Assembly (NCBI GenBank): GCA_945786985.1
Contig: CALZGC010000003.1
Coordinates: 1-58,611 of the forward strand
Reading direction: 5' to 3'
Length of the DNA: 58,611 nt
DNA from: an uncultured Nitrospirota bacterium
GTDB lineage: Bacteria; CG2-30-53-67
The notes below the pieces were generated by a model. That model ran no database searches, was not told the DNA's origin, and worked only from the letters and a program-made list of their open reading frames with translations. Positions 1 to 58,611 of the stretch are shown one piece after another. Made by a program: the position numbers and the translations under genes. How positions within the stretch are numbered: position 1 is the first letter of the stretch; each line of letters opens with the position of its first letter.

Positions 1-151
1 CTTCCGCGGAGGCTGTGTTGAGGTCAACCTTCTCGGCTTTGAGCTTTGCCGCCACCTGGGTATCCCCCGCATGAGCGGGCAGCGCCGCAAAGCAGAAGAC
101 CAGGACGAGAGAAATGATGAGGGTCGTCTTGCTTGTATGGAATCGCTTCAT
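1..151 (-). CDS. Partial CDS (first 50 codons; the gene continues past the window start): exported ComEA-like helix-hairpin-helix protein
   Basis: My translation from the ATG (complement of 149-151) gives MKRFHTSKTTLIISLVLVFCFAALPAHAGDTQVAAKLKAEKVDLNTASAE. This is a signal peptide followed by the V(D/N)LNTAS motif typical of ComEA-type HhH domains. GGAGG (complement of 160-164) lies 8 nt upstream. Confidence 0.5.
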   Translation of the reverse strand, partial: MKRFHTSKTTLIISLVLVFCFAALPAHAGDTQVAAKLKAEKVDLNTASAE

Positions 152-404
152 GAGTAGTGCCTCCTTGTTTTCAATGGTGATTAATGATAGGAAGATTGAA
201 ACCGCACAGAAAAAAGACAGATCACCTCCTTTGCTCAGAATTTTTCCAGCCGATTAATTCAGGCAATCTAGAGGCGTTAGTGGCGCAGATTCTAGCGGAT
301 TTCTGCTTTAGAAGATAAGAGATAGGAAAAAAACGGGGGCAGCTTATCACCGGGCGCGGGGCAAGTCAAGAATTTTGATCGCTTGACGGGCCGAAAATAT
401 TACA

Positions 405-433
405 TTGACGAAAAGCGGTGAATCTGGTACATT
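405..433 (+). promoter_or_regulatory. Candidate sigma70-type promoter for the S8 protease gene
   Basis: TTGACG (405-410), 17-nt spacer, TACATT (428-433), about 80 nt upstream of the ATG at 511 in an AT-rich intergenic region. Pattern match only. Confidence 0.35.
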
Positions 434-510
434 TTGAGGCGCATAATCGAAAAACCAGGCCAAATATACGCTGTCGTTGGCGCCATCCTCTCGATATAGG
501 AGATAGGAGC

Positions 511-2760
511 ATGAAAATAAGACTGGTTGCTCTTCTAATGCTGCCTCTTTTCATCTTTTCTCCCTGGATACCACAGGCTGCAGCGCAGCACGATTATGTG
601 GAAGGGGAAATTCTCATCCGCTTCAAGGCGGGGGTTTCCGAGTCGGTCGTGGCCCGCTCGCTGAGCGCAAAGGGTGCGGCACGCCTGGGAGGCCTGGAAA
701 GGCTGAACATCCAACACGTCCGGCTTCCTGCCGGGCAGTCCGTCAAAGACGCCCTGGCAGAATACCGACGGGATCCCCATGTCCTGTACGCAGAGCCAAA
801 CTACCGGGTTCGTCCACTGGTCGTTCCGAACGACCCCTTCTTTGCCGAGCAGTGGGGACTGAGCAACACGGGCCAGACCGTGGGCCCCTCCGGCAGCACC
901 TCATCGGGAACCGCCGGGGCCGACATTCTGGCCACCCTGGCCTGGAACGACCAAACGGGCTCTTCTGGCACGATCATCGCAGTGCTCGACAGCGGTATGG
1001 ATCTGGACCATCCGGATCTTGCTGGCCAGCTCTGGGTGAACAACCCAGAAAACCCGCCGAACGGCATTGCCGGCGTTGACGACGACGGCAACGGTTTCGT
1101 GGACGACTTTCAGGGATGGGATTTCGTGAACAACGACAACAATCCCAACGACGACTCATTGACCAGTCACGGCACGCACGTGAGTGGCATTATCGGCGCC
1201 GACGGGAACAACGGCACGGGCGTCACCGGGGTGAATTGGACCGCTCAGTTGATGGTCGTCAAAGTCCTGGACGCGAACGGCAATGGGGAAATCACCGACC
1301 CTGATACCGGCAAGGCTTCCGACGTCGTTTTCGGCATCGATTATGCCGTCGACAACGGCGCCAAAATCATCAACGCCAGTTGGGGAGTCGACAATTTCAG
1401 TCAGATTCTTTACGACACCATACAAGATGCCGGTGCGCGCGGTGTTCTGGTGGTCGCTGCAGCGGGAAATAATGGCGAAAGCCTCGGCGTCGTATACCCC
1501 GCCCGATTCAATCTAGACAATATTGTCGCCGTCACTGCAACCGGTCTCTCCGACGAGCTGAGTGACTTCGGAACCACCGAGTTGGCGGCCGTCGATGTCG
1601 AAGACGTCGATCTCGGCGCGCCCGGTTATCAGATCTACAGCACCTATATCGCAGGCACGGCGGACCCCAACCTGAACTTGACCACCAATTATTACTGGAA
1701 AGAAGGGACCTCCATGGCCACCGCCTTTGCTTCGGGGGTCGCGGGACTCCTTCTCTCGGAGCAGCCGCTTCTGACTACGGACCAGATCAAAGCACGGATT
1801 CTCAACAGCGTCGATGCCGTCTCCGACACGGATATCACCGAGAATACCGTCAGCGGCGGAAGACTCAATGCCGATCGGGCAATTGAGGACCAGAAAGAGA
1901 TTGACGCGGGGACGGCCGATTTCGACATTCCGGTCATCGTCCCCTTCGGCACGGGACTCAATGTGGGTGAGACCCGGACGTTTTCCCTGAATGGCGACGT
2001 GGCCAGCGTCTGGTCCTCGAGCGATCCCACCGTGGGAACAACCAGCATTACGGGCCCGAACACGGCGCTCTTCACGGCCGTCGGGCCCGGCGTGTGCACG
2101 GTGAGTGCCACCGGGAGCAGCCAGGTTCACACGTCGGCTCCGATTCATGTCGAGGAGGTCATCGTCAGTAGTAACGATTTTGTTCTCAGTCCGACTGAGA
2201 CGAGCACCTTCACCGCTACCGGCGGGACGGCGCCCTACACCTGGACGAGCAGTAACACGAGCGTCGTCGAGGTCAATCGCGAGACGGGCGTGGTCACGGC
2301 CGTGGGCGGCGGTACAGCCACCGTTCAGGCCAGCGATGCGCGGGGTTTCTTCGGCACGTCCCAGGCCATACAGGTCCAGGGAGCGGCTGCGGGATCGGAC
2401 GAGGATGGTGATGACAGCAACAAGAAATGCTTCATCGCCACGGCCGCCTTCGGCTCGCCCCTGGCGCGCCACGTCCGGACCCTGCGGGCCTTCCGGGACC
2501 GGTACCTCCTGACCAACTCGCCGGGCCGGGCCTTCGTGAATTTCTACTATCGGCACAGCCCGCCGCTGGCGAAGCAGATTTCCGAAAGCCCGCTGCTTCG
2601 GGCCGTGGTCCGAACGCTGCTCATGCCTGTGGTGCTGTTCGCCTCTCTGTTGATGAAGACGGGGGCGCCGTGGGAAGCGGTGTTTGCCGCGTGTTTGCTG
2701 GCGGTAGGAGGAGCGATTCTGTTTTATCGAAGGCGTATCGGCAGGTCGCGCACGGCATAA
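511..2760 (+). CDS. Secreted subtilisin-like serine protease (peptidase S8) with an N-terminal propeptide, two Ig-like repeats and a C-terminal CFIATAAFGS box plus hydrophobic anchor
   Basis: ORF 418-2760 trimmed to ATG 511, with AGGAG at 498-502 and a signal peptide MKIRLVALLMLPLFIFSPWIPQAAA. Catalytic motifs occur in subtilisin order: AVLDSGMD (Asp), SHGTHVSG (His), GTSMATAFASG (Ser). Two Big_2-like repeats are present (VGETRTFSLNG...; ETSTFTATGGTAPYTWTSSNTSVVEV...). Confidence 0.9.
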   Translation: MKIRLVALLMLPLFIFSPWIPQAAAQHDYVEGEILIRFKAGVSESVVARSLSAKGAARLGGLERLNIQHVRLPAGQSVKDALAEYRRDPHVLYAEPNYRVRPLVVPNDPFFAEQWGLSNTGQTVGPSGSTSSGTAGADILATLAWNDQTGSSGTIIAVLDSGMDLDHPDLAGQLWVNNPENPPNGIAGVDDDGNGFVDDFQGWDFVNNDNNPNDDSLTSHGTHVSGIIGADGNNGTGVTGVNWTAQLMVVKVLDANGNGEITDPDTGKASDVVFGIDYAVDNGAKIINASWGVDNFSQILYDTIQDAGARGVLVVAAAGNNGESLGVVYPARFNLDNIVAVTATGLSDELSDFGTTELAAVDVEDVDLGAPGYQIYSTYIAGTADPNLNLTTNYYWKEGTSMATAFASGVAGLLLSEQPLLTTDQIKARILNSVDAVSDTDITENTVSGGRLNADRAIEDQKEIDAGTADFDIPVIVPFGTGLNVGETRTFSLNGDVASVWSSSDPTVGTTSITGPNTALFTAVGPGVCTVSATGSSQVHTSAPIHVEEVIVSSNDFVLSPTETSTFTATGGTAPYTWTSSNTSVVEVNRETGVVTAVGGGTATVQASDARGFFGTSQAIQVQGAAAGSDEDGDDSNKKCFIATAAFGSPLARHVRTLRAFRDRYLLTNSPGRAFVNFYYRHSPPLAKQISESPLLRAVVRTLLMPVVLFASLLMKTGAPWEAVFAACLLAVGGAILFYRRRIGRSRTA

Positions 2761-2767
2761 TGGATGA

Positions 2768-4504
2768 TTACGCCGTCGAGAGTCCCTGGCGGCTCTTCTC
2801 ATTGAGGGTGTCCAACACCCGATCGGGCACCTGATCCGGCGGCACCTGGATGAGGGTGCCGCTCTTTCTTTCCTTGATCTCCACCAGATTCTGCTGGAGT
2901 CCCTTGTCGCCGATGACGACGCGCAGCGGAATACCGATGAGATCGGCGTCCTTGAACTTGAAACCCGGGCGCTCGTTGCGGTCGTCCAGCAGGACATCGA
3001 CGCCCTGCGCGGTCAATTCCCCATAGATCTTCTCGGCCAGAGAAACCACTCCTTCCGACTTCACATTGAGCGGTAGCACCAGCACCGAATAAGGCGTAAG
3101 GGGAAGGGGCCAGCAAATGCCATCCTTGTCGTGGTTCTGCTCGATGGCAGCGGCCGCGGTGCGTCCGACGCCGATGCCGTAGCACCCCATCACCATGGGT
3201 TTGCTCTTTCCGTCTTCATCGAGGAAGTTGGCACCGAGGGCTTTGCTGTACTTGGTGCCAAGTTTGAAGATGTGTCCGACCTCGATCCCGCGGCTGATCC
3301 GGAGCGTGCCCGGACACCGCGGGCAGCCGTCGCCATCGGAGGCCACCCGGATATCGGCAAAACGCTCCAGGGTGAAGTCGCGGTTCAGAGTGACATGACA
3401 GAGATGCCGGTCGAAACGGTTCGCGCCGGTCACCGCATCTCGCACCAGGGCAATCCCGTGATCCGCAACGATGGGAATGCCCGTCAATCCCACGGGCCCT
3501 GAAAAACCGGAGGGGCCGCCCGTGACCCGCTCGACGAGCGCGGTGTCGGCCAGCGCGATCTCCTCCCAGCCGAGAAGATGCTTCAGCTTGATCTCGTTGA
3601 GTTCGTGACCGCCCCGCACCAGCGCCGCCGCGGCCGCCCCGCTGCCATTTGAGACGATCAGTGTCTTGATGAGACGATCTTCGGAGACCTTGAGAAACTG
3701 CGCCACCTCTTCGACGCTCTTCTTGCCGGGGGTCTCCACCTCCGCCAGGGCTTCCGGAGCATCTTCGGTATGGACGAGCTCTTCCCGGCGGATCTCGGCC
3801 CGCTCGGTGTTGGCCGCGTACCGGCAGGTGTCGCAGGTCGCCACGGCATCCTCACCGGTGTCCGCCATGACCATGAACTCATGGGAGAAGCTGCCGCCGA
3901 TGGCCCCGGTGTCGGCTTCCACGGCCCGGAACGCCAGCCCGCAGCGCTCGAAGATCCGGCAGTAGGCGTCGTGCATCTTCCGGTAGCTCTCTTCTGCGCC
4001 GGCTTCATTTCGGTCAAAACTGTAGGCATCCTTCATGATGAATTCCCGGCCCCGCATCAACCCGAAGCGGGGGCGGATCTCGTCCCGGAACTTCGTCTGG
4101 ATCTGGTAGAGGTTGAGCGGCAGTTCCCGGTAGGAGCGGACATTCATCCGCACGAGATCGGTGATCACCTCCTCATGGGTGGGGCCGATGCAGAACGGTG
4201 TCTCCTTTCGGTCCTTCAGGCGGAGAAGCTCCTTGCCGTAGTGGTCCCACCGGCCGCTCTCCTGCCAGAGGCTCGCCGGCTGCACCGCCGGCATGAGTAC
4301 TTCCTGAGCGCCCGCGCGGTTCATCTCCTCCCGTATGATCTGCTCCACCTTGCGGATGACTCGATAGCCGAGCGGCAGGTAGGTGTAGATTCCCGCGGCC
4401 AGTTTCCGGATCATGCCGGCTCGCAGCATGAGCTTGTGGCTCACGACTTCGGCTTCCGCCGGATCCTCCTTGAGCGTAGGCAGCAGCAGCTGTGAGTAGC
4501 GCAT
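2768..4504 (-). CDS. proS: Proline--tRNA ligase (bacterial type, with insertion/editing domain)
   Basis: ORF 2768-4585 trimmed to the ATG at 4504, with GGAG about 8 nt upstream. The N-terminus [46 protein letters not shown] is typical of bacterial ProRS. Length is 578 aa. Confidence 0.95.
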
Positions 4505-4611
4505 CGATTTCATCTCCGTAGCGGCATCATCCCCGGAGCACCAAAGGCGAGGAACATACCCGCAGACCGGGTGTATACTTAACAAAATCGGCAGGGGAAT
4601 GCAACCAGAAT

Positions 4612-5271
4612 TCAGTTGAACCAGGTGAGTCGGACGGCAATCCGAACCATTTCGAGAAGGCTCAGGGGCCGTGTCTCAATCCGGACGCGGCCGGCCCGTA
4701 CAGCCCGGATCACGGCGAGCGGGTCTTGTTCCCCATCCACCAGGGTCCAGGTCGTATTGAACTGGCTGAGCATATGGGTGTCGGAGGAGCCGATGAGCGG
4801 TATGTCGTGCTCCCGACAGACCCGCACTGCCTTGCGGTTGAAGTTGATGAGGGGATGGTAGTAGTGGGAAAACTCCACCGCGTCGAAGAGACCCCGGTGG
4901 GGCATGAACTTCCCGTTCAGGCAGTTGCGCACCGGATAGAAGGGATGGGGGGCAATGACAAGGAGCCCTTCCTCCCGAGCCGCTCTCAAGTCCTGAAAAT
5001 CCCGTATCTGAAGATGCTCCGGCCGGCAGTTGATCAGGATGACATGCTTGCCCTCGATCTTCATCTCCACACCGGGGAGCAGGAGAATCCCCCGTTCAGT
5101 GGCATAAGCCTGCAACCGATCGCTGAAAGTCAGGACGCCGTGATTCGTGATCGCGAGGACCTGATACCCCTTGGTCGCCGCCAAATCGATAATCTCTTCG
5201 CAGGAGTGCCCCACGCGGTCACAGGGGTCCCCCTCGGTATGGAGATGAAAATCCGCCTTCAGCATCGGCAT
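4612..5271 (-). CDS. PHP-domain metal-dependent phosphoesterase
   Basis: Motifs [15 protein letters not shown] and GSSDTH are present. GAGGAG lies just upstream of the ATG at 5271. Only 6 nt separate it from the stop of the upstream ORF. Confidence 0.85.
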
Positions 5272-5277
5272 AACTCC

Positions 5278-5787
5278 TCAGAGCCCGTCCCCGTCCACCG
5301 TCACGACGCGCTTGCCCACGTGCACGTCCAGGGCCGAGCAGAGAATGACCATTTCCGTGTCCTCCAGCGGCATCTGAACGTCCAGCGTAATCGGCCGGCG
5401 GCCCCCGGCGACCCGGCTCTTGTACAACTCCTTCGCTTCCATCAAGCGTTCCGAGGCCGTCAGCACCTGGAGGTCGTGGATCCTCACCTCGGTGCGCTCC
5501 AGGTGATTCCGGTAGAGGAACTGCACCACATCATGGAAGACCAGCTGCGAGGGAAGATACGGATTGGCCGTCCCCGTGTTGGCCTTCAGCCAGTCCTCAC
5601 AGGCCACATCCACGGTCACCATCTCCCTGTCGACATCAAAGGCGAACCGATCAATCCGGGCCTGATGAAAGGAAAAATCGCTGCGAAGCGTCTCCGCGTC
5701 GATCCGCCCCTGGGAGAGATCCTCCGTCACCTTCGCCAGGTAGGCTTTCACCTGCGCGTTTGAAAAAGACTCATTTATGTCTGCCAT
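5278..5787 (-). CDS. Hypothetical protein (169 aa), no recognisable motif
   Basis: ORF 5278-5883 trimmed to the ATG at 5787 (MADINESFSNAQVKAYL...) so that it no longer overlaps nth. It is co-directional and tightly packed between nth and the PHP gene, and its codon usage resembles its neighbours. Confidence 0.6.
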   Translation of the reverse strand: MADINESFSNAQVKAYLAKVTEDLSQGRIDAETLRSDFSFHQARIDRFAFDVDREMVTVDVACEDWLKANTGTANPYLPSQLVFHDVVQFLYRNHLERTEVRIHDLQVLTASERLMEAKELYKSRVAGGRRPITLDVQMPLEDTEMVILCSALDVHVGKRVVTVDGDGL

Positions 5788-5806
5788 GTCTGCCTTCCGG
5801 GAGCGA

Positions 5807-6508
5807 TTACCTGCCTGCAGGTCGTGAAAAATGTTTCGCGCGCCTTCCGGTCCCGCCACTGGTTGCAACACCCACGCGTTCACAGTACCCGTAGAGCTTG
5901 CAGACGCTGCAGCGGGGTCCGATGGGCCGACAGAGGTTCTGGCCGTAAGTGACCAGCAGGTCGTTGATGATCTTCCAGTGTTTGCGGGGAAGCTTCTCCC
6001 GCAGCGCGAATTCAGTCTTCTCCGGCGTGGGCGTGCTCACATAACCCCACCGGTTGGTAATCCGGTGGACATGGGTATCAACGCAAATCCCATACTTATT
6101 GTACCCGAGGGTGACGACCAGATTCGCAGTCTTTCGCCCGACGCCGGGGAGTCTCAGCAACGCATCAATCTCGGTGGGCACGCGCCCGTCATAATCGCGA
6201 ATCAGTCGCTTCGAGATCTCCCGAATGTTGCGGGCCTTGACCCGGTAAAACCCGACCGGGTAGATGAGCCGCTCCAGGCGCCCCACCGGCAGCGCGGTCA
6301 GTCCCTCGGGGGTGTTGGCCACGGCAAAGAGCCGCTCCGACGCGGCGGCCGTGGTACCGTCCTGGGTTCTGAGCGAGAGCACGCAGGAAATCAGGATCTG
6401 AAATGGATCCCGGGTCTTCTCCGCAACCACCCCGACAATGGGAACCTTCCACTGCCGGATCTCCCTTTTCAGAATTCGTACAACGTCGTCAATGTCCTTA
6501 TCCCGCAT
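5807..6508 (-). CDS. nth: Endonuclease III (HhH-GPD DNA glycosylase/AP lyase)
   Basis: Helix-hairpin-helix LLRLPGVGRKTANLVV is present. The C-terminal 4Fe-4S cluster signature C-x6-C-x2-C-x5-C reads CRPIGPRCSVCKLYGYC. Confidence 0.9.
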   Translation of the reverse strand: MRDKDIDDVVRILKREIRQWKVPIVGVVAEKTRDPFQILISCVLSLRTQDGTTAAASERLFAVANTPEGLTALPVGRLERLIYPVGFYRVKARNIREISKRLIRDYDGRVPTEIDALLRLPGVGRKTANLVVTLGYNKYGICVDTHVHRITNRWGYVSTPTPEKTEFALREKLPRKHWKIINDLLVTYGQNLCRPIGPRCSVCKLYGYCERVGVATSGGTGRRAKHFSRPAGR

Positions 6509-6530
6509 GCAGCCTCACACTCGGTCGTTC

Positions 6531-6558
6531 CCATTTCCCATTTTCTATTTTCTATTTT
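6531..6558. repeat. Four tandem 7-bp units (CCATTTC CCATTTT CTATTTT CTATTTT) spanning the ispG stop codon
   Basis: Read directly from the sequence. The ispG stop (complement of 6545-6547) lies inside the third unit. Confidence 0.6.
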
Positions 6559-7621
6559 CCAGCTTCTCCATCTTCCCGATTTCCTCCATCAGCGCATCGG
6601 CCAGCTCGTCTTCCCGAACTTTGCGGACGATCTCCCCCTTGCAGAAAACCAGCCCCACACCTTTGCCGCCGGCAATACCGAAATCCGCCGCCCGGGCCTC
6701 ACCGGGGCCGTTCACGACACACCCCATCACGGCCACTTCGATCGGTTTGCGCATCCGGGCCAGGCGCTGCTCTACGTCCCGGGCCAGAGCGATGAGGTCG
6801 ATTTCGCACCGCCCGCAGGTCGGGCACGAAACCATCACCGGTCCCGCCTCCCGAAGTCCCAGCGTCTTGAGGATCTCGATGCCGACCCGCACCTCCTGCA
6901 CCGGGTCGTCGGTCAGGGAGACCCGCAGCGTATCTCCGATCCCTTCGGCGAGCAGCAGACCGAGACCAACCGAGGACTTGACCATCCCCGGAAGGAGCGT
7001 GCCTGCCTCGGTCACCCCGATATGAAGGGGATAATCGGTCTTCCGGGAGATCAGCCGGTAGGCGTCAACGGTCCGGCCCACATGGGAAGCCTTGAGGGAA
7101 ATCTTGATGTCATGGAAATCAAGCGCCTCCAGAATCCGCACATGCCCCAGTGCGCTGTCCACCATGGCCTCGGCCGCGGGCCCGCCGTGCTTCTCCCACA
7201 GCTCGGGCTCCAGTGATCCGGCATTGACACCAACCCGAATCGGAATCCGGCGCGCCTGGGCGGCGCGCACGACCGTCTCGACCCGCTCGCGCTTGCCGAT
7301 GTTTCCCGGGTTGATCCGGAGACCGTCAACACCGGCCTCGATGGCGGCCAGAGCCAGCCGGTAGTCAAAATGAATGTCGGCCACCAGCGGGATCCGAATG
7401 GCTTCCTGAATGGCCGCCAGCGCGCCGGCGGCCTCCCGATCGGGGACCGCCACCCGCACAATATCGCATCCCGCCTCCTGCAGCACCATGATCTGCCGGA
7501 TGGTCGCTGCCGCATCCCGGGTGTCGGTGTTGCACATGGACTGCACCGACACCGGCGCGCCGCCGCCCACGGCGAGCGGACCGAGCCGGATCTGTCGCGT
7601 TGGCTTTCGTTCGAGTCTCAT
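6545..7621 (-). CDS. ispG: 4-hydroxy-3-methylbut-2-en-1-yl diphosphate synthase (flavodoxin)
   Basis: ORF 6545-7642 begins with TTG, so I trimmed it to the ATG at 7621 (MRLERKPTRQIRLG...). Typical GcpE motifs are present (VSVQSMCNTDTRD, RINPGNIG), as is the C-terminal Cys cluster (CPTCGRC ... GCVVNGPGE). Confidence 0.93.
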   Translation of the reverse strand: MRLERKPTRQIRLGPLAVGGGAPVSVQSMCNTDTRDAAATIRQIMVLQEAGCDIVRVAVPDREAAGALAAIQEAIRIPLVADIHFDYRLALAAIEAGVDGLRINPGNIGKRERVETVVRAAQARRIPIRVGVNAGSLEPELWEKHGGPAAEAMVDSALGHVRILEALDFHDIKISLKASHVGRTVDAYRLISRKTDYPLHIGVTEAGTLLPGMVKSSVGLGLLLAEGIGDTLRVSLTDDPVQEVRVGIEILKTLGLREAGPVMVSCPTCGRCEIDLIALARDVEQRLARMRKPIEVAVMGCVVNGPGEARAADFGIAGGKGVGLVFCKGEIVRKVREDELADALMEEIGKMEKLENRK

Positions 7622-7654
7622 CGGATTCCCCGCGCGTCTCAACGGGTCCCCGTC

Positions 7655-9280
7655 CTATTCAAAAACCCGCATCAGGTCGTTGTAGAAGGCGAAGACCATC
7701 AGGGAAATCAGCAGAAAAAGCCCGACCTGCTGGGCGATCTCCCGTTTGCGCATACTTAGCGGGCGCCCCATGAGTCCTTCCACCGCAAAGAAGAGGATAT
7801 GACCGCCGTCAAGAATGGGAATGGGCAGAAGATTGAGGATTCCCAGGTTGATGCTGATCAGTGCCATGAACTTGAAGAGTTCGAGTATGCCGTACTGTAT
7901 CTGTTGACCGGCCAGCTGGGCGATCAGGATCGGCCCGCCGATCGTCTCGGCCGGGATCACCTGCTGAATCAACTTGACCAGGCTTACCATGATCAGTTCC
8001 GTAATCTCCCAGGTCATCCCCAGTGCCTTTACCGAGGCTTGAACCGGGTTGTAGCGCACGGAGAGCGTGGGACCCGGCTTCGGATAAAAGGAGCTCTGGA
8101 TCCCGATCCGGCCGATGGAAATCTTGTTCCCCAAGGCATCCTTGGTCTGCGCCGCCTGCGGGGTGACTGTCACACTCAACGTTTCTCCCTGCCTTATCAA
8201 CGTCAGGGCCAAAGGATTTCCCGGGTTCTCCCCGATGACCTCCTGGAGCGTGGAGAAACTGGATATCCGCTCCCCCGCGATGGCTACAATCCGGTCCCCC
8301 TTGGCGATGCCGGCAGCTTCGGCGGCCGAGTCGGACTGCACCTGGTGGACGAAAAGATCGGCGGGCGAGAATCCAAGCCCCTCCAACACGCGATCCCTCT
8401 CTGCCGTTAAGTGCTGTATTTCGGCTGCGTCGAGCAGTACGGTGAGGGAGCGCTCCTTCTCATCCCGCACCACCTCGAATTGCAATGCGGGACCAAGAAT
8501 GCCGGAGACGGCCCGTTCCAGGGAGGGAAAACTATCCACCTCCCGGGCGTTCACCGAAACAATCCGGTCTCCCGTCTGAAATCCGTGGCGGCCTGCCGGT
8601 GACGCAGGATCGGAAACTCCCACCACCGGGGCAAGGGTGTGGTGCTGGATGCCGAGGTGCGGCAGTGTCTCCTTTTCACCGAAAAGGTTCTTCCCATCGG
8701 CCATAAGGGGCTGCACCAACACGGTCCGTTCCGTCGCGTCCTGGAGAATCCGGAGTGACAAGGGCGCGCCTTCACTTTCGCGGATATGGCGGGACAGCTC
8801 TTCCCATAACCGAATGGCATCGCCGTCCACCGCCAGCACCCGATCGCCGGGCCGGATGCCCGCTTCCCACGCGGGCGAGCCCTGCTCGACCAGACCGATG
8901 GTCGTATCCTCCGAGGGGTAGCCGATCATGAACATCCCTGCAAAAACAAGCACGGCAAACAGGATGTTCGATGCAGGACCGGCCGCCACGATCAAAAACC
9001 GCTTGAAAAGAGCCTGGTTGTTGAAAGACCGCTCCCGGTCCTCCGGTGCGAGCGGCTCCTCTGGGTCCTCGCCGACCATTTTGACATAGCCGCCCAAGGG
9101 AACGGCGGAGACCCGGTACTCCGTCTCACCGTACTGCCTGGCAATTAGTTTAGGCCCGAAGCCGAGGGAGAATTTCTCCACACCAACGTTGAAGCGCTTG
9201 GCCACGAGAAAGTGCCCCAGTTCATGGACGAAGATCAAAATGCCGAGAACAACAATGAAGGCAATAATACTGACAAACAT
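7655..9280 (-). CDS. rseP: RIP metalloprotease RseP (site-2 protease, M50) with multiple PDZ domains
   Basis: The HELGH zinc motif lies near the N-terminus (VHELGHFLVAKRF). NLLPIPILDGGH lies near the C-terminus. Several PDZ-like segments occur (GDRVLAVDG, GDRIVSVN, GDRIVAIAG). Confidence 0.9.
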   Translation of the reverse strand: MFVSIIAFIVVLGILIFVHELGHFLVAKRFNVGVEKFSLGFGPKLIARQYGETEYRVSAVPLGGYVKMVGEDPEEPLAPEDRERSFNNQALFKRFLIVAAGPASNILFAVLVFAGMFMIGYPSEDTTIGLVEQGSPAWEAGIRPGDRVLAVDGDAIRLWEELSRHIRESEGAPLSLRILQDATERTVLVQPLMADGKNLFGEKETLPHLGIQHHTLAPVVGVSDPASPAGRHGFQTGDRIVSVNAREVDSFPSLERAVSGILGPALQFEVVRDEKERSLTVLLDAAEIQHLTAERDRVLEGLGFSPADLFVHQVQSDSAAEAAGIAKGDRIVAIAGERISSFSTLQEVIGENPGNPLALTLIRQGETLSVTVTPQAAQTKDALGNKISIGRIGIQSSFYPKPGPTLSVRYNPVQASVKALGMTWEITELIMVSLVKLIQQVIPAETIGGPILIAQLAGQQIQYGILELFKFMALISINLGILNLLPIPILDGGHILFFAVEGLMGRPLSMRKREIAQQVGLFLLISLMVFAFYNDLMRVFE

Positions 9281-9528
9281 AATCGTTTTTTAAACCTCAC
9301 TCAATCCGGAAGGGGGTGCCCTTTGCGGCCTGGCCGGCACCGCAGAGGCTGCCCGATGTTTTTAACACGGTAACATAAACAGAGGGAAATCACAAATTGG
9401 CGCGTCCCCGTAAGTCCGCGCAGGCAGGTGCTTTTCCAAAGGCCCGAACCGGCTGTCAGGACGACCAGGCGCCAGCACACACAACCGCCCCCTCGGCCCG
9501 TTCACCGCGCGTGCAGGGGATTCGGGGT

Positions 9529-10695
9529 TCATGCGATGAGTTGCTTGACCGCCGTTCGCGCCTTGCGGTCCGTGCGCAGGACATCGTCCACCGTAGCATA
9601 GTCTGCGGGCTCAAAACCTTCCATGGTCTTCCCGATGAGTTCGGGAATCTCCAGGAAACCAATCTGCCCGTTGAGGAATGCCGCCACCGCCACTTCATTG
9701 GCGGCGTTCAGGACGGTCGGCAGAAGCCCCCCCTTGCGGATGGCCTCCCGGGCCAGGTTCAGACAGGGGAAATTGATGGCATCGGGCGGCGCGAAGCTGA
9801 GCGGTTCCTGCGCAAGCAGGTCGAGGGCCGGCAGATCGATGGCCAGGCGCTCGGGGTACGCCAGGGCATAGGCAATGGGAAGCCGCATGTCCGGCAACCC
9901 CATCTGCGCCAGCGTAGACCCATCCTCGAATTCCACCATGGAATGCACAATACTCTGCGAGTGTACCAGGACTTCAATTTGCTCGACGGGGATGTCAAAA
10001 AGCCACCGGGCTTCGATCACCTCCAGCCCCTTGTTCATGAGGGTCGCCGAATCAATGGTGATCTTCTTGCCCATATCCCACCGCGGGTGCCGCAGGGCTT
10101 CCGCCGCCGTCACCCCGGCCATCTCCTCCCGGGTCCTTCCGAAAAAGGGCCCCCCTGAGGCCGTGAGAATCAGCCGCCGGACGTGCCGCCGCTCTTCCCC
10201 GGCCAGACATTGGTAAATGGCACTGTGCTCACTGTCCACGGGGATGATCGCGGCGCCGGTCCGTCTCGCTTCTTCCATAACGAGGCGTCCCGCCATGACC
10301 AGCGTCTCCTTGTTGGCCAGGGCAACCCGTTTCCCCGCTTCCACGGCGGCCAGGGTGGGCACGAGGCCGGCAGCCCCCACGATGGCAGAGATCACGACAG
10401 ACGCCTCCGCCATGGTGGCCACCCCGATGAGCTCCTCGACACCGGCACCAATCCGCACATCCCTCGCCCCCCGAGAGGCCTGCAGACGCTGCGCATCCGC
10501 CGGATGGCCCACCGAAACCCGGCGGGGCTGAAAGCGGCGAATCTGCTCGGCCAGCAAATCGATGTTTCGGTACGCCGTCAGACCGACGAGTTCGAACCGC
10601 TCGGGAAACTGCGCGATCACCTTCAGGGCGTTGACACCCACGGAACCGGTTGACCCCAGAATCACCACACCTATTTTTTCAGGGGATCTTTTCAT
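9529..10695 (-). CDS. dxr: 1-deoxy-D-xylulose 5-phosphate reductoisomerase
   Basis: NADPH-binding site VVILGSTGSVGVNAL is present, with conserved PVDSEHSAI and NKGLEVIEA motifs. Confidence 0.95.
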   Translation of the reverse strand: MKRSPEKIGVVILGSTGSVGVNALKVIAQFPERFELVGLTAYRNIDLLAEQIRRFQPRRVSVGHPADAQRLQASRGARDVRIGAGVEELIGVATMAEASVVISAIVGAAGLVPTLAAVEAGKRVALANKETLVMAGRLVMEEARRTGAAIIPVDSEHSAIYQCLAGEERRHVRRLILTASGGPFFGRTREEMAGVTAAEALRHPRWDMGKKITIDSATLMNKGLEVIEARWLFDIPVEQIEVLVHSQSIVHSMVEFEDGSTLAQMGLPDMRLPIAYALAYPERLAIDLPALDLLAQEPLSFAPPDAINFPCLNLAREAIRKGGLLPTVLNAANEVAVAAFLNGQIGFLEIPELIGKTMEGFEPADYATVDDVLRTDRKARTAVKQLIA

Positions 10696-10740
10696 AGCCT
10701 ACACAACAACGGCAGCCTCAGATCTAAATTCCTTCACACC

Positions 10741-11550
10741 CTATGCGGGTTGCAGGTAGCCGAGCCAGACGGCATAGTAGAGAACCGGCGAGGCAAAGAG
10801 GATGCCGTCGAATCGATCGAGGACGCCGCCGTGGCCCGGGAAGAGAGTTCCCGAATCTTTTGCCCCCGACGCGCGTTTCAGAAGGGATTCTGCCAGATCA
10901 CCAACCTGCCCCGCCAGTCCCAGAACAAGCGCCAGAAGCGTGATCGAAAAAACAGCGACTTCCGGGAACAGAAAAAGACGGCAGAGCCATGCGGCCGCCA
11001 CGGTGCTGGCCAGCCCGCCCACGGCACCCTCGACGGTCTTGTTGGGGCTGATCTTTTCCAGGAGTTTGCGTTTCCCGAAGGCACGTCCCACGTAATAAGC
11101 CCCCGTATCGCCGGCCCAGATGCACAGAAAAAGAAAGAAGATCCACGCCTGGCCGCGGGCCTGGTCACGGATCAGCACGAGATAACCCAGAAAGAAACAG
11201 ACGTACATCAATCCCAGTAAAGTGATGCCCACCTCCTGAGCTGCGTGGGTCACGGCACGGCCGGAAAAAGTCCGAACGATGAGCGTTAGCAGCACCGCCA
11301 GTGCCAGCACGCGGACGATCAGGGTAAAGTCAGTATAGTAGAAACTCCGAATCAGCAGCGCCCCCATGAGCAGACCGAGGAATTTCTGCAGTCGGGTGTC
11401 GCCGCCCTCCATGAGATCGTAGAACTCTTTGAGCCCGACCAACGCAACCACCAGGACTGCCAGCGAAAAGACCGGGAGGGAGGCTTTGAAAACAAGCAGC
11501 AAGAAGAGCGGCAGGCCGACCAGCGCCGTTAGGACTCTCGTAGAGGGCAT
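10741..11550 (-). CDS. cdsA: Phosphatidate cytidylyltransferase
   Basis: Polytopic membrane protein with the CTP-transferase signature SLLKRASGAKDSGTLFPGHGGVLDRFD. It occupies the conserved uppS-cdsA-dxr position. Confidence 0.9.
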   Translation of the reverse strand: MPSTRVLTALVGLPLFLLLVFKASLPVFSLAVLVVALVGLKEFYDLMEGGDTRLQKFLGLLMGALLIRSFYYTDFTLIVRVLALAVLLTLIVRTFSGRAVTHAAQEVGITLLGLMYVCFFLGYLVLIRDQARGQAWIFFLFLCIWAGDTGAYYVGRAFGKRKLLEKISPNKTVEGAVGGLASTVAAAWLCRLFLFPEVAVFSITLLALVLGLAGQVGDLAESLLKRASGAKDSGTLFPGHGGVLDRFDGILFASPVLYYAVWLGYLQPA

Positions 11551-11557
11551 CGTCCAC

Positions 11558-12361
11558 TCACCTGGAAGGCTTGAGCTGTTTACCGGTCAGCCCGAATCGT
11601 CGCTCCCGCCCCTGAAAATCTACAATGGCTTCCAGAAACTCCCGGCGCTTGAAATCGGGCCAGAAAGTGGGCGTGAAATAAAGCTCCGTATAAGCGGACT
11701 GCCAGAGAAGGAAATTGCTGGTGCGGTGCTCCCCGCTGGTGCGAATGATCAGATCCGGATCGGGCACATCCGCCGTATACATCCGGGCGCTCAGGAGCGC
11801 TTCGTCGACCTGCTCCGGCCCGATTTTCCCGTCGGCCGCGTCCTGAACGAGGGAGCGAACCGCGTCAACTATTTCCGTTCGCCCGCCATAGCTCAGCGCC
11901 AGATTAAGCACGAGACCATCGTACGCCGCTGTCTCCTGCTCGGCCTTCCGGAGGAGTTTCCGGGTATTCAGTGGCAGGTCACCCGCGCGTCCGATCGTCC
12001 TGAAACGGATCCCGTGCTGATGCATGACGGGAAGCTTTTTGACGATGTACTCCCGCAGCAGAGACATGAGGGCCTGGATTTCCATCTTGGGGCGGCGCCA
12101 GTTCTCCATGGAAAAGGCATACAGGGTCAGTACACGAACCCCCACTTCCCGGGCAGAGGCCACCACCTCATCCACCGAGTGGACTCCCTCCCGGTGCCCC
12201 CGAATTCTGGGGAAGGCCCGCCGGTTCGCCCAGCGTCCGTTGCCGTCCATGATGACGCCCACATGCGCGGGGACCGCGGCGGGATCGATCCGGCGAAAGA
12301 GATCCGGATAGAGCGCCTCCGACTGATTGATCTCCTCTGCCACTGGAATATCTTTTTCCAT
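11558..12361 (-). CDS. uppS: Ditrans,polycis-undecaprenyl-diphosphate synthase
   Basis: Motifs HVGVIMDGNGRWA and IRTSGEHRTSNFLLWQSAYTELYF are present. Confidence 0.95.
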   Translation of the reverse strand: MEKDIPVAEEINQSEALYPDLFRRIDPAAVPAHVGVIMDGNGRWANRRAFPRIRGHREGVHSVDEVVASAREVGVRVLTLYAFSMENWRRPKMEIQALMSLLREYIVKKLPVMHQHGIRFRTIGRAGDLPLNTRKLLRKAEQETAAYDGLVLNLALSYGGRTEIVDAVRSLVQDAADGKIGPEQVDEALLSARMYTADVPDPDLIIRTSGEHRTSNFLLWQSAYTELYFTPTFWPDFKRREFLEAIVDFQGRERRFGLTGKQLKPSR

Positions 12362-12394
12362 GGGTCCTTTCTAAACAACCGCGTGCGGCGCGTC

Positions 12395-13743
<1,349 letters not shown>

Positions 13744-13911
13744 TCAAAGGCAGCGGCGAAGACCTGCTTGTCAGGCAGGCATCCGGGCCCCGCCGGGGTC
13801 CCCAACGTCCTGCCGGGCCGGTCGCGCGACCAAGTGGGCCGTAGCCAGCGCGGCCGGTCCCCCCTCATCCCTGCCATCGCATCACGGCAGGGGCTGCAAG
13901 CAGCTTGCGGC

Positions 13912-14571
13912 TCAAGAGCCCGCCTTTAGCTGGGCCTGGATTTCTTCCGCGAAGTTCTCGGCTTTCTTCTCAATCCCCTCGCCAAGTTCATACCGCGTGA
14001 ACCGGCGGATCATGATGTTTTCTCCGATGGTGGCGATGCCGCGCGTGACCACCTCTGCAATGGACAGATCCGTATCCTTGACGAAAACCTGTTCCAGCAG
14101 GCAGATCTCGCCGAAGAACTTCTCCATACGCCCTTCCACAATCTTGTCGACCACTTTCTCCGGCTTGCCCGATTCCAGGGCCTGCGAACGGTGAACCTCC
14201 CGCTCTCTCTCAACCAGGTCGGCTGGGACCTCCTCCCGACTGAGATATTGGGGACGGGCCGCAGCGATATGCATGGCAATGTCCTTGACCATGTTTTGAA
14301 AATCCTCGTTGCGAGCCACGAAGTCCGTCTCACAGTTCACTTCAACCAGAACACCGATCTTTCCGCCGGCGTGGATATAGGACGAAACCATCCCCTCCGC
14401 AGCCACGCGGCCGGCTTTCTTGGAAGCGGCCGAAAGCCCTTTCTTTCTCAGATAGTCGATGGCGGCCTCCAGGTCTCCCTGCGTCTCACCGAGGGCCTTC
14501 TTGCAATCCATGATCCCGGCTCCGGTTCGCCCGCGCAGCTCCTTGACCAGGTCCGCTGAAATCGTACCCAT
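13912..14571 (-). CDS. tsf: Translation elongation factor Ts (short form)
   Basis: N-terminal UBA-like LVKELRGRTGAGIMDCKKAL is present, and GGAGG lies upstream. The gene sits in the conserved rpsB-tsf-pyrH-frr order. Confidence 0.95.
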   Translation of the reverse strand: MGTISADLVKELRGRTGAGIMDCKKALGETQGDLEAAIDYLRKKGLSAASKKAGRVAAEGMVSSYIHAGGKIGVLVEVNCETDFVARNEDFQNMVKDIAMHIAAARPQYLSREEVPADLVEREREVHRSQALESGKPEKVVDKIVEGRMEKFFGEICLLEQVFVKDTDLSIAEVVTRGIATIGENIMIRRFTRYELGEGIEKKAENFAEEIQAQLKAGS

Positions 14572-14635
14572 GCTTTGCCTCCTTGATTACATCACACGCT
14601 GTTCACCGATTATTATTGTTGACCCCGCAGTCTGC

Positions 14636-15433
14636 CTACTCCTGAACGGGGATGGAGGGTGTTTCGCTCTGTTTTTGAGCCTCAACGGCCTGCGCCGTTC
14701 CGGCGTCTTCCCCCGCAGCCTGGAGCATCTCCGCCTCCACCTCCGGCATCACCTTCTCCTTCGCTTCCAGGACCGCACTGGCAATCTTGGCAGTCAGGAG
14801 GCGCACCGACCGGATGGCGTCGTCATTGCCGGGGATGACATAATCGATTTCATCGGGGTCGCAGTTGCTGTCCACGATGGCGACAATGGGGATCCCCATG
14901 ATGCGGGCCTCATGCACGGCAATCCGCTCCTTCTTCGGATCCACCACAAAGAGCGCCTTGGGAAGCCCGTTCATGTCCTTGATCCCACCGAGGTATTTCT
15001 CCAGTTTCAAACGCTCCTTTTCGAACCGCAATACCTCTTTCTTGTGGAAGCTCTCATAACTGCCGTCTTCCTTCATCTTCTCAAATTTCTTCAGCTTGGC
15101 GATGCTGTTCTTGATCGTGTTGTAGTTGGTCAGGGTGCCGCCGAGCCAGCGCTGATTGATGTAGAACATGCCGCAGCGCTTGGCCTCTTCCTCGATCGTC
15201 TCCTGGGCCTGCTTCTTGGTGCCCACGAAAAGAATGGCGCCCCCGCCGGTAACCATGGACTTCACAATATTGTGAATTTCCTTGATGTTCCGCAGGGTCT
15301 TCTGCAGGTCCAGGATGTAGATCCCGTTACGATCGCCGAAGATGTACTTCTTCATCTTCGGGTTCCACCGGTTGGTCTGGTGACCGAAATGGACCCCGGC
15401 CTCCAGCAACTCCTTCATGGTGACGATTGGCAT
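14636..15433 (-). CDS. rpsB: 30S ribosomal protein S2
   Basis: ORF 14636-15583 trimmed to the ATG at 15433, with GGGAGGA 7-8 nt upstream. The N-terminus [27 protein letters not shown] is canonical S2. Confidence 0.95.
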
Positions 15434-15620
15434 CTGTACTTCCTCCCAAAGGTTTGTTTGGCTCCTCCGCGTCCGTCTTTTCCCGGCGGGAACGCCCGAA
15501 AGGCGCACCTCCCGTGGGATCGGGATGCGTGTGTGATATCCGGCGCCGCAATGCGCCGGGCGTTCCGGACGGGAAGCACCCATGGACGGGCGTCTCCCTG
15601 AGGCTCACCTCATTGATTCA
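15434..15620 (-). promoter_or_regulatory. Long GC-rich 5' leader of rpsB (candidate autoregulatory leader)
   Basis: About 170-190 nt of GC-rich, self-complementary sequence (for example GGAACGCCCGGCGCATTGCGGCGCCGG and GGGAGGTGCGCCTTTCGGGCGTTCCCGCCGGG on the minus strand) lie between the AT-rich promoter zone (15600-15700) and the rpsB SD. The function is inferred only. Confidence 0.25.
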
Positions 15621-15865
15621 AATAGAAAAAGGTAGCACAACGCTATTTTCAATGCAACAAAAAACCGGATCCTCTGCACCGCACGACCCCTCCAGGCCGC
15701 GGCGTTTCGGTGCAATGTCACCAGGCATTCATCCGCTCGGGCCTCTGCGGCTTGGCGTGACAGAACGCCCCCCAACGACCCGCAGCGGAATCGCCCACTG
15801 TTCAGAAACGCAGGCGGCCCCCCTCCCGCGAAATCGAGGCTTCACCGCAGAGCGCTATATTTTTA

Positions 15866-15894
15866 TTGACAATGTTTTGTCTTTTTGATACTTT
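15866..15894 (+). promoter_or_regulatory. Candidate extended -10 sigma70 promoter for the TPR-L,D-transpeptidase gene
   Basis: TTGACA (15866-15871), 17-nt spacer ending in TGA, TACTTT (15889-15894), about 125 nt upstream of ATG 16021. Pattern match only. Confidence 0.4.
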
Positions 15895-16020
15895 AAATAA
15901 CGTATTGATTTCATTTAACAAATGTCTGTATTGACGGTCGACTGAACCCTCGGTCTTCCCAATCCTTTGGAGAAGAATCAAGTCCAAACCCAGAACATGA
16001 ATATTTAGGTGAGGAGAGAA

Positions 16021-18048
16021 ATGAAGACAAGAGCCCGCAGGGTCACCACTTTCTCTTTGGTCTTTCTGATGGCCATGGCATTCCTGATGCCATCCCGGCT
16101 GGACTCCCAGACCCGCAAGGATGGCGCCACTGTCTCCTACGAGCAGGGCAAGCGTCTGCAGGAAATGGGGAAATATGATGAGGCCATCGACCTCTTCACA
16201 AAAGCCACCAAAGAGCGAAGAAATTACGCAGACGCCTATTTTGCCATGGGGGTCAGTTACTACAAACTCGGCCAGGCTGACCGGGCCATTGAATCGTTCA
16301 ATGAGGTGCTCCGGATCAACCCTGCGTCGGCCGAAACACACAACAATCTGGCGGTCATCTATGCACAACGGGGGGATTACGAGAGCGCAACCGCGCAGTT
16401 GCAGGAAACGCTTCGCCTCAATCCCGACTACCAGCAGGGCCACCTGAACCTGGCCGATCTCTATCTGGCCCAATCGATTCAAGAGTACATCAAGGTCATC
16501 CGGGCAGGCAAAAACAACCGGAGCGAAGCGCGGGTGCGGGGCAAAGTGCGCCGCCTGCTGCAGTCCGATCCGCAGGATCCCGACTTTCAATACCATCTCG
16601 GCATCCTGAACAGAGTGGAGGGGAACACCAACCAGGCCATCAAGAACCTGAACAACGCCGCCTCCCTCGACCCGTCCTTCACCGCCCGTGCCCGCCTCGA
16701 ACTGGGCGAGCTATACGAAGAAGTGGGGAAACTAGACAACGCCTTTGCCGAGTACAGCGCACTGGCCAAGACGGACCCGGCGCATTTCGAGGCCGTCTAT
16801 GCCGCAGGCATGGTGAAGAACGCCTTGAATGACTACGAGAGTGCAGAGACCTATTTGAAGCGGGCCCGGGAAATCCGTCCATCGGCGGCGGTGGACTATG
16901 AACTCGGAAAGACCCAGAAACAGCTGGGTCGTCTGGATGCGGCCGCTGAATCCTACCGGAGATCCCTGGAGCAGCAGCCCAAACCGAATGTGCGTTTCGC
17001 CCTCGCCGAAATCTACAAGGAACAAAAAGCCTATACGAAAGCGCTGAAGGAGTTTGAAGCCATTTTGGACACGCATCCCGACCAGGACCGCATCGAGCGT
17101 GAAATTCGGGACATTACGCGAATGCGCCTCGATGATACCAAACCCCCTGCAGTGCAGCCGGTGGCGACCACTTCGCGCCAGGACGCCCCACAAGATGCCA
17201 TCATAAAGGACAGCGTCGATCTGCTGCCCGCACCCCTGGCCGCCCTGGAACGGGAGGGCGACTATGCCCTGTTGGTGGACAAATCCAAACAAACCCTCCT
17301 GCTCTACCAGAATCAGAGCGGGTGGGTGTCGCACGTGTCCACTTTTGCCGCCTCGACCGGAAAGAACAGCGGTGAAAAGATCCGTATGGGCGACAAGAAA
17401 ACTCCGGAAGGGATCTACCAGTTCACCGAGGTGAAAACCGAGGCCGAACTGCAGCCGGAATACGGGGAAATGGCCTTTCCCATGGATTACCCCAACCTCT
17501 TCGATGTGCGGAAAGGCAAGAACGGAAACGGCATCTGGCTCCACAGCACCAATGAGCCGCTGCGGGCCTTTCTGCCGAACAAGACGCGGGGCTGCGTGGT
17601 GGTCAGCAACGAAGATATCCAGAAGCTTGCCCAAAAGATCAAGCTGTTCGAAACCCCCATCGTGGTGCATGAGAAGATTTCCTATGTGGAGCGCTCGGAA
17701 CAGGAGCAACTCCGGCGGGAGGTGCTCCATCTGCTTGAAGGTTGGGAGCAAAGCTGGGAAACCAAGGATGTCAGTCGGTTCATCGGGTTCTACGCGTCCA
17801 CCTTCACCAGCGGCAAAATGGACCTGCAGGCCTGGCGCAAATACAAACGGAACATATTCAAACGCACGAAGGAAATCGACGTGGACCTCACCCCTTACAA
17901 CATCCTGCAACACGACCATTACGTGATTGTCTCGTTCCTTCAGGAGTACCATGCCGATCGATACTCGGACATCGGCATCAAGCGCTTGTTTTTGATACGT
18001 GAAAACAATCAGTGGAAAATCCTCGGTGAAGAATGGCGAACGGCCTAG
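16021..18048 (+). CDS. Exported multi-TPR protein with an L,D-transpeptidase (YkuD) catalytic domain and a C-terminal NTF2/SnoaL-like domain
   Basis: ORF 16009-18048 (GTG) trimmed to ATG 16021, with GGTGAGGAG upstream. The N-terminal half holds many TPR units (AYFAMGVSYYKLGQADRAIESFNEVLRINP and others). The YkuD signature is GIWLHSTNEPLRAFLPNKTRGCVVV (His ... Cys). The tail LLEGWEQSWETKDVSRFIGFYASTF resembles DUF4440/SnoaL. Confidence 0.85.
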   Translation: MKTRARRVTTFSLVFLMAMAFLMPSRLDSQTRKDGATVSYEQGKRLQEMGKYDEAIDLFTKATKERRNYADAYFAMGVSYYKLGQADRAIESFNEVLRINPASAETHNNLAVIYAQRGDYESATAQLQETLRLNPDYQQGHLNLADLYLAQSIQEYIKVIRAGKNNRSEARVRGKVRRLLQSDPQDPDFQYHLGILNRVEGNTNQAIKNLNNAASLDPSFTARARLELGELYEEVGKLDNAFAEYSALAKTDPAHFEAVYAAGMVKNALNDYESAETYLKRAREIRPSAAVDYELGKTQKQLGRLDAAAESYRRSLEQQPKPNVRFALAEIYKEQKAYTKALKEFEAILDTHPDQDRIEREIRDITRMRLDDTKPPAVQPVATTSRQDAPQDAIIKDSVDLLPAPLAALEREGDYALLVDKSKQTLLLYQNQSGWVSHVSTFAASTGKNSGEKIRMGDKKTPEGIYQFTEVKTEAELQPEYGEMAFPMDYPNLFDVRKGKNGNGIWLHSTNEPLRAFLPNKTRGCVVVSNEDIQKLAQKIKLFETPIVVHEKISYVERSEQEQLRREVLHLLEGWEQSWETKDVSRFIGFYASTFTSGKMDLQAWRKYKRNIFKRTKEIDVDLTPYNILQHDHYVIVSFLQEYHADRYSDIGIKRLFLIRENNQWKILGEEWRTA

Positions 18049-18074
18049 ATCACCCCGAGAAAGAGGTCTCCATT

Positions 18075-19574
18075 ATGCATGCAACACGGCAACGTCTGGT
18101 ACAGGTTTTCGTCCTGCTGGCCCTCCTCGTGACGCCCTGGGCGGTCCAGGCAAAGAGCGAACACCAGATATACTTCAAAGGGACGGATTACGAACTTCAT
18201 GTCTTTGAGATCATCGGCGACTACCCCGGAAATACCCTCCTGATCATCGGCGGGATGCACAACGAACCGGGCGGCTATCTTTCAGCCGATCTCTATGCCG
18301 ATCTCTCCCTGCGCCAGGGACGGCTCATTGTGGTCCCCCGGGCCAACTTCCCGGCCATCGTCTCCAACGACCGCAAGGTCCACTCCGACATGAACCGCAA
18401 GTTCGTCAACGGCAACGGGAATAAACATCAGAACCACAAAAAAGAGGAGTATGAAGAGGCCGTGGTAGCTATACTGATGGAACTCATGGCCAGAAGCGAC
18501 GCGCTGCTGAACCTGCACGACGGTTCCGGTTTTTTCCGCCCCAAATACATCGACAAATGGAGAAACCCCCTGCGGTGGGGGCAGTCCATCATCTCCGACA
18601 CCGACCTCCACGTGACCAAGGATGGGCGCACCCTTAATATGAAGGACCGGATCGATCGGGTCATCGGCACGGTCAATCTGCAGATTGAAGACCAGGAGCA
18701 TCACTTCTTTCACAACAATACGCGGACCTTTGAAGACGATTCGCCCCACAAGGAACAACGGGGGTCCGCCACCTACTATGCCCTGACGGAATACGGGATT
18801 GAGTCCTACGGTGTGGAAACATCCAAGAGCATCAAATCACTTGACCTCAAGGTCGAGTACCAGTCGATGATTATCAACGCCTTCATGAGTGAATACAACA
18901 TCGTTCCGAAGAACCCCAAGGTGTCCATTAAAGACCCCCATCTGGAGTATCTACTCGTCTCCGTCAACGGGTCTTTCCCTTACGGCATCCCCGACAGCAA
19001 GACCCTCTACGTCAATCCCGGGGACAGCATCCGCATAGAGCACATCGCCGCCAATTACGAGCGGGGACTGCTGGCCGACATCAAGGGGGTCGGCAGCCTG
19101 AACGACATGAACAAGGAGTTCGTCGTCAGCCGACCGTCCACCATCCTGGTCAAGAAAGATAAGTTTGAGGCGGGCAAGATCTTTGTCGACATCAACAAAT
19201 CGGACAAGCCACTTTCCGTTCAGGCGGCCCGGCAAGAATCGGGGATGAAGTTCCTGATTCTCGTCAACAACGAAGAGAGGACCATCCCTAGCGGCAACAC
19301 ACTGGAGATCACACCTTCCGACATTATAACCGTACAGGATGTGTTCCCCGTGCACGGGGACGCAAGCGACTTGCGGGTCAACTTCGTAGGATTCGTGGGG
19401 AACAAAGCGTACAATGACGCGGAAGACCGCGGCTACCGTATCCGATCGTCCAAACTGTGGAAGCGCCACTCCCTCGACAAGAAAGGCGGCATCTACCGGG
19501 TCGAAGCGAGACTGCGGGAAAGATCTGTGGGCGAGATGTTCGTGCGCATTGTTCAGCCGACCCTGAACCCCTGA
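18075..19574 (+). CDS. Exported M14-like zinc carboxypeptidase/deacylase (Csd4/Pgp1- or AstE/AspA-like) with two C-terminal beta-sandwich-like repeats
   Basis: ORF 18033-19574 trimmed to ATG 18075, giving the signal peptide MHATRQRLVQVFVLLALLVTPWAVQA. Motifs TLLIIGGMHNEPGG, PRANFPAIVSNDRKVHSDMNRKF and ALLNLHDGSGF match the zinc- and substrate-binding motifs of this fold. Confidence 0.7.
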   Translation: MHATRQRLVQVFVLLALLVTPWAVQAKSEHQIYFKGTDYELHVFEIIGDYPGNTLLIIGGMHNEPGGYLSADLYADLSLRQGRLIVVPRANFPAIVSNDRKVHSDMNRKFVNGNGNKHQNHKKEEYEEAVVAILMELMARSDALLNLHDGSGFFRPKYIDKWRNPLRWGQSIISDTDLHVTKDGRTLNMKDRIDRVIGTVNLQIEDQEHHFFHNNTRTFEDDSPHKEQRGSATYYALTEYGIESYGVETSKSIKSLDLKVEYQSMIINAFMSEYNIVPKNPKVSIKDPHLEYLLVSVNGSFPYGIPDSKTLYVNPGDSIRIEHIAANYERGLLADIKGVGSLNDMNKEFVVSRPSTILVKKDKFEAGKIFVDINKSDKPLSVQAARQESGMKFLILVNNEERTIPSGNTLEITPSDIITVQDVFPVHGDASDLRVNFVGFVGNKAYNDAEDRGYRIRSSKLWKRHSLDKKGGIYRVEARLRERSVGEMFVRIVQPTLNP

Positions 19575-19683
19575 GGTCACACCCTCCGGCGACCGACCCT
19601 GCCTGCATAGGCCCCTCAGGTCGATCGGGCCGGCAACACCCCCTCCGGTGACTCCGGCCGATGGGGAACACGGGCGGCAGCCT

Positions 19684-20286
19684 TCAGCGCTGACGCCATC
19701 CGCCGCCGGGGTCCTGTATCCACCATCCGGCCCTCGCGTTTTTCATCCAGCTCCGGGCAAAGATTGTCTGAATATCGGAGACCCGGTCCGGTCCGAAATT
19801 GTTCGCCTTGGCAATTTCACGGTACAGGGACTCCCGATCCCGGTTCTCCGCCTGCACCAACCGGGTCAGGCCGGCCTGCTCCTTGAGGCTTAACCCATCG
19901 GTGCTCCGAGCGACCAGCAGACCGTCCCTGCCAATCCCGGCGTTTCCCCGATCCATGTAAGGTTTGATGGCATCTGACCGCTGCCGGATAGAGTCCTTCA
20001 GCGCGCGAATGGCTGGGGTCGTGACATTGATGTCCGCCTCCTGCGCATAGGCGACGCTCGGCCCCAGACGAAATCCCGCGAAGCGAAGCGGAGCCTTCCG
20101 GTGGCTCTGCTTCTCTCCATCCGCTTTAGCCGGCGGGGCCCCCTTCTCCCCCCAGGTCTCTTCAACGATCTTGTCGGCCGCCTTCTCGACAGCCGCGGCC
20201 GGGAAGTAGATGTTGATGGTGACACAGGCAATCACCAACACAAACCAGGCCGGAAGAAAGCGCATCGGCCGTAGACGTTTTCTCAT
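19684..20286 (-). CDS. Lipoprotein combining a YnbE-like N-terminal segment with a C-terminal YdbL (DUF1318) domain
   Basis: GGAGG lies upstream of the ATG at 20286. Lipobox VIAC is followed by CVTINIYFPAAAVEKAADKIVEE. The C-terminus GIGRDGLLV...LVQAENRDRESLYREIAKANN...GWWIQDPGGGW is a typical DUF1318 domain. Confidence 0.8.
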   Translation of the reverse strand: MRKRLRPMRFLPAWFVLVIACVTINIYFPAAAVEKAADKIVEETWGEKGAPPAKADGEKQSHRKAPLRFAGFRLGPSVAYAQEADINVTTPAIRALKDSIRQRSDAIKPYMDRGNAGIGRDGLLVARSTDGLSLKEQAGLTRLVQAENRDRESLYREIAKANNFGPDRVSDIQTIFARSWMKNARAGWWIQDPGGGWRQR

Positions 20287-20434
20287 GGGTCATCCTCCAT
20301 TGGACGTTCGTGGCAATCCAGCCTCTCTATTGCATACACCGTTTCAGCAAAAAGTTCAACTCTTCACGGCACGCGCGTCCCCGGGCAGACCGGAAGCCCC
20401 CCGTTTCCCTCATAGGACGCCCCCCGGTGGGCAA

Positions 20435-23400
20435 TTATTCACGAATGCTCTTCTCGGCCTCCCCGGCAAGCTGGATCCGCTTGAGACGCTTGACCATTTC
20501 CCGGAAGGAGATTTCCTGCGTGTAGTTGATGACATTGACCTTGGGAGGCAGCACCCCTCCTCGGACCAGATACTCCAGGCCCCCTTCCCGCACGATGCCG
20601 CGGAGGGTAAAGTTGTCGTTCCGCAGTCGACCGCTGAAACCGAGGTTGGCATAACGGTACTCCTTGAAAAGCCGATAAACGCCGCGCCCGAAGATGGAGG
20701 GGGAGGTGCCCGAACCGAGGATCGATATCTTCTCCAGGGCTTCCACACTGATCCGCTGCCCCACGCCTTTGCGTTTGACGGTCCCCAGATGGACGAGAAA
20801 GCTCTCCGGCTGTCCATTGGTGATCACCAGATCTTTGACATACCCCTCGAGAATCCCGGAGATATGTCCGAATTCAAAGGTATCGGTCAGCCGACCCAGA
20901 TCGATTTCTCGAAGCGCCACGGTGGATTTCATCGACGCCACCGGACTGAAAACGTTGTTGACGGAAATGCCCTCGATCGTCACCTCTCCGCCGAAGAGCG
21001 TCAGAACGATCGCACCGGTGGTCCGAAGGCGCCGCCCGGCGAAAGTCACCGTGGGGATGGTCCCGGAAAGGGTACCCTGAAACCGGGGCAGTCCTAGAGC
21101 CACACTCATCTGTGACAGATCAAAGTCCTCGATGTCGGCCGACAGCCGCAGATTCCTCTCGGGGCTGAACAGATCCCGGTAGGCGATCTCCTTGAAGACG
21201 GCCCGCCCCCCGAACAGGGGCACGGCCACATCGCCCCGGAAGTCCAGAACGTCCTGTCGGATGAAGGGGAAGAGCTCCACGGGACCCGTCTGCAGTGCTT
21301 TCCACGCAAGATTTGCAAAGCGCAGCGAACCAGTGCGCTGCGGGGCGTTGGCCGCGAGAGTCTCATCTGCCGCAATATCCACTGGGAGGCGCAGCTGGAG
21401 TCCCTCCAGCCCGATCCCAGCCTCCGCACTCCTCAGATTCGTGTCCGCCACCCGCACCTCACCCTGGACCCCCAGGCGCTGCCGGGTCCCCGTCAGGGTC
21501 AGATCCAGATCGGTGCGGCCATCGAGGTTCAGCGTGGCGAGCAGGGGGAAGCTCTCCTGGAAGGTTTCGCGGACAAAGAAAGCATAGGCATCCCCGTTGG
21601 AGAGACCGACCAGCCGGACCCGCGCATCGTAAGCGGGGTTGTGGCGCAGGTTCCGGAGGGACCCGGAGAAGAGCAAACTGCCCACGTCGGCGAGAGCAAC
21701 GCTGAGGTGAGACAGGTCCAGGCGATCCGTTTCCGTCTGATACGCGCCTTCAGCCTTGAGACTGAGCGGCCGCTTCGAAAAGTCGCCGTAAAAGGGCCCC
21801 CAGAGCATCTCCAGATTGGAAACCCGGGTGTCCAGAGCGAAGGCTGTCTTTTTCATCGGAAGAGAGAAATCAAAACGCCCCGATGCCCGCGCGCGGATTC
21901 CCGCCGCCACACGGGTGCCATCGGGTGAGGCAAAGCCGCCATCCCGGAACGTCACATCTATTTTCCCCTGCACCTCGGTAGGCGCCTGCCTGGGGATTTT
22001 GATCGTCCACACCCCGCGGATGCCTGCGGTCCCCTCCAGGGCGTATTCCCCCGCTGCGGTGAAGCCCTTCGGAAAACGGGCCGCCAAGGTCTTGAGATTC
22101 AATCCCCGGTGCCGTACAGTGGATTGGACGGTGACTGTCTCATCCAGTTTCAAATCGACATCGCCCGAGAGCTCACCCAGGGAATCTGAACGCAGCCGGT
22201 AGCGCCGCAGTGCCATGGTGTTCTTGTCCAGATCGATCCCCACGTCGCCTACCAGCGCCACGCCGCTCTCTGAGAGATAAGTCCTGCGCGCCCGGCTGAT
22301 GGCTATCCGGTCCGCCCGCAGTTCGGTTTCCGGGGCTCGCAGAACGCCTTGAGCGTATCGCAGATGGGGTACTTTCAGTCGGGCATTCAAGAGGCGGTGG
22401 CGCAGCCCCCGCCCGTTTTCAAAATCGAGCATCACTGTCTTGCCGTGCGCCCGTCCGTCTCGCACACGGCATTCGCCGGACCCGCACGCAAAGGGGAGCT
22501 CTATTTCAAATGGCTTCAACAGCATGCCGGCGCTCTGAAACCGTTCACCCGTCAAGTGCACCGCACCCGCTACCCGGGGCGATGCCGCTGTCCCCGAGAG
22601 TCCGAGACGGACCGCTCCCTGCCCGCTCATCTCCAGAGCCTGGAGCCACTGTACGGCCGTTCCTGCCAGCAGTCCTTTCAGGGCGGAGAGCGGAAACCCC
22701 GTCCCTTCGAGGCGCAAGTCAAATCCGGGATCCCCCGAGGCAGCGGCCTCGATGTTCCCTCGCAGCGACCAGGGCGGGTCGTCCCCGAGCCTTGCCTCGA
22801 GCCGTTCACAGTGGAGCCGGTCCGTCTCTTCGGTGTAAGTCCCCTTGAACACGAGGTGCAGGGGGGTTCCGTTAAGATCGACGCTAAGTGCTGCCGACGA
22901 CAGTGCAAAACCGTCCACCCGGATGTCCGAGTGCCATTGGAGTTCACCGGGGGAGGTTCCCGCAAGGGTGGTGTTGCCTTCGAGGATGCCGGTAAGCGAG
23001 ATTGCCTGGCCAGCGAAACCGAGAGGCGCCAGCAGATCCTGTTGGAGTTCTTGAAGAGAGAGTCCGTCCGTGCGGACGCGGGCATCGACGGCCACGCGGT
23101 TAGGTGCCACAGAAGTGAGCGTGCCCTCCAGAAAGACCGAACGAACGAGCTCTTTACCGGCCGCGCCGGCCAGCACCGTTTCGGGTGCACTTGATTCAAA
23201 GACGCCCACCGCCCCCACGTTGCCGGAAAAAAGGAGTGCTGCGGAACCGTTCTTTTCGTCCATGTGCGCGTCGAAACTGAACCCGCCGCGAAGGGTCCGC
23301 TCCGCAAGGTGCAACACGAGCTCTCCGTCCTCGACGGCAAGCCGTCCCAGATTTACCGGGAGGGACAGACTCTTTTCCCCGGGAGGACGCCCCCCGGCCC

Positions 23401-23836
23401 TCGCAGGACGCAAAAAAAGCTTCGGGTTCCTGAGGGTGAGTGAATCGACACGTCCCCTGAGCAGCCCGTCGAGGCTGAGGCCCACTGCCACAAAGGGAAG
23501 CACCATCCGTGGGGCACCGTCTTCGGCGTCCCCGACCATGAGATCCCTGATGACGAGGACGTGCGGGTCCTGAAGTTCCAGCGAACCGATCCTGACGTCC
23601 GTCTCGAAACGGCGGGCCAGTTCCCGGTGAAGCAGGTCAAGAAAATGAGGGCTTTTCAAAAACCAGAGGACGAAACCAAGAAGTGACAGAACGAGGAAGA
23701 GGGAGAGGGCCGCACCCACCAGACACGTCCGCTTCGGACCGGATCGACCTTTCCCTGAGCTTTCCAACCCACTCACCCCGTTCGCCCGGATATTGCATGA
23801 GTGATCATCATGAGAGGCCCCAGAGATACTGGACAC
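20435..23836 (-). CDS. YdbH-like AsmA-family giant envelope protein (N-terminal TM anchor, long beta-rich body, YdbH-type C-terminal domain)
   Basis: 1133-aa ORF with a single N-terminal TM helix (LVGAALSLFLVLSLLGFVLWFL). The C-terminus (ISGILEGYVKDLVITNGQPESFLVHLGT...FKEYRYANLGFSGRLRNDNFTLRG...EYLV) is of the YdbH type. It lies directly upstream of a DUF1318 gene, as in ydbH-ynbE-ydbL. The start is uncertain: the longest ORF starts at GTG 23836 inside repeat copy A, and GTG 23776 and TTG 23767 are alternatives. Confidence 0.8.
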   Translation of the reverse strand: MSSISGASHDDHSCNIRANGVSGLESSGKGRSGPKRTCLVGAALSLFLVLSLLGFVLWFLKSPHFLDLLHRELARRFETDVRIGSLELQDPHVLVIRDLMVGDAEDGAPRMVLPFVAVGLSLDGLLRGRVDSLTLRNPKLFLRPARAGGRPPGEKSLSLPVNLGRLAVEDGELVLHLAERTLRGGFSFDAHMDEKNGSAALLFSGNVGAVGVFESSAPETVLAGAAGKELVRSVFLEGTLTSVAPNRVAVDARVRTDGLSLQELQQDLLAPLGFAGQAISLTGILEGNTTLAGTSPGELQWHSDIRVDGFALSSAALSVDLNGTPLHLVFKGTYTEETDRLHCERLEARLGDDPPWSLRGNIEAAASGDPGFDLRLEGTGFPLSALKGLLAGTAVQWLQALEMSGQGAVRLGLSGTAASPRVAGAVHLTGERFQSAGMLLKPFEIELPFACGSGECRVRDGRAHGKTVMLDFENGRGLRHRLLNARLKVPHLRYAQGVLRAPETELRADRIAISRARRTYLSESGVALVGDVGIDLDKNTMALRRYRLRSDSLGELSGDVDLKLDETVTVQSTVRHRGLNLKTLAARFPKGFTAAGEYALEGTAGIRGVWTIKIPRQAPTEVQGKIDVTFRDGGFASPDGTRVAAGIRARASGRFDFSLPMKKTAFALDTRVSNLEMLWGPFYGDFSKRPLSLKAEGAYQTETDRLDLSHLSVALADVGSLLFSGSLRNLRHNPAYDARVRLVGLSNGDAYAFFVRETFQESFPLLATLNLDGRTDLDLTLTGTRQRLGVQGEVRVADTNLRSAEAGIGLEGLQLRLPVDIAADETLAANAPQRTGSLRFANLAWKALQTGPVELFPFIRQDVLDFRGDVAVPLFGGRAVFKEIAYRDLFSPERNLRLSADIEDFDLSQMSVALGLPRFQGTLSGTIPTVTFAGRRLRTTGAIVLTLFGGEVTIEGISVNNVFSPVASMKSTVALREIDLGRLTDTFEFGHISGILEGYVKDLVITNGQPESFLVHLGTVKRKGVGQRISVEALEKISILGSGTSPSIFGRGVYRLFKEYRYANLGFSGRLRNDNFTLRGIVREGGLEYLVRGGVLPPKVNVINYTQEISFREMVKRLKRIQLAGEAEKSIRE

Positions 23837-23994
23837 GCCATGGGCAAGACGCAGAAAATTTACCGGCTGAAGACATATTGAAGTCAGAAAATTTTCTGTA
23901 ACGCCGAATGTGGCAGGCTATCCGTCTTCGCAGAATGCTACGCCGTGACAAGTCCGGCCTCGCAATAGATTGACTCATGCAATATCCGGGCTAG
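23781..23994 (-). repeat. Full-length copy A of a nested-palindromic MITE/REP-like element (about 214 bp)
   Basis: A perfect 19-nt terminal inverted repeat GCCCGGATATTGCATGAGT occurs at 23784-23802 and, as its complement, at 23973-23991. An inner palindrome CAGAAAATTTTCTG lies at 23885-23898. The whole copy aligns end to end, in reverse orientation, with copy C at 48947-49126. Confidence 0.8.
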
Positions 23995-24154
23995 ATCAGA
24001 AACCGCGCCGCAGCACCCCAGGGGTGTGGAGAGCGGAAGACACGGTTCATCCATCCGGTCTTCTGCGGGGACGACCCCCTGTGTTTGTAAATCGGATCGG
24101 AGCAAGGCGGAAGGACCGCAGGGGGACGCCACACACGAACGGCCCCGCGCCGCG

Positions 24155-24622
24155 TCAGAAGATGGCTGCCAGACGATCATATGATTTGCGCAGCCGAGTC
24201 GCTGTGGTCAGGAGCATTCCCTTGAGGAGCTGGACACCGAGGGTCGGGTGCGCCTCGATGAGCTCGTCGAATTTCTCTTTGCGCAGAAGCACCAGCGACA
24301 CATCCTCCAGCGCTTTTGCCGAGGTCGCTGCCGGGCGGCCATCCAGGATGGACAATTCCCCGGCAATGGCCCCTTGGCTGTAAACGCCGACCACCACTTC
24401 TTTCCCTTTGAACTCGGTCTGCTTCTTGATTTCCACACGCCCCGTCATGATGAAGAAGACACAGCCCGACGGCTCCCCTTCCTGCCACAGAACATCGCCC
24501 GCGGAGGCCTGCGCACATTCAAAATAGCCGCCGATCTTAGTCAGATCCTCCTCCGTGAAAAAACGGAAAGAGCTGAGCTCATTTTTCATCCGGACGCAGA
24601 CCGCCGGTGTCACCGATTTCAC
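24155..24622 (-). CDS. Stand-alone cyclic-nucleotide-binding (CAP/CNB) domain protein, last gene of the mla operon
   Basis: The CNB beta-barrel reads GDVLWQEGEPSGCVFFIMTGRVEI...GELSILDGRPAATSAKA, and there is no HTH domain. The GTG start at 24622 overlaps the mlaC stop (GTGA) and is preceded by GGAGGGGG. A paralog lies at 42508-42972. Confidence 0.85.
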   Translation of the reverse strand: MKSVTPAVCVRMKNELSSFRFFTEEDLTKIGGYFECAQASAGDVLWQEGEPSGCVFFIMTGRVEIKKQTEFKGKEVVVGVYSQGAIAGELSILDGRPAATSAKALEDVSLVLLRKEKFDELIEAHPTLGVQLLKGMLLTTATRLRKSYDRLAAIF

Positions 24623-25236
24623 TTGGCCCCCTCCACGCTCACTGGACTTCGAAGCTCCTGGATCTTCTCCTCCATCCTCGCCAGCAGACCGGAGATGCCT
24701 TCCTTCTGAACGATCTCCCGATAGCTGCTGCGGAAATTGCTGATCAGGCTGATCTCCTCCACGACCACATCATAGACGCGCCAGCCATCGCTCCTCAGGA
24801 CCAACTTGTAGCTGACGGGGATGTCGGCCGTCTTGGAACGGATGACCGTGTCCACCACCGCCCGCGTGTCCCGAATATCCTCGCGCACATATTTGACATC
24901 TTCGTCCGTGTAGGCATCGATTCGGCGAAGATAGGTCTCCTCGAGGAGTTCCGAGAAGAGCGCAACAAACCGCGCCTGCTCATCCGGGGAGGCCTTTCGC
25001 CAGTTGGTGGAAAGGGTGCTCTGGGACATGGCCCGGAAATCGAACTTCTGCCGCACCACGGCGCTGATCTTCTCCCGCTTGACAGCGCTCTCCAACTGAC
25101 CGTTGCGCAGAATGGTGATGATTTCATCGACGGTCACCCGCACCTGCTCGAGGGGCCCTGTTCCGGCCGGCGCGATCGAGAGCATCCCGACCAAAAGAGG
25201 CACGCACAGCAAAACCCCATAGCGCTTCCCCATCAT
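24619..25236 (-). CDS. mlaC: Periplasmic phospholipid-binding protein MlaC (Ttg2D family)
   Basis: A signal peptide is present, with MlaC-type motifs (SQSTLSTNWRKASPDEQARFVALFSELLEETY ... GWRVYDVVVEEISLISNFRSSY). AAGGAG lies upstream. Confidence 0.85.
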   Translation of the reverse strand: MMGKRYGVLLCVPLLVGMLSIAPAGTGPLEQVRVTVDEIITILRNGQLESAVKREKISAVVRQKFDFRAMSQSTLSTNWRKASPDEQARFVALFSELLEETYLRRIDAYTDEDVKYVREDIRDTRAVVDTVIRSKTADIPVSYKLVLRSDGWRVYDVVVEEISLISNFRSSYREIVQKEGISGLLARMEEKIQELRSPVSVEGAK

Positions 25237-25347
25237 CTGTCCACTCCTTCGTGTATGGGTCCGGAAGAAACCGCTCTCTTTCAGTTTCCCCAGTTTACCA
25301 CAGCCGACCCTCGCGGCACAATTGCCGCTCCCATACTGCGGGAGCCG

Positions 25348-26100
25348 TCATTTGCGAATCAGCCCTTCCCGACGCTGGGAATAGGCGTTGCGGATGGTCA
25401 CATAAGGATCCAGCGCCTCCTCTTTGATCGATTCGTAGGTGTCCTTGTCGAGGGATGTAGCGTTGACCGTATCCAGGGCTTTAATCCCGAACCGCTCCCA
25501 GGCTTTGATGTCGAAATAGTAGACGGGGTCGAGAAAACCGTCCACCAGGCCTCCCAGACCGTCCCGCAGGTTGGTCGGGCCGAAAAAGGGCCACACCATG
25601 TAGAATCCGCCCCCCGCCCCGAAGCGCCCCAGGGTCTGGCCGAAATCCTCGTCCTTGCGCGAGATCCCCGCCACCGTGCGTGCCGGGTCGAACAGCCCGA
25701 GAATCCCGATGGTGCTGTTCATCACGAAGCGAAATAATTCGCCGGCACCGTCCCGGAACCTGAACTGCAGGAGGCTGTTGACAAATCGCTGCGGCGTATA
25801 CAGATTGGAAAAAAAGTTCGAAACGGAGACCCGGGCTGGCTCCGGGACCACCCGGTAGGCTCGGGCCACCGGTTTGAGGAGATAGAAATAGAACTTGTCA
25901 TTGAACCAGAAGACGCCCCGATTGAAGGGCTCAATCGGGTCAAAGGCCCGGACCTCCTCTTCCTCATCCAGAAAAAACTCTTCCGGGGGCTCCGCCTGGT
26001 CCGACAGGAGGGGTTCGGCCGGGGGACCCTCCGCAGCAACGGGGCTCCAATGGCCATACAACAGGAGAACGGCAAGCAGGCAGGACACGGCATGTTTCAT
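25348..26100 (-). CDS. mlaA: MlaA/VacJ family outer-membrane lipid asymmetry protein
   Basis: ORF 25348-26106 (TTG) trimmed to the ATG at 26100. The VacJ signature is DPIEPFNRGVFWFNDKFYFYLLKPVARAYRVVPEPARVSVSNFFSNL. Confidence 0.85.
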   Translation of the reverse strand: MKHAVSCLLAVLLLYGHWSPVAAEGPPAEPLLSDQAEPPEEFFLDEEEEVRAFDPIEPFNRGVFWFNDKFYFYLLKPVARAYRVVPEPARVSVSNFFSNLYTPQRFVNSLLQFRFRDGAGELFRFVMNSTIGILGLFDPARTVAGISRKDEDFGQTLGRFGAGGGFYMVWPFFGPTNLRDGLGGLVDGFLDPVYYFDIKAWERFGIKALDTVNATSLDKDTYESIKEEALDPYVTIRNAYSQRREGLIRK

Positions 26101-26117
26101 AAGCAAGGTCCCCTCGG

Positions 26118-26564
26118 TTAGTTCTTCTCAAACATATACTTGCTGACCAGCTGCTCCAGATTGATGGCCGACTCGGTCTCCAAGATCTCTCCGCCCGGCA
26201 GGATGTTCTCTTCCGAACCGCCGGGGGAGATGGCCACATAACGGTCACCGATGATCCCGGCTGTTCGGATAGACGCAATACTGTCCTGCTGCAACGTGAC
26301 CCCTTGATCGATGGAGAGATTCACCACGGCCTCGTAGTTCTCGGAATCCAGGGTGATGGAGGACACTTTGCCGACCCGCACGCCGCCGATTTCAGCGGTG
26401 GCGCCCTTCTTCAATCCCGACACCGAATTGAAGCGGGCCGTCACCGGATAGCTGTCGTCCCCAAAAAGGCTCACATCGCCCAGCTTGACAGAGAGATAGG
26501 CAAAACAGAGAAACCCCAGTACCACAAAAACGCCGACAGCCATTTCAACATTAAATCTCTTCAT
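26118..26564 (-). CDS. mlaD: MlaD (MCE-domain) protein
   Basis: ORF trimmed to the ATG at 26564 (MKRFNVEMAVGVFVVLGFLCFAYLSVKLG). The MCE domain reads YPVTARFNSVSGLKKGATAEIGGVRVGKV. The start overlaps the mlaF 3' end by 14 nt. Confidence 0.9.
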   Translation of the reverse strand: MKRFNVEMAVGVFVVLGFLCFAYLSVKLGDVSLFGDDSYPVTARFNSVSGLKKGATAEIGGVRVGKVSSITLDSENYEAVVNLSIDQGVTLQQDSIASIRTAGIIGDRYVAISPGGSEENILPGGEILETESAINLEQLVSKYMFEKN

Positions 26565-27351
26565 AGAGGCCCCTCTCTTCTCTTTCACTCGAGTAAATGG
26601 GCCCCATGGTCGTTTCCACAAAGGCCCGAATGTGCGGATTGTCCGAAAGCTGAAACGCGTCGGGCGTCATACAGCCCTGGATCTTCCCTTCGGCAAGCAG
26701 GGCCACGTAATCCGAGAGTTTGAATATCTTGGGCACATCATGACTCACGATCACTGCCGTATATTTGAGTTCCGCCTGGGTCCGGTAAAAGAGACGGTAA
26801 ATCTCATTGCTCTTGTTCACGTCGAGGCCGGTCGTCGGCTCGTCAAAAAAGACAATTTTCGGGTTCAGCACCAGTGCGCGGGCCAAGCCCACCCGCTTCT
26901 TCATACCGCCGCTCAGCTGGGCCGGATATTTTTCAGTCGTCCCGTCCAGATCCATCATGGCCAGCTTCTCTTCCACGTTCGCCCGAATCTCCTCCTTCGT
27001 TGCGTCCGTCCGCTCCCGAAGGGGCAAGGCCACATTATCGTAGACCGTCATGGAATCAAAGAGAGCCACGTTTTGGAAGAGCACCCCGAAACCCATTCGG
27101 ACCTTCTTCAACTGGCGACGCCGGATGGTTGCCAGATCCTGCCCGAATACCGTCACCTTGCCACTGTCCGGTTTCACCAGGCCCAGCATGTGCTTGAGCA
27201 CCACGCTTTTTCCCTGGCCGCTGGCCCCTACGATGACGGTCGTGGTCCCTTCCCGTACCGAAAGGTTCACACCATCGAGAACCTTCTGGGCGCCGAAATA
27301 CTTCTCCACACCGCTCAGTTCGATAACGCTCTTGGCTTCCCCGTTCCCCAT
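26551..27351 (-). CDS. mlaF: ABC transporter ATP-binding protein MlaF
   Basis: Walker A GASGQGKS, signature LSGGMKKRVGLARAL and Walker B IVFFDEPTTGLD are present. I chose the ATG at 27351, preceded by GGAGAGG, over the TTG at 27363. Confidence 0.9.
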   Translation of the reverse strand: MGNGEAKSVIELSGVEKYFGAQKVLDGVNLSVREGTTTVIVGASGQGKSVVLKHMLGLVKPDSGKVTVFGQDLATIRRRQLKKVRMGFGVLFQNVALFDSMTVYDNVALPLRERTDATKEEIRANVEEKLAMMDLDGTTEKYPAQLSGGMKKRVGLARALVLNPKIVFFDEPTTGLDVNKSNEIYRLFYRTQAELKYTAVIVSHDVPKIFKLSDYVALLAEGKIQGCMTPDAFQLSDNPHIRAFVETTMGPIYSSEREERGLYEEI

Positions 27352-27378
27352 ACCCCTCTCCAACCGGTCTTCTCCAAG

Positions 27379-28167
27379 CTACAACAGAATGGCGCTGATC
27401 AGATAATCCCAGACCAGAACGGTCACCGATGCCAGCACAACGGCACTGGTGGTCGTTCGGCTCACCCCCTCCGCCCCGAATCCGCCGCTGCGCTCAAACT
27501 GCAGGTAATACCCTTTGGCGGCCGATATCCAGATGATGAGCAGGCCGAAGACCAGCGATTTGACGAGTCCCATCTCGATATCCTGCCAGACCACGCTGGC
27601 ATACATCCCCTGAAAATAGGTCCCCTCGTTGACCCCGAGCAGGGAGACGCCGACCAGGAAGCCGCCGAAAATGCCGATGACGTCAAAGACAAAGGTCAAC
27701 AGGGGCAGGGAGAAAATGGCGGCCACGAACTTGGGCGCCATGAGGTATTTATACGGGTCAATGGCCATACACTCCAGGGCATCTATCTGCTCCGAATTCC
27801 GCATGATGCCGATCTCCGCACAGATGGCCGAGCCGGCCCGCCCGATGACCATCAGGGCCGTCAGGACTGGTCCGAGTTCACGGATGAGGCTGAGGGCCAC
27901 CGCGGAGCCCAGTAGACCTTCGGACCCGAACTGGCGCAGGGTGTAGTAGCCCTGAAGCCCGAGGACCATCCCCGTGAAGGCCCCGGTAAAAAGGATCACA
28001 AAGAGGGACCGGGCCCCAATGAAATGGATTTGCTTAAGGATGGCCTGCGGCTTGTAGGGTGGGATCAAAAGACTGATCAGGCAGGAGACCAGAAAGAGGC
28101 CCATTCGGCCCGCCTGTTCCAGGAAGTAGAGGCATTCATCCCCCAACTGTTCCAATGCCTTCCGCAT
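27379..28167 (-). CDS. mlaE: ABC transporter permease MlaE
   Basis: 262-aa polytopic membrane protein with MlaE-type sequence (LRELGPVLTALMVIGRAGSAICAEIGIMRNSEQIDALE). Confidence 0.9.
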   Translation of the reverse strand: MRKALEQLGDECLYFLEQAGRMGLFLVSCLISLLIPPYKPQAILKQIHFIGARSLFVILFTGAFTGMVLGLQGYYTLRQFGSEGLLGSAVALSLIRELGPVLTALMVIGRAGSAICAEIGIMRNSEQIDALECMAIDPYKYLMAPKFVAAIFSLPLLTFVFDVIGIFGGFLVGVSLLGVNEGTYFQGMYASVVWQDIEMGLVKSLVFGLLIIWISAAKGYYLQFERSGGFGAEGVSRTTTSAVVLASVTVLVWDYLISAILL

Positions 28168-28291
28168 AGATCCTGACGATCAGAGAACGTGACATCGGGC
28201 CGTTGGCCTGCACGTTGTCCGATAACGAGAGCGTGAAATGATCTCCGCACACCGCAGAAGCGGGAGGGGCCCCTTCCGGTGAAAACCCGAT

Positions 28292-28321
28292 CAACATAGC
28301 ACCTGCCGCCCGACGGTGTCA
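28292..28321 (-). promoter_or_regulatory. Candidate sigma70 promoter for the mla operon
   Basis: On the minus strand: TTGACA (complement of 28316-28321), 18-nt spacer, TATGTT (complement of 28292-28297), about 125 nt upstream of mlaE. Pattern match only. Confidence 0.3.
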
Positions 28322-28392
28322 ACTGTCGATCCGTTCCGCACGTTCTCTTTTTCCCGGAGGCATGCGCCGGAATCCGCCCGGATTTTGTCGCC

Positions 28393-29847
28393 TTAGGCAG
28401 TATAGGAGCCGGAGGCCACATCACCGCCCCGGCCGGTCCAGTTCGTATGGAAGAACTCACCCCGGGGTCTGTCGACACGTTCATAGGTGTGGGCGCCGAA
28501 ATAGTCTCGTTGCGCCTGCAGGAGGTTGGCCGGCAGCCGCTCCCGGCGGTACCCGTCGTAGAAGGCCAGGGCGCTGGACATGGCCGCCAGGGGCACCCCC
28601 TGCCCGACGGCCCGGGCCACCACACGCCGCCAGGATCCCTGGGCGGCTTGGATTTGATCCCGGAAATAGGGGTCGAGAAGCAGGTTTGGCAAATCGGGGT
28701 TGCGCTCGAAGGCTGCCTGAATTTTGTCCAGAAAGGCCGCCCGGATGATGCACCCTTCCCGCCACATGAGGGCGATACCGCCGTAATTGAGATCCCATCC
28801 ATACGCCTCCGACGCGGCTCGGAACAGCATGTAGCCCTGCGCGTAAGAGATGATTTTCGAGGCGTACAGAGCTTCCCGGATGTCCGCGATCCAACCGGCG
28901 CGGTCACCGACGGACGCGGTCTCCGGTCCCGCCAGGATCCCGGCGGCGGCCACACGCTCGTCTTTCAGGGCGGAGAGGAATCTCGCAAAGACCGCCTCGG
29001 CAATCAGCGTCAAAGGAATACCCGATTCCAAGGCGGTAACGGCGGTCCATTTTCCGGTGCCCTTCTGTCCGGCCCGGTCGAGGATCTTGTCGACCATGGC
29101 TGCACCGTCGGTATCCCGGTAGGCCAGAATCTCTCCTGTGATTTCAATGAGAAAAGAATTGAGCTTGTCCCTGTTCCATTCCGAGAAAACGGTGCTGATC
29201 TCCTCGGGACGCATACCCAGGTCGGAACGCATCAGATCGTAGGCCTCGCAAATCAGCTGCATGTCGCCGTATTCGATCCCGTTGTGGACCATCTTGACGA
29301 AATGGCCGGCGCCGCTTTCGCCGACCCAGTCGCAGCAGGGGGTGCCGTCGTCCACTTTCGCGGCAATGTTCTGGAAGATCTCGCGCACATGCGGCCACGC
29401 GGCTTTCGAGCCCCCCGGCATCATGGACGGACCACGGCGCGCGCCCTCTTCCCCGCCGGAGACCCCGCAGCCGATGTAGAGCAGTCCCTTCGATTCGAGG
29501 TACGCGGCCACCCGCATGGAATCCTTGTAGTTGGCATTCCCGCCGTCGATCACAATATCCCCCGCGTGCAGGTGAGGCAGCAGCTCTTCCACCACCAGAT
29601 CGACGGGTTTGCCCGCCTTGATCATCAGCATCACCCGCCGCGGTGGTTTGAGCATCTCCGTGAGCTCAGCGATGCTGTATGCTCCCATGACGCGGGTTCC
29701 CGCGGCACTCCCCTGAAGAAACCCGCCCACCTTTGACGTGGTTCGGTTGTAAACGGCCACGGTGACCCCATGATCATTCATGTTGAGCACCAGGTTCCGG
29801 CCCATGACCCCCAATCCGATCAAACCGATATCCGCTTTTCCGCTCAT
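28393..29847 (-). CDS. gnd: 6-phosphogluconate dehydrogenase, decarboxylating
   Basis: The N-terminal Rossmann motif IGLIGLGVMGRNLVLN is present, and GHFVKMVHNGIEYGDMQLI is conserved. Length is 484 aa. Confidence 0.95.
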   Translation of the reverse strand: MSGKADIGLIGLGVMGRNLVLNMNDHGVTVAVYNRTTSKVGGFLQGSAAGTRVMGAYSIAELTEMLKPPRRVMLMIKAGKPVDLVVEELLPHLHAGDIVIDGGNANYKDSMRVAAYLESKGLLYIGCGVSGGEEGARRGPSMMPGGSKAAWPHVREIFQNIAAKVDDGTPCCDWVGESGAGHFVKMVHNGIEYGDMQLICEAYDLMRSDLGMRPEEISTVFSEWNRDKLNSFLIEITGEILAYRDTDGAAMVDKILDRAGQKGTGKWTAVTALESGIPLTLIAEAVFARFLSALKDERVAAAGILAGPETASVGDRAGWIADIREALYASKIISYAQGYMLFRAASEAYGWDLNYGGIALMWREGCIIRAAFLDKIQAAFERNPDLPNLLLDPYFRDQIQAAQGSWRRVVARAVGQGVPLAAMSSALAFYDGYRRERLPANLLQAQRDYFGAHTYERVDRPRGEFFHTNWTGRGGDVASGSYTA

Positions 29848-29907
29848 CTCGTCTTGCCCCTCCCCCGATGTGGTGGACCGGCTGCGGCACGTGGCCCGTT
29901 GAAAGGC

Positions 29908-30330
29908 TCACGTCCCCACAATGGTGGTCCGGATTTTGGTCTCACTCGTCAGCGTCCGATGCACCGGACACCGCTCTGCGATTTCGGTCAGCCGCTCAAT
30001 TTGTTCCTCGGTCAACTCTCCCTGGAATGCCATCTCACGCTCAATGATATCGACCCGAGATTCCGGTTTACTTTCGCAATCCCCGCAATCTCGCGCGTGA
30101 ATCTTGTGGGTGCTGAGCCGGACTTCCACGGCCCTGAGCGGCCACCCTTTGCGCTCGGCGTACATGCGCAATGTCATCACCGTGCAGGCTCCGAGGGCAC
30201 TCAGCAGCAGGTCGTAGGGATTGGGGCCCGTGTCCTCCCCCACTCCGAGCGGCTCGTCCGCCACGTATTGATGGGGACCGGCAAAGATTTCTACTTGAAC
30301 CCCCTTGGCACTGCGTGCAATCACACTCAT
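29908..30330 (-). CDS. OsmC/Ohr family peroxiredoxin-like protein
   Basis: 140 aa with [24 protein letters not shown] and a second conserved Cys context ([11 protein letters not shown]). GGGAGGGG lies upstream. Confidence 0.85.
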
Positions 30331-30450
30331 GAATCCCCTCCCTTGTTTTTCACCGGCCCGGCAGGCCTCGCGTTGAAAGAAACCGTCGCCACAACACAGC
30401 GGACCGAATAGAGCCGCCCGCCCCGTGAGACCTTTGAACGCACATTCCCT

Positions 30451-31278
30451 TCAGCGCGCGCGGGACAACGCATTCAGCGACCAGTCATAGTCGAGGTAAT
30501 CAACCCGGTAGTTCCCGGAGACCAGGAAGTCCCGCGCGGCCCCCTCCAGAAGCGGGGCGATGAAAGGCACCGCATCCCGTGCACCGCCGGGAAAGCTCCT
30601 GTCGTCAAACTTGAATATCCGCGTAAAGAAGACCTGGCCCCCCTCCCGATCCAGCCGAAGACCTCTCTTCTGATTGCCCAGAAACCGACGGGCCTGCGCC
30701 CTGAGCTGCTCATGAACGGTCGCGCCCCGGTAGGCCCGGCGACTGAGGTCGGGACAGCTGAGAGAGGCGCAGACGATGCCGAAGTGAGTCATGGGCTCCT
30801 TGAACGCCCCCATCAGGATGTCGTGTTCAATCTCGCCAAGGCTGTAATCGCGGCCGTCGACGGTGATTATTTTCTTACCCCAGGGATTCCGAAGCCAGTG
30901 AATCTTGGTGCTGCGAATGCTGTCCACCGGGTAGTGGTCCACGATCATCTTGATCGCGCCCACGTTGTAGGCATTGATCCAGAAGGCGATCTTCTCGTCC
31001 CGCGAGCCCAAGGCCTCGGGTTTGACCGCCGCCAGCCGGGAAAGCACCCCTTGGTACAAAGAGCCGGGATCCGACCGGGAGGAAACGATGCCGTCATAGT
31101 CCACCACATTCAGCCTGTACGCACCGATCCGCCTGTCCGGCACAACATATTGATCGAGGAATTTCTGATAAAGGGAATTTTCTTCGGCACAGACCTTCGA
31201 AACATCCGGACCGAGGAACCAGCCAGCCAAACCGATCAGGAAAAGGATTGCCCGCGCGAGGTGATTCAATTGCATCAT
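30451..31278 (-). CDS. DUF547 domain-containing exported/membrane-anchored protein
   Basis: ORF trimmed to the ATG at 31278, with GGAGA upstream. An N-terminal hydrophobic segment is present. The core motif IAFWINAYNVGAIKMIVDHYP ... HFGIVCASLSCP is characteristic of DUF547. Confidence 0.8.
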   Translation of the reverse strand: MMQLNHLARAILFLIGLAGWFLGPDVSKVCAEENSLYQKFLDQYVVPDRRIGAYRLNVVDYDGIVSSRSDPGSLYQGVLSRLAAVKPEALGSRDEKIAFWINAYNVGAIKMIVDHYPVDSIRSTKIHWLRNPWGKKIITVDGRDYSLGEIEHDILMGAFKEPMTHFGIVCASLSCPDLSRRAYRGATVHEQLRAQARRFLGNQKRGLRLDREGGQVFFTRIFKFDDRSFPGGARDAVPFIAPLLEGAARDFLVSGNYRVDYLDYDWSLNALSRAR

Positions 31279-31330
31279 GGGTCTCCAGGGGTCGCGATCC
31301 GCCCGTCGGGGTGTGCGTACCCGGAAATCA

Positions 31331-32035
31331 TTACATCTCAACCGCGTTCCGGTAGCGCGCCCGGAAGAGCGACATCAGCTTCCTGGCCGCAATCGGGAAC
31401 AGCCCGAGCACGATGAACGAAAGAATCAGGGTGGGCGACAGAATGCCCGACAAGGAGTCGATCTTCCCCAGTTCCTTGCCGGCATTCACATAGACGATCG
31501 TTCCGGCCAGCATGCCCACCTGCGAGACCCAGAAAAACGTTCGCAGCGGCATCCGGGTAAGTCCCATGACCAGGTTGATGACGAAAAACGGGATGGCCGG
31601 TATCAAGCGCATGGTGAACAGATAGAAAGCTCCTTCCTTACGGACCCCCTCATTAACCGCGACGAGCTTGTCTCCGAATTTGCCCTGCACCCAATCCCGC
31701 AGAAGAAACCGCGCCACGACACAGGCCAGCGTGGCCCCGATGGTGCTGGCAAAGGAGACGACCACCGTCCCTGCCAACAGACCAAAGAGGGCGCCGCCTG
31801 CCAGGGTGAGGACGGCTGCACCCGGCAGCGAGAGGGCCGTCACTGAAATGTAAAGAAGCATGTAGCCCGAAATCACCGGAACAGGATGCTGTCCATAGAG
31901 GGACTGAAATCGGGCCTGGGACTCCTTGAGGTAGGAGAGTGAGAGATACTGACCGAGATCGAAGATAAAGAACCCTGCGATCACAGCACCGATCCCCGTT
32001 ACTATCATCACTCTTTTTTCAATCTTGCCGTTCAT
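31331..32035 (-). CDS. TVP38/TMEM64 (DedA-related) family membrane protein
   Basis: ORF trimmed to the ATG at 32035 (MNGKIEKRVMIVTG...). Motifs LPGAAVLTLAGGALFG and RLIPAIPFFVINLVMGLT are typical of this family. Confidence 0.8.
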   Translation of the reverse strand: MNGKIEKRVMIVTGIGAVIAGFFIFDLGQYLSLSYLKESQARFQSLYGQHPVPVISGYMLLYISVTALSLPGAAVLTLAGGALFGLLAGTVVVSFASTIGATLACVVARFLLRDWVQGKFGDKLVAVNEGVRKEGAFYLFTMRLIPAIPFFVINLVMGLTRMPLRTFFWVSQVGMLAGTIVYVNAGKELGKIDSLSGILSPTLILSFIVLGLFPIAARKLMSLFRARYRNAVEM

Positions 32036-32324
32036 GCGGCGTCGCTTCCCCGTCACCCGGATATAGCGTCTGGCGGGCATAACGCCGTGAGACACCGGCA
32101 TCTGTCCTAATTGTCTGGCCCCCGGGCGCCCTATCCAGCCGGCATGGCGGCGCCCCAAATCTTGAGGCACCCTGCACAGACTATACATGGCAGACAGGAG
32201 CTTCGCAACTTCGGGCCCGCCTCTTGCACGGTGCCCAATCTCGAGGGACCGAGCGAGCCAGACGCAGCAGACACGGATGTCCGCCTCGTTCCACGACGTT
32301 ACCTCGCCCCGTCTCCAGGAAACT

Positions 32325-32450
32325 ACTCAGCACAAAATATGCTTCGGCGGAAAACATATTGAGATATTCGGATGTGGCGAATGCTTCTGTAACCCAGCGT
32401 CCGGCAGGTGATCAGACTCCGGAATAGATTCCCGCCTCCCATGGCCGGAC
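32325..32450 (-). repeat. Degenerate internal fragment (copy E) of the palindromic element family
   Basis: GCACAAAATATGCTTCGGCGGAAAACATATTGA...CGGATGTGGC...GAATGCTT...GTCCGGC...AATAGATT is collinear with copy A segments GCAGAAAATTTACCGGCTGAAGACATATTGA...CGAATGTGGC...GAATGCTA...GTCCGGC...AATAGATT. The termini are not recognisable. Confidence 0.35.
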
Positions 32451-32601
32451 GCGGGTGCTGTAACATGCCGCAGTGCGGTCTCTTTCATGGAAAATTTGAA
32501 CAGAAGAAAATGTATTGTGGGGATAAGAAGGGAGAATGGCAGCTTCGGGGGATGCGGGCCGGCCAACCAGGCGATCCGGCGGGCCGTGTTGTGCACGGTG
32601 T

Positions 32602-34026
32602 CTAAACCTGGGAACCGGTGGGACGGCGCTTCTTGGATGCCTTGGACTCGTAGAGACGGCGGTCGGCGATCTGGACCATGTCGTCCATGGTGACAATCCC
32701 GTTCATGGGGTAGGTGGCGATGCCACAGGTGGCAAACACACGGGTTCCCTTCAGAAACTCGAAGGCATGACTCTGAATGGCTTCGCAGACACGGGCAACT
32801 TCCGCCTGGGCACCCGGATACCTCGTCTGCGGGAGCAGCAAAGCAAATTCATCACCGCCGTATCGGGCAACGAAGTCGCTCTTGCGAGTGCTCTTTCTGA
32901 GCAGGAGCGCCAATTCCCGGAGGACGCGGTCCCCCACTTGATGTCCGAAGGCGTCGTTGATCGCCTTGAAGTTGTCCACATCGATCATGATGAGCGACAA
33001 AGGCTCCTCGTAGCGTTCCGAACGATTGAATTCCTGTTCCAGGCGCCGGTAAAAATGGCGATGGTTGTAAACACCGGTGAGGCCATCGGTCGTGGCGAGG
33101 CGTTCCAGATCGAGGTTGGCCATCTCCATGTTTTCAAAAAGAGCTGCATTCAACAGCGCGTTGGCTGCTGCGTTGGTGACAATCTGGCAGAAATGGATTT
33201 CCCGCTTCTCAAAGGGGCGTCCCCGGCGGGCGGTACGCAGTATAATCGTTCCTATCACGTTCTGCTTCATCACCAGCGGCAGCACGAGAAGCGCCTGAAC
33301 GCCGACCTCCTTGAGGATCTCCCGGACCGGTGCCACCACATCGTCCGACTGTGTATCATTGATGGCGACCACCTCGCGCGTATTGAGAACTTTTCGGATC
33401 TCCGGGTATTTCTGTAGATCGATGGCGAGGTCGGTCACCCCGGCGTCTTCGCTCGAAGCGACGACAACCCCCCGGTTGCCTGCCGGATCGACCCGCACGA
33501 TGGAGCAGCGCGTCACCTCGATCATTTCCGAGATTTTCTTGACGATCGTGAAGAGAACCTTCTTCGAGTCGAGGGTAGAGGTAATGGCGTTGGTGATGTC
33601 CAGAATGGCAAGCAAATCGCTCTTTTCCTGCTCCTGATCCTCGAGCAGTCGCCGCAGTCGGAGTAGCGATCGCACTTTGACAAGGAGCTCTTCCGCATCG
33701 AAGGGATGCATCAGATAATCGTCGGCGCCAATCTCGAGGCACCGGTAAACAGTTTCTTTTCCGCCTTCACGGGACACAAGGAGCACGGGAAGCTTTGCCA
33801 GTCGGCTATCCCCTTTCACCTCGCTGCAGATTCGGACCCCGTCGGCACGGTGGGCGTCCAGATCCAGGAGCAAAAGATCCGGTGCCAGGCGGTGAATCTC
33901 CTCTGAAGTCGGCATCGCCCCCTCCAAACCGCATATCGAGTAGCCATTGCCCTGGAGCGTGGGCCGGAGCATCTCGTCCGCACCGTCGCGGTGATTCAGA
34001 ACGAGGATTCTGCCCTTGTCTGTCAT
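32602..34026 (-). CDS. Diguanylate cyclase with a degenerate receiver domain and a GAF domain (REC-GAF-GGDEF)
   Basis: The C-terminal GGDEF domain has an intact active site RYGGDEFALLL and I-site RKSD five residues upstream. A central GAF-like region is present. The N-terminal REC-like domain retains the phospho-acceptor context (LLLLDLD). Confidence 0.9.
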   Translation of the reverse strand: MTDKGRILVLNHRDGADEMLRPTLQGNGYSICGLEGAMPTSEEIHRLAPDLLLLDLDAHRADGVRICSEVKGDSRLAKLPVLLVSREGGKETVYRCLEIGADDYLMHPFDAEELLVKVRSLLRLRRLLEDQEQEKSDLLAILDITNAITSTLDSKKVLFTIVKKISEMIEVTRCSIVRVDPAGNRGVVVASSEDAGVTDLAIDLQKYPEIRKVLNTREVVAINDTQSDDVVAPVREILKEVGVQALLVLPLVMKQNVIGTIILRTARRGRPFEKREIHFCQIVTNAAANALLNAALFENMEMANLDLERLATTDGLTGVYNHRHFYRRLEQEFNRSERYEEPLSLIMIDVDNFKAINDAFGHQVGDRVLRELALLLRKSTRKSDFVARYGGDEFALLLPQTRYPGAQAEVARVCEAIQSHAFEFLKGTRVFATCGIATYPMNGIVTMDDMVQIADRRLYESKASKKRRPTGSQV

Positions 34027-34283
34027 GGAGCTTCTCGCTATAGTGGAAGGTTATGGGCTTTTATTAATATATCAAACATACGGCGGACTTTAAACAGAAA
34101 AACTCGTTTACACCGCTTTGAAAGGCGGCTGTTACAAATAAATAGCCGAAAAGTTCTGAAAAATCCGATATTCGCTCGTCCAATGGCCCGGTCCCCACTA
34201 CCAATGCTTCGGATTGTCGGCTTTCCCGCTTTCTAATAGCGTCCACCATCGGGCTTCTAGTCGTGCGGGCCCGGGCGAAGCCA

Positions 34284-35084
34284 CTAGTCCTGCGCCACCG
34301 GTTCCGGTGCGGGTGTGCGCTGCTCATCGGTTTGTTGCGCCCGTTGCCCTTCGTCCTCAAATGCGATGAGATCGCCGGCCAGCAGCTTCTCAATGAATGC
34401 TTTCAGGAGTGGCGCTGCGTAGGCCGGCATCTCGTCAAACTCAATGGCCATCCCCGGCGGCTTCGTCGACAGACCCTCCTGAGAGGTTTTCTGGTAGATG
34501 ACCCTGCCGGCCAGCGCGAGCAGGCCCTCCTTGCCCAGGGCAAAGGTGACCTTCACCGGGGTGCCGGTCTCGAGGGGGTCTTCCGTGCGGACGAAAATGC
34601 CGCGCTGAGAGAGACTTTCTGCCTTCAGCTGCCGCGAAACCCCGCCGCTGCGAAGCACGACCTGCTCGGGATAAGGACTCCGCAGACACCCTCTCCCTGT
34701 GCCGACCGGCGAGAAGATCGCCTCCTCGATCACCGCATGGAGATTGTCCAACTCGATCGGTTTCTTGATATGGGCCGAGATTCCCAGTTGAGCTATCTCG
34801 GTGAGCGTCTCCTCGCTCTCTTCGGCGGATGCAATCAGCACCGGAAGATCGGCAGACCCGTTGTTCTCTCTCAGTTTTTTGAGCATCGTCCGCCCGTCCA
34901 TCACGGGCATGGAAAGATCGAGGATCACCAAGTCCGGCGAATCCTGCTGCGCCCGCCTGAGCCCCTCCAGCCCGTTCGGAGCCGAGCACACATCAAAGCC
35001 CATTCTTTTCAGGACGATCTTCATGAACATGACGGTGGACGTACTGTCGTCCACGATCAGAATTTTCTTTCTGGCAAAGGACAT
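34284..35084 (-). CDS. Response regulator with a canonical receiver domain and a C-terminal PilZ-like domain
   Basis: ORF trimmed to the ATG at 35084, with GGAGG upstream. The REC domain reads KKILIVDDSTS ... DLVILDLSMPVMDG ... HIKKP. The C-terminal beta-barrel segment (AESLSQRGIFVRT ... VKVTFAL ... GRVIYQ ... PPGMAIEFDEM) resembles PilZ. Confidence 0.8.
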   Translation of the reverse strand: MSFARKKILIVDDSTSTVMFMKIVLKRMGFDVCSAPNGLEGLRRAQQDSPDLVILDLSMPVMDGRTMLKKLRENNGSADLPVLIASAEESEETLTEIAQLGISAHIKKPIELDNLHAVIEEAIFSPVGTGRGCLRSPYPEQVVLRSGGVSRQLKAESLSQRGIFVRTEDPLETGTPVKVTFALGKEGLLALAGRVIYQKTSQEGLSTKPPGMAIEFDEMPAYAAPLLKAFIEKLLAGDLIAFEDEGQRAQQTDEQRTPAPEPVAQD

Positions 35085-35357
35085 GAGCTTCCTCCATAGG
35101 TCCGAATTCTCAAGCTGAATAGAGAATGTTTCGGGCGTTCCGCCCCCGGCGAAAGGTAGTACCAAACCAAGTTTTTCCTTCCTTTCAATTATACCGCCGC
35201 CCCCGTTCCCGGACAACATAAAATGCCACCGGTGTCAGTCTTTTGGGCTCCCACGGCGGGAGGACCTGCCGATATCCATTTGCCCTCGTTCTTCCCGAAA
35301 GTTATACTGCGGGAAACAGAAGAAAGGCCGGGGCAAATCCCTCTTTCTTGTCTGGAA

Positions 35358-36143
35358 ATGATGAACGGATACAAGAAACGACTTACCAGGAGTGTCTCCC
35401 TCCTCCAGGCGGCGACGGCGGTTACGGTCTTTTCCGGGGCGGGTATTTCGACCGAATCCGGCTTGTCCGATTTCCGGAGTCCCGGCGGCGTCTGGGATCG
35501 CTACCGGATTGTAACGTACCAGGAATTCCTTGCGAGCGCAGAGGCCCGGAAGGAATACTGGCGCATGAAGCATGCCCTGTTTGGCGAGTTGAGAGAGGCA
35601 AAACCGAACCGGGCTCATCGGGCCCTGGCCGCACTCGAACGCTCCGGAAGACTGCAGCACCTCATCACCCAGAACATCGATGGCCTTCATCAGGAGGCCG
35701 GAAACTCCCCGGAGCGTATCGTGGAACTGCACGGTACCAACCGGAAGGCGCTCTGTCTGGACTGCGGTAAAGGGTGGCCCATCGAGCAGATCGACGCAAT
35801 ACTGGAGACCGTCGAATTCGACCCGCGATGCGATGCCTGCGAGGGCCCTGTCAAACCGGCCACCGTCTCCTTCGGTCAGGCCATGCCAGAAACCGAGATG
35901 CTCCGGGCCTACGCGCAGGCCGCCGGGTGTGACCTGCTGCTAATGCTGGGGTCTTCGCTCCAGGTGGAGCCGGCCGCCTCCATCCCCCGTTTGGCCCATC
36001 AGGAGGGGGCCAACCTCATCTTCGTGAACCGGACAGAGACCCCCCAGGATCATCTGGCGACCGTCCTTTTCCGGGAAGATATCGGGCAGGTCCTCCAGGA
36101 TCTGGTAGTGCGGCTCTCGAGCGGGCACCCAGGACGATCCTGA
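35358..36143 (+). CDS. cobB: NAD-dependent protein deacylase (Sir2 family)
   Basis: ORF trimmed to ATG 35358. The NAD-binding motif VFSGAGISTESGLSDFRSPGGVWDRY is present, along with catalytic ITQNIDGLH and Zn ribbon C-x2-C ... C-x2-C (CLDCGKGW ... CDACEG). Confidence 0.9.
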   Translation: MMNGYKKRLTRSVSLLQAATAVTVFSGAGISTESGLSDFRSPGGVWDRYRIVTYQEFLASAEARKEYWRMKHALFGELREAKPNRAHRALAALERSGRLQHLITQNIDGLHQEAGNSPERIVELHGTNRKALCLDCGKGWPIEQIDAILETVEFDPRCDACEGPVKPATVSFGQAMPETEMLRAYAQAAGCDLLLMLGSSLQVEPAASIPRLAHQEGANLIFVNRTETPQDHLATVLFREDIGQVLQDLVVRLSSGHPGRS

Positions 36144-36322
36144 GATCTCCGAGCTGCCTTCGGGCGCAACTCCTGCCGGCCCGGCCGGACGCCAGGCTCC
36201 CCGCTTGGGACAACGGGGGCGTCCCCACTGTCCCGCCGACCGCCGCACAGCGTGTCTCTATCTGAATGAAAAAACACGTGATTTCCGGCGGGCGGGCCGT
36301 ACGCTCGCCAACGGATCGCCTA

Positions 36323-37312
36323 TTATCTCGCGTGCAGCTCAACGACATCTCCATCGTGAAGGGCGTAGGTCCGCTGCACCCGCTGCCCGTCGAACTTGCC
36401 GGAGCCCCAGATGCAGGCATACTGTAGATGGCTGACGAAATCCTTGTGAACCATGGCGGCAAAGTCCAGAACGGTCGAGCCCGCACCCAGCGTGAAGGGC
36501 TTATCCATCTCGGCTTCCTTGCCAGGCTCCTTGGCATAGACCCGGAGGATCCGGGAGTTCTCAAAGACGAACCGGCGCATCTCCTGCAGGCCTTCCCCGG
36601 TGCTGCAGGAGACGGCAGCCAGGGGAAACCGGTCGGCCCATTGTCGGCCCAACAGGTCCAAGGCTACCCCGGCACCGGAAAGATCCCGCTTGTTGGCAAC
36701 AAAGATCAGCGGTTTTCGGGGTTTTCCCGTGGGGCGTCCCCCCTGTCCCACTTCGCAACCGCCGGCGGGTATCTTCCATTCCATGAGCTGATCGATCAGT
36801 AGCTCAGCCTGCGCGGCCGGATCGTCAACCAGGTCGACAACCAGCAGGAGAATATCGGTAATCCTCAGAATCCCTGAGACAGGACCGTCTGTCGATTCGT
36901 TGCCGATGGGCGGAAGATCCACCAACTGGAATTGAATGTCCTCAAAGGGCATCATCCCGCAGAGGGGCAGGACGGTCGAAATGGGATACGCTGCGATCAC
37001 CGGACGGGCATTGGTCACAGAGGCCAGCAGGGAGGATTTCCCCGAGTTGGGCAGGCCGACCAGGGAGACCTGGGCTGCGCCCTGTCGCTCCACGGTAAAG
37101 AGATCTCGACCGCCCGTCTTCTTCTTCCGGGCCCCCTCCTCCCGCAGTTTGGAGAGCCGTTTTCGCAGACCGGCACGAAGCTTGTCCGTCCCCTTGTGTT
37201 TGGGTACAGTGGAGATCAGCGCCTCCAGAGCCTCGATCTTTTCGTGCGTCCCCGAGGCCTGCCGGTACCGCTTGTCGGCTTCGAAATACTCCGGGGGGAG
37301 ATTGGTCGGCAT
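36323..37312 (-). CDS. DRG/Obg-like GTPase with a C-terminal TGS domain
   Basis: ORF trimmed to the ATG at 37312. Motifs are G1 GLPNSGKSSLL and G4 VANKRD. The TGS-like tail reads LRVYAKEPGK...GSTVLDFAAMVHKDFVSHLQYACIWG...DGDVVELH. Confidence 0.85.
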   Translation of the reverse strand: MPTNLPPEYFEADKRYRQASGTHEKIEALEALISTVPKHKGTDKLRAGLRKRLSKLREEGARKKKTGGRDLFTVERQGAAQVSLVGLPNSGKSSLLASVTNARPVIAAYPISTVLPLCGMMPFEDIQFQLVDLPPIGNESTDGPVSGILRITDILLLVVDLVDDPAAQAELLIDQLMEWKIPAGGCEVGQGGRPTGKPRKPLIFVANKRDLSGAGVALDLLGRQWADRFPLAAVSCSTGEGLQEMRRFVFENSRILRVYAKEPGKEAEMDKPFTLGAGSTVLDFAAMVHKDFVSHLQYACIWGSGKFDGQRVQRTYALHDGDVVELHAR

Positions 37313-37406
37313 GTGAGAGACTATACCACAGGGGCGGCTCCTGGCGCGAGCAGCGACGGGACATGCGAGAAGACAATCCAAACCGAAGGGCGTGCCCCAC
37401 GGACGC

Positions 37407-37441
37407 AAAAAAAATCCGGAGCCTGACCATCCGGCTCCGGA
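37407..37441 (-). terminator. Rho-independent terminator downstream of the cytochrome c3 gene
   Basis: The minus-strand RNA is UCCGGAGCC-GGAUGGUCA-GGCUCCGGA followed by eight U: a 9-bp perfect stem, a 9-nt loop and a U8 tract, beginning about 70 nt after the c3 stop codon. Confidence 0.75.
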
Positions 37442-37508
37442 TCGACGTTCGAAGGCACCGCCTCCGATGACTTAGAGCGGCAGGGCGGTTCGAAATAAAA
37501 AAGTTCCG

Positions 37509-37862
37509 TTACTTCTTGTGGCACTCATTGCACTTGACGGGTGCACTCTTCCCGGCAGCCTTCTGCTCCTTGTGGCAACCCTGGCACCCCTTGTGCAAGG
37601 CATCTTTGAAGCCGGGCGCCTCGGCAGCGGCGGCAGCGTGACATTCGGAGCAGGCTTTCAGGGCCGTTTCCCCTTCCTTCTCCTTGTGATGGCAGGTGGT
37701 GCATTTGCCGTCTACGCTCTCCTGGTGTTTGTGATGCTGGAACTCAACGGGAGCCATGGCTTTCTTGACCTTGTTGATGTTGATGACGTCCGGTCCCTGA
37801 CCCGCGATGGCCACGGCAACGGATCCAAAAATTGCGACCAGCGCAACTGCGACTTTCTTCAT
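37509..37862 (-). CDS. Tetraheme cytochrome c3 (class III), periplasmic
   Basis: ORF trimmed to the ATG at 37862, with GGGAGG upstream. A signal peptide is present, with four CxxCH heme sites (CTTCH, CSECH, CQGCH, CNECH) and extra His ligands (FQHHKH). Confidence 0.88.
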   Translation of the reverse strand: MKKVAVALVAIFGSVAVAIAGQGPDVININKVKKAMAPVEFQHHKHQESVDGKCTTCHHKEKEGETALKACSECHAAAAAEAPGFKDALHKGCQGCHKEQKAAGKSAPVKCNECHKK

Positions 37863-38132
37863 CTTTCTTCCTCCCAAATAGGTTGAAAACTTGCTCCCGG
37901 GAATCTCAATCGTGCACCCCCAAGATTCCAGAACAGAGCCATCGTAAAAATAGAATATAATAATATAATGATTTCAGAATACAGGCAGAAAGTACGCGCC
38001 GGAGAGAAAATAATTGAGTTAGAGAGCCGAGCCAGTCGGGGGCGAATGGTTTAAAAGTCAATATAATCAGCTACTTGCAACATAAAGGCCATGAGAATTG
38101 CCGGTAGCCAGGCAATGTGGCAAAGTGATGCC

Positions 38133-39170
38133 ATGATTGAGATTGACGGGAGCCATGGGGAAGGAGGCGGCCAGATTGTCCGCACGTCCCTGAGCCTCTC
38201 GGCCCTTCTGCAGCGCCCCTTTCGCATCACGAACATCCGCAGGGCGCGGAAAAAGCCGGGCCTGATGCCGCAACACCTGGCCGCGGTGCGTGCACTCACG
38301 GAAATCACGGACGCAACCGTTTCGGGCGATGGGATCGCATCGACCGTGCTGCAGTTCGATCCCGGCGAGACGCGGGCCGGTCGATTCGCCTTTGACATTA
38401 CCACCGCCGGCTCTCTGTCGCTGCTGCTCCAGGCAGTGCTCCCACCGCTCGCTTTCGCACACGGCCCTTCACAGATCTCTTTGACCGGCGGTACCCATGT
38501 CCCCTTCAGCCCGACGTTTCACTATCTGGTGGAGGTCTTCTGCCCGCTCCTGCGGCGTCTGGGGGTCACTGTCTCCATGGACCTGGAGCAGCACGGATTC
38601 TACCCGAAGGGGGGCGGGCGCGTGTCAGTGCAGGTGGCTCCCTGCGCGGCGATCCAGACCGCTCACCTGACGGAAGCGGGGGAGCTGCGCAGCATCCGGG
38701 GGATCAGCGCCGTCACCAACCTACCGCTGCATATCGCCGGACGGCAACGTCAGGCATGCCTGCAAAGACTGTCCCGCCAGGGTTATGCGGCCCACATGGA
38801 ATCGGATGCCGTCGGGGGCCCGGGGGCGGGCAGCTTTGTCTTTCTGAGGATCGAAACGGACACACTCCTCGCGGGCTTCAGTGCACTCGGCGCCAGAGGG
38901 AAAAGGGCGGAGGCCGTCGGCATAGACGCGGCGGAGCAAGCGATCCGCCATCTTGCGACCGGTGCGTGTCTGGACCCCCATCTGGCTGACCAGATCGTCC
39001 TCTATCTCGCCGTGGCGCCCGGGGCGTCCGTCTTCACCACCTCGCGCATCACAGAGCATCTGCTCACCAATCTCTGGACGATCCAACGGTTTGTTGGTCT
39101 GGAATACACGGTGGACGGTACCAAAGGCCGGCCGGGCACAATAGCACTCAAGCCCGCTCCTGTCCGATAA
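38133..39170 (+). CDS. rtcA: RNA 3'-terminal phosphate cyclase
   Basis: ORF trimmed to ATG 38133. The N-terminus MIEIDGSHGEGGGQIVRTSLSLSALLQRPFRITNIRRARKKPGLMPQHLAAV matches the RtcA signature (GGGQ(I/V)(L/V)R ... GL..QH). Confidence 0.9.
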   Translation: MIEIDGSHGEGGGQIVRTSLSLSALLQRPFRITNIRRARKKPGLMPQHLAAVRALTEITDATVSGDGIASTVLQFDPGETRAGRFAFDITTAGSLSLLLQAVLPPLAFAHGPSQISLTGGTHVPFSPTFHYLVEVFCPLLRRLGVTVSMDLEQHGFYPKGGGRVSVQVAPCAAIQTAHLTEAGELRSIRGISAVTNLPLHIAGRQRQACLQRLSRQGYAAHMESDAVGGPGAGSFVFLRIETDTLLAGFSALGARGKRAEAVGIDAAEQAIRHLATGACLDPHLADQIVLYLAVAPGASVFTTSRITEHLLTNLWTIQRFVGLEYTVDGTKGRPGTIALKPAPVR

Positions 39171-39236
39171 ACGGGGACTGGGCAAGAAACCGCCGGGTGC
39201 GCCTATTGCGAGGTTCCTGCAGATTGGTCCGGACGC

Positions 39237-39338
39237 TCAGCCGAATATTGCATGAGTCAATCTACTAAGGGCCGCCTGTGGCGCCTCCCGTGCATCTGGG
39301 GCCTCTCATGACGATCATTCATGCCATACCCGGCCTAG
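39237..39338 (+). repeat. Short (about 100 bp) internally deleted copy B of the palindromic element
   Basis: The left arm CCGAATATTGCATGAGTCAATCTACTAAGGGCC is joined directly to the right arm GCCTGTGGCGCCTC...GGGGCCTCTCATGACGATCATTCATGCCATACCCGGCCTAG. Both arms align with copies A and C. The terminal CTAG (39335-39338) contains the stop codon of the CBS gene. Confidence 0.7.
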
Positions 39339-39784
39339 TTCCGGAGTTGACGCTCCCGCTTCTGCTCCTGGACAATCAGTGCCGCCACGTCGGTCAGCTG
39401 CTCAGCAAGCATTTCGATCAGATCATCCATGGCCAGAATCCCGGTGAGGACCCCTCTCTGATCAACCACCGGCATGCGGCGGACCCCCTTGTTGCGCATC
39501 CGCTTGATCGTGTCCCAGACGCTGTCGTCCTCACGCGCCGTCACCAGATCAAAACTCATGGCATCGCCCACGTCCACAGCATCCACATCCACGTCGTTGG
39601 CCAGGATCTCGATCACGAGGTCGCGGTCCGTGAGGATGCCGATGGGATAACGCTGGTGGCTTCGCTCCTCCACGACCACGATATCCCCAACGTGGAATTC
39701 CCGCATCAGCTGCGCAGCCTCCCGGATGGAGCCCTGTTTGCCCATGACGACCACTTCACGATTACAGATTTCTCCGACATCCAT
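39335..39784 (-). CDS. CBS-domain pair protein
   Basis: ORF trimmed to the ATG at 39784, with GGAGG upstream. Two CBS motifs are present (MREFHVGDIVVVEE ...; MRNKGVRRMPVVDQRGVLTGILAMDDL). Confidence 0.85.
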   Translation of the reverse strand: MDVGEICNREVVVMGKQGSIREAAQLMREFHVGDIVVVEERSHQRYPIGILTDRDLVIEILANDVDVDAVDVGDAMSFDLVTAREDDSVWDTIKRMRNKGVRRMPVVDQRGVLTGILAMDDLIEMLAEQLTDVAALIVQEQKRERQLRN

Positions 39785-39828
39785 GGAAACCTCCCCTGGG
39801 ACCCTGTGCACCTTAATCCCGGATCCGT

Positions 39829-40395
39829 TCAAGCTTCCAGACCGCCCCTCCCCTCAATCTTGACGGCGCTGGCCTGTGGCCCCGAATCGCCCGGCACCTC
39901 CGTGAACTGTACTTTGGTCCCGATCTTGAGCCGTTCGAAGCTGGCATTGACCACGCTGTTCCTGTGGAAGTAAATGTCCCGGCCCTCCACCGTCTCGATG
40001 CGCCCGTACCCTTCCTCTCGAACCAGATGTGAGACGCGGCCCGACGGCGAGGCTTCGTGGGTTTTCAACTGCCCCTGGCGCCGCCGGATATGGTTCTCCA
40101 ACTGCCGGCAGGCCGCATTGAAGGCATCCTTGGCAGCGATATAGACATCCGAATGCTCAGGCCGCCGCTCGCGGGAGCGATTGGCCACCAGCTCGCCATC
40201 CCGGACGGATAGATCGACCTTGACGTTGTAGACGCCCCCTTTCTGATGGTGTCTGTGCGGCCCCTCTACCACCACCCGACAGCTGGTTATCTCATTGTCG
40301 AAACGCTCCAGTTTCCTGGCCCTTTGACGGATTTTCTCCTCCAGCGCTTCCGATGGATCCACATTACGGAACGTAATCTGCAGCGGTATCTTCAT
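39829..40395 (-). CDS. hpf: Ribosome hibernation factor (HPF/RaiA, S30AE family) fused to a C-terminal cold-shock-like domain
   Basis: The ATG at 40395 has GGAGG 9 nt upstream. The N-terminal region MKIPLQITFRNVDPSEALEEKIRQRARKLERFDNEITSCRVVV is HPF/RaiA-like. The C-terminal region GRVSHLVREEGYGRIETVEGRDIYFHRNSV...KIGTKVQFTEV carries RNP1/RNP2-like cold-shock motifs. Confidence 0.85.
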   Translation of the reverse strand: MKIPLQITFRNVDPSEALEEKIRQRARKLERFDNEITSCRVVVEGPHRHHQKGGVYNVKVDLSVRDGELVANRSRERRPEHSDVYIAAKDAFNAACRQLENHIRRRQGQLKTHEASPSGRVSHLVREEGYGRIETVEGRDIYFHRNSVVNASFERLKIGTKVQFTEVPGDSGPQASAVKIEGRGGLEA

Positions 40396-40813
40396 CACGC
40401 AAACCTCCTCTGCTTTGCTTTTTTTAGGGGAATTGGGGGCGGGACTTTTCCACCCTTCAGGATCGGAGTCAACCAGATGGACATAAGAGCCCTTTCGGTC
40501 TGTTTGCTGCTTCTAAAATAGCGCAGGACCACCGATGTTTCAAGTACTCCCGGGGGAACGGGACCCCAGCGCCAGGTTCGCGCCCGGGGGGACGGGAGGA
40601 TCAGAGCCGTCCGCCCGCGCATCTCGAGCTTTTTTGTATTATTTTCAGTATGTTACGCTCAAACAAGACTGCGGCGGTTCGCCCCGTGCGCTTGCGGTTT
40701 ACCGGCCGTTGCCCTATCCTCGGAGCGCGCGGGCGCTCATGCGGTGCCGGCGACACACGCCCACCGACCCGGACGAATCGGTCGATCTCGTATCGATCGG
40801 CAGGAGGTTCAGG

Positions 40814-41233
40814 ATGATCAAACGGGTCTTCCGGTTTTTGGCATGGACCGGTGCAGCCTGTGTGATTCTTGCCACACTGGGAGAGACACGCCTGGCTTCC
40901 GCCGGGGAAGTGCAGAAACTTCTCTATCTTCTGGTTGAAGACGACATACTGATCGCATCCAACATCCACCTCAGCCGATTCGACGAAATGAGGCTGGGCG
41001 CGGACGAGCTCATCGTGCAGAAGGCCGTGGCCAACGCGGTGGCCGTCGTGGTGACCCGCAAGCGATTCATTGCCTACAGTGCCTTCACGGGCGCGTGGCG
41101 TCCCCTGCGTCTGTGGCCGGAGGAGAAACTGATCACTTTGGAGGCGCACGACTTCGCCGTGCACATCATGACCTCCGAGCGCATTCTGAACTTCAACGGC
41201 AGAAGCGGTATCTGGGCGCAGACGGAAAGGTAG
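40814..41233 (+). CDS. Hypothetical exported protein (139 aa)
   Basis: ORF 40535-41233 trimmed to ATG 40814, with AGGAGG at 40802-40807. The signal peptide is MIKRVFRFLAWTGAACVILATLGETRLASA. No motif is recognised. Confidence 0.55.
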   Translation: MIKRVFRFLAWTGAACVILATLGETRLASAGEVQKLLYLLVEDDILIASNIHLSRFDEMRLGADELIVQKAVANAVAVVVTRKRFIAYSAFTGAWRPLRLWPEEKLITLEAHDFAVHIMTSERILNFNGRSGIWAQTER

Positions 41234-41386
41234 GCACAAGCGAGGTACCCCGGCAGCGTGCGTACTCTGGTTGCGGCGCGCGGCAGTCATTCTTGACAAA
41301 AGATCCCGATCCTGCTACGTTTGTCCGCAATTTTCGTTTTCCAAATTGTGTTTTCGGACACCGGTCGGCATCTCTTCAGAGCCGTT

Positions 41387-42391
41387 ATGGAACCTGAGAC
41401 AAACACGACCCTGCGTACGGTACTCGTTGCCCTGGTGCTGCTACTCCTCGGACTCGGCGTGTATGCCTATTTCGATCGGCAACGGGTGAGCCGGTGGTTT
41501 GCCGGGGATATCATCGAGGGTGACGTCCAGAAGGAAACCCAGCTTCTCGAAGAGAAAATCGTTGGTCTCGAGGACGAGGTGGCGACCCTGAAAGAGGAGC
41601 TGGAGGCGGAGAGTGCTACTCCGGAGATACCCGATGTGCGGCTGAAGGAAGCTTTCGGTGTCGCGCCTGAAGACACCACCGGGGAGAGGGCCGGACACTC
41701 GGCCGTCCCGTGGGACACCGAGACCGCCGGCAAAGACCAGGGACAGATCCTCCATGAGAGGCTGACCCGTTTCTGCAACTATCTCGACGGCAGGGATTAT
41801 GTCGCTGCGTACGGTTTAAAGGGAGGCATTTACGAACACTTTCAGAACCTGCTCCCCGCCCTGCTCGCGAAACCACCGGCGGTGGTTCGCGAAACGGATG
41901 ATCTGCTGCGGGTGCTGCAGAACAGCGCGCATTTCTACCGGGTCCTCGGCAAGCAGAACCTTTACCTCATTCGGGATATCATCCGAAAAGAGCGGGATCT
42001 TATGGAGCCGGCGCTGGGGCTTTTCTATCAGGTCATTGAATCAGGGCAGCTCCCCACATCGAGCGAGGAGCATAGCGGTCAACAGGACCCGGTGGAGATT
42101 CCGCTGAGCGGCGTCTATGAATATGCCGCGTTTTTCCTGAACACCCTGGGGGGCAGCTCCTACCTCATCCGGCGGGACTCCCGGGTGAGGATGTTGAGCC
42201 AGTATTATGCACTGCGCATCCTGGATGTGGCCGAACAGCGCCGACTGAATAAGTGGGGTCTGGATATCCGCCAACCGCTCGAGAATCTCATCTCGGACAT
42301 GCAGGGTACGTCGAACCTTGCCCGGAAACGGACCTACCTCAGAAGCCTTCGGGCGATGCAGAACCGGTACGCAGAACAGTATGGCGGCTGA
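41387..42391 (+). CDS. Hypothetical membrane-anchored protein with a coiled-coil segment (334 aa)
   Basis: ORF trimmed to ATG 41387. An N-terminal TM helix (LRTVLVALVLLLLGLGVYAYF) is followed by a coiled-coil-like stretch (LLEEKIVGLEDEVATLKEELEAE) and an unrecognised globular C-terminal region. Confidence 0.6.
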   Translation: MEPETNTTLRTVLVALVLLLLGLGVYAYFDRQRVSRWFAGDIIEGDVQKETQLLEEKIVGLEDEVATLKEELEAESATPEIPDVRLKEAFGVAPEDTTGERAGHSAVPWDTETAGKDQGQILHERLTRFCNYLDGRDYVAAYGLKGGIYEHFQNLLPALLAKPPAVVRETDDLLRVLQNSAHFYRVLGKQNLYLIRDIIRKERDLMEPALGLFYQVIESGQLPTSSEEHSGQQDPVEIPLSGVYEYAAFFLNTLGGSSYLIRRDSRVRMLSQYYALRILDVAEQRRLNKWGLDIRQPLENLISDMQGTSNLARKRTYLRSLRAMQNRYAEQYGG

Positions 42392-42454
42392 CGTTACCGC
42401 TTGATAAGCCAGGGTGATGAATTCTTTCGCGCGAGTTCCGGGCGAGTTCAAGGC

Positions 42455-42511
42455 AGTATACATGGGCATCTGCGCCGTTGCAGCAGGATACCCATGCAAT
42501 ATACGGTCTAG
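42455..42511 (+). repeat. Partial copy D (right-arm terminus) of the palindromic element
   Basis: CATCTGCGCCGTTGCAGCAGGATACCCATGCAATATACGGTCTAG aligns with the copy C right end (TTCTGCGCCTTGCC...GATCACCCATGCAATATCCGCGCTAG). The terminal CTAG (42508-42511) contains the stop codon of the cNMP-domain gene. Confidence 0.55.
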
Positions 42512-42972
42512 AAAATGCGGGCGATGCGGTCGTAGGATTTCCGCAGACGGGTCGTCGTCGTCACGAAGATGTTCTTCAGGAGTTTCAGCCCCAGCATGGG
42601 ATGGCTGGAGACGAGCCGTTCGAAATCCCGACTGTGCAGAAGCAGGAGATCGGAGGCCTCCATGGCCTCTGCCGTCACCGATCGCGGGTTGCCCGTCAGC
42701 AGACAGAGCTCTCCCACCACCGAGCCGCCGTCGTAGAATCCGACGATGACATATTTCCCCTCGAATTCCGTTCTCTTCTTGATGCAGATCCTTCCCGACA
42801 GGATAAACGCTGCATAGTTGTCATCATTCCCCTCATGCCAGAGGGTCTCCCCGGAAGGAATCTGCCGGGTGTCGCAGAAGCCGAGAAAATTCTGAAGCTC
42901 ATCGTCCGTGAGGGATTCGAAGAAGCGAAAGGCTCCTCTCATCCGGGCACCGAGGGTATCGATGGTTTCCAT
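42508..42972 (-). CDS. Stand-alone cyclic-nucleotide-binding (CNB) domain protein, paralog of 24155-24622
   Basis: ORF trimmed to the ATG at 42972, with GGAGG about 10 nt upstream. The CNB motifs read GETLWHEGNDDNYAAFILSGRICI ... GELCLLTGNPRSVTAEA. Its C-terminal tail TRLRKSYDRIARIF is shared with the paralog. Confidence 0.85.
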   Translation of the reverse strand: METIDTLGARMRGAFRFFESLTDDELQNFLGFCDTRQIPSGETLWHEGNDDNYAAFILSGRICIKKRTEFEGKYVIVGFYDGGSVVGELCLLTGNPRSVTAEAMEASDLLLLHSRDFERLVSSHPMLGLKLLKNIFVTTTTRLRKSYDRIARIF

Positions 42973-43130
42973 CGCAGGCGGCCTCCGCAAAAGCGCTCTC
43001 TTTCAAGGGCATGAGACGCGTTACAGTTAACATACTAACTCTCTGGCCGTTGCGCAAGGGAAAAGAACGACCGGCGGGCACCCATACGGACAGGAGTTCT
43101 GACAGCGCAGGCGTCAGGATCCAAAAACGT

Positions 43131-43170
43131 GCCCGGATATGGCATGCGTGATCGTCATGCCAGACCCGGG
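43131..43170 (-). repeat. Solo terminal arm (copy F) of the palindromic element
   Basis: GCCCGGATATGGCATGCGTGATCGTCATGCCAGACCCGGG aligns with the copy A left end GCCCGGATATTGCATGAGTGATCATCATGAGAGGCCCCAG. Similarity is lost after about 40 nt. Confidence 0.5.
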
Positions 43171-43211
43171 CCGGGCGAATAAAACACAGGAATCAGGCCT
43201 GCCGTCCGTAA

Positions 43212-43586
43212 TTACCGGGCCGCCAGGTCTTTCTGATGGCAGCCGGTGCATTTGGTCGGCACACTCTTGCCGGCGGTGGCCATCTTCTTATGGCAGCCCT
43301 GGCAGCTCTTGTGCATGGCCGTCTTGTATTCGGGCGCACCGTTCCCCTGTCCGTGACATGAACTGCAGGCTTTCACCGCCTCCCCAGCCTTCGCGGTGTG
43401 ATGGCAATCGGCACACTGAACCCCCTCAAGATTTTGGTGGGCGTGATGTTTGAACGAGACGGGCGGAAATTTCTTCTGAACCTGGTTGATGACGATGACT
43501 TCGGCACCGTTGTCCGCTGCCGCCAGGGACACCGCCAGGGCCGTGGCAACAACGATTGTCAGCGCAATTGCGATGCTCTTCTTCAT
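43212..43586 (-). CDS. Tetraheme cytochrome c3 (class III), periplasmic; paralog of 37509-37862
   Basis: ORF trimmed to the ATG at 43586, with GGAGGAG upstream. A signal peptide is present, with four CxxCH sites (CADCH, CSSCH, CQGCH, CTGCH). Confidence 0.88.
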   Translation of the reverse strand: MKKSIAIALTIVVATALAVSLAAADNGAEVIVINQVQKKFPPVSFKHHAHQNLEGVQCADCHHTAKAGEAVKACSSCHGQGNGAPEYKTAMHKSCQGCHKKMATAGKSVPTKCTGCHQKDLAAR

Positions 43587-43626
43587 GATGGCTCCTCCTT
43601 TGGTTTCGGAAAGATTTGTTTGTAAG

Positions 43627-43866
43627 TCATCCGTCTTTTTCCTCTGGGCGGACAAAAGTCCGCCCCATGGACGCTTCTTCATCACCCCGCTCTTTCGGCG
43701 AGAACCCGCGGCGATAACTGCCGACGCAGATGACCAGAACGGCGAGCCCCGGAAGCAGCGGCGCGATACCCATCTCGCTGGACGGTTTCACACCGGTAAC
43801 GTGCAGGGCGGCATAGCCCAGCGCTACACTCACGAAAGCTCCTATCGTTGTAACGATTTTACTCAT
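43627..43866 (-). CDS. Possible small two-TM membrane protein (79 aa) upstream of cytochrome c3
   Basis: Two hydrophobic segments are present (IVTTIGAFVSVALGYAALHV; IAPLLPGLAVLVICVGSY). The ORF is co-directional with c3 and ends 40 nt before it. The SD is weak and there is no homology evidence. Confidence 0.4.
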   Translation of the reverse strand: MSKIVTTIGAFVSVALGYAALHVTGVKPSSEMGIAPLLPGLAVLVICVGSYRRGFSPKERGDEEASMGRTFVRPEEKDG

Positions 43867-44283
43867 GATGAGCTTGCCGCCTTAACGCGTGTTTCTATAT
43901 CATCCCCGCGAATTAGATCCCCCCATCAGTGACTGGCATACCAGCGCTCCATGAATCCCCGGTCCCGGCTGTGGTAGTGGTCTTCTGTCTTCGGTCTGCA
44001 GCCTGCGGTTCCCCGGGGCTGGCACGAAGTCGTTCCTTGTCACCTCCTTTCGCAAAAGGTACGACGGCGACCTTGGCCGCCTTTCCCACAGGATCTCCCG
44101 TATAGGCTTGATTCCGAACACCTTTCGTGACCCTACTGCCATCACGGGACCTGCCGTTTACCGGCCCCCCGGCACTGAAGAGAGCGCGCCGTCGGGACTT
44201 CCCATATCCGAATATTCATATCACCGCACTGCAATAAGTATGCCCACCGGTCGACGGACTTTCTAACTTATTGAGAAACCCAC

Positions 44284-44318
44284 AAAAAAACACGGAACCG
44301 CGGTTTGGGCGCTTTCCC
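44284..44318 (-). terminator. Second, weaker candidate intrinsic terminator downstream of hypD
   Basis: The minus-strand RNA GGGAAAGCGCCCAAACCGCGGUUCC forms an interrupted 7-bp hairpin and is followed by GUGUUUUUUU. Confidence 0.3.
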
Positions 44319-44357
44319 GCCTTCGGGACAGATTGCCTCGCCCAGGGCGTGTCGAAA

Positions 44358-44385
44358 CTCAAAAAACCATTTATTCCAAACGGTT
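44358..44385 (-). terminator. Candidate intrinsic terminator about 100 nt downstream of hypD
   Basis: The minus-strand RNA is AACCGUUU-GGAAU-AAAUGGUU (8 bp including one G-U pair) followed by UUUUGAGUUU. Confidence 0.45.
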
Positions 44386-44486
44386 ATTTCATCTGGGCAA
44401 TGTGGGATGGGTGATATGGAAAAGCAACATCGAAGCCCGAGGGGTTGGGGCAACAGCAGCGTTCCGTCCGGACGACGGAGAGATCC

Positions 44487-45599
44487 TCAACGGACCTGTT
44501 GATAGGTTAAATAGGCGTGGCAGGCACCCTCGGAGGAAACCATGCAGGCCCCCATAGGATTGCCGGGCGTGCACGCCCGCCCGAAAACCGGGCAGTCGGT
44601 CGGCTCCTGCTTGCCCCGCAGGATCTCCCCGCAGATGCAGACCCGGTGATCGTCCACGGGCGCCACCTGCAGCCTGTCGGCAAAGCACACCTCGGCATCG
44701 AGACCGGCGTAGTCGGGCTTCAGCGCCAAGCCGCTCGCTGGGATTTCCCCCAGCCCCCGCCAGCGAAAGCCATCACGTACAGCGAAATATTCGGCGACCA
44801 GCGCCTGGGCTTTCGGGTTTCCCTCCGGCTGGACAGCCCGGGTGTACTGAATCGCGACCTCGGCCCGCCCAGCCTCCATCTGCTCCAGAATCATCCGGAC
44901 ACTCTGCAGCATATCAACCGGCTCAAAACCGGAAACGACGACGGGCACCTGATGGCGCTCGCACAGGCCCCGGTAGATACCGATTCCGGTGATGGCCGTC
45001 ACGTGTCCGGGTGCGATGAAGGCCTGGATGGCAACATCGTCGGCACCCATAACGGCATCGAGGGCCGGCGGGACGAGGACATGATTCATATGGATCAGAA
45101 CGTTTTCAGTGCCGCTCTGCAGCACGGTGTGCACCAGAGCTGCCGTGAGGGGAGCTGTGGTCTCAAACCCGATGGCAAAATAGACCACCTGCTTTTCCGG
45201 CGCGTCCCCGGCGATCTTGAGCACATCCATGGGGGAGTAAACCATCCGGATGTCGCGCCCCTCGGCCCGTTCCCGGATCAGGGAACTCGACGATCCGGGC
45301 ACCCGCATCAAGTCCGCCAGCGTCACGAGCACCACGTCGTCACAGCGGGCGAGTGCAATAGCCTGATCGATCCTCTCCTTCGGAATGATGCAGACCGGGC
45401 ACCCGGGTCCATGTACAAAGCGGATGTCCGCCGGCAGCATCTGGTTCAGCCCGTAGCGCATGATGACGTGCGTGTGCCCGCCGCAGACCTCCATGATGCT
45501 GATACGCCCCGGCCGCATTTTACGGATGTCCGCGGCCAAAGCTTCCATCTTCCGGGCGTCTCTGAATTCTCGGAACCACTCGGCTGAAGATGCCAACGA
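44487..45599 (-). CDS. hypD: [NiFe]-hydrogenase maturation protein HypD
   Basis: Motifs IMEVCGGHTH, GPGCPVCI and GFETTAP, plus the C-terminal Cys cluster, are present. The longest ORF starts at GTG 45674 and overlaps hypB. I prefer the TTG at 45599, which has GGAGG 8 nt upstream and gives a typical length of about 370 aa. Confidence 0.9.
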   Translation of the reverse strand, partial: SLASSAEWFREFRDARKMEALAADIRKMRPGRISIMEVCGGHTHVIMRYGLNQMLPADIRFVHGPGCPVCIIPKERIDQAIALARCDDVVLVTLADLMRVPGSSSSLIRERAEGRDIRMVYSPMDVLKIAGDAPEKQVVYFAIGFETTAPLTAALVHTVLQSGTENVLIHMNHVLVPPALDAVMGADDVAIQAFIAPGHVTAITGIGIYRGLCERHQVPVVVSGFEPVDMLQSVRMILEQMEAGRAEVAIQYTRAVQPEGNPKAQALVAEYFAVRDGFRWRGLGEIPASGLALKPDYAGLDAEVCFADRLQVAPVDDHRVCICGEILRGKQEPTDCPVFGRACTPGNPMGACMVSSEGACHAYLTYQQVR

Positions 45600-45628
45600 A
45601 AAGACCTCCTGTGTCCCCTCCGGGCGGC

Positions 45629-46324
45629 TCACCCCCGGAGTCGCTGCACGGCACCGTCGATATAGTCGAGCCACTCGGAGAGCCCCTCGTCCGATCTGGC
45701 CGAGAGGCGGATGACCTCCAGAGAGGGTCGGATGATCCGGGCGTCCCGAATGGCGCGGGCCGCGTCGAAATCGGTCTGGGGCAATAGGTCCATCTTGGAG
45801 AGGATCATCAGGTCCGCGTTCTTGAAGGCGACGGGATACTTGGCCGGTTTGTCGTCCCCCTCGGTCGTGGAGAGCAAAACCACGTTGAGGTGGGTGCCGA
45901 GTTCATAGGTGGCCGGACAGACGAGATTCCCAACATTCTCAACGAAGAGAAGATCCAGCGTGTCCAAGGGGAAGCGGTGCAGCGCGTCATGAAGCATGAA
46001 GGCATCCAGATGGCAGGTCTGGCCCGTCACGATCTGGTAGACGGGAACACCGGTGCTGCGAATCCGCTCGGCGTCCCGCTCAGTCTCCAGGTCCCCTTCG
46101 ATCACCCCCACCGAAAGGCGGTCCCGCAGCCGTGCGATGGTTTTCTCCAGCAGCAGGGTCTTGCCCGATCCGGGAGAGCTCATCAGGTTCATGCCGAGGA
46201 TGCCATGTTGCTTCAGGATTTCCCGGTTGGCACGGGCTTTTGACGTGTTCGACGCGAGGACGCTCTCCTGCACCTCGACGATCTTCCGGCCCGATCCCGC
46301 ACTGCACCCGCAATCCTGACACAT
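45629..46324 (-). CDS. hypB: Hydrogenase nickel-incorporation GTPase HypB
   Basis: The N-terminal metal site MCQDCGCS is present, with P-loop SSPGSGKT and the G3E-family motifs ENVGNLVCP and NKMD-like SKMDL. Confidence 0.95.
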   Translation of the reverse strand: MCQDCGCSAGSGRKIVEVQESVLASNTSKARANREILKQHGILGMNLMSSPGSGKTLLLEKTIARLRDRLSVGVIEGDLETERDAERIRSTGVPVYQIVTGQTCHLDAFMLHDALHRFPLDTLDLLFVENVGNLVCPATYELGTHLNVVLLSTTEGDDKPAKYPVAFKNADLMILSKMDLLPQTDFDAARAIRDARIIRPSLEVIRLSARSDEGLSEWLDYIDGAVQRLRG

Positions 46325-46329
46325 AGGCT

Positions 46330-48600
46330 TCAGCCTCCTTCGTGAATGACGCCGTTGATACGTTTCAGCATGCCTCCGTAATAGGCCTGCCCCAGAGAGA
46401 TGCCGCCGTCATTGGGGGGCACCGCCCTCTGGTGATACACGCGAAATCCTGCCTCTCCCAACCGCCGCACCATCATAGCACGCAAGGGGCCGTTCTGGAA
46501 GACGCCTCCCGAGAGGCAGACGATCTCCCGACCGACCCGGACCGCCGCATCGTGTGCGATCCCCACCAGCGTGTTGAGAAACCGCGTGGGAGCCCCCGCC
46601 GGATCCCGATCGGCCAGGAGGTCCCGAAATAGGGGCCGCCAGTCGATCTGTCCGTCGCCCTGTCCGTTATCGATCGCGTAAGCATAGCGATCGGTGACAT
46701 CCGGATCGTAGCAGTCTTCAATCATCATGGCCGCCTGAGCCTCATACGTGCAGCGCTGTATCCGGCCCGTCAAAGCGGCGACGGCATCGAAGAGACGGCC
46801 CGCCGAGGAGCAGAAAGGCGCGTGGAACTTCCGGTGCCAGGCCGTCCAGAGGACGGCCCGCTCTGCGGAATCAAAGGCGGCCACCGGCGGCAGATCCATC
46901 TCGAGGCTCTCTTCCCCGAAGAGATCAAAGAGGATGGACAGGGCCACGCGCCTCGGCTCCCGAACGGCCTGCTCCCCGCCGATCAGCCGGAGGGGCCGGA
47001 GGTGAAAAGTGCGTTCGCACTGCGTCAGATCGCAGGTGAACACCTCGCCACCCCAGAGTGTCCCGTCCGTCCCGTATCCTGTGCCGTCCCAGGCGATTCC
47101 CGTCACCGACTCCCGCAGGCCGTGCTCCGCCATGCAGGAGAGAATGTGGGCATAATGGTGCTGCAGCCCCACCCGGTCGGCACCGGTCTGCGCCTGCGCC
47201 CAACGGGTCGTTTCGTAGCGGGGATGTAGGTCGTGGACAATGAGTTCCGGCTTGAACTGATATAGGGCACAAAAGTCCGCCAACGTCTCTTCGAAGTGGG
47301 CCAGACTCTCGGGACTCTCCATGTCCCCGATGTGCTGGCTCAGGACGATCTGCGTGTCGAAGCCGATGGCAAAGGTGTTTTTCAGTTGGCCGCCCACGGC
47401 GAGAACCGGCCGTTTCAGGCGCGTCGGCAGCAGCACGGGCATGGAGACATAGCCCCGGGCCCGGCGAATGAACTGGGGCGCCCCGCCCGCCTCTTTGAGA
47501 ACCGAATCATCACAGCGCCGGTGGATCGGCCGATCGTGCAGGAGCAGCGCGTCGCAAAGCGGGCCCAGCCGCGCAAGCGCTTCGTCGTTCTCCTTCACGA
47601 TGGGCTCCTCCGACAGGTTGCCCGATGTTGCCACGATGGGCACATCCAGCCCCTCAAGAACAAGATGATGCAGGGGCGAATAGGGTAGGAAGGCACCGAC
47701 CGTCAGTAGTCCCGGTGAGACGGCGCGAAGGGCCTCCCCCTTCCGGCGCATCAGTACCACGGGTCTTTCCTGGGAGAGGAGCAGCGCTTCTTCCTCGGGG
47801 TCCGGTGTTGCGTAGGCACGCAGCTGTTCCAGGTCCCGGAACATGACGGCAAAAGGCTTCTCCGATCGGCCCTTGCGTGCCCGGAGCCGCTCCACCGCTG
47901 CCTCCCGGGTGGCATCGCAGATCAGATGGAACCCGCCGATCCCCTTGACCGCGACAATCCCGCCTTGCTCGATGGCATCGAGCAGCCCGCGCACCGCGGA
48001 CTCTCCCCGGGCCCTTGGGGTGCCCTGCGCATCGACCAGCCAGACGGCCGGTCCACAGCGGGGGCACGCATTCGGCTGGGCATGATACCGCCGGTCCCGC
48101 GGTGTGTCGTATTCCGCTTGGCACTCGGGGCACATGGTAAAGGCTTTCATCGTCGTGTTGGGGCGGTCGTAGGGAAGCCCTTCGATCAGGGTAAAGCGCG
48201 GGCCGCAGTTGGTGCAGTTGATGAAGGGGTAGCGGTAGCGCCGATCCTGAGCGTCCAGTAGTTCCCGGGTGCAGTCCGCGCAGATCGACATGTCAGGCAG
48301 CAGCACCGCCGCCGGGGCGCCCCGCTCCGAGCTCGGCCGAATCTCGAACTCCCGATAGCCCACGGGTGCGGCCAGGGCCGTTTCCCGGTGGGTGATCTTT
48401 GCCAGGGGCGGTGTGTCGGTTTCGAGCTCCCGGAGAAAAGAGTCCACCCTCCCCCGGGCACCTTCGACTTCGATGAAGACACCGGCAGGGTTGTTGCTGA
48501 CGTAACCGCTCAAACCGAGCCGCCGGGCCGTGCGGTAGACGAAGGGCCGGAATCCGACCCCTTGGACGGCCCCTTGGAGATGTAGTTTAAGCCGGACCAT
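46330..48600 (-). CDS. hypF: Carbamoyltransferase HypF
   Basis: An acylphosphatase-like N-terminus (VQGVGFRPFVYRTARRLGLSGYV) is followed by two CxxC-x18-CxxC zinc fingers (CADCTREL...CTNCGPRF; CPECQAEY...CPRCGP). YrdC-like and Kae1-like domains follow. Length is 756 aa. Confidence 0.95.
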   Translation of the reverse strand: MVRLKLHLQGAVQGVGFRPFVYRTARRLGLSGYVSNNPAGVFIEVEGARGRVDSFLRELETDTPPLAKITHRETALAAPVGYREFEIRPSSERGAPAAVLLPDMSICADCTRELLDAQDRRYRYPFINCTNCGPRFTLIEGLPYDRPNTTMKAFTMCPECQAEYDTPRDRRYHAQPNACPRCGPAVWLVDAQGTPRARGESAVRGLLDAIEQGGIVAVKGIGGFHLICDATREAAVERLRARKGRSEKPFAVMFRDLEQLRAYATPDPEEEALLLSQERPVVLMRRKGEALRAVSPGLLTVGAFLPYSPLHHLVLEGLDVPIVATSGNLSEEPIVKENDEALARLGPLCDALLLHDRPIHRRCDDSVLKEAGGAPQFIRRARGYVSMPVLLPTRLKRPVLAVGGQLKNTFAIGFDTQIVLSQHIGDMESPESLAHFEETLADFCALYQFKPELIVHDLHPRYETTRWAQAQTGADRVGLQHHYAHILSCMAEHGLRESVTGIAWDGTGYGTDGTLWGGEVFTCDLTQCERTFHLRPLRLIGGEQAVREPRRVALSILFDLFGEESLEMDLPPVAAFDSAERAVLWTAWHRKFHAPFCSSAGRLFDAVAALTGRIQRCTYEAQAAMMIEDCYDPDVTDRYAYAIDNGQGDGQIDWRPLFRDLLADRDPAGAPTRFLNTLVGIAHDAAVRVGREIVCLSGGVFQNGPLRAMMVRRLGEAGFRVYHQRAVPPNDGGISLGQAYYGGMLKRINGVIHEGG

Positions 48601-48946
48601 CGGGCACTTCCATTTCCAGCCGCTCCAGCATCAGCGCGTCCCCTTCGCAGGCCTCCACGTTCAGGGAGCCGCACTCGGGGCATTTGAACCGGACAGTGTC
48701 GGTCGCACTCGTCTGCAAGCAGTCCCGGCAGTTGAGCTCAAGCGGGCTCATCTCAATGACCAGCTCAGCGATCTCCGCCACGGTCCGGTCCTTGAACGTG
48801 TCGAAAGCCGTTTTGAGCAAATGGGGAACGACGCCGGCCAGAGGCCCCACCCGCAGCACGACCCGGGTGACCGTCTGTGCGTCCTGCCGGGCGGCGTGTT
48901 CTTCGATGGTGTTCATCAGGCTCTGGACGATAGAGAATTCGTGCAT
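48587..48946 (-). CDS. hypA: Hydrogenase nickel-insertion protein HypA
   Basis: The MHEFSIVQSL N-terminus (Ni site) is present, with zinc site CRDC...CPECG. It overlaps hypF by 14 nt. No SD is recognisable, because repeat copy C begins immediately upstream of the ATG. Confidence 0.9.
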   Translation of the reverse strand: MHEFSIVQSLMNTIEEHAARQDAQTVTRVVLRVGPLAGVVPHLLKTAFDTFKDRTVAEIAELVIEMSPLELNCRDCLQTSATDTVRFKCPECGSLNVEACEGDALMLERLEMEVPDGPA

Positions 48947-49126
48947 CTTAGCCCGTATATTGCATGAGTTAATCTATTACGAGGCCGGATAGTCTGCCAC
49001 ATGCGGCGTTACAGAAAATTCTCTGACTTCGAAATATTGCAATATGTCTTCAGCCACAAAATTTTCTGCGCCTTGCCTGTGGCGCCTCTACGACCATGAC
49101 GATCACCCATGCAATATCCGCGCTAG
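48947..49126 (+). repeat. Full-length copy C (about 180 bp) of the palindromic element, filling the hypE-hypA intergenic space exactly
   Basis: The termini are TTAGCCCGTATATTGCATGAGT (left) and ACCCATGCAATATCCGCGCTAG (right; its complement is CTAGCGCGGATATTGCATGGGT). The internal palindrome is ACAGAAAATT...AAATTTTCTG. It is collinear with the reverse complement of copy A apart from three indels. Confidence 0.8.
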
Positions 49127-50124
49127 CAGATTCTCGGAAGGATTTCACCCGACGGGGGATCCATGATGCGCCGTGTATTGTGGGCGCTCCGCAGCACCAC
49201 TCGCGGTCGCTCCGAGGCCAGCACCGTCCCGATCACCCGGCTCCCTTCCCCGGCACTGTGGGACTGGAGGGCCGCCAAAACCGCCTCTGCGGCGGCGGCG
49301 TGCACGGCCAACACCACTCTTCCCTCTGAAGCCAGGTGCGTCGGCTCAATCCCGAGCAGTTCGCAGGCACCCCGCACTGCGTTGTGCACCGGGACGGCTT
49401 CTTCGGCAACTTCGATCTCCACCGCGGACTGCCGCGCCCACTCGTTGAGGACAGCCGCCAGCCCCCCGCGGGTCGGATCCCGCATTGCGTGCACACGGGC
49501 CCCGGAATCGAGAACGCTCGCCACCAGGGGCCATAGGGAGGCGCAGTCGCTCTCCAGGGCCAGCTTGAAATCAATCCCCTCCCGGCTGGCCAGTATACAG
49601 GCGCCGTGATCGCCGACGGTTCCCGAGACAATGATCGTATCGCCCGTCGCAACGGCCGAGGCCGACAGCCCGTCATAGAGGATCTCCCCCACCCCCGACG
49701 TGTTGATGACAATCCCCTTCAGATCCCCCCGGGGCATGACCTTGGTATCCCCCGTCACGATGGAGAGACCCGACAGGGATGCCTCCCGGGCCATGCTGAC
49801 GGCAATGGTCTCCAGGTCTTGCAGGGGAAAGCCTTCTTCAATGATGAACCCTGCGGAGAGAAAGCGCGCTCTGGCGCCCATGACGCAAAGGTCGTTCACC
49901 GTCCCGGCCACGGCCAATTTCCCGATATCGCCGCCGCTGAAGAAGGGGGGATCGACGGTAAAGGAATCGGTGGTGAAGGCGATCCGGTCGGTGGGCCAGG
50001 ACAGCACGGCCGCGTCTTCCAGGGCGTTCAGAGCTTCATTGGAAAAATGCTTCTGAAACACCTCCCGGATGAGCGCACCGGTCTCTTCTCCGCCGCCGCC
50101 ATGGGCCAGCAGGATCTTTTGCAT
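49123..50124 (-). CDS. hypE: Hydrogenase maturation protein HypE
   Basis: ORF trimmed to the ATG at 50124 (MQKILLAHGGGGEETGALI...). It has a PurM-like fold and the C-terminal PRIC motif. The TAG stop lies inside the terminal CTAG of repeat copy C. Confidence 0.95.
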   Translation of the reverse strand: MQKILLAHGGGGEETGALIREVFQKHFSNEALNALEDAAVLSWPTDRIAFTTDSFTVDPPFFSGGDIGKLAVAGTVNDLCVMGARARFLSAGFIIEEGFPLQDLETIAVSMAREASLSGLSIVTGDTKVMPRGDLKGIVINTSGVGEILYDGLSASAVATGDTIIVSGTVGDHGACILASREGIDFKLALESDCASLWPLVASVLDSGARVHAMRDPTRGGLAAVLNEWARQSAVEIEVAEEAVPVHNAVRGACELLGIEPTHLASEGRVVLAVHAAAAEAVLAALQSHSAGEGSRVIGTVLASERPRVVLRSAHNTRRIMDPPSGEILPRIC

Positions 50125-50434
50125 CGAATCTGAAGAGGAATGCCGGTTCAAAGTGGCGGCATTGTACAACAACGGCGGGAAATTAGGAAGCCCATTCGTA
50201 ACGACTCAGGTTGCTTCCATTTTCCCGCAGGACAAGGCGTGAGGAGCGCAAAACCGGAGGCGTATTTTTCATACGTTGAGGATTTGAGCACCGCAACACC
50301 TCAAGATACCTTGCTTTAATAGCCGCTGAAAGCGGCAACAATAATATTAAGCGAGGCACGCGACGCTCCGTAACTTTGTTACAGAGGGGAAAGCGTAACG
50401 AAGTCATGCGGGAAAAGAGAGGTGACCTGAGTGG

Positions 50435-51073
50435 TTACGTCGATTCTTGGGCCCGGGCGGTGCGGCGATCCTTGAACCGTTTCAGCCGAAAATAGGACTC
50501 CCGTTCCCGCTCCCCGAGATACTGGGCAATCGTCTTGATGCTTTGCTGCATACGGGGCAGGACCCGCTCCTCCAGCACCCGGGTGCGGCGGGTCAACCGG
50601 ACGATTTCATCGCCCAGCCGTTTGAGCTTGTTCTCAAAGGCGGCGAGTTGGAGCAGGGTTTCCACTGTCTTTTCAAAGAGGTGAATCGACTCCTCCAGAT
50701 GGGGGGTGGTGGCCGTGTAGTCATAATTTCGCTCCGACGGCCGGCGCACGACGGTCTCCCCCACGGAGACATCCCGGTACTTCACACCCATCAGGTTTTT
50801 CGATTCGATCTCCAGCGCCACCTCCCGCTGGCTGACCCCGGCAATCGATTCGATACTCTCCCGACCCTCGTGGCCGAGACTCAGGTGCAGCCCGTCCAGT
50901 GCCTCGCCGTAGTCCCGGCGGATCTCCCGTCGTGATTGCAAAAAGGGATGCGAGGACGCTATCAGCTCGCGAATCAGCGCCTGCCGTCGCGCCTTGAGAA
51001 TCCGGACGCTGCCGGTGATCGCGCGGCGGCGCTCTTTGAGCTGAAGCAGGTTGGTGCGGGTCGGGTGGATCAT
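50435..51073 (-). CDS. V/A-type ATPase subunit D
   Basis: The N-terminus PTRTNLLQLKERRRAITGSVRILKARRQALIRELI is typical of V-type D subunits. The ATG overlaps the B subunit stop (ATGA). Confidence 0.9.
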   Translation of the reverse strand: MIHPTRTNLLQLKERRRAITGSVRILKARRQALIRELIASSHPFLQSRREIRRDYGEALDGLHLSLGHEGRESIESIAGVSQREVALEIESKNLMGVKYRDVSVGETVVRRPSERNYDYTATTPHLEESIHLFEKTVETLLQLAAFENKLKRLGDEIVRLTRRTRVLEERVLPRMQQSIKTIAQYLGERERESYFRLKRFKDRRTARAQEST

Positions 51074-52413
51074 GGGGTCTCCAGCCCGTGACCCTTCAAA
51101 ACAGCGATCCCGGCGTCCAGGGTCTCTTCAATGGATCGTCGCCCCTCCCCCTGATGGACGAAATCCCGTTCAAAGGCGTCCGCGAAATCGAGCATCCCCC
51201 GGTCTCTCTCGCTCATTCCCTCGCGCCCAACGATGGTCTCGAGATTGCGCAGATCCCGACCCTTGGCGTAATGCTTGTAGAGCAGGTTGGCCACGCCCCG
51301 GTGATCGGCGCGGGTCCGCCCCTCCCCGATGCCCCGCTGCATGAGCCGGGAGAGGCTCGGCAGGACGTCCATGGGGGGGAAGATCCCCTTCTGGTGCAGT
51401 TCCCGGCTGAGCACCAGCTGCCCCTCGGTGATATAGCCGGTGAGGTCGGGAATGGGATGGGTGATGTCATCCTCCGGCATGGTCACCACGGGGAGCATGG
51501 TCACCGAGCCGGGGCGCCCCTGAATGCGCCCCGCCCGCTCGAAGAGGGACGCCAGGTCGGAGTACATGTAGCCGGGATAGCCCCGCCGGCCGGGCAGCTC
51601 CTCACGGGCGGTGGAGACTTCCCGCAGCGCGTCGCAGTAGTTGGTGATGTCGGTAATGACCACAAGCACATCCATCCCCTGCTCAAAGGCGAGGTACTCC
51701 GCCGCCGTGAGGCCGAAGCGGGGCGCAAGAAGGCGCTCCACCACCGCGTCATTGGCCAGGTTGATGAAGGCCACGAAGCGGGTGCGCATCCCCTCCAGCG
51801 TCTGCATATAATAGGCGTATTCATGGTGGGTGAGCCCCAGGGCGACGAAAATGACGACGAAATCCTTGACCGCCGCCTCCTTGCCCCCAACCACCATGCG
51901 GGCGGACCGCAGAATGCCCGCGGCCATCTCCTTGGAGGGAAGGCCGGCCGCAGAAAAAATGGGGAGCTTCTGCCCCTTCACCAACGTGTTGAGCCCGTCG
52001 ATGGCGGAATAGCCCGTTTCGATGAATTCGTTGGGACTCCCCCGGAGCGTGGGGTTGATGGCAAAGCCGGTCACCGGCGCCCACTGATCGGGCACGAACA
52101 TGGGCCGGCCGTCAACGGGCAGAAATGACCCGTTGAAGACCCGATCGAGCATGTCGGTGGAGAGGGGCGCCCGTTTCACCGCGTCCGTAAAGACGACGGC
52201 CGAGTGCTCCACGTCAAGGCCGTAGCTTTCACCGAAGAGCTGAATCAGCACGGTGGCGCCGTCGATCTTCAGGATCTCCCCCTCCATTTCGCTGCCGTCG
52301 GGGAAGACGACCCGCACGATCTCCCCCATGCGCGCCGAGCGCACCGCTTCCACCAGCAGGAGCGGGCTCTTGATGGAGGCAATCGTTGCATAGCAGTGCT
52401 CTGAGAGTCTCAC
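51070..52413 (-). CDS. V/A-type ATPase subunit B (non-catalytic)
   Basis: 447 aa with typical B-subunit motifs (PGRRGYPGYMYSDLASLFERAG; ITEGQLVLSREL). The GTG start overlaps the A subunit stop (GTGA). Confidence 0.95.
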   Translation of the reverse strand: MRLSEHCYATIASIKSPLLLVEAVRSARMGEIVRVVFPDGSEMEGEILKIDGATVLIQLFGESYGLDVEHSAVVFTDAVKRAPLSTDMLDRVFNGSFLPVDGRPMFVPDQWAPVTGFAINPTLRGSPNEFIETGYSAIDGLNTLVKGQKLPIFSAAGLPSKEMAAGILRSARMVVGGKEAAVKDFVVIFVALGLTHHEYAYYMQTLEGMRTRFVAFINLANDAVVERLLAPRFGLTAAEYLAFEQGMDVLVVITDITNYCDALREVSTAREELPGRRGYPGYMYSDLASLFERAGRIQGRPGSVTMLPVVTMPEDDITHPIPDLTGYITEGQLVLSRELHQKGIFPPMDVLPSLSRLMQRGIGEGRTRADHRGVANLLYKHYAKGRDLRNLETIVGREGMSERDRGMLDFADAFERDFVHQGEGRRSIEETLDAGIAVLKGHGLETP

Positions 52414-54032
52414 GCCGTCGCCTCCTTCAAAATCTTCTCCAGAGATTCGCCTGCCTGCAGCCGCTTTTCGGCGTGCCGATAAAAGGCCAGGATCTCCCGG
52501 ATCCGCCGGTGGGTCTGATCCAGTGATGAGTAGGCATCCTCCGTGTAGGCATTCTGGCAGAGAAATTTCTGCCGCACCTGCTCGGCCACATGCATCAACA
52601 GATGCCCTTCATCCTCGAGCCCCTCGGCCCCGACGATCTCGGCCACCTCCCGCAGCTTCTCTTCGCGCTGCAGAAGGGCCCGGCACTCATCCTTCAGCGC
52701 CCCCCACTCGGAGGACACGGTTTCGGCAAAGAAGTCTGCCACCGCATCGCTGTAAAGGGAGTAGCTCTGAAACCAGTTGATCGCCGGGAAATGACGGCGG
52801 TGGGCCAGGGCGGTGTCGAGCATGAGAAAGGCGCCGGTGTTGCGCAGGCAGGCCTGGGTCACCGGTTCGGTGAAATCGCCGCCCGGCGGGGAGACCGAGA
52901 GAATCATCGTCAGCGATCCGATGCGCCCGCCCCGCGTCTCCACGACCCCCGAGCGAGCCACAAACCCGGAAAGCCGGGACGAGAGGTAGGTCGGGTACCC
53001 CTCCTCCCCGGGCATCTCCTCCAGGGCCGACGAGATTTCCCGGAGGGCCTCCGCCCAGCGGGAAATGCTGTCGGCCAGAAAGAGGACATGGTAACCCATG
53101 TCCCGGAAATACTCGGCCATGGTGACGGCTGTGTAAATAGACGCCTCCCGGGCGGCCACCGGCATGTTGGAGGTGTTCACCACCATGACGGTCCGTGTCG
53201 TCAGGGGCTGGCCGCTTCCGGGATCGGTGAGGGTCACGAACTCTTCGAGCATCTCGGCCATCTCGTTGCCCCGCTCCCCGCATCCCACATAGACCACGAC
53301 GTCGGTATCGGCATACTTGGTGATGGTCTGCTCCAGTACGGTCTTTCCGGTCCCGAAGCCGCCGGGGAAGATGGCCGTGCCGCCGCGGGCCAGCGGGAAG
53401 AAGAAGTCGATGCAGCGCTGCCCCGTGACCAGCGGCTCCGACGGCGCGAGCTTTCGGCGATAGGGCCGGGGGGTGCGTACCGGCCACTCGTGCACGGCAT
53501 GGATCCGGCGGCCGTCGGCAAAGGCACCGATGGGATCCTGCACCGTGAACGGCCCCTCCCTGAGTTCGGCAAGGGTCCCGCCACCGTTGAACGCACCAAT
53601 CCAGTGGCGAAAAGGTCCCTCCTCGGCGTAGCCGAGCAACTCACCGGGCTGCACCACCTCTCCGGCGCGTTTGACCGGGACGAAATGCCAGGAACGCTCC
53701 GGTTCCAGTGGGGCCGGCGCCTTCCCGGCCCGGATGAAGGGCCCCTGCGCCTCCCCCAGAGGCTCCAGGGGCCGCTGCAGACCGTCGAAGATACGGGCCA
53801 GCAGCCCGGGGCCGAGCGCGACGGTCAGCGGTTTCTCCAATCCCCGTGCGGGCTCGCCGATACCGAGTCCCCGGGTGTCCTCGTAGACCTGGACCACGGC
53901 CCGCTCCCGTTCCATCCGTACCACCTCACCCATGAGGCCGCCATGGCCAATGCTCACACGGTCGTACAGTTTCAGATCGGGAAGCACTACGGTCACCGTG
54001 GGACCGGAAATGGCTGTAATCGATCCCTTCAT
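52410..54032 (-). CDS. V/A-type ATPase catalytic subunit A
   Basis: ORF trimmed to the ATG at 54032, which overlaps the subunit F stop (ATGA). Walker A is PGGFGTGKT. Typical motifs include GERGNEM and PGEEGYPTYLSSRL. Confidence 0.95.
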   Translation of the reverse strand: MKGSITAISGPTVTVVLPDLKLYDRVSIGHGGLMGEVVRMERERAVVQVYEDTRGLGIGEPARGLEKPLTVALGPGLLARIFDGLQRPLEPLGEAQGPFIRAGKAPAPLEPERSWHFVPVKRAGEVVQPGELLGYAEEGPFRHWIGAFNGGGTLAELREGPFTVQDPIGAFADGRRIHAVHEWPVRTPRPYRRKLAPSEPLVTGQRCIDFFFPLARGGTAIFPGGFGTGKTVLEQTITKYADTDVVVYVGCGERGNEMAEMLEEFVTLTDPGSGQPLTTRTVMVVNTSNMPVAAREASIYTAVTMAEYFRDMGYHVLFLADSISRWAEALREISSALEEMPGEEGYPTYLSSRLSGFVARSGVVETRGGRIGSLTMILSVSPPGGDFTEPVTQACLRNTGAFLMLDTALAHRRHFPAINWFQSYSLYSDAVADFFAETVSSEWGALKDECRALLQREEKLREVAEIVGAEGLEDEGHLLMHVAEQVRQKFLCQNAYTEDAYSSLDQTHRRIREILAFYRHAEKRLQAGESLEKILKEATA

Positions 54033-54349
54033 GCGTCCAGCCTCACCTGATAACCGATGGCCCGGCGGATCAGACGCAGGGCGTAATCCTCGCCCGGCGG
54101 CCGCCCGGCTTCCGGCGCCGGCAGCACCATGAGGATACCGCTCCATCGCTTTTCCATTTCGTGAAACCGCTCTTCCGGCATGTGGCCTATGAGCCGCTCA
54201 TCGACGATGACCAGGCACGTCTCGGGCTCGGCCAGAACCGTAGTCAGGGTTGCCTCCAGTTGTTCCGCCCTGCAGATGACCTGCTGCACGCCGGCCATGG
54301 CAAAACCGAAGCGCGCATCCTCGGGAGTTATAAAGACGATCCGTTTCAT
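54029..54349 (-). CDS. V/A-type ATPase subunit F
   Basis: 106 aa. MKRIVFITPEDARFGFAMAGV is typical of F subunits. The position between C and A is conserved in V-type operons. Confidence 0.8.
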   Translation of the reverse strand: MKRIVFITPEDARFGFAMAGVQQVICRAEQLEATLTTVLAEPETCLVIVDERLIGHMPEERFHEMEKRWSGILMVLPAPEAGRPPGEDYALRLIRRAIGYQVRLDA

Positions 54350-55263
54350 CGAATCAACTCCACGGCCAAGCGTTCCGAATCGATGGCTTTACCGAAGTAG
54401 AGCACGCGCAGATTGCGCATCTCCGTATAGCACCGCCAGAGATACTCCAGGACCGGTCCCACCGCATCGAATCCGCGCCCTGCGTGATGGAGCCGAAGCG
54501 TGAGCGCCCGCAAGAGGCTGATTTCGACAGACGCGCCCCCTCCACCGCTGAACTCCCGCCCCGTCAAGCCCGAAAGATCCTCTGGATTCCCCGCCTGGAC
54601 CCAATCGTGCAGCCGCCGGACCGGGATCCGCCCCCCCGCGATGCACGGCGTCGGGGCGTTCTCCATTTCCCAGCGGACCTGTTTGTACGCACTTAGCACA
54701 TTGCGAAGGTCGATGACGTCTGCGAAAAAGACCCGCACCGCCGGGTGTCCGCCATCGCGCACACGCGCCTCCAGAAACGTCCGCACCAGGGCCTCCTCGA
54801 AAACCCTCAGCCCCCCCGAAACGTAACGTTCCTTTAAGTCTCGGTAACAGGGGGAGAGAGCCGTCAGGCTCTCCGTCACATCGGCCACAGCGGCCGGCCC
54901 ATCGGCCGCCCCCCGCAACGCCTCGCGAACCGCGTCGGGGAGCAGACTGAACGTCAGCAGCTCTTTCACAGCGGCTTCGTTTCGGGCCGCCTTGTTGCGC
55001 AGGCAAAGCAGCAGCGTCCGGAGTTCGAAATAAAGCAGAACCGGCGCGACAGTCTCCCGGAGCTTTCGATTCATCTGGCGGTGCACCCAGAAGAGCTCCT
55101 CCAGAAAACGCTGCCACAGGATCTCCTCCGCGGCGGCCGGATCCGGATCCTGCGAGAGGCGCTGCAGCCAGTCCAATGTGAACCCGCTGCGGCGGGCCCG
55201 GAGTCTTGCCAACAGGTAGGGCGTCGGGTATCCGTCCCGTTTCTCCTCACGCAGAAGGTTCAC
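54346..55263 (-). CDS. V/A-type ATPase subunit C (eukaryotic d-like)
   Basis: 305-aa helical protein in the E-C-F position. The GTG start has GAGGTG upstream. Confidence 0.75.
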   Translation of the reverse strand: MNLLREEKRDGYPTPYLLARLRARRSGFTLDWLQRLSQDPDPAAAEEILWQRFLEELFWVHRQMNRKLRETVAPVLLYFELRTLLLCLRNKAARNEAAVKELLTFSLLPDAVREALRGAADGPAAVADVTESLTALSPCYRDLKERYVSGGLRVFEEALVRTFLEARVRDGGHPAVRVFFADVIDLRNVLSAYKQVRWEMENAPTPCIAGGRIPVRRLHDWVQAGNPEDLSGLTGREFSGGGGASVEISLLRALTLRLHHAGRGFDAVGPVLEYLWRCYTEMRNLRVLYFGKAIDSERLAVELIR

Positions 55264-55831
55264 CCGCTTTCACCTCTTCCTCAACCTTGCACAAGATCGC
55301 GGGCAACAGGTCCGGCCAGGCCCGTTCCAGACGCTTGTCCAGGGTGTTGCGGACCCGCAGGCGGCCCTTCCGCCCCACCACCTCGAGGCCGCCCGAGATG
55401 TCGGGATCGGTGAGGACCCGGGCCCCGGGAAAAAGCCGGACCGCCCGGTCCCGGTCAACGGGATGGACCCGGACCTCCTCCCAGGCCTCCTCGGGCAGCT
55501 CATCTGCCAGCGCACGCAGCACCCTGTCGTTTTCGGGATTGCGCAAGTCCGCAAGGGACTGCCGGGCAAGTTGATAACACCGTTCAGCTAGCTGGCTCTT
55601 GGCCGCGGACCACATGTGGCGCTCCGTCCGTTCCGCTTCCATCCGGATCCCCTTGGTGAGAGAGGCCTGCGCCCGGACCTGAGCCCGGGCCTGCTCCACC
55701 TTGGTTGCTTCGACCCGGTTGGCCGCCTCCGCGCGGAGCCGCTGCGCCTCCGCTTCCACGTGGAGCCAGAGGGTGGCTGCCTTTTCTTCACCCTTGTCGC
55801 GCAGGGCATTCATGAGATCGAGATAACCCAT
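55247..55831 (-). CDS. V/A-type ATPase subunit E
   Basis: A long N-terminal coiled helix is followed by the C-terminal GGLEVVGRKGRLRVRNTLDKRLE motif typical of E subunits. Confidence 0.75.
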   Translation of the reverse strand: MGYLDLMNALRDKGEEKAATLWLHVEAEAQRLRAEAANRVEATKVEQARAQVRAQASLTKGIRMEAERTERHMWSAAKSQLAERCYQLARQSLADLRNPENDRVLRALADELPEEAWEEVRVHPVDRDRAVRLFPGARVLTDPDISGGLEVVGRKGRLRVRNTLDKRLERAWPDLLPAILCKVEEEVKAGEPSA

Positions 55832-55834
55832 GCG

Positions 55835-56068
55835 TCAGCCCATCATGAGAATCATGGCCGCAACCACGAAGCCGAGAATCACCATGGTCTCCGGAATGGC
55901 CAGTAGAATAATAATGGTGCCGGTGAGCTCGGGCTTCTCGGCCAGGGCACCGGCACCGGCCGAGCCGATCTTCGATTGGGCCCACGCGGTGGCCACGGCG
56001 CTTACACCGATAGCCAGTGCCGCCGCAAAGGCGATGAGAATCTTTTCGATGCCGGGTGCCGCTTCCAT
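55835..56068 (-). CDS. V/A-type ATPase proteolipid subunit K (single-hairpin c subunit, 77 aa)
   Basis: Two TM helices are present, with the ion-binding Glu in helix 2 (LLAIPETMVILGF) and a Gln in helix 1 (TAWAQSKIG). GGGAGGG lies upstream. Confidence 0.88.
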   Translation of the reverse strand: MEAAPGIEKILIAFAAALAIGVSAVATAWAQSKIGSAGAGALAEKPELTGTIIILLAIPETMVILGFVVAAMILMMG

Positions 56069-56079
56069 GATGTCCCTCC

Positions 56080-57963
56080 CTATTGTGTTTTTTCCAGTGG
56101 CCTGAATTTTCGGCCGCCCGGTTCCATGAACTTGCTGAAAAACTCCACGTAATGAAGCCGCAGAGAATGGATGGTCGGGGCGAAGACGCCGATTACGATA
56201 TTGACGCCGTGCAGCAGAATCGCTACCACCGCGCCGGCCAGCACACTGCCGGTGTGGCCGGCCAGTTCATTGGCAATATAGGCCAGGAGCACTGAAGTCA
56301 GACCGATGGCCATGATCCGGGTGTAGGAGATGATGTTCCCGAGGGTTTTGAACAGCTCCAGGGGAGCCATCAGGCCGCCGAAGATCAGCGCGGCCGGTCC
56401 CGCGATGAGGAGCGCCACCAGCAGCGATTTCCGCAGGGCCGCGGCCCCGGGGATCACGAAGGCCGCTGCCAGCAACGCCAGGCAGAGGATCAGAACAATC
56501 GTCGCCAGCTTGAACAGCGCCTCCCGTCTCAGACGCCGCTTGAGTGCCGAGACAAACCCGAAAACGAGACCAAGCGATACGTGCACGATCCCCACGGAAA
56601 CTGCGAAATAGATTGTGGTCATGATCGACTTGCGACGATCAAAACAGATCGGGTGCAACCCCAGGGCCTCGGCGACCTGCTCCCCGAAGCACTCGCCGAA
56701 GAGCCAGCCGAAAAAGAGAGTATAGACCGAGGCGATGAGGAGAATCTTGCCGGCGCTCTGCACGTTGGGCCGCTTTCGGAACACCCGGATGATCGTAAAT
56801 GCCGCAAGCGCGAGGAACAGGCCGTAGCCCATGTCCCCCAAAATCATGCCGAAGAAGATCGGAAAGAAGATCGCCAGAAATGGCGTCGGATCAAACGATG
56901 CATAGTGGGGCAGCGGCAGCAGCCTCGCGAAAAGTTCAAAGGGTTTGAAGTAGGGCGGGTTCTCGAGCACCACCGGCACACGCTCGAGATCCTGCTCCAG
57001 GATCTGTTTCTCCTCAACCACCACCTGCCCTGCAAAGCGCTCGTCCAGCGTCTTCCGGAGGCCGGCCAACGCCTCCGACGGCATCCACCCGTATATGACG
57101 AAACACATCTCCGTTTCAAATAGGGAAGCCGATGTCTGGTGCAGGGCGATCCAGTCCGACAGCCACTCCCGGACTTTCCGATAGAGGGGTGCCCATCGCT
57201 GTGCGAAGAGGGCCAGTTCCTTCTCCGCAGCGGTCACAGCCTCGGAAAGCTCGGTCAGCCGCCTTCGGGCCGCAACGATTTTCTCCGCAAAGGGAAGGGC
57301 TTCCAGATACGGCGGGAGGGAAAGCTCAGGCACCTGCTCGCCCCGCAGCGCGTCCCGAAGCGGTTCCAGCTTCTCCCTTTCGGTGGTGATCAGTGCAATG
57401 AAGGTTCCGGCAACCCGGCGGGCCGTCTGCATATGATACCGTTCCCGATTCAGCCGCGCCACGAGTCTGCGGATCTGCTCCAGCGCCTCCTCCGACTTGA
57501 CTTCCACGGCGACGAAATCAAGCCCGCCGTCGGGGCCGACCTCCCTCAGCAACGGCTCGGTGTCGCTCAAGAAAGACGCGTAGCGGTTGAGCTGCCGCAG
57601 CTCCGTCCGCAGGTGCTCCCGACGCCCGATGAGTGACTCGCAGGACTCCATATGTTTGGGGGCCAGCTTTGCCACCGAGTCGATGGCAACCTGCGGCGGC
57701 AGATAGACCTCCCGGACCGAATCCTCCGGAATGCCGGCCAGTATCGCATCGATCTTGTGGAGCAGTTCTTCGTAGAGCAACCCCTGCGCGAGGGAGGCCT
57801 CGTCATGGACCAGACACCTCACGTGAGGGGCGGCACCGGCGTTGACCCGCTTCAGCAGATCGCTTTCGATCTGCAGAATCCCCAGCTGCTGCACCACGGT
57901 GAGAACTTCCAGCAGCAGCGCTTTGGGCCCAATGATTTCGACTTTAGACATCCGGACGATCAT
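56080..57963 (-). CDS. V/A-type ATPase subunit I (a-like stator/ion-channel subunit)
   Basis: The MIVRMSKVEIIGPK N-terminus is typical of subunit I. A cytoplasmic coiled-coil half is followed by a polytopic membrane half with the conserved Arg context (HSLRLHYVEFFSKF). Confidence 0.85.
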   Translation of the reverse strand: MIVRMSKVEIIGPKALLLEVLTVVQQLGILQIESDLLKRVNAGAAPHVRCLVHDEASLAQGLLYEELLHKIDAILAGIPEDSVREVYLPPQVAIDSVAKLAPKHMESCESLIGRREHLRTELRQLNRYASFLSDTEPLLREVGPDGGLDFVAVEVKSEEALEQIRRLVARLNRERYHMQTARRVAGTFIALITTEREKLEPLRDALRGEQVPELSLPPYLEALPFAEKIVAARRRLTELSEAVTAAEKELALFAQRWAPLYRKVREWLSDWIALHQTSASLFETEMCFVIYGWMPSEALAGLRKTLDERFAGQVVVEEKQILEQDLERVPVVLENPPYFKPFELFARLLPLPHYASFDPTPFLAIFFPIFFGMILGDMGYGLFLALAAFTIIRVFRKRPNVQSAGKILLIASVYTLFFGWLFGECFGEQVAEALGLHPICFDRRKSIMTTIYFAVSVGIVHVSLGLVFGFVSALKRRLRREALFKLATIVLILCLALLAAAFVIPGAAALRKSLLVALLIAGPAALIFGGLMAPLELFKTLGNIISYTRIMAIGLTSVLLAYIANELAGHTGSVLAGAVVAILLHGVNIVIGVFAPTIHSLRLHYVEFFSKFMEPGGRKFRPLEKTQ

Positions 57964-58282
57964 CACCCGCCTCCGCTAGAATTTTTCGGATTGCCTGCCG
58001 GATGACCCGCTGCAGTGAAACGTCTTCCAGGCTTTCAAGACCATCGATCCATCGGCGCGTGCGGCTCACAATCTCCGCGGCTTTTCGCTCCGCGGCCGTT
58101 TTTGCCTCCGCTTCGACACGCCGGGCGCCAGCCTCCACATCAGCGAGGGCCGCCTGCAGGTTGGCCTCAATTTCCTGCTTCCGGTGCTCCAGCCAGTCCC
58201 GGGCCTTCTGGTGCTCCTCGCCCAACATCCGCTGAATCTCTCTTTCAACCTGGATGATAGACTCGAAACTCTTGGCTTCCAT
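57944..58282 (-). CDS. V/A-type ATPase subunit H/G-like (peripheral stalk)
   Basis: ORF trimmed to the ATG at 58282. The 112-aa protein is charged and helical (IIQVEREIQRMLGEEHQKARDWLEHRKQEIE). It is the first gene of the operon, as in ntp/atp V-type clusters. Confidence 0.55.
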   Translation of the reverse strand: MEAKSFESIIQVEREIQRMLGEEHQKARDWLEHRKQEIEANLQAALADVEAGARRVEAEAKTAAERKAAEIVSRTRRWIDGLESLEDVSLQRVIRQAIRKILAEAGDDRPDV

Positions 58283-58480
58283 GCATCGTCTCCCGGCCCG
58301 ACCATCGAGCAGCCCGGCGCCAGCCCTTTTCTGCACACAAAAAGGCCGAACCCCCCATGTGTCTCCTCAGGCAGTCCGGCCTTTAAGAATACAACTGACT
58401 ATCACCTTCCCGTTATGCTTTTCATAAGCCATGCATTTGCCCTCCTGTCAAGTACCGACCGCATGGCGCCGTTCCTTTAT

Positions 58481-58609
58481 TCAACCGGCTGCCGACAAAA
58501 GCCTTTTGAGCACGCCGCGGGGATGGACTTTTCCAACGGCCATGGGCCACTCCAACTCCCGCTTATCGCAGATCGTGCTATGGTTGAAGAAGCGCCGAAT
58601 GTCCTCCCG
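58481..58609 (-). CDS. Possible 3' end of an unidentified CDS entering from beyond the window end
   Basis: My translation is ...REDIRRFFNHSTICDKRELEWPMAVGKVHPRGVLKRLLSAAG*. This frame has a strong G/C third-position bias like the neighbouring genes. No homology is recognised. Confidence 0.3.
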   Translation of the reverse strand, partial: REDIRRFFNHSTICDKRELEWPMAVGKVHPRGVLKRLLSAAG

Positions 58610-58611
58610 AA

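Follow-up and report, generated by a model that had tools for sequence, protein, structure and literature searches.

A stretch of 58,611 nucleotides from an uncultured Nitrospirota bacterium (hereafter the window) contains a repeat built of nested palindromes, which a preliminary description made from the letters alone took for a non-autonomous "MITE/REP-like" element present at six loci. The question raised by this locus is whether the repeat is mobile at all and, if it is, by which transposase it is moved and what keeps its interior palindromic.

Copies of the repeat within the window

Copy A carries the 19-mer GCCCGGATATTGCATGAGT at 23784-23802 and its exact complement at 23973-23991, an inner palindrome CAGAAAATTTTCTG at 23885-23898 and a small hairpin CATGAGTGATCATCATG in the left arm, all as the preliminary description had it. 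One refinement is needed: this "19-nt" terminal inverted repeat includes, as its outermost position, the innermost base of the 4-bp target duplication (see below), and the true termini are 18 bp long. Copy A has in addition a 31-nt extra module at about 23925-23956 (minus-strand reading TCTTCGCAGAATGCTACGCCGTGACAAGTCCG), and its flanking 4-mers are TTCG (23781-23784, decayed) and CTAG (23991-23994). As RNA it is predicted to fold at -81.2 kcal/mol (z -5.8), and a promoter and terminator scan of the region revealed nothing convincing inside the element.

Table 1. Copies of the repeat in the window and the probable start of the gene adjacent to copy A
Feature	Coordinates	Strand	Description	Evidence
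Candidate starts, AsmA-like gene	23767..23778	-	GTG 23776 / TTG 23767 of a 1,100-aa AsmA-like membrane protein	conserved in orthologues
Copy A	23785..23990	+	family-1 MITE, 206 bp	type-1 arm left, type-2 arm right
Degenerate copy	32330..32448	+	partial family-1 copy	E=4e-14; profile positions 57-175
Copy B	39240..39334	-	family-1 central-deletion derivative, 95 bp	profile and BLAST searches
Copy D	42448..42507	-	truncated end (~60 nt) of a second MITE family with the same termini	
Copy E	43131..43171	+	~41-nt minimal palindrome: terminus, GTGATCG loop, terminus complement	E~6e-5
Copy C	48952..49122	-	family-1 MITE, 171 bp, orientation opposite to A	profile E=9e-56

The window contains the 19-mer, with at most three mismatches, seven times, whereas shuffled sequences lead one to expect 0.02 occurrences. 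The full copy in opposite orientation (originally delimited as 48947-49126), the shortened copy (39237-39338, i.e. 95 bp plus flanks) and the degenerate copy (32325-32450) were all recovered, the last one without a type-1 arm and with a decayed terminus. Two further loci, at 42455-42511 and 43131-43170, had been taken for terminal arms of the same element; both loci are real, but the former is the truncated end of another family (copy D), full-length members of which, ~178 bp long, were found at two loci (L125 and L158), and the latter is a complete minimal palindrome (copy E). A tblastn search agreed with the earlier observation that no transposase is encoded in the window.

Comparison with related genomes bears on how these copies came to their places. 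Copy A is missing at the orthologous site in two relatives (L167 and L168, 85% and 71% protein identity, respectively), the former of which has CCGT where the window reads CTAG-[206 bp]-CGAA. Copy C, flanked by TTAG (48948-48951) and CTAG (49123-49126), lies between two genes of the minus strand: hypE ends with the TAG read from CTA at 49123-49125, and hypA has its ATG at 48946-48944. In the syntenic locus of CAMYMF01 (L041), the flanking genes of which are about 80-87% identical to those of the window at the nucleotide level, the hypE-hypA gap is 4 nt and the sequence runs ...ATCTGCTAATACCATG..., where the window has ...ATCTG-CTAG-[171 bp]-CTAA-GATG.... These clean empty sites demonstrate that copies A and C are lineage-specific insertions.

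The evidence on copies B and D is of a similar kind. CTAG at 39335-39338, next to copy B, is the source of the TAG stop of a minus-strand CBS-domain gene, and CTAG at 42508-42511, next to copy D, provides the TAG stop of a cNMP-binding gene (42508-42990), i.e. both copies begin precisely at a stop-codon TA. On its far side copy B has a decayed flank (CTCA, 39236-39239). Both copies are missing from the matching intergenic regions of L041 and of a further relative, L042; the far-side flanks have diverged there, and the comparison yields absence only, with no clean empty-site junction. The simplest reading of B and D is that they, too, are lineage-specific insertions.

Dispersal of the termini in genomes and metagenomes

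A degenerate 22-nt arm pattern was scanned over one genome per species (185,579 species) and gave 39 exact matches, 37 of which belong to CAYUBU01 and CAMYMF01, MAGs of two further uncultured Nitrospirota; the remaining two agree with chance expectation. In metagenomes, from JGI and elsewhere, a 21-nt terminus pattern detected at least 120 loci, dozens of which belong to the assembly CAJICE01 alone. Our catalogue, comprising the window together with the genome and metagenome loci among the matches listed, holds 311 arms, which share their first base when aligned, and 117 arm pairs. Among the loci listed, these pairs are divided into 107 short copies (60-374 bp, most often 177 bp), eight insertion sequences (ISs) of ~1.6 kb, which we regard as parents, and two intermediate forms of 465 and 593 bp (L057 and L148).

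A parent insertion sequence of the IS1380 family

The first 39 loci, when inspected for long multi-copy repeats, contained no IS-sized parent, and it was the metagenome scan from which the parent emerged. At eight metagenome loci opposed arms lie 1573-1622 bp apart and enclose one ORF of 437-446 aa each. These ISs, 1573-1636 bp long overall and typically ~1.58 kb, have the same termini CCCGGATATTGCATGAGT (CC(C/T)GG...) and the same YTAR flanks as the short element. The ORF matches the NCBIfam equivalog NF033539 "IS1380 family transposase" with 422-428 bits (cutoff 180, E~1e-126 to 1e-128) and Pfam PF13701 with 560-575 bits (E of 1e-168 or lower). According to the ISfinder classification, members of the IS1380 family are ~1.55-2 kb long, with a single ORF, short inverted repeats ending in CC and direct repeats of 4-5 bp; the parents found here conform to this description in the DDE type of transposase, the length, the single ORF, the short inverted repeats and the 4-bp direct repeats. 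Thus, the termini that the preliminary description did not recognise as those of a named IS family are IS1380 termini, and the longer, transposase-bearing element whose search it recommended does exist.

The parent transposase belongs to a very abundant clade: no fewer than 7,950 protein clusters match at E<=1e-100, most of them from contigs of IS length. Identity between members of the clade is 57-70%, yet they retain the termini. None was detected in the window or in ~300 kb sampled from MITE-bearing MAGs; one metagenome contains the IS L154 together with 15 or more MITE copies. We considered the MITE as an internal-deletion derivative of the IS and rejected this origin, as the MITE interior shows no similarity to any IS interior. 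Several other short families likewise combine the same termini with unrelated interiors, among them the one from which copy D is derived.

Target site and duplication

Among the loci listed, TA precedes 269 of the 311 arms and YTA precedes 257, on a TA background of 2.5%. The outer Y covaries with the base that we first took for the R of the element, the resulting combinations being CTAG (115 cases), TTAA (69), TTAG (46) and CTAA (25). Identical 4-mers in direct orientation flank 56 of the 117 pairs, many more than would be expected if 2 bp were duplicated and the flanks were independent, and they include the non-palindromic CTAA/CTAA (seven pairs) and TTAG/TTAG (five pairs). Moreover, a long-contig assembly contains a related IS in four identical, evidently recent copies, each bordered by a perfect 4-bp repeat (CTAG/CTAG three times and CTAA/CTAA once). 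Because of these 4-mer statistics and the four identical IS copies, we conclude that the duplication is 4 bp long (YTAR) and that the element proper starts at CCCGG. The two flanking 4-mers differ at one or more positions in roughly half of the MITE copies, which we attribute to the age of these copies.

Our first reading was different, namely a TA-only duplication as made by IS630/Tc1-mariner-type elements, which would make the repeat a Correia-like MITE with termini GCCCGG or ACCCGG. Within the flank, conservation is highest at TA, the empty site of copy C is compatible with the 2-bp and the 4-bp models alike, and one IS found at two sites (L058 and L159) has the flanks TTAG...CTAA, which a TA duplication in a TTAA target predicts and which fit a 4-bp duplication less well. 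However, copies with mixed ends have exactly complementary outer bases in 7 of 11 and 5 of 7 cases, where independence predicts about 1.8 and 1.5. The four IS copies that are identical in all other respects differ in the "first base" in step with the flank (CTAA/CTAA), a pattern that has a simple explanation only if 4 bp are duplicated. In addition, the only transposase found between such termini is of the IS1380 type, not IS630. Apart from the exception of L058 and L159 the flanks favour 4 bp, and we dropped the IS630 reading on the strength of the 4-mer statistics and the identical IS copies; it now appears very improbable.

The 4-bp YTAR duplication also bears on the location of the element at the ends of genes. 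Among the loci listed, 65 of 267 arms (24%) terminate an ORF of at least 80 codons by means of the duplicated TAR, compared to 16-17 of 267 (6%) in control frames. YTAR is depleted 7.6-fold in the window (76 observed vs 579 expected) in a genome of 60% GC, and among the window sites outside the coding sequence proper, i.e. the non-disruptive ones, 9 of 42 (21%) overlap stop codons. Special targeting of stop codons is unneeded, since target availability explains the association, which we ascribe to the availability of YTAR combined with purifying selection; the upstream gene keeps its stop because the 4-bp duplication contains TAR. A scarce target and a stop-regenerating duplication together provide a simple account of MITEs located exactly on stop codons. 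No orientation bias relative to the upstream genes was seen (24:24).

Proposed mechanism of mobilisation

The repeat belongs to a genuine MITE family that is mobilised by, or at least shares its ends with, IS1380-family elements. Very probably, it is a non-autonomous MITE with 18-bp IS1380 ends that duplicates 4 bp on insertion at YTAR and depends for its movement on an IS1380-family transposase supplied in trans. According to this scenario, the DDE transposase would act on the non-coding MITE by recognising the 18-bp termini, inverted at both ends, and would integrate it at YTAR, with preference for CTAG and TTAA, duplicating those 4 bp. Surviving copies would then gather at the ends of genes, given that YTAR is scarce and mostly intergenic or within TAA/TAG stops. 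What has been observed is a set of shared termini, a duplication, empty sites and a parent IS, and it is from these that we infer the action of this particular transposase on the MITE. The claim of a non-autonomous MITE-like element at six loci is borne out by the dispersal, by the coincident ends and duplications, by the empty sites and by the parent; further copies, common ends, target-site duplications and empty orthologous sites were all to be looked for according to the preliminary description, and all of them were found.

Architecture and fold of the interior

Every family-1 copy has two differing arms, type-1, in which the terminus is followed by GATCGTCATGAG (the small hairpin), and type-2, in which it is followed by AAATCTATTRCGAGG. 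Roughly symmetric central deletions define size classes of 134, 89/90 and 66 bp, down to ~41 nt (copy E and L007). In the 155-198-bp classes one inner module is replaced by a perfect 28-nt palindrome, the 31-nt insert of copy A recurs in L002 and L031, and in two copies a second, unrelated palindromic element of ~185 bp is nested at the dyad; neither the nested element nor the 28-nt module occurs in the window. The interior is a long imperfect palindrome of non-IS origin, the central modules of which are shed or swapped, presumably owing to the known instability of long palindromes, to give copies of 41 to 374 bp.

Covariation was analysed in 42 unique copies of ~177 bp. The terminal helix is nearly invariant, with zero double-sided changes, as would be expected for a protein-binding site. 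In the interior helices 11 pairs have double-sided changes, compared to 4.9+-1.3 in shuffles (0 of 500 reach 11), and pairing is retained in 95.7% of cells, as opposed to 29-45% when the partners are slid. These figures are evidence that the palindrome is maintained, apparently by compensatory substitutions, and they fall short of proof of selection since the copies share descent. The preliminary description had set covariation of a structured RNA against mobile-element-like dispersal as mutually exclusive outcomes; this opposition does not hold, as the ends behave like those of a transposon and the interior also covaries.

The mismatches carry a strand signal. On the strand that runs from type-1 to type-2, mismatches of G.U type outnumber those of A.C type 31:5 in the terminal helix (80 unique copies; only 12:4 when counted by columns) and 54:27 in the interior, and the unpaired columns show no matching mutational bias. 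The excess of G.U hints that the fold of one strand matters.

Copy E is relevant in this context. It is located between a cytochrome c3 gene and the cNMP-binding gene, at the same orthologous place in three genomes (the window, L041 and L042), with changes in the stem that are paired; because the site is shared, copy E predates the divergence of these lineages. It is predicted to fold at -31 kcal/mol and in the window is followed by UUUUU. The U-run is absent in L042, and promoter and terminator scans showed nothing convincing inside this copy, which was not flagged as a terminator. Copy E is the best candidate for exaptation.

Taken together, the excess of compensatory changes over controls, the retention of copy E with its U-run in the window and the G.U bias point to an additional role, in which the element would be a MITE and its interior hairpin would also be selected as the single-stranded nucleic acid (RNA or ssDNA) of one strand, with some copies, notably E, exapted as terminators or stabilisers. 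On the other hand, shared descent of the copies overstates the number of independent events, the column counts are less skewed, and templated correction in quasi-palindromes can yield paired changes without selection. The lack of orientation bias relative to upstream genes, the negative terminator scan and the absence of the U-run from L042 also argue against such a role, and we regard it as possible but doubtful. Somewhat less likely still is the stricter proposition that folding of the type-1 to type-2 strand, as RNA or ssDNA, is required for propagation or for a role in the host, old minimal copies such as E being exapted hairpins. If it were true, the ends of the MITE would be read as dsDNA by the IS1380 transposase and its body would be selected as a single-stranded structure.

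A related matter is the effect of full copies on their host transcripts. Copy C, with a predicted RNA fold of -70.1 kcal/mol (z -6.6), and copy A are both situated between co-directional genes, and any transcription through them would yield an RNA with internal hairpins of -70 to -81 kcal/mol. We infer that such hairpins might influence RNA stability, termination or translational coupling. A search of sequencing runs for the locus returned only two sediment DNA metagenomes, with 5% of words each, and no RNA runs. The insertions between hypE and hypA and before the AsmA-like gene of the mla cluster are natural experiments on the tolerance of operons to hairpins of -70 to -80 kcal/mol.

Comparison with known systems

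The IS1380 family, which also includes ISEcp1 and ISPme1, resembles the parents described here in the single DDE transposase, the length (1.57-1.64 kb for our elements), the short inverted repeats starting from CC and the short duplication; the MITE of the window differs from it in having no transposase and in sharing only the 18-bp termini. Another member of the family, IS1247, is 1672 bp long, with inverted repeats of 16/13 bp and a 5-bp direct repeat (PMC3281130), whereas 4 bp are duplicated at YTAR in the elements studied here.

Among bacterial MITEs, the Correia elements of Neisseria, ERIC/IRU, RUP and MITEAba12 are comparable to our family in being small, non-coding and multi-copy, with terminal inverted repeats and target duplications, as well as in their intergenic location in both orientations, their long hairpins and their size variants produced by internal deletion. 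Our family is unlike the known ones in its IS1380 parent, in an interior unrelated to that of the parent, in the existence of several interiors with the same termini and in a deletion series that extends down to a 41-nt palindrome. The searchable literature yielded no precedent for an IS1380-derived MITE, a negative result that does not prove that none exists. The MITE family is new, and the kind of element is already known: small and non-coding, with coincident terminal inverted repeats, a target duplication, empty sites and an autonomous element that has the same termini.

Eukaryotic piggyBac elements make a 4-bp duplication, and precise excision is their hallmark. IS1380 transposases have been described as prokaryotic relatives, or an outgroup, of piggyBac, the target of which is TTAA (PMC10813416, PMC10140906). 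The elements analysed here share with piggyBac a tetranucleotide target with a central TA (CTAG, TTAA, CTAA or TTAG) and the 4-bp duplication, but they are prokaryotic, accept the broader YTAR target and have a different transposase architecture. The target preference of this IS1380 clade, YTAR with a 4-bp duplication, is documented here, and it is reminiscent of the TTAA of piggyBac.

With REP/BIME repeats the family has in common the organisation of extragenic palindromic units into mosaics. REP elements are linked to RAYT transposases and lack target duplications and DDE-type termini, both of which are present here. Dispersal of a repeat by a tyrosine transposase of the RAYT (IS200/IS605-like) type, or alternatively a conserved, non-mobile regulatory palindrome, would agree with the extragenic, palindromic and modular character of the elements, with the recombination of hairpin modules, with the covariation in the interior and with the conservation of copy E at one site in three genomes. 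It is nevertheless scarcely credible: the termini are identical to those of a DDE IS, targets are duplicated and empty sites are clean, a search of the whole window against Rfam at gathering thresholds gave 0 matches, and both orientations are equally frequent next to genes. Of the original "MITE/REP-like" label, the MITE half is upheld by the termini, duplications, empty sites and parent, and the REP-like half has to be abandoned.

An abundant, hitherto unlabelled repeat of uncultured groundwater and sediment Nitrospirota has thus been provided with a probable mechanism and a parent family. Its recognition is useful for assembly, as copies coincide with gaps and contig breaks, and for annotation, as gene callers have run an ORF into the element or chosen a non-conserved start.

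The AsmA-like gene adjacent to copy A

Copy A is inserted in a string of genes with the order mlaEFD-mlaA-mlaC-cNMP-binding-AsmA-like. The longest frame of the AsmA-like gene, from GTG 23836, extends into the element, and two explanations had been offered: either the start is wrong or the element contributes the first codons. Orthologues that are free of the element share a conserved 5' block (GGGGTGAGTGGGTTGGAAAGC...) that begins just outside the insertion, hence copy A gives no codons to the gene and the former explanation is the one that stands. The start given in the database, GTG 23719, is ACG in L168, and both GTG 23776 and TTG 23767 (GTG in L168) are conserved, which places the likely start on the minus strand 6-18 nt downstream of the end of copy A. 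The protein had been called "ydbH-like", a label for which we found loose support: no Pfam domain is detected in the protein itself, and its distant homologues (29-34% identity) carry AsmA (PF05170) or DUF748 (PF05359).

A nested element, and further families with IS1380-type termini

A second palindromic element of ~185 bp, unrelated to the family-1 MITE (the non-autonomous repeat represented by copy A), is inserted at the exact dyad of that MITE in two genomes; it is absent from the window. Among the catalogued loci from other genomes and metagenomes, at least seven more short families carry unrelated interiors between the same IS1380-type termini as the MITE, and on this sequence comparison we infer that such termini have been captured repeatedly.

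Table. Coordinates of elements and neighboring features
Feature	Location	Remarks
Loci with the nested ~185-bp palindromic element	L010:310-670; L031:1468-1841	ends of the nested element GTGGCTCTGTTCGCAAATATGG ... CAGTATTTGCGAATAGGGCCAC
Further short families with IS1380-type termini	L090, L108, L114:1375-1544, L127/L130, L142, L145, L146, L106	
One IS at two separate sites	L058:1997-3580; L159:832-2415	flanks TTAG...CTAA at both
Two small paralogous cNMP-binding-domain proteins	window 24155-24622; 42508-42990	each directly adjoins a MITE copy
Intergenic region, cNMP-binding gene to copy A	window 23995-24154	
hypE-hypA junction with hairpin-forming insert	window 48944-49125	insert 171 bp
MITE copy with scaffold gap	L003:4939-5162	N-run within the copy

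Stem structure and target sites

Stem mismatches were counted in the A1 alignment (42 copies) and in 80 oriented copies. On the strand running from the type-1 to the type-2 arm, i.e. between the two different ends of each family-1 copy, they are mostly of the G.U type (31:5 in the termini and 54:27 in the interior), and in the same material the unpaired columns exhibit no bias matching this excess. YTAR tetranucleotides, the targets of the family, are depleted 7.6-fold in the whole window (76 observed vs 579 expected from base composition), with only 11 CTAG sites left outside the elements. The flanks of the IS found at two separate sites form no 4-bp direct repeat; a 2-bp TA duplication within a TTAA target would fit them.

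Genomic neighborhood and assembly

Across the window and two relatives without copy A (L167 and L168), the intergenic region that separates copy A from the cNMP-binding gene shows the same degree of conservation as coding sequence, and it may contain a promoter, a leader or a small ORF for the AsmA-like gene. The N-terminus of the 1094-aa protein as annotated is probably 16-19 residues short, because its database start (GTG 23719, minus strand) corresponds to ACG in the L168 orthologue, while the upstream GTG 23776 and TTG 23767 are both conserved. The sister genome has 4 nt between hypE and hypA, a spacing suggestive of translational coupling; the hairpin-forming insert lies between the two genes in the window, where hypA is nonetheless intact. 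The presence of MITE copies beside both cNMP-binding paralogs is probably a coincidence. The MITE and IS repeats also disrupt short-read assemblies: contig ends coincide with many of their loci, and one MITE copy contains a scaffold gap.
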